This document shows positions 1-35,494 of a stretch of DNA of 35,494 nucleotides, piece by piece. The stretch lies in contig JAJZPU010000002.1 of NCBI GenBank assembly GCA_021811055.1, positions 1 to 35,494 on the forward strand. Reading direction: 5' to 3'. Origin of the DNA: a bacterium (GTDB lineage Bacteria > Patescibacteriota > Minisyncoccia > UBA6257 > GWB1-50-10). Each line of letters starts with the position of its first letter. The first letter of the stretch is position 1. The notes below the pieces were generated by a model. It made no database searches. It was given only the letters and a program-made list of their open reading frames with translations, and had not been told where the DNA came from. The position numbers were made by a program, and so were the translations under genes.

Positions 1-65
1 CACCAAACGCGGGGATGGGAGCGCCTCGGGCCGACGCAAACGACGGAGAAAAGGCGGGCGTAAAA

Positions 66-94
66 CTGGCAAAAATGCTAATATGACTTATAAG
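66..94 (+). promoter_or_regulatory. candidate sigma70-like promoter (CTGGCA - 17 nt - TATAAG)
   Basis: Hexamers read at 66-71 and 89-94 with a 17-nt spacer. It would start a transcript near position 100. Sequence pattern only. Confidence 0.25.
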
Positions 95-99
95 CCTTT

Positions 100-358
100 T
101 TGGAGGAGTGAAGCGGCGGCAGCAAAACCAAAAATTTCCTTCCTTTCAAATTTTCCGCTTCGCGGCGGGGGGTGTGGGGGGAGCCGCAAATAAAAATGGT
201 AGGAAATTTTTGGGTTTTGCCCCGCGCGAGCTTGTCGAGCGCGGCCGAGGCGCAAGTGTCATTCGTCAAAATCCTGCGGATTTTGTCCGAAATACATTCG
301 AACTTCGTCCAATACACACCGCAAAGAAAAGACGGCATTCCAATGTCGTCTTTTTTCA
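100..358 (+). ncRNA. candidate structured non-coding transcript, class unknown
   Basis: GC-rich stretch with no credible ORF; the overlapping ORFs at 78-507 have non-protein-like composition. Long hairpin gcaaaaccaaaaatttcc (133-150) / ggaaatttttgggttttgc (208-226). Small hairpins ccgc-ttc-gcgg and aaaatcc-tgc-ggatttt. It ends at an intrinsic terminator at 327-356. Confidence 0.3.
327..356 (+). terminator. rho-independent terminator
   Basis: Stem aaaagacggcatt / aatgtcgtctttt with a 2-nt loop and one G-U pair, followed by a T-run. Confidence 0.5.
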
Positions 359-369
359 TAAGGAGGCGA

Positions 370-569
370 GCAAATAAAAGTCTTTATTTGCGAGAAGGAT
401 TCGAACGCCGGACTGAAGTTTTGTCAGCAGACAAAACGAAGGAGGCGGTGTCCAGCCCGATGGGGTGCGACGGCACGACCAAGAGGCGAGGACGAATCCT
501 TCCGTGATTTTCACATATGGCGATACCTAGACAAATCATTTGCGACGGCGAATAATTTAGTCGAAGCCG
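370..569 (+). repeat. tRNA-trailer-type structured element, copy E1
   Basis: P0 hairpin at 370-390. Closing helix gaaggattcg (394-403) / cgaatccttc (493-502). Hairpin gttttgtc-AGCA-gacaaaac (418-437). Hairpin gtgc-GACG-gcac (465-476). Extra module ctagac + stem-GACG-stem + agtcgaagcc (527-568). No tRNA is seen upstream inside the window. Confidence 0.6.
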
Positions 570-570
570 T

Positions 571-894
571 ATGAAAACAGCTATTAAATGGATCTTAGGA
601 ATAGTGCTCGTCGTTTGGATGCTTTCTGCTGCTCCTAAATTTTTGGCGGGTATTTTTTGGGCAGATAGTAACGCTCCATGGGAGAAGGTTGATGCCTTTT
701 ATTATCCCGACGTCAATAATCTTATCGAGTGGGAAAGCCAAATGGATATGGGTTCAATTCAGGCTTGTCGTGATTGGGTAGAAGATTTTGCAGCCGCAAA
801 AGGCGATCCTAATTTAGAGCGCGGTGACTACGAGTGTGGGGTTGGTTGTAAAAGCAAAGATGGATTTAATGTCTGTCGCCTAACTATTGAATAA
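571..894 (+). CDS. small secreted or membrane-anchored Cys-containing protein (hypothetical)
   Basis: 107-aa ORF with an N-terminal hydrophobic segment and four Cys in the C-terminal half. Tightly followed by the next ORF (stop 894, next ATG 898). Confidence 0.5.
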   Translation: MKTAIKWILGIVLVVWMLSAAPKFLAGIFWADSNAPWEKVDAFYYPDVNNLIEWESQMDMGSIQACRDWVEDFAAAKGDPNLERGDYECGVGCKSKDGFNVCRLTIE

Positions 895-897
895 TCT

Positions 898-1443
898 ATG
901 TCGATCGCAATCACCTATTTTGTGCATGGAACAACGACCGATAACGAAAACGGAATATCGTCGGGATGGTCGGATGCGGAACTTTCCGAGCGGGGCATAC
1001 AGCAATCCATCGAACTCAAAAAACAAATCGGCGAAAAAAAATTTGATGTGATTTTTTGTTCGGACTTGAAGCGCGCAAAAGATTCCGCACGGTTCGCTTT
1101 TGAAGACATGGCGCCGATAATCGCCGATGCACGATTGCGGGAGTGCAGTTACGGAACAATGAACGGAAAGCCTTCTGCAACGGTTGAACCCGTGCAGGAA
1201 GCGCACACCACGGAACCATTTCCCGATGGCGAAAGTTATGAGGATGTAAAAAGAAGAATCGCCGATTTCCTTGAGTCGGTGAAGAAAAACTGTGTTGGAA
1301 AACGCGTGGCGATCGTCGCGCATAAAGCGCCCCAACTTGCACTCGACGTTTTGTTGAAAAACAAAACATGGGAAGAGGCGTTCAAGGAAGATTGGCGAAA
1401 AACAAAATCTTGGCAACCCGGCTGGGAGTATATTCTCCCTTAA
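898..1443 (+). CDS. histidine phosphatase (phosphoglycerate mutase-like) family protein
   Basis: N-terminal YFVHGTTTDNE resembles the RHG phosphatase motif, here as VHG. Downstream FCSDLKRA and IVAHKAP segments fit the fold. Confidence 0.75.
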   Translation: MSIAITYFVHGTTTDNENGISSGWSDAELSERGIQQSIELKKQIGEKKFDVIFCSDLKRAKDSARFAFEDMAPIIADARLRECSYGTMNGKPSATVEPVQEAHTTEPFPDGESYEDVKRRIADFLESVKKNCVGKRVAIVAHKAPQLALDVLLKNKTWEEAFKEDWRKTKSWQPGWEYILP

Positions 1444-1448
1444 AAAAT

Positions 1449-2057
1449 CTATAATTCGATATTCTCTACAAATTCCTGAAGCGGCTTTCCTATCGCGCGT
1501 TGCCAAAAACGATCCTGTTCTTCCTGGCTCATTTCTGAAATATAGCTTCCTGTTTCCGGATCGATCTGTATCGATTCGAGAGGGTATCCGGGCACCAGTA
1601 CGGCGCTCGGCGCGCTTGTAAAAATACGCGGCGACAAAATTGTCGTTTCTTTATATTCCCCGTCCGGAGTCGCGACACATATCCCGAATTCCCATCGTCC
1701 CGTTGTTCTTTCACCGAATCTTTTTACAAGCGTGGAATAATATCGAAGCACCTCATCGTCGCTCGGTCTTTCGGAGCTCGACGGAATACGGCGCACATTC
1801 AACCCCGGCTGCTCTTCCGAGGAAAGTTCGTCGAAATACAAAGCATTGTCCATTGAGAGAACGGTTGTGTTGAGCGCCTTCGCATACGCGGTCGCTTTTT
1901 TTCTCGCGTTCTCGAGCGCCGTTTTTCCATCCTCTTCAATGCGCGGAAGGGTTACTTCCTTTCCGATTCCCATTACTGTTACACCCATCGGCGCAAGTGC
2001 TCCGCGGATTTGCGCCACCTTCGCCTCATTTGTTGTTCCGATAACAATCTCTTTCAT
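1449..2057 (-). CDS. Ham1/RdgB-like non-canonical purine NTP pyrophosphatase family protein
   Basis: The 202-aa N-terminus IVIGTTNEAKVAQIR ... EEDGKTALENARKKA matches the ITPase-family pattern (T-x-N-x-x-K, E-x-G-x-T-x-x-x-NA-x-x-KA). Confidence 0.7.
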   Translation of the reverse strand: MKEIVIGTTNEAKVAQIRGALAPMGVTVMGIGKEVTLPRIEEDGKTALENARKKATAYAKALNTTVLSMDNALYFDELSSEEQPGLNVRRIPSSSERPSDDEVLRYYSTLVKRFGERTTGRWEFGICVATPDGEYKETTILSPRIFTSAPSAVLVPGYPLESIQIDPETGSYISEMSQEEQDRFWQRAIGKPLQEFVENIEL

Positions 2058-2110
2058 TGTTTATATGATACTACGCTTCTATGTGATTTGCCTTTAATTA
2101 TCATTGTGAT

Positions 2111-2331
2111 AGAGTCGCCTTCGCCTTAAAATTTTTTCGTCAAAAAATTTTAGGCTAGGCACCCTTGCTCTGGGCTTCGCGATGCAAAGATTTGCATAAC
2201 GCTCGCCCGTCTCCGCTATTCGAATACAAGCAGTTGTATTCTCATTTTACGCCCCGACCTCGCGTGCATATCTGCTGATATGCACTGGCTCCGGTGCACA
2301 AAACGGAACGCGAGACACACAAGTGTCTCGC
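2111..2331 (-). repeat. tRNA-trailer-type structured element, copy E6 (long, apparently two units)
   Basis: Read on the minus strand downstream of tRNA-Arg. P0 gcgagacac-ttgt-gtgtctcgc. CCGGAGC, then gtgcatatc-AGCA-gatatgcac, then GCGAGG. A second box attcgaatagcggagac. Then ctagcc + taaaatttttt-GACG-aaaaaatttta + aggcgaaggcgactct, which resembles the tRNA-Arg T-loop cgactcctct. Confidence 0.55.
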
Positions 2332-2360
2332 TTATACGACCTTGTCGTATATCCGTTTTG

Positions 2361-2432
2361 TGCCCTCGAGAGGAGTCGAACCTCTGTTACGAGATCCGCA
2401 ATCTCGCGTCCTATCCATTGAACGACGAGGGC
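2361..2432 (-). tRNA. tRNA-Arg (anticodon GCG)
   Basis: 72-nt cloverleaf folded by hand. Acceptor GCCCTCG/CGAGGGC, anticodon stem CGAGA/TCTCG with loop TTGCGGA, T-arm AGAGG-TTCGACT-CCTCT. No encoded CCA. Confidence 0.85.
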
Positions 2433-2448
2433 GTCGTTTTACCCGCAA

Positions 2449-3036
2449 TTATAGCCCGAAACGGTCCGATAAAAGGTCTATAATTGACTCCTCATATTCT
2501 ACTTCAGAAATTTTACCACGCAATAGCACCCTCGCTTTTTCCGCAAGCGCGCTGTCGATGGGGATGCGGACATACGGATTGATATTCGTCTTTTTTCTTA
2601 AAATAAGTTCATCGAGCGAATATTGCCGGGAACGGATCGAAAAATCACGGAGAGATTCGAAGGGTAATTTCATTTTGTCTTTTATCTCAACACCGGCATC
2701 GGATATTTCAAACTCGAGTATCTGCGGATGGCGCCCGGAAAGGAACATAAGAAGTCCCGCGGCACACAAAATAAATATCCCAAAAAACAAATTTCCGCTC
2801 CAAAACGCGATAATAGCAACAACGATCGCGCCGCCACCGATCAAGGTATACCACGATGCGGGCTTTTGTACCCGTTCGTATTCCGCCGCACGCCACGAAA
2901 GCGGCTCTATTTTTTTCGTTTCTTCGGAAGCGAATTCTTTCTTCTCTTCACTCTCCTGTTTTTTGCTCCGTCGTACCGTCTTCGGTTTTTTCTCTTCCTG
3001 TGGTTCGGTTTTTTTCTTTGGCATGATGATTCTCAT
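2449..3036 (-). CDS. hypothetical membrane protein (Lys/Glu-rich N-terminus, two TM helices)
   Basis: 195-aa ORF with a charged N-terminal tail and the hydrophobic segments WYTLIGGGAIVVAIIAF and FFGIFILCAAGLLMF. An alternative ATG lies at 3024. Confidence 0.65.
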   Translation of the reverse strand: MRIIMPKKKTEPQEEKKPKTVRRSKKQESEEKKEFASEETKKIEPLSWRAAEYERVQKPASWYTLIGGGAIVVAIIAFWSGNLFFGIFILCAAGLLMFLSGRHPQILEFEISDAGVEIKDKMKLPFESLRDFSIRSRQYSLDELILRKKTNINPYVRIPIDSALAEKARVLLRGKISEVEYEESIIDLLSDRFGL

Positions 3037-3106
3037 TATATCAACAGTTCACAACTTGGAAAACCTTCCATTTTCCAAAAAGTATGGAATAATGGAAAAG
3101 TTCGAT

Positions 3107-3178
3107 GGTCCCATCGTCTAACGGTTAGGACACCGCCCTTTCACGGCGGTAATAGGAGTTCGATTCTCCTTGGGACTA
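3107..3178 (+). tRNA. tRNA-Glu (anticodon TTC)
   Basis: 72-nt cloverleaf. Anticodon stem CCGCC/GGCGG with loop CTTTCAC, T-arm AGGAG-TTCGATT-CTCCT, acceptor GGTCCCA/TGGGACT. No encoded CCA. Confidence 0.9.
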
Positions 3179-3193
3179 CAAAGTAGTCATAAT

Positions 3194-3221
3194 AAAACAG
3201 CGCACTTGAGTGCGCTGTTTT
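3194..3221 (+). terminator. terminator-like hairpin after tRNA-Glu (P0 of element E3)
   Basis: aaaacagcgcac-ttga-gtgcgctgtttt, a perfect 12-bp stem ending in T residues. Confidence 0.5.
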
Positions 3222-3331
3222 GGAGAATCGAAGCGCGGAGCCATACGCATCGAGCACGATGCATGGCGAGCGGCGGCCTGCGTGTCCGACGAGCGACGGC
3301 GAGGAGGAACGTGTAGGCGATTTCTCCTTGG
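3222..3331 (+). repeat. tRNA-trailer-type structured element, copy E3
   Basis: ggagaatcg pairs with cgatttctcc (3318-3327). Hairpin gccat..gcatcg-AGCA-cgatgc..atggc (3240-3267). GCGAGCGGCGG. Hairpin cctgcgtgtcc / ggaacgtgtagg around a GACG-containing loop. The 3' end repeats the tRNA-Glu sequence cgatt(t)ctccttgg. Confidence 0.65.
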
Positions 3332-3348
3332 AAGTATGAAGTTGAAAG

Positions 3349-3368
3349 CGATTTCCCTTTGGGACTAC
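3349..3368 (+). repeat. second partial copy of the tRNA-Glu 3' end
   Basis: cgatttccctttgggactac compared with tRNA-Glu 3161-3179 cgattctccttgggactac. Confidence 0.6.
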
Positions 3369-3375
3369 CAATAAA

Positions 3376-3406
3376 AACACCATCGGCAATGATGGTGTTC
3401 TGTTTT
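3376..3406. terminator. bidirectional terminator hairpin
   Basis: aacaccatc-ggcaat-gatggtgtt followed by ctgtttt. It lies between the tRNA-Glu/E3 unit and the convergent ORF 3420-3788. Confidence 0.5.
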
Positions 3407-3419
3407 GAAATAATATGGT

Positions 3420-3788
3420 TTATAGAATTCTCGACATCCGTCGGAAATCGTCGGCAATAATGATCCCGTGTTCCAGTTGGGCCTCTTCACGGATTCCCTC
3501 GAGAATATTCTTTATTCTTTTTTGAATAATGGAACGCTCCTTCTGTGTGCGACCGGAAGCTTTCACTTCATCCAGATCGATCCAGATCGGAAGAAAGAAC
3601 TCGTCGAGATTTATCTTCTTTTTGAATCTACTCGAAAGTCGTGCAAAAAAATCACCAACCTCTTCTTTTTTTTCCGCCGCGATCTTCTCAATCTTTGTGA
3701 ATAACTTCTTAATCTCTTTGAGGTTAAGTTTTTCCGCAACGAGCACGCGCTCTGCATCAAAAACGATGTCGCCAAACAATTCTTCCAT
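3420..3788 (-). CDS. hypothetical protein
   Basis: 122-aa ORF with protein-like charged and helical composition. No motif recognised. Confidence 0.55.
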   Translation of the reverse strand: MEELFGDIVFDAERVLVAEKLNLKEIKKLFTKIEKIAAEKKEEVGDFFARLSSRFKKKINLDEFFLPIWIDLDEVKASGRTQKERSIIQKRIKNILEGIREEAQLEHGIIIADDFRRMSRIL

Positions 3789-3854
3789 GGCATATCCTTT
3801 CGCTTATTTGAAAAATCTACACAAAAAATAACACGCGACTCCCCGCGTGTCAAC

Positions 3855-4502
3855 TTACTTTCCAAGAGTTTCTTTTTTGAAAAGAATGTACGAATACCAC
3901 GCGCTTCCGAACGCGGTTAGAAGTATGGGAACGATCACGAACCAGAAAGCGATTCCCGGAAACGCCATACCAAGAAGCGCAATCACTCCGGACAACACAA
4001 AGAATTTCCCCGCAACGCGATGTGTTTTTTCCCACACGCTCGGACTTGAAATGGTCCACGGGGTCCTGATGCCTATCGTCCAATTCGGTTCCGCATGGGA
4101 TACGAGGCGCCCCATGAGCATAAAAAGAATACTGAGTGCGGGAATCATAAAAAGAGTGAGATTGAATGTCCACCCGAAATTCCACGCAATGGTCAGCCAA
4201 TAAATATACGAGAAGAAAAGAAAGAGTACGAGAATAAACTCATCGAAATACGCTCTGAATTTTTCGATGTTCTCTTTTTTCGGATCAACTCTGGGTATCA
4301 CAAAAAATACGATGCCGAGTATGAGCGCGAGAATCGGCATGAAAAACGTCCCCCAGAATCTCGGCATATATCCATCTACCGCTCCTTCGGTGTTCCAATG
4401 CGACGCGATGCGTTCCGGCATCGCGGGATACACGCACACCCCAAAAATAAACAGGGTGAGTATAAGAGCGCACACAAACCATTCGTTTCGTCTGAGTTTC
4501 AT
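3855..4502 (-). CDS. SdpI/YhfL-family membrane protein with DUF1648-like N-terminus
   Basis: 215 aa. The pattern P...IASHWN..G..DGY, then several TM helices, then the PNWTIGIRTPWT motif is typical of SdpI-family immunity proteins. Confidence 0.8.
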   Translation of the reverse strand: MKLRRNEWFVCALILTLFIFGVCVYPAMPERIASHWNTEGAVDGYMPRFWGTFFMPILALILGIVFFVIPRVDPKKENIEKFRAYFDEFILVLFLFFSYIYWLTIAWNFGWTFNLTLFMIPALSILFMLMGRLVSHAEPNWTIGIRTPWTISSPSVWEKTHRVAGKFFVLSGVIALLGMAFPGIAFWFVIVPILLTAFGSAWYSYILFKKETLGK

Positions 4503-4554
4503 GGGTTATTGTTTGTAATTATATCAAAAAAAGCGACGTGCAACACAACAAACA

Positions 4555-5484
4555 CTATCCATTTATCGTGTATTCGACGAGGACAAACATCGCGTAAAAA
4601 AGGAGGAGAAGAAGGCCCTCTTTTTTCGTGATGATCCTCCCCGAACGCATAAAAGAAAAAAGAAGGATTGCCGCCGCCACCATGAATGTTGCCGTGATAT
4701 ACACGATCTTTTGCGGAAAAGAAAAGGGATTGATAAGCGCAAGCACTCCGACGGCGATCGTCGCATCGGAAATGACCGTTCCTAGCACGTCTCCCAACGC
4801 AAGTCCGTCTCCTTCGTGGCGCACCGCCTTCAGTGAAAAAAACAATTCCGGGAGCGTCGTACCAAGCCCGACAAAAAACATACCGATGAGTACGGGGTTG
4901 ATTGCCAATGCCTCCGCAAACGCAACTCCGAATTTTACGGTCAGATGGGACCCGAGAAGCAATCCTCCCATACTGCAGGCGAGAAAGAGAAGGTTTTTAT
5001 ACGCATAGTGCTCTTTGTGTTCCTCCACCGGTACATCGTGATGATTTTTTCTGAACGTGAGGTAGAAAAAGAAAATACCTGCCGCGATAAGAAAAAGTCC
5101 TTCCACGCGCGAATAGTACCCGTCGAAACCGACAAGGATGGGAAGCGCGAGAAAGAACGGATACCATCTGTTCTCTTCCAAAATCTTACTTTCCACTTTC
5201 AGCCCTCGGGCGACCGAGAAGACGACCACCGCAAGCACAAGTGTAAGATCCGCGACATTCGATCCGAAAAGCGTGCCGAGACCGAACGAAGGAATGCCTC
5301 GAACGGCAGCATTGATCGAGATGAATGTTTCCGGCAATATCGATATGACCGCAACAACAATGAAACCGATAACGTATTTCGGCAGTTTCAACGTATACGC
5401 CAGATTTGATGCGTACCGGATCGCAAAATCCGAGCTTTTGAATACCAAAAAAAGCGACGCGAGAAGAAAAAGCAGATTAAGCAT
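4555..5484 (-). CDS. Ca2+/cation antiporter (CaCA, Na_Ca_ex) family membrane protein
   Basis: 309 aa and polytopic. Two alpha-repeat-like segments: ILPETF..GSNVADLTLVL and GTTLPELFFS..LGDVLGTVISDATIAVG. Confidence 0.8.
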   Translation of the reverse strand: MLNLLFLLASLFLVFKSSDFAIRYASNLAYTLKLPKYVIGFIVVAVISILPETFISINAAVRGIPSFGLGTLFGSNVADLTLVLAVVVFSVARGLKVESKILEENRWYPFFLALPILVGFDGYYSRVEGLFLIAAGIFFFYLTFRKNHHDVPVEEHKEHYAYKNLLFLACSMGGLLLGSHLTVKFGVAFAEALAINPVLIGMFFVGLGTTLPELFFSLKAVRHEGDGLALGDVLGTVISDATIAVGVLALINPFSFPQKIVYITATFMVAAAILLFSFMRSGRIITKKEGLLLLLFYAMFVLVEYTING

Positions 5485-5567
5485 GTGATATTACTTTATT
5501 TAACACTATTTATATATCCCCTTCAAACAGAGAGCCAAATAAAAACAGAGCCTGATTAAAATTCTTT

Positions 5568-5619
5568 GAAGATTCTTCCTCGACTTAAAATGTTTCCGTC
5601 GAAACATTTCGGTCTTAGC
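5568..5619 (-). repeat. extra GACG-loop hairpin module (H') following E2
   Basis: Minus-strand read: gctaagacc-gaaatgtttc-GACG-gaaacattt-taagtcgaggaagaatcttc. Same layout as the 3' module of E1, E2 and E6. Confidence 0.5.
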
Positions 5620-5641
5620 ACCGCACAATTTAAAAACTACA

Positions 5642-5772
5642 GGAGGATTCGGCTTCGACTAAATTATTCGCCGTCGCGAATAATTTGTCTAGCCACCGCC
5701 TCGCGTGCAATTCTTCTGAATTGCTCATGCTCCGGCGTTCGAATCCGAACGCGAGACAAGCAGTTATCTCGC
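5642..5772 (-). repeat. tRNA-trailer-type structured element, copy E2
   Basis: Minus-strand read downstream of tRNA-Ser(TGA). P0 gcgaga..tctcgc (5751-5772). ggattcgaacgccggagc. Hairpin gcaattc-AGAA-gaattgc (5707-5724). cgcgaggcgg. ctagac + aaattattcgc-GACG-gcgaataattt (5661-5686) + agtcgaagccgaatcctcc. Confidence 0.65.
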
Positions 5773-5788
5773 TCCCACATCCGCATGC

Positions 5789-5818
5789 AAAAATAACGCA
5801 TAAATGCGTTATTTTTTT
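5789..5818 (-). terminator. terminator hairpin directly after tRNA-Ser(TGA)
   Basis: aaataacgcat-aa-atgcgttattt flanked by A and T runs. Confidence 0.5.
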
Positions 5819-5819
5819 G

Positions 5820-5904
5820 CGGAAGGTGGAGGATTCGAACCTCCGATGCCTTTCGGCATACCGCATTTCAAGTGCGGCGCATTCGACCACTCTGCCAACC
5901 TTCC
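5820..5904 (-). tRNA. tRNA-Ser (anticodon TGA)
   Basis: 85-nt class II tRNA. Acceptor GGAAGGT/ACCTTCC, anticodon stem CCGCA/TGCGG with loop CTTGAAA, long variable arm TATGCCGAAAGGCATC, T-arm GGAGG-TTCGAAT-CCTCC. Confidence 0.9.
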
Positions 5905-5958
5905 AAAGCACGCAAAATCAGTGTAAATGAAGGCTGTTCCGCCGTAAACCCCCATTTA

Positions 5959-5987
5959 TTGACTTTTTCTATATATTATGCTAGAAT
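5959..5987 (+). promoter_or_regulatory. candidate promoter TTGACT - 17 nt - TAGAAT
   Basis: Hexamers at 5959-5964 and 5982-5987, upstream of ORF 6047, which has a GGAG Shine-Dalgarno at about -12. Confidence 0.45.
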
Positions 5988-6046
5988 ATACTCAGCGTTA
6001 ATATTAAATAACTTAAATTAACTTTTAACATAATGGAGATGACAAA

Positions 6047-6694
6047 ATGGCTGAAAACAATGGACAGACCGCAAACACACAAAATAACCAAAATCGCAAC
6101 AACTGGATTCCCTGGGTATTGGGAATTCTACTTGCTGTTGCATTAACGGCGCTTCTCTTTACAGCACTGAAGAGTGATAAACCCGTTATAACATTCACCG
6201 ATGAAAACGGAATTGTTACTGGAATGGTAAAATCCCCATCAGTCGATGTGCGGTTTCAAACAGATCAACAGGCCCAGCAAAAGGCGACCTACGAATCCCG
6301 TTTGAAAGAAGAAAAACAGCGCACAGAAAATGCGGAAACAAATCTGAAAGAATACCAACACACGAATGCTGCCGCGACTGGAAAACTTTCCGAAAAAATC
6401 GGTGAGGTTGTAGAACAGCAGAAACAAACTAATGCTGAATTGAAAGGTATTCGTTCTGATTTGCAGGAAGTGAAGGGGTGGCAGGAAGTTATCAATGATA
6501 ATATCAACACCGGTTTTGGTAATGTTAACAAAAGTCTTTCGTCGATCGATAAAAATGTTGTTTCGGTAAAAGAAGAAGTTACAAAACAACATGAGCTTAC
6601 CAGGGAAGAAATGAAGAATATCTTCAAGAGTATTCCCAGAAAAGGAAAGAAAGCATCAGAAAACGATGATTGGCCTGACGGAGCAAAGCAGTAA
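6047..6694 (+). CDS. membrane-anchored coiled-coil protein (hypothetical)
   Basis: 215 aa with an Asn/Gln-rich N-terminus, one TM helix (WIPWVLGILLAVALTALLF) and a long charged heptad-like region. SD present. AT-rich. Confidence 0.65.
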   Translation: MAENNGQTANTQNNQNRNNWIPWVLGILLAVALTALLFTALKSDKPVITFTDENGIVTGMVKSPSVDVRFQTDQQAQQKATYESRLKEEKQRTENAETNLKEYQHTNAAATGKLSEKIGEVVEQQKQTNAELKGIRSDLQEVKGWQEVINDNINTGFGNVNKSLSSIDKNVVSVKEEVTKQHELTREEMKNIFKSIPRKGKKASENDDWPDGAKQ

Positions 6695-6715
6695 TATAAA
6701 CAAAATTTTTTCATT

Positions 6716-6752
6716 AAAAAACAGGACTTCAAAAGAGTCCTGTTATTTTTTT
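6716..6752. terminator. bidirectional rho-independent terminator
   Basis: acaggact-tcaaaag-agtcctgt flanked by A-run and T-run, between convergent genes. Confidence 0.6.
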
Positions 6753-6768
6753 AATGATTTTACATTCT

Positions 6769-12685: not shown

Positions 12686-15142
12686 TTAAAGCACTAAATT
12701 CAAAAGTCTCCCAGGCACGTAGATCACTCTCTTCGGATCCTTTCCGTCGAGAAATTTTTCTATACGCGGGAGCACGCGGGCGCGTTTTTCTATTTCTTCC
12801 CGTGTCATTGTCTTTGTTATTTCCATCTCATCGCGCACCTTTCCATTTACCTGTATCGCGATAACGAACGAATCTTTCTCGAGTTTCTTCGAATCGTATG
12901 CGGGCCAGGGTGCGTGGTGTATCGAATGGAAATTTCCATCCTTTTCCATAAAAAGATCCTGCCACAATTCTTCGGTAAGAAACGGCGCGAAGGGAGCGAG
13001 CAACAACAGAAGGGTTTTAAAATATTCACGCGGTATCGCTTCTTTTTTCTCGAACTCGTTCAATAAAATCATCATTGCGCTGATCGCCGTGTTGTATTGG
13101 AGCGATTCGATATCATCCGTCACTTTTTTTATCGTCTGATGTACCACCGTTTCCAGTTTCTTATCTGTTTCTTTTTCGTCCGCGAACTTCGACTCCATCC
13201 CCATTTTCCATACCCGATCGAGAAATCGCGTAATACCGAGCATTCCCTGCTCCCGAAAATCACCACCATATTCAAATGGCGCCAAGAACATAAGATATGT
13301 CCGGAATGCGTCCGCACCGAAATTTTTTACATAGTCGTCCGGGTTAATGACATTCCCCTTCGATTTCGACATCTTCGCGCCGTCTTTTATAAGAAGTCCG
13401 TGCGCTCTGAATTTCGGGAACGGCTCTTCAAATTCGAGATATCCCGCGTCGTGGAGCGCCATCGCCACGAAGCGGACGTATAAAAGATGGAGTACAGAGT
13501 GTTCTGCGCCGCCGATATACATATCGACCGGAAGCCACGCCCTCATTCGCTCTTTCATCAATTCATTGGAAATTGAAAATTGAAAATTGAAAATTTTTTG
13601 AAGATACCCGATATAGTACCACGCCGAATCAAGGAACGTATCGGACACGTCCGTTTCGCGCCGCGCATCGCCGCCGCACGCGGGACATTGTGTTTTATAA
13701 AACTCTTCGACGCTTGCAAGCGGCGACTGCCCCGTTCCTTCGGGACGAAAATTTTTCACTATCGGAAGCACGACCGGAAGCTCTTTCTCCGGCACCGCAT
13801 ACCACCCCGGCATTTCCTTTTGCTCTCCTTTTTTGAGTTCCGCGCACGATGCGCAATAGATCATCGGGATCGGCGGACCCCAATATCTCTGGCGTGAGAT
13901 GAGCCAGTCTCGCAGACGAAATTGCGTGTGTCTTTTTCCACCGACAAACTCGGTGATTTTCCATTTTGCTTCTTCGGAATCTATCCCGTCGAACGCACCG
14001 GAATTGATAAGCGCCCCATCTCCCTCGTAGAGAACACCGGCCTCCCCGCCGGAGATCACATCGACAATGGGTAGTTTAAATTTCTTCGCAAACTCAAAAT
14101 CCCGTTCGTCATGTGCCGGCACCGCCATGATAGCACCCGTGCCGTATCCCGAAAGCACATAGTCCGCTACAAATATCGGTATCTCTTCGTTGTTCGCAGG
14201 ATTTATTACCTTAATTCCCTTCAACTCAATACCGGTTTTTTCCTTATTCTCAACTCTGTCCGCATCCGATTTTTTCTTTGCTTCTTTAACGTACTTTTCA
14301 ACCTCTTCTTTATTGGAAATTGGAAATTGGAAATTGGAAATTGCGTCGTGCTCGGGAGAGACGACGAGATATGTCGCGCCGAACAGCGTATCGGGACGCG
14401 TCGTGAATACCTCAAGATACGAATCGGAATTTGAAATCTTAAATTTAACGAGAGCACCTTCCGATTTCCCTATCCAATTCCGCTGGGCGATCTTCACCTT
14501 TTCCGACCAGTCGATCGTTTCGATGTTCCGAAGGAGCTTGTCCGCATATTTCGTGATCCGGAAGAACCATTGCTCGAGATCCTTTTTTATCACTTCCGTT
14601 TTGCACCGTTCGCACCTTCCTCCCTCTACCTGCTCGTCGGCAAGCACCGTCTTGCACGACGGACACCAGTTTACGAGTTGTTTTTTTCGATATGCGAGTC
14701 CGCGCCGCCACATTTCGGTGAAAAGCCACTGTGTCCACCGGTAGTACGCGGGATCATATGTTTCAAGCCGCTCATCCCACGCAAATCCATTCCCCACGGC
14801 CTCGAGTTGTTTGTAAAATCTCTTTTCCGAAACTTCCGCCTGCTTCGCAGGATGCGTACCGACTTTCAGCGCATAATTTTCCGAATGAATACCGAATCCG
14901 TCGAGACCGATCGGCTCAAAGACGTCATATCCTCTCATCCGTCTGAATCTTCCGTAGATATCCGTTCCCGTAAACGCATACATATTTCCGACATGCAGAC
15001 CTTCCGCCGAAGGATACGGAAACATCATGAGATTATAGAATTTCTTTCTCACCGGAGCGTTCCAGTCGGGTTCGTGTGTCCTTTTTTCACGCCACGTTTG
15101 GGTGAATTTTTTCTCTATTTTCGAAAAGTCGTATTTTTTCAT
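12686..15142 (-). CDS. leuS: leucyl-tRNA synthetase
   Basis: 818 aa with the HVGN (HIGH-type) motif, the KMSKSKGN motif and the typical LeuRS blocks WISRQRYWG and GGAEHSVLHLLY. Confidence 0.95.
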   Translation of the reverse strand: MKKYDFSKIEKKFTQTWREKRTHEPDWNAPVRKKFYNLMMFPYPSAEGLHVGNMYAFTGTDIYGRFRRMRGYDVFEPIGLDGFGIHSENYALKVGTHPAKQAEVSEKRFYKQLEAVGNGFAWDERLETYDPAYYRWTQWLFTEMWRRGLAYRKKQLVNWCPSCKTVLADEQVEGGRCERCKTEVIKKDLEQWFFRITKYADKLLRNIETIDWSEKVKIAQRNWIGKSEGALVKFKISNSDSYLEVFTTRPDTLFGATYLVVSPEHDAISNFQFPISNKEEVEKYVKEAKKKSDADRVENKEKTGIELKGIKVINPANNEEIPIFVADYVLSGYGTGAIMAVPAHDERDFEFAKKFKLPIVDVISGGEAGVLYEGDGALINSGAFDGIDSEEAKWKITEFVGGKRHTQFRLRDWLISRQRYWGPPIPMIYCASCAELKKGEQKEMPGWYAVPEKELPVVLPIVKNFRPEGTGQSPLASVEEFYKTQCPACGGDARRETDVSDTFLDSAWYYIGYLQKIFNFQFSISNELMKERMRAWLPVDMYIGGAEHSVLHLLYVRFVAMALHDAGYLEFEEPFPKFRAHGLLIKDGAKMSKSKGNVINPDDYVKNFGADAFRTYLMFLAPFEYGGDFREQGMLGITRFLDRVWKMGMESKFADEKETDKKLETVVHQTIKKVTDDIESLQYNTAISAMMILLNEFEKKEAIPREYFKTLLLLLAPFAPFLTEELWQDLFMEKDGNFHSIHHAPWPAYDSKKLEKDSFVIAIQVNGKVRDEMEITKTMTREEIEKRARVLPRIEKFLDGKDPKRVIYVPGRLLNLVL
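13568..13595 (-). repeat. in-frame heptanucleotide tandem repeat inside leuS (site B)
   Basis: Plus strand ggaaatt gaaaatt gaaaatt gaaaatt. Sense-strand AATTTTC x3 plus AATTTCC. Encodes IFNFQFSISN. Confidence 0.9.
14312..14343 (-). repeat. in-frame heptanucleotide tandem repeat inside leuS (site A)
   Basis: Four perfect ggaaatt units at 14315-14342 on the plus strand. Sense-strand AATTTCC x4. Encodes ISNFQFPISN. Confidence 0.9.
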
Positions 15143-15201
15143 ATGTCCGAATATCAGTTATTGTATCTCCGAAAACGCCTTTTCTCAACGATACAGACGC
15201 T

Positions 15202-16044
15202 TTATATATCAATGGAAAATGCGCGTCTTGTATTTTCGAGAATTTGTTCGCGTATAATTTCCGGCGGCAAATCTTTTATTTCCGCAAGTTTCTTCACCAC
15301 TTCAACAACGTATGCGGGCTCATTCCTTTTCCCGCGATGTGGCACCGGCGCCACCCACGGCGCATCGGTCTCGGAAAGCAAACGGTCCGTGGGGATCGAT
15401 CGTATAACATCGGTATAATTCACGCCGTCTTTTTTCGGACGGAATGTAATAACGCCGCCGAAGGTGAAATAAAATCCCATCTCAACAAACCTCCTTGCTT
15501 CTTCGATTGTGCCACGGAATGAGTGCATTACGTGACTTCTCGCGGTTCCCCTTGCCTTAAAAATATCCGCAACGTCCCCATACGCGTCCCTGCAATGAAT
15601 CATGAGCGGTCTTTTTATCTCGTCCGCAAATTCGATCTGTTTTATAAATTCCACTTTTTGAATTTCTTTTTCCTCTTCGTTCCTACAATAAGGATAATCG
15701 AGTCCACACTCGCCAACCGCAACCACCTTTTCGCTTTCCGCAAGTTTTTTGAAAAAATCGTAATCAAACGATTCAGGTCCCTCCGTTTCATTTTGTCCCA
15801 CCACGCCAAGTTCGTCCTCGTCGTGGAACGACGCAACGGTGTGCCCGGGATAGAGCCCTATCGCCGCCCACATGTGTTCGTATTGTTCCGCGAGGGTGAC
15901 CGCCGCTAAAGAGGTGTCTTTGCGCGTACCCACAGTTATCATTCCAACTCCTTCGTCAGCGGCCCGTTTGACCATTTCATCTCTTTCGTCCCCGTACACA
16001 GGAAAATGCGCGTGGGTGTGTGCGTCAAAATATCTGAATTCCAT
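15202..16044 (-). CDS. TatD-family metal-dependent hydrolase
   Basis: The FDAHTHAHF, GECGLDY, MIHCRDA, HSF and ETDAPW motifs appear in the order expected for TatD DNases/hydrolases. Confidence 0.9.
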   Translation of the reverse strand: MEFRYFDAHTHAHFPVYGDERDEMVKRAADEGVGMITVGTRKDTSLAAVTLAEQYEHMWAAIGLYPGHTVASFHDEDELGVVGQNETEGPESFDYDFFKKLAESEKVVAVGECGLDYPYCRNEEEKEIQKVEFIKQIEFADEIKRPLMIHCRDAYGDVADIFKARGTARSHVMHSFRGTIEEARRFVEMGFYFTFGGVITFRPKKDGVNYTDVIRSIPTDRLLSETDAPWVAPVPHRGKRNEPAYVVEVVKKLAEIKDLPPEIIREQILENTRRAFSIDI

Positions 16045-16095
16045 CCCTCAATTTAAACAAAAAACGCTCCCCTTAGGAAGCGTTAATAAAAATGA

Positions 16096-16797
16096 TTATT
16101 TCCAGAATTTTTTCATCCATTCCGGAAGTTCTTTTATGGAAAGCAGTATATTTTCGGACGGTACACCGATACGAAGAAAATCCTCCTCTTTCTTTTCACC
16201 GGTCATGACCGCTATTACGTCCAATCCGGCATTCATCGCCTGCGCCACATCGATTTCCGTATCACCGACATAAATCACTTTCAATTTGTCGTACGTCGTA
16301 TCGTGTGTGTGGGCAACATAAGAAACTATCCCGCGGAATGATTCCGGATCTTTTTTCCTGTATTCTCCGGCGGGAAGATTTCCGTGCGCATCTCCCTCAA
16401 TTCCCACGACACAGGAAAAGAAATCGTCGATGAGATGAAAATTGATTATCTCCGCCACATTTTTTGTGTGTCGTGACGTGAAAAGCACCATATCGAATTT
16501 CCGCCGTTTGATATACGCCAATGTTTCCCGCGTACCTTTCATAAGACGAACGGGTTCGACGTGATCCCATACTTCCCATTGTCTATTTATTTCCTTTGCC
16601 TTCTCTTCGGAAATTTCAAGTCCTTTCACGAGCATTGGAATAACAGGGTTTCCCCATTCGGCATATACTTTTGCCTGTTTTTCCTTATTGAACGAAATTC
16701 CGTTGATTTCGCACAATACCCGCAGGCGGCGTTTTCCTTCCGGAGATGAATCAAGTACCGTACCGTCAAAATCCAGGATGATCAATCGTTTTTTCAC
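16096..16797 (-). CDS. HAD-superfamily hydrolase
   Basis: A GTG start at 16797 is preceded by GGAGG with a 4-nt spacer. LIILDFDGTVLDS is HAD motif I and YVGDTEIDVAQA is motif IV. The longer annotated ORF would overlap the metG 3' end and its terminator. Confidence 0.8.
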   Translation of the reverse strand: MKKRLIILDFDGTVLDSSPEGKRRLRVLCEINGISFNKEKQAKVYAEWGNPVIPMLVKGLEISEEKAKEINRQWEVWDHVEPVRLMKGTRETLAYIKRRKFDMVLFTSRHTKNVAEIINFHLIDDFFSCVVGIEGDAHGNLPAGEYRKKDPESFRGIVSYVAHTHDTTYDKLKVIYVGDTEIDVAQAMNAGLDVIAVMTGEKKEEDFLRIGVPSENILLSIKELPEWMKKFWK

Positions 16798-16815
16798 TCG
16801 TCCTCCTTTTGTTAT

Positions 16816-16845
16816 AAAAACTGCTCTTACGGTAGAGCAGTTTTT
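16816..16845 (-). terminator. rho-independent terminator after metG
   Basis: ctgctct-tacggt-agagcag flanked by A and T runs, 18 nt after the metG stop. Confidence 0.55.
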
Positions 16846-16862
16846 GCATGTCGTCAATTTTT

Positions 16863-18302
16863 CTACACAATTCGGGGGAAGAGCGTCGGCATGGGAACAG
16901 ATGGGTCCTCGATCACTTTCAATATTTTCTCGCTTGTTCCGGGAAGAAACGGCTCGAGCAACACAGCGATCTCCCACACGCTTTCCAAAAGCTCTTTGAC
17001 ATCCCTCTTCGCTTTTTCCGGATCTGTTTTTATCGTTTTGAACGGCTCCGTTTCCTGGATGAATTTATCGGTGATCTGGATTCGCTCCCAAATTGCGTTC
17101 ATTGCTTTCTGAAATTCATATGCATCAAGCGCCGTTTCGTATACCTCCTTTCCGTGCGCGACGATATCTTTCAACCCTATGGTCACTTCGTAATTTCGCG
17201 CCATTTTCACGACACGGCTTACGAGATTTCCGAGCCCGTTCGCGAGATTCGCATTATAACTTTCAATAAACCGCTCCCAGGTGAAATCCCCATCTTCGAA
17301 TGTCGGCATATCACGCAAAAGCCAGTAGCGCAACGCATCCGTGCCGTATTTCTCGACAACCTCGAATGGATCGACCACGTTTCCGACGCTTTTCGACATC
17401 TTCTGACCACCGCTTGTGATGTGCCCATGATACAACACCGTATCACTCGTCTTTATTCCCGCGGACATAAGCATCGCCTGCCACATAATTGATTGGAATC
17501 TCACTTGGTCCTTTCCCGCGGCCTGAACGACCGTACCGTTATTCCAAAATTCTTTATGGAGTCCCTCTTGGTCCTCCGGCCACCCAAGTGTCGAGATGTA
17601 GTTCGTGAGGGCATCAAACCACACATACATCACCTGTGCCTCATCTCCCGGCACGGGAACACCCCAAGGAAGCCTTGTTTTTTCCCGCGAGATGCTAAAA
17701 TCCTCGAGACCACTCTCGACAAATTTTATCGCCTCGCGCCGACGCCATTCGGGCGTAATCACATTTTCCTTCGAAAAATAATCGAGAAGTTTTTCCTGAT
17801 ACGCGCTCAATTTGAAAAAATAATTTTCTTCCTCAATTTCGATCGGATCCATCGCGGGATGATTCAAACACTTTCCATCCACGAGATCCGATTCCTTAAG
17901 GAACATCTCGTCGCCGACACAATAGAGTCCTTTGTATTTTTTTTTGTAGATATCCCCGCGCTCAGCGCATCGCTTCCACAGTTCTTGCGCGGCACGCATG
18001 TGATGCGCATCGGTCGTGCGAATGAAATTCGTATAGGTGAGATTCAACGCCGATTTCAAACGGTCAAATTTTGGCGCATATTCATCGGTATATGCCTGCG
18101 GATCTTTTTCTTCCTCAACCGCTTTCCTGTAAATTTTCAACCCGTGTTCGTCGGTTCCGGTGTTGAATACCACATCATACCCCTGTATCTTTTTCCATCG
18201 CGCGATCGCATCCGCCTGCACGATTTCAAGCGCAAACCCGATATGAGGCGCGGCATTCACGTAAGGGAGTGTTGTTGTGATATAAAAATTTTTTTTAATC
18301 AT
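16863..18302 (-). CDS. metG: methionyl-tRNA synthetase (short form without C-terminal tRNA-binding domain)
   Basis: Starts at MIKKNFYITTTLPYVNAAPHIGF (HIGH-type motif) and has KMSKSVGN. The ATG at 18302 lies just after the upstream gene's stop at 18307. Confidence 0.93.
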   Translation of the reverse strand: MIKKNFYITTTLPYVNAAPHIGFALEIVQADAIARWKKIQGYDVVFNTGTDEHGLKIYRKAVEEEKDPQAYTDEYAPKFDRLKSALNLTYTNFIRTTDAHHMRAAQELWKRCAERGDIYKKKYKGLYCVGDEMFLKESDLVDGKCLNHPAMDPIEIEEENYFFKLSAYQEKLLDYFSKENVITPEWRRREAIKFVESGLEDFSISREKTRLPWGVPVPGDEAQVMYVWFDALTNYISTLGWPEDQEGLHKEFWNNGTVVQAAGKDQVRFQSIMWQAMLMSAGIKTSDTVLYHGHITSGGQKMSKSVGNVVDPFEVVEKYGTDALRYWLLRDMPTFEDGDFTWERFIESYNANLANGLGNLVSRVVKMARNYEVTIGLKDIVAHGKEVYETALDAYEFQKAMNAIWERIQITDKFIQETEPFKTIKTDPEKAKRDVKELLESVWEIAVLLEPFLPGTSEKILKVIEDPSVPMPTLFPRIV

Positions 18303-18306
18303 GATG

Positions 18307-19326
18307 TTATACCAAATACGTTCTTTGATCTTTTTTCTCCGCGAGATAATCGAAAATTTCCTGCACAATCACCGCTATCGGGACCGCAAGAATGATACCG
18401 AGCAATCCCGCGATTTTTCCTCCGGCAAGAAGCGACATAATAACCACCACCGGATGTACTTTCATGCTTTTTCCCATAATGATCGGAAGAAGGAGGTGAT
18501 TTTCTATTTGTTGTACCAGAAAAAAGAAAACGATCGCATACACCCCGAGAAGGAACGAATCCGATATTGCCATGAAAAACGCGAGAATGCCGACAATGAT
18601 CGGTCCGATAATCGGGACCACTTCGAACATCGCGGCGATCACTCCCAGCACGAAACTATGACGCACCCCCAGAAGCCACAACCCCACGCCGACGATAATC
18701 CCTATAAGGATACTCAGACTCAGCTGTGCCGCCATCCACCGCCGTATTTTCATTTTGAAGCGTTCAAACACTTTAAGTACGGGTCCCTCATACCGATCCG
18801 GCAAAAGAACTCGCAGGAGACGCTCCGTTCCGTTCTTTTCAACGGAAAGATAAAATGTCGTAAGTACGGTTACCACGACAAGCATCGCGGATGTAAGAAA
18901 CCGCGTGAGCGCTTCTGCAACGGACACATCCACCGTCGAAAGATAATCGAAAAGTTTTTCCCTACTGAACGTGAACACGTCGACAAGATTGTCGGGAAAC
19001 CCTATTCCGAATATTGCCGAGGAAAAATCGTGAAATTGTTTGAGAAACGAGCTTGCCTCAACCGTAAAGATCGGGATTATAAAATATGCCGCGATACCGA
19101 ATATCGCAAACACGCCGATAAACATAATGAGTGTTCCGAGTATCCTGTTTATCCCTTTCTTTTCAAGATGGGAAACCGCAGGATCGAGTCCGAGTGAAAT
19201 GACAATTGACGCAAAAAGCACCCCCAACACCTCGCGGGCAAGGAAAATCACCCACACCATCACGCAAAAAATGAGCACTTTCCAGAGCGTGTGCCAACCT
19301 ATTTCGAGATGAAGTATGTCTTTCAT
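18307..19326 (-). CDS. AI-2E family transporter (PerM/UPF0118)
   Basis: 339 aa and polytopic. The C-terminal half, ..VVPIIGPIIVG...LVQQIENHLLLPIIMGKSMKVHPVVVIMSLL, is typical of the family. Confidence 0.85.
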   Translation of the reverse strand: MKDILHLEIGWHTLWKVLIFCVMVWVIFLAREVLGVLFASIVISLGLDPAVSHLEKKGINRILGTLIMFIGVFAIFGIAAYFIIPIFTVEASSFLKQFHDFSSAIFGIGFPDNLVDVFTFSREKLFDYLSTVDVSVAEALTRFLTSAMLVVVTVLTTFYLSVEKNGTERLLRVLLPDRYEGPVLKVFERFKMKIRRWMAAQLSLSILIGIIVGVGLWLLGVRHSFVLGVIAAMFEVVPIIGPIIVGILAFFMAISDSFLLGVYAIVFFFLVQQIENHLLLPIIMGKSMKVHPVVVIMSLLAGGKIAGLLGIILAVPIAVIVQEIFDYLAEKKDQRTYLV

Positions 19327-20594
19327 TACACTTTCAATATATCAAGAAAACTCCTCTCTTTGAAAGGGCCGATAAGCGCAAGGTTCAATCCTTCTCTCGT
19401 GACGATATCTTCCGCAACTTTTTGCACCTCTCCCGCCGTCACCTTCTTTATGCGACGCGCGGCTTCCTGCGGTGACGTGAGCTTCACATCCATAATCTCC
19501 TGACCTCCGTAAAAATAGCTGATTGCATCCGACGTCTCGACGGAAAGGAACAGATCACCAACAATGTGTTCTTTCGCTTTTTCAAGCTCTTTTTCTCCCA
19601 CTTTTTCTTTTTTGAAACGAGCAAGTTCCTCGAGTACCACCCCAATCACCGTTTCAACTTTTTTATTATCAACACCGGCACTCACACCAAGGAATCCATG
19701 ATCGGAAAAAAGATCGGGACTCGCACCGACATAGTACGCGGCGCCAAGTTCATCGCGCACGCGTTTGAAGAGCCGCGAGCTCATACCGCCACCAAGAACC
19801 TCCGCGAGCACCGAGAGCGCATACCGTCGTTTGTCGTACATATCGAACGCGCGCACTCCAAGCACAAGATGCGTCTGTTCCAATTTTTTTGTTATTATTT
19901 TTTCCCTTGGTTTTTTCTGTGCCTCGATCACTTTCAGTTTCTGCATCTTCTTTCCCCGTTTCAGTATTCCGAACTCTTCCCGCACCGCGGCAATTGCCCG
20001 CGCCGGAGTGATCCCTCCGGCGACCACGACTACGGTGGCTTCGGGAAGATAGTTTTTCGCGCGATACGAAATGAAATCTTCCTTCGTGAGTTTCAGTATG
20101 TTTTCCTTTGGTCCCGCGATATTCCATCCTGCCGGCTGATCCCCATACAAAAGTTCCATGAATACATCGCCTATTTTGTTCCGCGGCGTATCCTCGTACA
20201 TATTTATCTCCTCCGTGATCACTCCCCGTTCCACTTCGATATCTTCCCTTCTGAATGTCGGATGTAAATAGAGATCGGACACCACATCGAATGCGCCTTT
20301 AAACGCACTGTTTTTCACCTTTGCATAATAACTCGTATATTCATGGCTCGTGAACGCATTGTAATGCGCCCCCATCCCATCGAGTTCGCTTGCAATATCG
20401 ATCGGGCGCGGTCGTTTTTCCGTACCCTTGAAACACATGTGCTCAAGAAAATGAGAAAGCCCATTTATCTCTTTTGTTTCATATTTCGATCCCGCAGCGA
20501 CCAAAACCGCAACCGTCGTTGTCAAACTGTCTTCGCGGGGCACCACAAGAAGGCGCAACCCATTTTTAAACCGCACTCGTGTAATTTTTGCCAT
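19326..20594 (-). CDS. M16-family zinc peptidase (pitrilysin-like)
   Basis: GLSHFLEHMCFKGT carries the inverted zinc motif HxxEH. ATG at 20594 (MAKITRV). Its stop overlaps the downstream start by 1 nt. Confidence 0.88.
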   Translation of the reverse strand: MAKITRVRFKNGLRLLVVPREDSLTTTVAVLVAAGSKYETKEINGLSHFLEHMCFKGTEKRPRPIDIASELDGMGAHYNAFTSHEYTSYYAKVKNSAFKGAFDVVSDLYLHPTFRREDIEVERGVITEEINMYEDTPRNKIGDVFMELLYGDQPAGWNIAGPKENILKLTKEDFISYRAKNYLPEATVVVVAGGITPARAIAAVREEFGILKRGKKMQKLKVIEAQKKPREKIITKKLEQTHLVLGVRAFDMYDKRRYALSVLAEVLGGGMSSRLFKRVRDELGAAYYVGASPDLFSDHGFLGVSAGVDNKKVETVIGVVLEELARFKKEKVGEKELEKAKEHIVGDLFLSVETSDAISYFYGGQEIMDVKLTSPQEAARRIKKVTAGEVQKVAEDIVTREGLNLALIGPFKERSFLDILKV

Positions 20595-20650
20595 ACAATA
20601 TAATATTATTCTCACTTACCACAATACCTCCGAACGACGGAAAGGGCAAT

Positions 20651-20679
20651 AAAAAATCCTTGGGATAGTGGGATTTTTT
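20651..20679 (-). terminator. terminator hairpin after the RelA/SpoT-domain ORF
   Basis: aaaaaatcc-(11 nt)-ggatttttt. On the minus strand it is followed by a T-rich stretch. Confidence 0.45.
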
Positions 20680-21092
20680 TATTTTAATTCTTTTTCGGTT
20701 CTCCAATAATATTCTCCCTTCTTTTTCTTCAAGTTTTCTGAGATTTTTTCCATTTCCTCTGTTCTTAGTTGTAATTCAACTGGTATCAATTGAAAAGTTA
20801 AATCGATGTGTATTGATTGATATCCGTCTTTCCATGGTTTCGAAATATAATCCCTATATCTATTCTGAACAACTTCATAATGTTCTAAAATAAATTTTCC
20901 AAAAAATAAACAGGTCTCCTTTGAATCAAGGATCAATCTAAATCCAAAAAAATCTCTGACTCGTTTTTTTACTTTCTTTTTTCTGTAGTAGAAACTAATA
21001 GGATTGATATTTAACCTCTTTGCATCCTCAAGAATTTTATTCTCGAATGCAATTATCTCTTTTGGTTTTGTGTTATCCACAACCCGATTCAT
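20679..21092 (-). CDS. small RelA/SpoT-homologue (nucleotide pyrophosphokinase domain) protein
   Basis: 137 aa. RKKKVKKRVRDFFGFRLIL (D-x-x-G-x-R), DYISKPWKDGYQSIHIDL and VELQLRTEEME match synthetase-domain motifs of small alarmone synthetase / toxSAS-type proteins. Strongly AT-rich by eye. Confidence 0.6.
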   Translation of the reverse strand: MNRVVDNTKPKEIIAFENKILEDAKRLNINPISFYYRKKKVKKRVRDFFGFRLILDSKETCLFFGKFILEHYEVVQNRYRDYISKPWKDGYQSIHIDLTFQLIPVELQLRTEEMEKISENLKKKKGEYYWRTEKELK

Positions 21093-21104
21093 AACAAGAT
21101 ATAT

Positions 21105-22403
21105 TTATTTCATTTTTTCTGCAATAAATTTATGAATATCCGTCACCTTCACCCGCTCCTGTGTCATCAAATCACGATCGCGGATGGTTACATCGTCTTT
21201 TTCGAGACTGTCGAAATCAACGGTGATACAAAACGGCGTTCCCGCCTCATCCTGCGCGCGATAGCGTTTTCCTATGTTTCCCCGCTCATCCCATGCGACC
21301 ATCCATTCATTTTTCAGATCTCCGTAAATTTTCCGCGCGTATTCTACGAGTTGCGGCTTGTTCGCGAGAAGCGGAAACACTGCCGCCTTATACGGCGCAA
21401 GTTTCGGATGAAGCTTCAGGACCACGCGCTCGTCCTCTCCCACCTTCTCTTCCCGATACGCATCCATAAGAAAAAACAATGCCGCCCGATCCACGCCTCC
21501 CGATGTTTCGATCGTCCACGGAAGATACCGCTCTTTCGTTTCTTCGTCGAAATATGTCATATCCTGCTTCGAATATGCTTCGTGCTGTTTCACATCCCAG
21601 TCGCCCCGATGATGGATTCCTTCCATTTCTTTCCATTCGCCACCCGCATTGTATTCAATGTCGTATGCCGCGCGCGCATAGTGCGCCAGTTGATCGTGTT
21701 TTTTGAATTGCAGATTCTCCTCGCGCATGCCGAGCGAGAGATACCACTTCTTTCGTTCCTCTTTCCAATATTCGAACCACTTCATTGATTCTTCCTCGTC
21801 GGGCTTTACATAAAACTGTATTTCCATCTGTTCGAATTCGCGCGAACGAAACGTGAATCCTCCGGGCGTAATTTCGTTTCGGAACGCTTTCCCAACCTGC
21901 GCAACGCCGAAGGGAAGTTTGACGCGCGTCGACGAGATAATATTCTTGAAATTCACATGCACTCCTTGCGTGATCTCGCCGCGAAGGTATGTTTTCGTTT
22001 TTTCTCCCTCAACCACCCCGAGATATGTCTCCACCATCAAATTGAATTGTTTTGGTTCGGTAAATTCTCCGCCACAGTCGGGACACTTTGACGCATCTTC
22101 AAGCTGGTCCGCGCGAAATCGATGATGACATTTCTTGCATTCCACAAGCGGATCGGAAAACGACGCGAGATGTCCGGATGCCTCCCACACCTTCGGATTC
22201 ATAATGATTGCCGCATCGATTCCCACAATGTTATCGCGACTTTTTACCGAAAATTTCCAGAATTCTTCTTTCAGGTTTCGCTTCAGCTCAACGCCAAGCG
22301 GTCCGTAATCCCACGTACCCGCAAGTCCGCCGTAAATTTCCGATCCGGGATACACGAATCCCCGTCGTTTTGCGAGTGCCGTTATTTTTTCAAAAATATC
22401 CAT
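21105..22403 (-). CDS. glyQS: glycyl-tRNA synthetase (class II, alpha2 type)
   Basis: 432 aa. The RRGFVYPGSEIYGG, FRNEITPGGFTFRSREFEQME and GGVDRAALFFL blocks are typical of GlyQS. Confidence 0.95.
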   Translation of the reverse strand: MDIFEKITALAKRRGFVYPGSEIYGGLAGTWDYGPLGVELKRNLKEEFWKFSVKSRDNIVGIDAAIIMNPKVWEASGHLASFSDPLVECKKCHHRFRADQLEDASKCPDCGGEFTEPKQFNLMVETYLGVVEGEKTKTYLRGEITQGVHVNFKNIISSTRVKLPFGVAQVGKAFRNEITPGGFTFRSREFEQMEIQFYVKPDEEESMKWFEYWKEERKKWYLSLGMREENLQFKKHDQLAHYARAAYDIEYNAGGEWKEMEGIHHRGDWDVKQHEAYSKQDMTYFDEETKERYLPWTIETSGGVDRAALFFLMDAYREEKVGEDERVVLKLHPKLAPYKAAVFPLLANKPQLVEYARKIYGDLKNEWMVAWDERGNIGKRYRAQDEAGTPFCITVDFDSLEKDDVTIRDRDLMTQERVKVTDIHKFIAEKMK

Positions 22404-22456
22404 GATACAAAAATAGTACGCAGGAGAAGGGAAATAGTAAATAGAGAACGGTATTT

Positions 22457-24346
22457 TTATTTAGTTACCACTCCATCGCCCCTTCTCACCGTTTTGTCGT
22501 CGGGAAGTTCCGTTGTGATTCCGTCGTCGCGTCCCGAGATCGATGTGCTCGTAAAATCGTCGGTACCGGAGAACGAAGACGATCCGATAAGGCGCTGTAC
22601 GCCTCCTTCCTGCGTAATGTTCGGTACCGCCTCGACCTGAAACACCGCCTCGACCACATCTCCGAAAAGCCCCCTATTCGCCTGAATTTTATCTATAGTC
22701 CACGTCACCTCCTGCGTGCGGGAGTTATATTCCGGTACCGCGGTGACGTTGCTTTTTACGACACCCGTCCAGCGCACGCCCCCCTCGAGCGATCCACGCA
22801 CCGCGACGTCCTTCAAGTCGTTCCCGTAGTTCTTGATTATCCAATGTATGGTGTATTGTGTCGCTTTGTTCACTTTCGGCGGCAATGTTCCACTGTTTAC
22901 TATCTGCGCAAGCGAATCCCTGTAGAATCCCTGCGCGTCAAAAACCACCACCCCCGCAATCTTTGTTTCGAACGATGCAAATCCGCTCGTTTTGTCGGAA
23001 GAAAGATAGTACGGCACCGACGGAGAATCCATTCGAGTATTCACTTTGAGCGTCATATTTTTATCGCTCGCGCGTTTCACAGGAAGCGTCGGAAGTAACT
23101 GCACTTCAAATTGCACTTCACCCGTACCTCCCGGACCGACAAGCGAGAGCTCGGGAATTTTTGACGCGTTCCACGTTATCGTATTCGTGCGGGAATCGAA
23201 TCCTCCCTTTGTCCGAAGCGTCGAAAAATCGAATACGTCGCCCGTAAGCTGTGCTTCGATCACCGCGTCCGCAAGTGAAATACCGCTCTTATTCTCGTAA
23301 CGAACGGTATACGTTATCCTGTCGTTCACCCGCGCAACATATTGATCGCTTCTGTTTGCCTTTATTTCCATAACTATCGGTGAGGGCGCAATGAACACGT
23401 TTGCCGTTTTTTCCGCGACAAGATAGTCGCTCCCCGAAAATGTCACAAGCGCCGACGCGGGAAAATCGAACGAATTCTTTGTCGACGCATCAAGTGATCC
23501 TGTGATCTGTATGCTTCCTCCCGATCCCGCCTTGACCTCGCCCACACGCCAAAAATTATCGAGCGACGCGGGATTATAACTTGCCTCCTTGAAAGAAAAT
23601 TCTCCTGGATATTTCACCTGAAGCGCCACGTCCGAAAAATCAAATTTGGAAACATTCTTATATTCTATTTGGAGATCGAAATTCGACCCCGACACCACTT
23701 GATCGGGTTTTTTCACTTCCACCGTAATTGCGGGATCGCCGATCGTAATTTCTTTTTCCTCTTGAATCTCGTATTGTGAGCGTCCGGAAATAAAGGAAAA
23801 CTTCACGTGTACCCGCTGTACCGAATTTGTTTCTCCCGTCGCTAAGAACTTGAATGCTTTTCGCGTGAGACTCCCGCCGCCAAGATCGCCGACGGACTCA
23901 ACAAGCATCGTTTTGTTGGAAAGATCATCCGCACTCAAAAGACCCGAACTGAATGTTATCGAAAGGTTTCCTTCCTTCACAAAACTATCGATATCGCTTG
24001 CGATTTGCACGCTCACCTCAAACGGCACGCCGCGATGCACTTCTCCCGGTCCCTGTATGGCGATCGCAACTCCCTTCGCACTTCCTCCGTAACGAAACGC
24101 GAAAAATATTCCTCCACCGACGATTGCAAGCGCGATTATCAACGCAAACATCCATTTTACTATTCTCTTCCCCGTGCCGCTTTTTTTGGTGAGAAGCACC
24201 TCCTTATCCTCTTCCCACTTGGGGGCTACAAAAGAAGCCTCTCTCGCTTCGGAAATCGTTTCTTTTTTCTTCTGCTCATCCTCCGGTTCTTTTTTGTTTT
24301 GTGCGGCGGACTGATAAAGTTTTTTCTCCAGATCGTCGAGAGACAT
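22457..24346 (-). CDS. large membrane-anchored surface protein with repeated Ig-like (DUF11/CARDB-like) domains
   Basis: Start chosen at MSLDDLEKKLYQ (ATG 24346), 14 nt after the recO stop. Charged N-terminus, TM helix WMFALIIALAIVGGGIFFAF, then repeated beta-rich segments. An upstream ATG at 24403 would overlap recO. Confidence 0.75.
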   Translation of the reverse strand: MSLDDLEKKLYQSAAQNKKEPEDEQKKKETISEAREASFVAPKWEEDKEVLLTKKSGTGKRIVKWMFALIIALAIVGGGIFFAFRYGGSAKGVAIAIQGPGEVHRGVPFEVSVQIASDIDSFVKEGNLSITFSSGLLSADDLSNKTMLVESVGDLGGGSLTRKAFKFLATGETNSVQRVHVKFSFISGRSQYEIQEEKEITIGDPAITVEVKKPDQVVSGSNFDLQIEYKNVSKFDFSDVALQVKYPGEFSFKEASYNPASLDNFWRVGEVKAGSGGSIQITGSLDASTKNSFDFPASALVTFSGSDYLVAEKTANVFIAPSPIVMEIKANRSDQYVARVNDRITYTVRYENKSGISLADAVIEAQLTGDVFDFSTLRTKGGFDSRTNTITWNASKIPELSLVGPGGTGEVQFEVQLLPTLPVKRASDKNMTLKVNTRMDSPSVPYYLSSDKTSGFASFETKIAGVVVFDAQGFYRDSLAQIVNSGTLPPKVNKATQYTIHWIIKNYGNDLKDVAVRGSLEGGVRWTGVVKSNVTAVPEYNSRTQEVTWTIDKIQANRGLFGDVVEAVFQVEAVPNITQEGGVQRLIGSSSFSGTDDFTSTSISGRDDGITTELPDDKTVRRGDGVVTK

Positions 24347-24360
24347 AAGAAAATATATAT

Positions 24361-24891
24361 TTACAGTAATAATAGCGCATTCTCCGGCACATTTGAACTG
24401 CATGTTTTACATAGGAATTCCTGTCCCGCGAAAGAGAACGCCCACAAAGATTGCGTGCCGCAGCCGGCGCAGGTCGCATGCGTTCCTCCATACCCAAGAT
24501 GGGAGAGATATTCCGAAAATAAAATATCACCGCGTTCGAAATCGTGAATAATTTTTCGCCACAAATCGTCGTCGGGCGCCTCATCGGGAAGATTCTTATC
24601 GAGAAAGTGAGCGAGAAGAAATACGCGGCGCATGGTTATCGGAGAAAATGTAGGCGCATATTTTTTTTCGGCAATAATGTCGGTTACGGTGTGCCGGTTT
24701 TTATACACGGCGCGAAGTGTCACATAATCGAGCACGTCGCAATGTGGTGAAAACTTCGATGTTATTTTGTGGCCGCTCACAAGCACCGCCCTCAATTTTC
24801 CCAGGCGTTCCGAAAAAAAAGATATCTCCTTGTCCTGCTCTCCGCGCTTTCTCACGTTGAGCACGATTGCTTTCGTAATATATTCCTGCAT
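24361..24891 (-). CDS. recO: DNA repair protein RecO (short form)
   Basis: 176 aa. The N-terminal OB-fold pattern (KAIVLNVRKRGEQDKEISFFSERLGKL) and the C-terminal Cys cluster CAGCG...CKTC fit RecO. Confidence 0.7.
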   Translation of the reverse strand: MQEYITKAIVLNVRKRGEQDKEISFFSERLGKLRAVLVSGHKITSKFSPHCDVLDYVTLRAVYKNRHTVTDIIAEKKYAPTFSPITMRRVFLLAHFLDKNLPDEAPDDDLWRKIIHDFERGDILFSEYLSHLGYGGTHATCAGCGTQSLWAFSFAGQEFLCKTCSSNVPENALLLL

Positions 24892-24947
24892 ACGCGACGA
24901 GAACCCTTCCCTACCATCTTACGAAAATATTCAATAGAATAGTAGGT

Positions 24948-25706
24948 ATGTCCCTTGCCTCGTTTATTATCAGAGGACGCAATGAAGCGGATAATCTTCA
25001 AACGCTTTTTCCGATGCTCGCGGTGCAGACGGAACGCGATTACGAACTCATATATATAGACAATGAATCCGATGACGATTCAATTATGATCGCAAAAAAA
25101 CACGGCGCGCAGGTAATTTCGATAGCAAAAGACGATTTTTCCTATCCAAAAGCCTTGAATATCGGGGTACAAGCCGCACGGGGAACACACATAGTCATAT
25201 TGTCCGCACATTCCTTTCCGTTATGGAACGGATGGCTCTCCTCCGGACTCCGCTATTTTAACGATACGAATATCGCGGGAGTCTATGGACCAACGTGTGC
25301 ATACAAAAATTCCCCGCTCATTGAAAAAATCGACAAATTTCCGGGATTTTTCGAATGGACCTGCAGAAAGATCTTTTCGCCAAAAATCGTACGAAAGATA
25401 CCTTCACGAAGCTTAATGGGCGTACTCGGATTCACAAACGCGATAATTCCGAAATCACTTTGGGATATCCACCATTTCGACGAGACGTACGGCAACGGAG
25501 GCGAGGATGGAGAATGGGTGCGCCACTTTGCGGCGCGGGGGTACTACTTCATAAAAGATCCCGCATTCGCCGTGCGACACGCGCACCACATCAAAACACC
25601 GGTAATGCTTTCCACGCAGTATCGCCATTGGAGTTCCATGACGTCTCCAAAAGAATTCACCCGTACCGATCTTTCTTTTAGAAAAGATTATGACCGATAT
25701 AAATAA
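24948..25706 (+). CDS. family 2 glycosyltransferase
   Basis: SFIIRGRNEADNL...YELIYIDNESDDDS is the GT-A N-terminal signature, with an acidic motif downstream. Confidence 0.85.
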   Translation: MSLASFIIRGRNEADNLQTLFPMLAVQTERDYELIYIDNESDDDSIMIAKKHGAQVISIAKDDFSYPKALNIGVQAARGTHIVILSAHSFPLWNGWLSSGLRYFNDTNIAGVYGPTCAYKNSPLIEKIDKFPGFFEWTCRKIFSPKIVRKIPSRSLMGVLGFTNAIIPKSLWDIHHFDETYGNGGEDGEWVRHFAARGYYFIKDPAFAVRHAHHIKTPVMLSTQYRHWSSMTSPKEFTRTDLSFRKDYDRYK

Positions 25707-25932
25707 AAAAGAAGCGCCTGTAAAAAAGCGCTTCAATATAATGTAAAATCTGTTCGTCTGTGTGTTCTGTATTCTATTAATTCTTGGTAATCCCTCGGAG
25801 ATATTCTTTTTTAAATTTTCTTTTGCTTTCCATTCGGCCGGAAAAAGAAAGCATCGAATCCAATCTCACACGAAAGGATTCTACCTGTAGTATATCACAC
25901 GTGTTATTTTTTTAAAATGAGTTATCCACACC

Positions 25933-27408
25933 CTATTTTTTCGGTGTATTCCAAAATCCAAGACGGAATTTTCCTCCAAGCATAAGACGCGTCTGCGCCT
26001 CAAGCGCGGGAATACTCCCGAACACAATAAAAGTAACCGGAGTGAGTATCCACTGAAGAAGATACAATATCGTGTGTTTTTTTGTGAATCCTTTCATGTG
26101 CGGTGGAAGAAGAAACACGCTGAGTATCGCGGAGGTTACAATACCGACCGATGCGATGTTTACAAGCGTCCCCGTAATGCGCGGAAGATTGTATGAAAAT
26201 ACGGTAGTGTGAAACAGATCATCCCCGAGAATATTCGGAAGCCACCCAAAAAGAAATATAATAAACGAGCTCGTGGACCACGAATAAAATCCGTCGAATA
26301 TGCGCCACGTCCAAAATCGCTTCACTTTTCCCGGAATATCTTTCCGCCGCCAAAATTCTTGCATCACATACGGAAAGTTCTCGATGCCCCACGCCCACCG
26401 CCGCTGTTGTTTATAGAGATTTTTGAGCGCGTTCCAAAATCCAGTTCCCGTCACCGCGTCCATGTAAATGGGGTACAAGAGCGGCTCCACCTTCCAATCT
26501 CCCTTGTAGTGCAACATGCATTGGAAAAAAATATGCGAATCTTCGGACGTCACGTCGGTGTGCCAATAGCCTATTTCGGGCAATGCACCGAACGGCATCG
26601 AATGCGACGAAAACGTAACAAGCTGTTCCGGACGACCCTGCTGCATAAGCTGCCAGAATGTCGAAGTAAAACCGATAAGCCGCGCAAACGACGATACATG
26701 ATGCACGTTGTTCGTAAAAAGCGGAATCGGCTGAAAACTCGATCGGTGTGGTTTTTCCACCGTGAGAAATTTGTACGTCAAGATGCCGAAGTACTGGTTT
26801 CCCGGACGCGTATCTACATCAAACACCGAAACGATTATCTTTTTGTAGGGAATCGCATATGCGTCGATAATCTTCTCTTTTGCCAGTTTCGTCGCCCACG
26901 TTTCGTTCGATCCCTTTCCCTGAATCTCCCCCGGCAAGCCCGCGGGATGTATCGTTGTAAGAAAATGTCCGAACCGAGATCCGAATTCCTCTTTAATTTT
27001 TTGTGCGGTTGCGGCGCTTTCTTCTCCTCCGCGCTCTTCGGTCGCGAGAATCACGATCATTTTTTTGAGCGGATAGCGCGTTTTCAATAAATCGATGAAG
27101 CTTTCCCGCACGACTTCATACGGTTCCTTGTACATGGGAAACATCACAAGGTGCCACATATCTTCCCACTGTCCTTTTTTTTCCTCCTCCAATCTTGAAA
27201 TCCAGTTTACTGCCGTATTCTTTCGCAGTTTCGAAAACGAATGTTGGAGGTAGAAAAAAAGATATACGGTTTTTAAGAGCCAGAAAAGATCAAAAAGAAT
27301 AATAAAAACAACCACCAACACGGGAAGCTTCCACGAAAAGAAAATAAGCCCGAGGAGCGTGATCCACGCGCTTGCGGCGGGGAGTATTTCAAAAAATCGT
27401 CGTGTCAT
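25933..27408 (-). CDS. membrane-embedded processive GT2 glycosyltransferase (cellulose/chitin-synthase-like)
   Basis: 491 aa. N-terminal and C-terminal TM helices, VFDVDTRP, and QQRRWAWG (QxxRW motif). Confidence 0.85.
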   Translation of the reverse strand: MTRRFFEILPAASAWITLLGLIFFSWKLPVLVVVFIILFDLFWLLKTVYLFFYLQHSFSKLRKNTAVNWISRLEEEKKGQWEDMWHLVMFPMYKEPYEVVRESFIDLLKTRYPLKKMIVILATEERGGEESAATAQKIKEEFGSRFGHFLTTIHPAGLPGEIQGKGSNETWATKLAKEKIIDAYAIPYKKIIVSVFDVDTRPGNQYFGILTYKFLTVEKPHRSSFQPIPLFTNNVHHVSSFARLIGFTSTFWQLMQQGRPEQLVTFSSHSMPFGALPEIGYWHTDVTSEDSHIFFQCMLHYKGDWKVEPLLYPIYMDAVTGTGFWNALKNLYKQQRRWAWGIENFPYVMQEFWRRKDIPGKVKRFWTWRIFDGFYSWSTSSFIIFLFGWLPNILGDDLFHTTVFSYNLPRITGTLVNIASVGIVTSAILSVFLLPPHMKGFTKKHTILYLLQWILTPVTFIVFGSIPALEAQTRLMLGGKFRLGFWNTPKK

Positions 27409-27441
27409 GTTTCGGCGCTTAGTATAGAAGCGCTTTCGATA

Positions 27442-27843
27442 TTAGTAAAGGAAAATACCGAAAAATCCATCGATGCTTACCACACCCCCGCCCACCGTCA
27501 CGAGTACAAGAAGTGACGTAAAAATAATAAGATCCAACTCATATTCCTTCATGTTTCTGAATTTCTTCAGTTTTAAAAGGATAACGAGAAACTCTATCGC
27601 AAGTAATAGGGAAACTACCTGTGTCAAAAATCCGATCACGAGAAAAACGCCACCAACACCCTCGAGAATTCCGACAATCCACGCCCAAAATGCTCCCGGT
27701 CTGAATCCCATTCCCGAAAACGCCTCTCCCGTTGCCTTGAGGTTTTTCAACTTTGGAAACCCGTGATATATCATCACCACTCCGAGCGCGATACGAAGCA
27801 CAAGAAATGCCCAGTCGCTGAAAACAAATAATGGTTGAATCAT
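27442..27843 (-). CDS. DoxX-family membrane protein
   Basis: ATG at 27843. LVLRIALGVVMIYHGFPKL is the DoxX signature. Four TM helices. Confidence 0.8.
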   Translation of the reverse strand: MIQPLFVFSDWAFLVLRIALGVVMIYHGFPKLKNLKATGEAFSGMGFRPGAFWAWIVGILEGVGGVFLVIGFLTQVVSLLLAIEFLVILLKLKKFRNMKEYELDLIIFTSLLVLVTVGGGVVSIDGFFGIFLY

Positions 27844-27988
27844 GATTGATATAAAAAACAAAAAATTAATTGTAACCCTTAGGGTACATCGGAAAGTATA
27901 GCAAAAAAAAGCCGCCTCTAGAAGGAGGATAAAAACACATAGGTGTTTCGTACTTGATACTTACTACCGTATACTCGATACTTTCCTT

Positions 27989-29065
27989 ATGAGAATACTT
28001 GCGATAGAAACATCGTGCGATGATACCGCGCTTGCGCTCGTAGAAGCATCGGGCACGACGACGGCTCCAAAATTCAAGATCCTGAAAAGTGTCATTTCTT
28101 CCCAGATCGACGTACATCGCCCATGGGGCGGGGTTGTTCCAAATCTCGCAAAGAGAGAACACATCAAGAATCTTCCGAAGATTTTCGGGACGCTGAAAAT
28201 AAAAAAATCGGAAAAGATCGACGCACTGTGTGTCACCGTCGGCCCCGGACTCGAGCCCGCGCTTTGGGCGGGAATCTCGTTTGCAAAAGAAATCCACGCC
28301 GTAATAAAGAAGGAAAATAAAAACATAAAACTTATCGGAGTGAATCATCTTGAAGGACATCTCTATAGTTTTCTACTTGCACAAAAAACCGAATATCTAG
28401 TTTCTAACCTGTCCGAACCGACATTCGTCCGGGCGGATTTTCAATTTTCAAAACAGAAATTATTTCCCGCGATCGCACTCATCGCGAGTGGTGGACACAC
28501 CATTCTTCTCAAAATGGATTCGCTGGTGAAGTGGAAAAGGCTGGGAGAAACGAGAGACGATGCGGTCGGCGAATCGTTCGATAAGGTGGCAAAAATGCTC
28601 GGATTTCCATATCCGGGCGGACCAGAAATTCAACGCATTGCCGAAAATGGAGACAAAAAGGCGATCCAATTTCCGAGCCCCATGATCGGAACAAAAGACT
28701 ATAATTTCAGCTATTCGGGGCTCAAAACATCCGTGCTGTATTATCTGCGTGACCATCCGAAAGTGAGAAAAGAAGACATTGCGGCAAGTTTTCAGGAAGC
28801 GGCGCTTAGGGTGCTTGTGAAAAAAACGGAACGAGCAGTAAATGAATTCGGCGCAAAAAGCATATTTCTTTCCGGTGGTGTTGCCGCGAACAAGGAATTG
28901 CGCCGCAAGTTCTCTCTTATAAGTGAAGAATTAAACATACGATTTATTGCTCCTCCTCAAAGTTTCAATACCGATAACGCGGTCATGATAGCGGTCGCTG
29001 GATATATGAATATACTCCGCAAAAAGAACCGGAAACTTGTTGCCGACGGGACCATGACTATATGA
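27989..29065 (+). CDS. tsaD: tRNA N6-adenosine threonylcarbamoyltransferase TsaD
   Basis: MRILAIETSCDDTA, HLEGHL, SGGHT, GPEIQRIA and LSGGVAANKELR match the Kae1/TsaD family. It carries an extra loop before SGGHT. Confidence 0.93.
   Translation: MRILAIETSCDDTALALVEASGTTTAPKFKILKSVISSQIDVHRPWGGVVPNLAKREHIKNLPKIFGTLKIKKSEKIDALCVTVGPGLEPALWAGISFAKEIHAVIKKENKNIKLIGVNHLEGHLYSFLLAQKTEYLVSNLSEPTFVRADFQFSKQKLFPAIALIASGGHTILLKMDSLVKWKRLGETRDDAVGESFDKVAKMLGFPYPGGPEIQRIAENGDKKAIQFPSPMIGTKDYNFSYSGLKTSVLYYLRDHPKVRKEDIAASFQEAALRVLVKKTERAVNEFGAKSIFLSGGVAANKELRRKFSLISEELNIRFIAPPQSFNTDNAVMIAVAGYMNILRKKNRKLVADGTMTI
28437..28450 (+). repeat. two heptanucleotide units (attttca x2) inside the tsaD insertion
   Basis: Encodes DFQFSK, in the same codon phase as the leuS and valS repeats. 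Confidence 0.7.
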
Positions 29066-29067
29066 TA

Positions 29068-29098
29068 AAGAATCACGGACATATGTTCGTGATTCTTT
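29068..29098. terminator. bidirectional terminator hairpin
   Basis: aaagaatcacg ... cgtgattcttt between convergent tsaD and ORF 29098-29397. Confidence 0.55.
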
Positions 29099-29397
29099 TA
29101 AGTGCTTGAAAATTCGTTGCCTCCCCCTCTCTTTTTCTTTTTTGAAAATATTCTTTGTATTTTTCTCCTGCTTACATCATAACTTTCGGCGTCTCTGGAC
29201 TTTCCCCCATCATTCCCGGCGGACGAATGTTTCTCTGTTCCGTTTGGTTCCTCTCTGTAAAATTCCGGATGATCCTCCTCAAAACAAAACCTGCAGAGCC
29301 CATCCGTTACGACGGGCACTCCTCCGCAACGGATACACACCTCTTTTTTTTCTTCTTTTTGAGCCACCTCAAAATTCATATCTTTATAAAACACCAT
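29098..29397 (-). CDS. small zinc-ribbon-like protein (hypothetical)
   Basis: 99 aa. CIRCGG...CRFC is a four-Cys motif, followed by a basic, low-complexity C-terminal tail. The start is uncertain; an alternative ATG lies at 29379. Confidence 0.45.
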   Translation of the reverse strand: MVFYKDMNFEVAQKEEKKEVCIRCGGVPVVTDGLCRFCFEEDHPEFYREEPNGTEKHSSAGNDGGKSRDAESYDVSRRKIQRIFSKKKKRGGGNEFSST

Positions 29398-29559
29398 TGG
29401 AATAAAAATTCAAGATGGCGGCATTTTCATTTCTGTACAAATAAAAAACGGCGTCTCAATAAGAGAATTGCCGTTTAAAATCATAAATTTCTTGCACATA
29501 TTTTCATCAACTTTGTCAAGTTATCGAAAATACCCTTTATTTTCTCTCTAAATCGGCGG

Positions 29560-29572
29560 TATAATCGATATT
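29560..29572 (+). promoter_or_regulatory. TATAAT box 7 nt upstream of the valS ATG (probable leaderless start)
   Basis: TATAAT at 29560-29565, spacer cgatatt, ATG at 29573. No Shine-Dalgarno. Confidence 0.45.
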
Positions 29573-31765
29573 ATGGAATCAATTTCAGGCGCATACGACC
29601 CAAAAAAAACGGAATCGGAAACATATAAAAAATGGGAGGAGTCGGGATACTTCAATCCCGACAATCTTCCGGAAAACAAAGGAGAAAACTATATCGCCTA
29701 TATGCCGCTTCCCAATGTGACGGGAACGCTTCATATGGGGCACGCGCTGAATAATACATTTCAGGATATTCTTATTCGCTTCCATCGCATGCGCGGACGG
29801 AAAACGTTGTGGTTTCCCGGCACCGATCACGCGGGCATCGCGACACAATTCGTTGTCGAAAAACAGTTGAAAAAAGAAGGGACGAACCGCTTCGCGTTGG
29901 GACGGGAAAAGTTCGTTGAAAAGGTGTGGGAGTGGAAAAATCAATATGGGAACATCATCTACGATCAGTTGAAAAAATTGGGTATTTCGTGTGATTGGTC
30001 GCGCGTCCGTTTTACGATGGATGACGCATATGCAAAAGACGTGCAAAACGCCTTCGTTCATTATTACGAAAAAGGACTCCTCTATCGTGGGTACCGCACG
30101 GTAAACTGGTGTCCGCGATGTGCGACAAGCCTTTCGGATCTGGAACTTGAATATAAGGAGGAGGAGGCAAAACTGTACTATATACAATACGGTCCGTTCA
30201 CGCTTGCAACGACCCGCCCCGAAACGAAATTCGGCGATACGGGACTTGCGGTGAATCCGCGCGATTCCCGCTACAAAGACTACGTAGGAAAGGAGCTCGA
30301 CATCGAGTCGCTCTCAACCGAAGGATCGCTTGATACACCACAGAAAAAGAAAAATAAAATTATTGTGGTCGCCGACGATGCGGTGGACGTCGAATTCGGT
30401 ACCGGTATCATCAAGGTGACTCCCGCACATGATCTTGTTGATTTTGAAATTGGATCGCGCCACCATCTTCCGCTTGTACAGGTTATTGACGAGGAAGGAA
30501 AGATGACCGAACATGCGGGAAAATATGAGGGAATGAAAACCGCGGATGCACGGAAAAAAATAGTCGAGGATTTAAAAACAGTAGGACTCCTCAAAAAAGA
30601 AGAACCATACACACACAATGTCGCCGTCTGCTACCGCTGCGGACATGTGATCGAGCCGATCCCGTCAAAGCAGTGGTTTTTGAAAATGGAAACACTCGCG
30701 AAAACGGCGCTTGAAGCGGTAAAGAGCGGAACGGTAAAGATTCATCCTGAAAATTTTGAAAAACCATATACCGCATGGCTTGAGAATATAAAGGATTGGA
30801 CCATTTCCCGGCAAATCTGGTGGGGGCACCAACTTCCTGTGTATTTTTGTAAAAATACACAGGAAGTAATTTCCAATTCTCAATTTCCAATTTCTAATAA
30901 AGAAAAGGGGAAATATATTATATCGTTAGAAAAACCGAAAAAGTGTCCTTTCTGCAAACAATGCGAGATGGAGCAGGCTCCGGACGTGCTTGATACCTGG
31001 TTTTCGTCCGCACTCTGGCCGTTCGCTGGGCTTTCGGAATCGGATCAAAAAAAATATTATCCCGGCACCACACTCATTACCGCACGCGACATTTTAAATC
31101 TCTGGGTGGCGCGCATGATCTTTTCCGGCATCGAATTCCGCGGTGAAGTTCCGTTCAAGGATGTTTTGATCCACGGCACCATTCTCACGAAAGACGGAAA
31201 ACGGATGTCTAAAAGTCTCGGCACCGGCATCGACCCTCTGAAATATATCGATATGTATGGTGCCGACGCGACCCGATTCGGCATCGTGTGGCAGGCAAGC
31301 GGACAGGATATCCGGTGGGACGAGACCGCGATTGTCGCCGGAAAAAAATTCCTGAATAAACTCTGGAACGCGTCGCGGTTCGTGCTTACACAAGCGGAAA
31401 AAGACGACGGACAATCGCTTCGCGCACCCAACGCAAAAACCGACGCGGATACAAAGATCCTCGAAGCATTCTCAAAGATAAAGACGAGCGTTGAGAAGGA
31501 TATAGCACAGTTCGAATTTTCAAAAGCATTGAGAGATCTTTACGAGTTCTTCTGGCATGAATTCTGCGATGTATATCTCGAAACATCGAAAAAACAACTC
31601 GGTGAAGAAACAACCAAAGAAAACACCGCACACATACTTCTCTTCATACTCCGTGAGTCACTGAAATTATTCCACCCATTCGTCCCGTTTGTTACCGAGG
31701 AAATATACGGACGATGCCCGTTTAAGGACAAAAAAGAATTTCTGATGGTAGAGAGTATTCTATAG
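29573..31765 (+). CDS. valS: valyl-tRNA synthetase (short, no C-terminal coiled-coil)
   Basis: 730 aa. PNVTGTLHMGHAL (HIGH-type), KMSKSLGT, WTISRQIWWGH and the DVLDTWFSS blocks. Confidence 0.95.
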   Translation: MESISGAYDPKKTESETYKKWEESGYFNPDNLPENKGENYIAYMPLPNVTGTLHMGHALNNTFQDILIRFHRMRGRKTLWFPGTDHAGIATQFVVEKQLKKEGTNRFALGREKFVEKVWEWKNQYGNIIYDQLKKLGISCDWSRVRFTMDDAYAKDVQNAFVHYYEKGLLYRGYRTVNWCPRCATSLSDLELEYKEEEAKLYYIQYGPFTLATTRPETKFGDTGLAVNPRDSRYKDYVGKELDIESLSTEGSLDTPQKKKNKIIVVADDAVDVEFGTGIIKVTPAHDLVDFEIGSRHHLPLVQVIDEEGKMTEHAGKYEGMKTADARKKIVEDLKTVGLLKKEEPYTHNVAVCYRCGHVIEPIPSKQWFLKMETLAKTALEAVKSGTVKIHPENFEKPYTAWLENIKDWTISRQIWWGHQLPVYFCKNTQEVISNSQFPISNKEKGKYIISLEKPKKCPFCKQCEMEQAPDVLDTWFSSALWPFAGLSESDQKKYYPGTTLITARDILNLWVARMIFSGIEFRGEVPFKDVLIHGTILTKDGKRMSKSLGTGIDPLKYIDMYGADATRFGIVWQASGQDIRWDETAIVAGKKFLNKLWNASRFVLTQAEKDDGQSLRAPNAKTDADTKILEAFSKIKTSVEKDIAQFEFSKALRDLYEFFWHEFCDVYLETSKKQLGEETTKENTAHILLFILRESLKLFHPFVPFVTEEIYGRCPFKDKKEFLMVESIL
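30868..30898 (+). repeat. in-frame heptanucleotide tandem repeat inside valS
   Basis: aatttcc aattctc aatttcc aatttct aat. Encodes ISNSQFPISN. Confidence 0.85.
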
Positions 31766-31785
31766 CTCCTGTATAATAGGGGTGT

Positions 31786-32496
31786 ATGAATATATTTTCT
31801 CTTATACTCGCACTCGGCGCCGCATGTATTCCGGGCATTGTGTGGTTCCTGTTTTTTTCCAAGGAAGATATCGACCCCGAACCGAAACGTCTCGTGATAT
31901 ACACGTTCACCGCCGGCGTATTTGTGAGCGTCATCGTACTCGTATTCCAGTATCTTTTTCAATCGGTCGTTCCTGATGGCGTGCGGAACACCATCCTTTC
32001 CATCGCGGTGCTCGCATTCATCGAGGAATTCTTTAAATTTATCGCCGCGTATTGGGCGGTGAGACGGGACCGCGCATTCAACGAACCCATCGATGCGATG
32101 ATCTATATGATCGCCGCGGCGCTTGGATTTGCGACTGTGGAAAACATATTCGTACTCGCAAATTCACTCTGGACCGTCACCGGATCACCAGTTGCAACCG
32201 TTCTTGAAACTACCGCGCTTCGTCTCATTGGCGCAACGCTTCTTCATACGCTTGCGTCGGCAATCATTGGATACTACTGGGCAAAAGGATGTCTTCGCAA
32301 CAAAGAAAAAACATTCATACTCTGGGGAGTTCTTATCGGCACCGCGGTCCATGTGGCGTTCAACTATCTGATACTCACGTTTCAAAACAAGAATCTCCTT
32401 GTATATCCGAGTATATTTCTCCTCGTAATAGTGTTTTTCGTTCTTATGGAATTCGAGCGGCTTCGCTCTGTTCGCGTCCGCTCGCCGCAAAAATAG
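31786..32496 (+). CDS. PrsW-family intramembrane metalloprotease
   Basis: 236 aa and polytopic. The FIEEFFKF (EExxK), FATVEN and HTLASAIIG motifs are as in PrsW/YpdC. Confidence 0.85.
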   Translation: MNIFSLILALGAACIPGIVWFLFFSKEDIDPEPKRLVIYTFTAGVFVSVIVLVFQYLFQSVVPDGVRNTILSIAVLAFIEEFFKFIAAYWAVRRDRAFNEPIDAMIYMIAAALGFATVENIFVLANSLWTVTGSPVATVLETTALRLIGATLLHTLASAIIGYYWAKGCLRNKEKTFILWGVLIGTAVHVAFNYLILTFQNKNLLVYPSIFLLVIVFFVLMEFERLRSVRVRSPQK

Positions 32497-32518
32497 CGCC
32501 TGTGGTATACTAAAACAT

Positions 32519-32980
32519 ATGGATGATACAAAAAAAGATTCACGCAATATTTTCATGGAACTCGCGAAGGTAAAATCGCAACCCACACCAATCACCGTTG
32601 CAGCCGAACCCGATGGCATTTCGGAAGCGGTTGACATTGATGACGAGATGGAGGGACAGCTCACCGTCGATGTTTACCAGGATGCCGACAATATCATCGT
32701 GCAATCGACGGTCGCCGGTGTCGATCCCGACGATCTCGAGATAAACATCACGAACGAATCGATCACCATACATGGAAAGCGCGAACGGAAAGAAACAATA
32801 CAGGAAAAAGACTATTTTTATCAGGAATGTTTTTGGGGTCGTTTTTCCCGGTCAATCATTCTTCCTGCGGAAGTCGATTCGGAACGATCCGTCGCTTCGC
32901 TTAAAAACGGAGTGCTTACGGTGAAAATGCCGAAACTTGAACGAAGGAAGGCGAAAAAATTAAAGGTGAAGATAGATTAG
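32519..32980 (+). CDS. Hsp20/alpha-crystallin family small heat-shock protein
   Basis: Alpha-crystallin domain: VDVYQDADNIIVQSTVAGVDPDDLEINI...FSRSIILPAEVD...ASLKNGVLTVKMPK. Confidence 0.9.
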   Translation: MDDTKKDSRNIFMELAKVKSQPTPITVAAEPDGISEAVDIDDEMEGQLTVDVYQDADNIIVQSTVAGVDPDDLEINITNESITIHGKRERKETIQEKDYFYQECFWGRFSRSIILPAEVDSERSVASLKNGVLTVKMPKLERRKAKKLKVKID

Positions 32981-32983
32981 ATA

Positions 32984-33011
32984 AAAATCTCCGCACTATG
33001 CGGAGATTTTT
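32984..33011. terminator. bidirectional rho-independent terminator
   Basis: aaaatctccgc-acta-tgcggagatttt between convergent hsp20 and murD. Confidence 0.6.
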
Positions 33012-34449
33012 ATCTAAATATTTTTTTTACGAGAATATCGAATTTCTCTCCCCTATCGAATTCGTTTTTGAATTTTTCAAAACTCGCGGCGCCCGGACTG
33101 AAAAGAATAACGATTGGTATCGCGTGACTTGTGCCGTGTGTTTTCCGGATTGTCCGCAGAATTTTTTCCAACACATTGAAAACGCGGGAGGGAGATGTCT
33201 TGAAATACCCAATCTTCCTGAGCTCATGGACCATTTTTTTTGTCGCGCTTCCATCCAAAAGAAAAAGATTTTCGGGAGAAACATACTTTTTTACGTGTTT
33301 TGCCCACAGAGCGTAATTGAGTTTCTTGTCGGTGCCTCCAGCGATAAGAATGGTGTGCATGCGACCAAAGCGTTCGATGGCCGCAATCGCCCCCTCGGGA
33401 GATGTTGCGGTGGTGTCGTTTATTACGGTGATATTTCCCCTTTTGAGAACAATCTCCTCGCGATACCGCACTCCAGGAAGTTTTTTTGCACGCGCGCGAA
33501 TATCTTTCCAAGAAATTCCCGCACAATGCGTGGCAAGCGCCGACGAAAGAAAATTATACAGATTATGTTTCCCCAATGATTCTACTTTTTGTCTTTCTTC
33601 CCGTGAAAGAATTTGCTGTCGCTTTCCGTTTTTTATAAAAACAATTCCGTTCGACTCTGCGATAAGACCGTTTCTGATCTTGTTTTTTTCAGTCGAGAAA
33701 AAATATATCTCCGCCTTTGGGTTTGTCCTTAAAAAGAAGTCTGTCCATTCGTTGTCTTTATTTAAAATGAGCTTCTGTTTTCGTGTCTGGTTTTTGAATA
33801 TATTTATCTTTGCACGCGCATATTCTTTCATTGAGTCGTGCCGATTCAGATGGTCGCGGTACAAATTGGTAACAACCGCAATATCGGGAGCGTGTTTTGC
33901 TTGATTCGCAATTTCCAGTTGGAAGGATGAAAGCTCCAACACCGCCGGAATTCTTCCATTTTTTTCGAGACGCGGTAAAAGTTTCAACAACGCGTCGTCG
34001 GATGAATTGCCGCTCGCTTTTATCCCTTTATATTTTCTGGAGAGAAAGTGCGCTATCCAATGTGCCGTCGTGGTTTTTCCTCGTGTTCCGGTAATGGTAA
34101 TAACGGGATTTCTCACTTTATCGAGAAAAATTACAAGATCGTTGATTATTGGAATTCCGTTTCTTTTTGCCGCCGCAAGATAATTGTTGTCACGAATCTT
34201 CACCGCGGGATTCACAAGAACAATGTCGTGTGAAATAAAATCCTCTACCTTATGCGCTCCGAGCACAAAACGGATACGCGCGGCATCTTTTCCGAGCGCA
34301 TGGAGAGAATTTCTGAGCTCGGCACGCGTCCTTAGATCGGTAACCGTCACCGTGGCTCCATTGGCGACAAGCCACTTCACGGTCGCAACCCCGCCGCCAA
34401 GCGCGCCGAGTCCCACTACGAGAATTTTCTTATTTTTGAAATCCATCAC
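33010..34449 (-). CDS. murD: UDP-N-acetylmuramoylalanine--D-glutamate ligase
   Basis: KKILVVGLGALGGG Rossmann N-terminus, ITGTRGKTTT P-loop and a Mur ligase C-terminal domain. The start is GTG 34449 or ATG 34446. Confidence 0.88.
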   Translation of the reverse strand: MMDFKNKKILVVGLGALGGGVATVKWLVANGATVTVTDLRTRAELRNSLHALGKDAARIRFVLGAHKVEDFISHDIVLVNPAVKIRDNNYLAAAKRNGIPIINDLVIFLDKVRNPVITITGTRGKTTTAHWIAHFLSRKYKGIKASGNSSDDALLKLLPRLEKNGRIPAVLELSSFQLEIANQAKHAPDIAVVTNLYRDHLNRHDSMKEYARAKINIFKNQTRKQKLILNKDNEWTDFFLRTNPKAEIYFFSTEKNKIRNGLIAESNGIVFIKNGKRQQILSREERQKVESLGKHNLYNFLSSALATHCAGISWKDIRARAKKLPGVRYREEIVLKRGNITVINDTTATSPEGAIAAIERFGRMHTILIAGGTDKKLNYALWAKHVKKYVSPENLFLLDGSATKKMVHELRKIGYFKTSPSRVFNVLEKILRTIRKTHGTSHAIPIVILFSPGAASFEKFKNEFDRGEKFDILVKKIFR

Positions 34450-34458
34450 GGGAAAAAA

Positions 34459-34938
34459 TTACCACACTTTCTTTATTAAAAGCTTCTTTTCTTTTGATCC
34501 AACCTTAAAAACGGTTTTTGTTCCTTCCTTTTTTCCCATAAGGGCTTTCCCTATGGGTACTTCCGGCGTGATCGTCATATAGGAATCGAGCGTCTCGTCA
34601 TCCCACACCTCTATTCCCGCTCCGCCGGGAAGGAGTATATATCTCTTTTCGTTCTCGCCATCCTCGGCAAGTATACACGCTCCGATTTTTATTTCGGAAA
34701 TTTCTGAAGGAATTTCCATTGTTTTTATCGCATCGCATCGGTTCTTCTTCTCGTCGAGCATCGAAATAAGATTTTCCTCCGAAACCTTATTTTGAAATTT
34801 TGAAGTGTCACTATGTGACTGCATCGCTCCGGGCGCATCGACACTTGCCGCGTGTGCCGACGTCGCGCCTTCCTCGAGTTCCGCTATTTCTTTTTCGAGT
34901 TTCAGTACGACTTTTCCGATAAGTGTCTCTTTGTTCAT
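34459..34938 (-). CDS. GreA/GreB-family transcript cleavage factor-like protein
   Basis: 159 aa. N-terminal coiled-coil-like region and a C-terminal VPIGKALMGKKEGTKTVFKV segment typical of the GreA C-terminal domain. Confidence 0.7.
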   Translation of the reverse strand: MNKETLIGKVVLKLEKEIAELEEGATSAHAASVDAPGAMQSHSDTSKFQNKVSEENLISMLDEKKNRCDAIKTMEIPSEISEIKIGACILAEDGENEKRYILLPGGAGIEVWDDETLDSYMTITPEVPIGKALMGKKEGTKTVFKVGSKEKKLLIKKVW

Positions 34939-34963
34939 ATATCACAAAGATACCAGATTTAAA

Positions 34964-34996
34964 CAAAAAAAACACCCGAGAAACGGGTGTTTTTTA
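34964..34996. terminator. bidirectional rho-independent terminator
   Basis: aacacccg-agaaa-cgggtgtt flanked by A-run and T-run, downstream of the pyrophosphatase stop. Confidence 0.6.
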
Positions 34997-35009
34997 TGGT
35001 ATTCCTATT

Positions 35010-35494
35010 CTATATAGACCGTATCCGCATCTTATAGAACGAGCGCCACACGAACACCGTCGACGCCACAAAGAATACTGCCGCGAGTATTCCGCTTGTG
35101 GTACGAGGAAGCGTTACCGCGAGCTCCACCGCGAGCAATCCGAAAAGCGTCGTAAACTTGATGATCGGATTCATTGCGACAGACGACGTGTCCTTGAACG
35201 GATCTCCGACCGTATCACCGATGACCGTCGCCGCGTGAAGTTCGGTTCCTTTCTGTTTCAGTTCCGTTTCAACAAGTTTTTTCGCGTTGTCCCATGCGCC
35301 TCCGGCGTTTGCCATGAAGATTGCCTGGAAAAGTCCGAATGTTGCGATCGAAATAAGATATCCGATGAAGAAGTACGGTTCCACCATCGCGAACGCAAGC
35401 GTGCTGAAGAATATCACGAGGAATATGTTGAACATTCCTTTCTGCGCGAATTTCGTGCAGATCTCAACAACTTTCTTGCTGTCTTCTATCGATG
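35010..35494 (-). CDS. hppA: membrane-bound H+/Na+-translocating pyrophosphatase, C-terminal part (5' end outside the window)
   Basis: NAGGAWDNAKK...AATVIGDTVGDPFKDTSSVAMNPIIKF matches the conserved M-PPase C-terminal motifs. The frame stays open to the window edge. Confidence 0.9.
   Translation of the reverse strand, partial: SIEDSKKVVEICTKFAQKGMFNIFLVIFFSTLAFAMVEPYFFIGYLISIATFGLFQAIFMANAGGAWDNAKKLVETELKQKGTELHAATVIGDTVGDPFKDTSSVAMNPIIKFTTLFGLLAVELAVTLPRTTSGILAAVFFVASTVFVWRSFYKMRIRSI

Follow-up and report, generated by a model that had tools for sequence, protein, structure and literature searches.

Features at the two loci

The window, by which we mean the whole analysed stretch of 35,494 nt, carries two related elements, E3 and E4, each situated downstream of a tRNA gene. 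At the tRNA-Glu locus the following features were assigned, with the basis given in brackets:

3107..3179, plus strand: tRNA-Glu(UUC), the putative attachment site of E3 (ARAGORN, Rfam, sequence)
From C56 (3161) onward, plus strand: first copy of the duplicated tRNA-Glu 3' part (sequence)
3180..3221, plus strand: trailer, apparently cassette-borne (sequence; the upstream 45 nt fold at -19.1 kcal/mol)
3222..3230, plus strand: P1 5' arm of E3, GGAGAATCG (exact reverse complement of the tRNA-Glu T-loop and T-stem 3' strand)
3231..3317, plus strand: E3 body (minimum free energy (MFE) fold; subtype-C consensus; covariance model (CM) match 3221-3328, 70.7 bits)
3318..3337, plus strand: P1 3' arm of E3 and second copy of the tRNA-Glu 3' part, displaced and in decay, CGATTTCTCCTTGGAAGTAT (sequence; direct-repeat analysis)
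Within 3338..3407, plus strand: 3'-end stub of an older cassette, AGTTGAAAG (sequence)
3349-3369, plus strand: third copy of the tRNA-Glu 3' part, ...GGGACTACC (sequence)
3376-3407, plus strand: original terminator (terminator scan)

In the E3 trailer, GTAGTC (3183-3188) is the reverse complement of the acceptor 3' end, and a terminator-like GC hairpin with a T-run (3194-3221) occupies the position of the hairpin P0. The body consists of a short helix P1a (3234-3236 with 3270-3272), the hairpin P2 (3240-3267) with an AGCA loop, and a long hairpin P4/P3 (3277-3287 with 3306-3317, the apex lying in between). The outer flank (3338..3407) is identical in strain L152, whose cassette differs.

The corresponding features at the tRNA-Ser(CGA) gene are:

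9212..9301, plus strand: tRNA-Ser(CGA), the putative attachment site of E4, with the duplicated part beginning at C56 (9281)
9302..10268, plus strand: probable cargo of the E4 cassette (Pfam; gene calls in L135; sequence)
10269..10290, plus strand: P0 hairpin GCGAGCAAA-CTGC-TTTGCTCGC (9-bp stem and 4-nt loop, typical of the family)
10295..10396, plus strand: E4 (fold and sequence; CM match 10293-10399, 61.4 bits)
10403..10414, plus strand: remnant of the tRNA-Ser(CGA) 3' end, CACCCTCTCCGC, apparently the displaced original (sequence comparison)

E4 itself is composed of the P1 5' arm GAGATTCG (10295-10302), the body (10303-10389) and the P1 3' arm CGAATCC (10390-10396). The entire unit is about 1.1 kb long and contains two ORFs, one coding for a CYTH-domain protein (9399-9914, Pfam) and one of 60 aa (9919-10101), as well as an orphan arm GGGGATTCGAAC at 9385-9396. 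We regard 9302..10268 as likely cargo because the tRNA-Ser 3' remnant lies beyond E4.

E3 and E4 share a fold maintained by compensatory changes

The first-pass annotation had described E3 and E4 as about 85% identical over 92 nt without gaps. This was borne out by a direct count: 3229-3320 and 10301-10392 align gaplessly with 78 identities, and the 14 differences lie exactly where that annotation implied. A repeat search pairs 3223-3320 with 10295-10392 as a 98-nt repeat (85%), while the best of 200,000 random pairs of 92-nt windows reached 51 identities. All substitutions that had been listed for the AGCA hairpin, the second hairpin and the apical loop were recovered. From E3 to E4, the AGCA hairpin (gcatcg/cgatgc vs gcgttc/gaatgc) exchanges C-G for U-A, G-C for C-G and A-U for G.U, and the second hairpin exchanges U.G for A-U (3283 T to A with 3311 G to T), its apical part holding five differences (3294-3296, 3299-3300). 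One more compensated pair is found in the closing helix, just beyond the range considered earlier (3227 A to T with 3321 T to A).

When the 18 differences over 103 nt are placed on the E3 MFE structure (34 pairs), five double changes and three single changes keep the pairing and no pair is broken, in agreement with the earlier claim that the fold is under selection. In 200,000 random-mutation trials, five or more double changes arose with a probability of 3e-5, and not one trial (0/200,000) left all pairs unbroken. The plus strands of E3 and E4 fold alike (-43.2 and -45.5 kcal/mol; z -2.2 and -4.5), while their minus strands fold no better than shuffled sequences (z +0.3 and -1.0).

Further homologues were recovered in Patescibacteria metagenome-assembled genomes, where the family has more than 100 copies and occurs in most of the CPR classes sampled. 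This distribution, together with relatives from 0.1-um-filtrate groundwater, suggests that the window itself is of CPR origin. The module is about 105 nt long (102-115 nt) and terminal in small cassettes. In an alignment of 59 copies, 88.5% of cells pair, compared to 68.3 +/- 0.6% after shuffling and 36-43% when the partners are slid; doubly compensated cells number 435, against 143 +/- 10 (shuffled) and 84-109 (slid). Positions that compensate between E3 and E4 stand opposite each other both in the consensus fold of seven subtype-C copies, the subtype to which E3 and E4 belong, and in that of the 59 family members, and the additional homologues brought more compensation rather than uncompensated breaks, with double changes at 29 of the 36 pairs of the RNAalifold consensus.

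A chance similarity, or a recent segmental duplication without any selected structure, might have been suspected, as GC-rich DNA folds readily and the initial comparison involved just two copies. We attach virtually no weight to this explanation: it is refuted by the random-mutation trials, none of which kept all pairs, and by compensation far above the shuffled and slid controls among the homologues.

The interpretation as a selected fold thus stands, and what had been overlooked is its tRNA and cassette context. Rather than an isolated pair of small RNA genes, E3 and E4 represent the end module of an insertion family that occurs in several copies and is associated with tRNA genes. Since the closing helix derives from the T-arm of the target tRNA and the modules belong to an insertion family, the fold likely serves the propagation of the element, so that "functional" most likely means functional for the element and not necessarily for the cell.

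A protein-coding origin of the conservation was rejected. The only reading frame open in both copies differs at 11 of 33 residues between E3 and E4, and family lengths (102-115 nt) are spread evenly across the mod-3 classes. A kissing interaction of the P0 and P2 loops, which often read CUGC and AGCA, respectively, was also discarded, as P0 loops vary without matching changes in P2 among the 59 copies.

Mismatch statistics bear on the strand that acts. In the 59-copy alignment G.U and A.C mismatches are about equally frequent (45 vs 40), so that RNA-type wobble is not clearly favoured and these counts are uninformative for strand assignment. G.A and A.G mismatches together outnumber C.U and U.C (103 vs 28), and two G.U pairs are invariant in all seven subtype-C copies. 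Taken with the folding energies of the two strands, the invariant G.U pairs and the G.A excess favour the tRNA-sense strand.

Copies within the window

The window holds at least five intact and four decayed copies, E3 and E4 representing one subtype (C), and its first 10.4 kb contain at least nine copies or remnants at five of seven tRNA genes. Those other than E3 and E4 are:

394-502, plus strand: intact subtype-A copy (CM 89.1 bits)
527-566, plus strand: half copy after the 394-502 copy (CM 13.6 bits)
2108..2331, minus strand: decayed copies after tRNA-Arg(GCG) (2360-2432) (CM 23.9 and 31.9 bits; strain alignment)
5567-5641, minus strand: decayed older copy distal to the tRNA-Ser(UGA) copy (CM 15.9 bits)
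5642..5749, minus strand: intact subtype-A copy after tRNA-Ser(UGA) (5819-5904) (CM 90.3 bits)
7780..7887, minus strand: intact subtype-A copy after tRNA-Ala(GGC) (7920-7993) (CM 103.9 bits)

At the tRNA-Arg locus a P0 hairpin (2310-2331), a P2 domain (2257-2295) and a degenerate copy (2108-2230) can be discerned. The copies at 394..566 have no tRNA gene within about 880 nt upstream, as judged from longer contigs. Within the window, the covariance-model scan places decayed older copies distal to intact ones.

Linkage to tRNA genes and target-derived arms

Members found by the pattern scan lie, essentially without exception, 23-130 nt (a few further) downstream of a tRNA gene on the same strand, and 17 isotypes are represented. 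In the first group of copies detected by the covariance model only, 14 of 14 are likewise downstream of a same-strand tRNA, at distances of 16-387 nt, most within about 200 nt. Matches of the pattern scan in GC-rich genomes outside the CPR (Solirubrobacterales, Devosia, Natrinema and others) lie in coding DNA and lack the tRNA and the fold; they were excluded as chance hits.

The helix P1 pairs the reverse complement of the T-loop and T-stem with the duplicated tRNA 3' part. Against the reverse-complemented T-arm of the cognate tRNA, its 5' arm scores 6.18 matches out of 7 positions, compared to 3.92 +/- 0.12 of 7 for non-cognate tRNAs. The arms read ...ATTCGAAC and CGAATCC..., and the duplication begins at C56/G57, with the distal copy lacking the TT. 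Several unrelated body types follow the same P1 logic. The body of the family described here has conserved purine-rich internal loops, tandem G.A and invariant junction nucleotides. In a number of cases serial or tandem copies, some with differing body types, lie behind a single tRNA gene (L069, L077, L054, L106 and L031).

An arm that complements its target, in a helix that uses flanking target sequence, calls to mind the guide pairings of group I and group II introns. One might therefore envisage a small ribozyme or retro-element with a self-cleaving or reverse-splicing body, guided to the T-arm by the P1 5' arm and copied into DNA from an RNA intermediate. The compact multi-helix body with its invariant junction nucleotides, and the occurrence of unrelated bodies under a common P1 logic, would suit such an element. 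We nevertheless rate it as highly improbable: the repeat copies the genomic trailer and not a mature, CCA-ended tRNA, so that it is DNA-derived; the hairpin upstream is terminator-like in most copies; no reverse transcriptase is nearby; and no Rfam ribozyme family matches even at E<=10.

Direct repeats of the tRNA from the T-loop onward are 7-39 nt long, the longest (33-39 nt) extending past the tRNA end. In the window, the tRNA-Ala copy is bounded by an exact 33-nt direct repeat (7898-7937 / 7749-7788) which spans from the T-loop to 16 nt past the tRNA end. Integrase-driven insertion classically leaves a tRNA 3' part duplicated from the T-loop onward, and the copies could be scars or minimal derivatives of tRNA islands or prophages, with the 150-nt units as deletion remnants. 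The body would then be either the gene of a small RNA carried as a passenger or a regulatory region close to attR, retained for the islands' own regulation. In line with this, some units measure kilobases, and at locus L029 a fragment of a large serine recombinase, the sole find in the upstream regions of L042 and L029, is located about 3.8 kb upstream of the element. We consider such an origin improbable all the same, as minimal units (about 150-200 nt) with an intact fold make up the great majority of the more than 100 copies, and no integrase gene is present in or near any window copy, including the inserts of 150-1100 nt. Furthermore, a reverse-complement arm that tracks the tRNA is foreign to lambda-type attP arms, cargo genes differ from locus to locus, and a viral contig collection yielded no match to the family pattern.

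The genes carried are unrelated across loci (CYTH, HTH protein, IS30-like). Locus L012 carries a 230-aa ORF whose product has only weak HTH matches (Pfam, PHROGs, PDB); homologues of this protein are tRNA-adjacent in CPR, and none of 13 further loci has an R1-type element. The cargo of L073 (about 3 kb) includes an ORF that we take, from its N-terminal sequence only, to be an IS30-like transposase, probably a secondary insertion. A search of cargo ORFs and upstream regions for an autonomous partner revealed no enzyme common to L012, L042, L029 and L073.

Turnover between closely related strains

Judged from strain alignments, the family is gained, lost and swapped between near-identical strains. 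In L152 the flanks of the tRNA-Glu element are 100% identical to those in the window and the body is unrelated. The two strains also have different discriminator bases in tRNA-Glu itself (G vs A) but share the distal copy, which implies that the proximal 3' part travels with the cassette. At the tRNA-Arg gene, L152 and L154 have one extra tandem unit of about 190 nt, and more distant relatives have tRNA-Ser(CGA) genes without an element. Assemblies break at the elements. The differences seen are replacements and copy-number changes, which homologous recombination between repeats could also yield; the strain comparisons revealed neither an excised form nor an exact empty allele in a near-identical strain.

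Searches for known RNA families and enzymes

At gathering score, Rfam 15 detects only tRNAs in the window. At E<=10, positions 1-11000 gave no meaningful overlap with any copy (BcKCsr7, 20 bits, is on the wrong strand), and the eight loci with the best-scoring copies gave no family at E<=1; neither search returned IS605-orfB or HEARO. Among the more than 40 ORFs of the 35-kb window there is no recombinase, transposase or reverse transcriptase, and specifically no Y1 HUH transposase (RAYT/TnpA). A bridge RNA of the IS110 type or a TnpB omega RNA finds no counterpart, as no DEDD recombinase, TnpB or IscB ORF adjoins the window copies. Full-text literature searches on tRNA, mobile-element, T-loop, intron, RNA-motif and folded-ssDNA topics in CPR/Patescibacteria brought up no description of the family, and TIGR-Tas, as described, is unrelated. 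This family of tRNA T-loop modules has apparently not been described so far. The cassettes would have escaped annotation because they encode no product and match no RNA family.

A cassette model and its main rival

On balance we favour, with moderate confidence, an interpretation of E3 and E4 as the terminal structured modules of small, non-autonomous, site-specific integrative cassettes that use the tRNA T-loop as attachment site. Such a cassette would begin with a replacement for the tRNA 3' part, running from about C56 to the 3' end, followed by a trailer, the 9-bp hairpin P0, the P1 5' arm and, last, a body of about 85 nt. In the trailer a hairpin resembling a terminator would be usual, a reverse complement of the acceptor end frequent and ORFs occasional; the P1 5' arm would be the reverse complement of the T-stem 3' strand and the T-loop, and the body would form two irregular hairpin domains, P1a/P2 and P4/P3. 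Insertion would displace the original tRNA 3' part to beyond the body, where it could pair with the P1 5' arm and close the fold. The module would then act single-stranded, as ssDNA or RNA of the tRNA-sense strand, and P1 would present a duplex mimic of the T-arm of the tRNA gene to an enzyme, most likely of the tyrosine-recombinase type, whose gene would lie elsewhere in the genome. New cassettes would enter at the intact tRNA gene, with older ones being pushed outward. The model builds on what the comparisons show directly: a fold that evolves by compensation, linkage to tRNA genes, a P1 derived from the cognate T-arm, direct repeats, stacked copies, cargo in some of them, turnover between near-identical strains and no recombinase in the window.

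Several points argue against the cassette model. The searches described above identified no enzyme, the strain differences could also stem from recombination between repeats, and the mismatch counts do not clearly favour RNA-type wobble. Colonisation of a different tRNA gene would require a new 3' part together with its reverse complement, for the acquisition of which the model offers no explanation, and the body is more conserved in sequence and richer in G.A than known ssDNA recombination sites, so that an RNA or RNA-protein function fits it better.

The latter point leads to the rival that we take most seriously, even if we consider it rather unlikely, namely a non-coding RNA module in the tRNA 3' trailer that is useful to the host. 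Upon read-through, the transcript would fold into a tRNA-like three-way structure in which an acceptor-like helix and P0 are joined by P1, an extended T-stem bearing the body. This structure might serve as a processing signal for RNase P/Z resembling a "t-element", as a generator of tRNA fragments, or as a protein-binding decoy specific to the adjacent tRNA; the DNA duplications would merely reflect the origin of the modules. It is indeed the tRNA-sense strand that folds, and the module always has the orientation of its tRNA; purine-rich internal loops and tandem G.A are typical of RNA-protein and tertiary motifs. The reverse complement of the acceptor 3' strand occurs in the spacers of 20 of 68 copies (2.1 expected), so that an acceptor-plus-T minihelix can form. 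However, this complement is missing in 70% of copies, and the acceptor-like part decays and is lost in older copies, which keep P1 and the body alone. Between the tRNA and the body there is usually a terminator-like hairpin with a T-run, which argues against strong transcription although read-through would be compatible with it. Moreover, only some tRNAs have a module and close relatives lack it at the same tRNA, near-identical strains have unrelated bodies at the same tRNA, and a single genome contains several sequence lineages with dead copies stacked.

If the cell does use the RNA, the modules would be regulatory or processing RNAs linked to tRNAs and of a new class, in organisms about whose RNA biology almost nothing is known. 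If the cassette model is true, CPR tRNA genes are insertion hot spots, and the tiny cassettes that gather there form a very abundant family; they fragment assemblies, vary between near-identical strains and can carry genes. They would then constitute a clean natural case in which a conserved fold is combined with a helix taken from the target as guide or mimic, and the partner enzyme could provide a new programmable insertion chemistry with a specificity set by an arm of about 11 nt. Under either reading the family merits a covariance model in a public database.

As a wider and distinctly more tentative proposal, Patescibacteria may possess integron-like but mechanistically distinct cassettes that can insert at any tRNA T-loop and are retargeted by a spare 3' part plus its reverse complement, the folded single-stranded module of about 85 nt (in several unrelated body types) either recruiting an enzyme in trans or being itself catalytic. 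Such a system would add a new, structure- or guide-directed class to site-specific DNA insertion, and it would drive much of the variation between strains with these reduced genomes.

Relation to known systems

With the tRNA islands and prophages of tyrosine integrases, which use the T-loop sublocation, the cassettes share insertion in a tRNA gene, restoration of its 3' part by the element, a displaced partial tRNA copy at the far end and the possibility of tandem occupancy; the corresponding direct repeat is exact over 33 nt at tRNA-Ala and up to 39 nt elsewhere. They differ in that units are mostly 150-200 nt long, free of integrase and present several times per 10 kb, and in bearing a reverse-complement copy of the target together with a fold that evolves by compensation.

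REP/REPIN-RAYT systems and the palindromes of IS200/IS605 elements are also short, non-coding, GC-rich intergenic hairpin repeats with compensatory upkeep; their presumed active form is the single strand, and a single enzyme per genome mobilises them in trans. REPINs, however, consist of plain hairpin doublets, duplicate no target and have no specificity for tRNA genes, in contrast to the defined tRNA position and target-copied arms found here, and the target duplication argues against classical IS200/IS605 insertion. A kinship with MITEs, which have terminal inverted repeats and a short target-site duplication of fixed length made by a DDE transposase, may be considered: inverted arms exist, but they are copies of the target that differ for each tRNA, and the repeats range from 7 to 39 nt, unlike a fixed duplication.

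In AT-rich compact organellar genomes, mitochondrial GC clusters, double-hairpin elements and plant mitochondrial t-elements are GC-rich structured modules, mobile or repeated and often beside tRNA genes, and the t-elements mimic the acceptor/T-arm and are used as RNase P/Z sites. Neither a duplication of the cognate tRNA 3' part nor a cognate-specific guide arm is known from these organellar elements.

Integron cassettes, like those described here, come with or without ORFs, are stacked serially at one site with the newest adjoining it, keep structure over sequence and vary in content between close strains, and their enzyme may be elsewhere, CALINs being integron cassette arrays without a nearby integrase. 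The attachment site here is the T-loop of many tRNA genes rather than attI, and each cassette must carry a replacement 3' part of its tRNA, which results in the long direct repeats (10-39 nt). The arms lack the attC core sites R''/R' (RYYYAAC/GTTRRRY, crossover G|TT), no recombinase domain of an IntI-type integrase/attI platform was detected among the 40+ ORFs of the window, and the module has a conserved two-domain fold where attC is a simple bulged hairpin. Common to both is an imperfect inverted repeat whose distal arm is supplied by the next unit or the attachment site: the P1 3' arm is part of either the displaced tRNA sequence or the cassette that follows.

For the single-strand action that we propose, the closest analogies would be two folded sites, namely attC, used by the integron integrase, and the ssDNA attP of CTX-type phages, used by XerCD. 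The latter belongs to a phage genome, targets dif and not a tRNA gene, and has no conserved structured domain in its intervening loop. As in the present family, two inverted copies of the target about 90 nt apart fold into a mimic of the target duplex, and the element encodes no recombinase; for the CTX-type phages the enzyme is that of the host (XerCD), as would be the case here.

Conservation of the E3/E4 fold

The first-pass annotation had described E3 (3229–3320, + strand, after tRNA-Glu(UUC)) and E4 (10301–10392, + strand, distal to tRNA-Ser(CGA)) as about 85% identical, with compensatory stem differences that were taken as evidence for a functional fold. A direct count gives the same gapless alignment (92 nt, 78 identities, 14 differences at the reported positions), and a repeat search of the window returns the pair as a 98 nt direct repeat (3223–3320 / 10295–10392; 85%). 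The maximum in 200,000 random 92 nt pairs from the window was 51 identities. Both copies share one + strand fold, in which a closing helix surrounds two hairpins, the first bulged and with an AGCA loop, the second long. Folding energies are -43.2 (E3) and -45.5 kcal/mol (E4), with z = -2.2 and -4.5 relative to dinucleotide shuffles of this strand, and the - strand folds no better than its shuffles.

All of the described changes are present: C-G to U-A, G-C to C-G and A-U to G.U in the first hairpin, U.G to A-U in the second, and five changes at the apex of the latter. An additional compensated pair lies in the closing helix beyond the range originally considered (3227 A to T with 3321 T to A). 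When 18 differences over 103 nt are placed on the E3 minimum-energy structure (34 pairs), five pairs are doubly changed and kept, three are singly changed and kept, and none is broken; in a random-mutation control, at least 5 double changes arose in 3e-5 of trials, and all pairs stayed intact in 0 of 200,000. A coding function was considered and rejected, as the sole frame open in both copies differs at 11 of 33 residues; the even spread of family member lengths over the mod-3 classes also argues against coding.

A family of elements in Patescibacteria

Further repeats in the window (2251–2332 with 5692–5773; 7867–7892; 506–572 with 5647–5713) align with E3/E4 once each is read in the orientation of its nearest tRNA. 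A degenerate pattern from the conserved junctions (TCGAASSSCGGAGC...GCGAG(N)CGG) matched at least 118 loci in a collection of species-representative genomes. Among the matches listed, about 80 are clear homologues, nearly all in MAGs of Patescibacteria (Candidate Phyla Radiation, CPR), including Saccharibacteria, Paceibacteria, Kaiser-, Taylor-, Nomura-, Magasanik-, Uhr- and Portnoybacteria. GC-rich matches outside the CPR were dismissed as chance, and the same pattern found no match in a viral collection.

An alignment of 59 copies served for RNAalifold (27 pairs predicted, 24 with compensatory changes), for a hand-refined structure and for a covariance model. The refined structure has 36 pairs, in a closing helix P1, a 4-bp P1a, a bulged P2, a 3-bp P4 and an irregular P3. 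Pairing is realised in 88.5% of cells, vs 68.3 +/- 0.6% with shuffled partners and 36–43% with partners slid by 1–3 columns; 435 cells are doubly compensated vs 143 +/- 10 after shuffling, with double changes in 29 of the 36 pairs. In the subtype of E3 and E4 (C), P4 and P3 are merged into one continuous helix (CCUGCG.../...UGUAGG), and two G.U pairs are invariant in all seven subtype-C copies. Because the consensus of these seven copies contains every pair compensated between E3 and E4, the positions do face each other and hold as pairs among further homologues, and the interpretation as a selected fold is upheld by this consensus and by compensation far above controls in the 59 copies.

In loci fetched from other genomes the covariance model gave 115 matches (95 in L001–L100, 20 in L101–L138), including copies out of reach of the pattern. 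In the window it detected the following.

Copies of the element in the window (covariance model)
394–502, + strand: full copy, 89 bits
527–566, + strand: decayed copy
2108–2230, - strand: decayed copy
2257–2295, - strand: decayed copy
E3, + strand: full copy, 71 bits
5567–5641, - strand: decayed copy
5642–5749, - strand: full copy, 90 bits
7780–7887, - strand: full copy, 104 bits
E4, + strand: full copy, 61 bits

No Rfam family matched the elements, even at E<=10, and we found no description of them in the literature. The family and its tRNA-targeting architecture are the larger result, going beyond what had been claimed for the E3/E4 pair.

Matches on two contigs of one Vicinamibacterales (Acidobacteriota) MAG (L019 421–516, L058 5354–5459; 32 bits, no tRNA nearby) may represent a distant non-CPR relative or chance.

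Architecture of the unit

Nearly all genuine copies lie a few tens of nt downstream of a same-strand tRNA gene, involving 17 isotypes, and the first 14 examined of the copies found by the covariance model only show the same linkage. Between tRNA and fold there is usually a terminator-like hairpin and P0, a 9-bp stem with a 4-nt loop; a reverse complement of the acceptor 3' strand occurs here in 20 of 68 cases (2.1 expected). In P1, the 5' arm (e.g. GGAGAATCG in E3 and, downstream of tRNA-Ala, GGGATTCGAAC) repeats in reverse complement the upstream tRNA's T-loop together with the 3' strand of its T-stem; the 3' arm is the beginning of a second, direct tRNA copy running from about C56 to the 3' end. 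With the near-universal TTCGA set aside, the remaining 7 nt of the 5' arm match the cognate tRNA at 6.18/7 vs 3.92 +/- 0.12 for non-cognate tRNAs.

Such a tRNA-matched arm could also, though less probably, be that of a guide-bearing ribozyme or a retro-element. The direct repeat often extends beyond the tRNA end into the flank (an exact 33 nt at the window's tRNA-Ala, 35–39 nt in L107, L036 and L088), so that it is a copy of genomic DNA and not of mature tRNA.

E4 lies 1 kb from tRNA-Ser(CGA), yet the end of this tRNA, CACCCTCTCCGC, comes after E4, which places a CYTH-domain ORF and a 60-aa ORF inside the E4 unit. Cargo occupies the same position elsewhere (a 230-aa ORF in L012, about 3 kb in L073), with unrelated ORFs from locus to locus. 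In a less favoured reading, the units would be what remains of islands driven by an integrase, with an sRNA as passenger; no integrase, transposase, HUH enzyme or reverse transcriptase is encoded in the 35-kb window, where gene content is housekeeping only, including TsaD, MurD, TatD and five aminoacyl-tRNA synthetases (LeuRS, a MetRS-like enzyme, two further class I and one class II).

At 9385–9396, directly upstream of the CYTH ORF start and 85 nt after tRNA-Ser(CGA), there is an orphan GGGGATTCGAAC, resembling a P1 5' arm (T-loop reverse complement) with no body attached. P3 of E2-type copies (528–556, + strand; 5691–5663, - strand) is AT-rich and has a TAGACA-17-AATAAT resembling a promoter; this motif ends 15 nt ahead of the start of ORF 571–894 in the half copy, so decayed copies may donate promoters.

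Gain, loss and replacement

The most telling case is L152 (GCA_027423355.1), from a near-identical strain. Its tRNA-Glu and distal flank are 100% identical to those of the window, but between them stands, in place of E3, a completely different and equally well folded body, here called type D, with an unchanged GGAGAAUC/GAUUCUCC closing helix. In the functional tRNA-Glu the discriminator base differs between the strains (G vs A), whereas the distal tRNA copy has the same end in both; entry of a cassette within the tRNA, together with a new 3' part, would be expected to leave this pattern.

Type D is a second body family, unrelated to the E3/E4 family, with several hairpins in about 135 nt (the L152 copy has z = -4.7). 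Its layout is the same: an arm complementary to the T-arm, the body, then the duplicated tRNA 3' part.

Copies of type D
L152 4223–4375, + strand: in the tRNA-Glu site held by E3 in the window
L120 5121–5272, - strand
L127 176–228

At tRNA-Arg, L152 and a second near-identical strain (L154) have one additional unit of about 190 nt. In the shared unit, three adjacent compensated pairs at the P2 apex differ between strains (AUAUC-AGCA-GAUAU at window 2270–2282 vs AACGC-AGAA-GCGUU in L152/L154) within flanks about 97–100% identical, which suggests conversion of a patch from another copy instead of point mutations. In more distant relatives with the same tRNA cluster (L120, L122; 50–59% HtrA identity) a terminator directly follows tRNA-Ser(CGA), and the bodies at their other tRNAs are of a different type.

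Units also stack. Two may follow one tRNA in series, sometimes with unrelated bodies (L069, L077, L054, L106) and in L031 as identical units. Decayed copies in the window are always distal to an intact one, and beyond E3 there is the stub of an older unit with a third tRNA-Glu 3' copy, then the apparent original terminator. In other assemblies contigs break off at elements, which fits multi-copy or polymorphic sequence. A tRNA-trailer RNA useful to the host, as a tRNA-like processing signal or decoy, would be another, less favoured reading of a fold in this position; this stacking and replacement count against it.

Among independent assemblies of the same species, L136 and L137 begin inside E4, and L154 and L155 just upstream of the 394–502 copy. 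At 8010–8600 (- strand), a GIY-YIG gene (86 aa) and an RNHCP-domain gene separate tRNA-Val from tRNA-Ala; in the syntenic relative L120 just 5 nt lie between the two, so this stretch is another insertion at a tRNA boundary.

Proposed mechanism

The elements combine a conserved tRNA-sense single-strand fold, a closing helix copied from the cognate tRNA and duplication of the tRNA 3' part with serial stacking, optional cargo, strain-level replacement and absence of an enzyme in cis. We propose that they are non-autonomous integrative cassettes with the tRNA T-loop, between positions 55 and 57, as attachment site. The cassette would bring a spare tRNA 3' part and terminator, so that the tRNA gene stays functional, and the displaced original 3' part would pair with the reverse-complement arm. 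As a single strand the unit would be rod-shaped, carrying the body at one end, with P1 as a duplex reproduction of the T-arm half-site, and a trans-acting recombinase may recognise P1 plus body. Comparison of E3 with E4 shows that spare 3' part and complement are both rewritten on colonising a new tRNA. Invariant G.U pairs, G.A-rich loops and predicted energies favour the sense strand as the active one; G.U and A.C mismatches, which bear on an ssDNA vs RNA form, are equally common overall.

The closest systems in working are integron cassettes with their attC sites and tRNA-integrating islands. Folded attC sites and the folded attP of CTX phage are both used by recombinases encoded elsewhere, and it is because the folded unit recalls both that we favour a trans-acting recombinase. 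REPIN-type repeats are likewise structured, non-coding and mobilised in trans, the last being proposed for the elements. Unlike integron cassettes, the elements have no attC core sites, and no IntI is encoded in the window; unlike tRNA-integrating islands, they have no integrase in the insert; their direct repeats vary in length, unlike a fixed target-site duplication, and, in contrast to guide-RNA systems, they have no adjacent guide-RNA-dependent enzyme. A defining feature of integron cassettes, of tRNA-integrating islands and of guide-RNA systems is thus absent, and we rate the elements as a variant among site-specific integrative cassettes. The cassette model as a whole we regard as somewhat probable, and the assignment of its enzyme to the recombinases as less secure; a new mechanism of structure- or guide-directed insertion seems to us rather unlikely.

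Other observations

A CPR family of ~230-aa HTH proteins (L012 5457–6149; homologues P0001–P0120; loci L139–L151) adjoins tRNA genes in most contexts examined, at 4–380 nt (about 1.7 kb in L139). Like repeated genes, they are often found on ~1-kb contigs. The family is labelled transposase-like in a few sources; Pfam and PDB gave nothing beyond a weak HTH match. It is cargo of one cassette (L012), with no link to the fold at the other loci examined.

In L150 (2142–2437), a tRNA gene directly after tRNA-Val appears to have a ~210-nt insert past the anticodon region (GCCCTGGTAGCTCAG...CTGAA / insert / ...GTTCAATTCTGACCCGGGGCACCA), probably a group I intron. L013, a Patescibacteria contig also bearing an element, has type III hammerhead-like matches at 7917–7971 (- strand) and 3596–3650 (+ strand), of 42 and 37 bits, below the gathering score of 48.5. 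Short tandem GGAAATTG/GAAAATTG repeats, unrelated to the tRNA-linked elements, occur in the window at 13562–13595, 14309–14342 and, inverted, 30860–30908, all intergenic.
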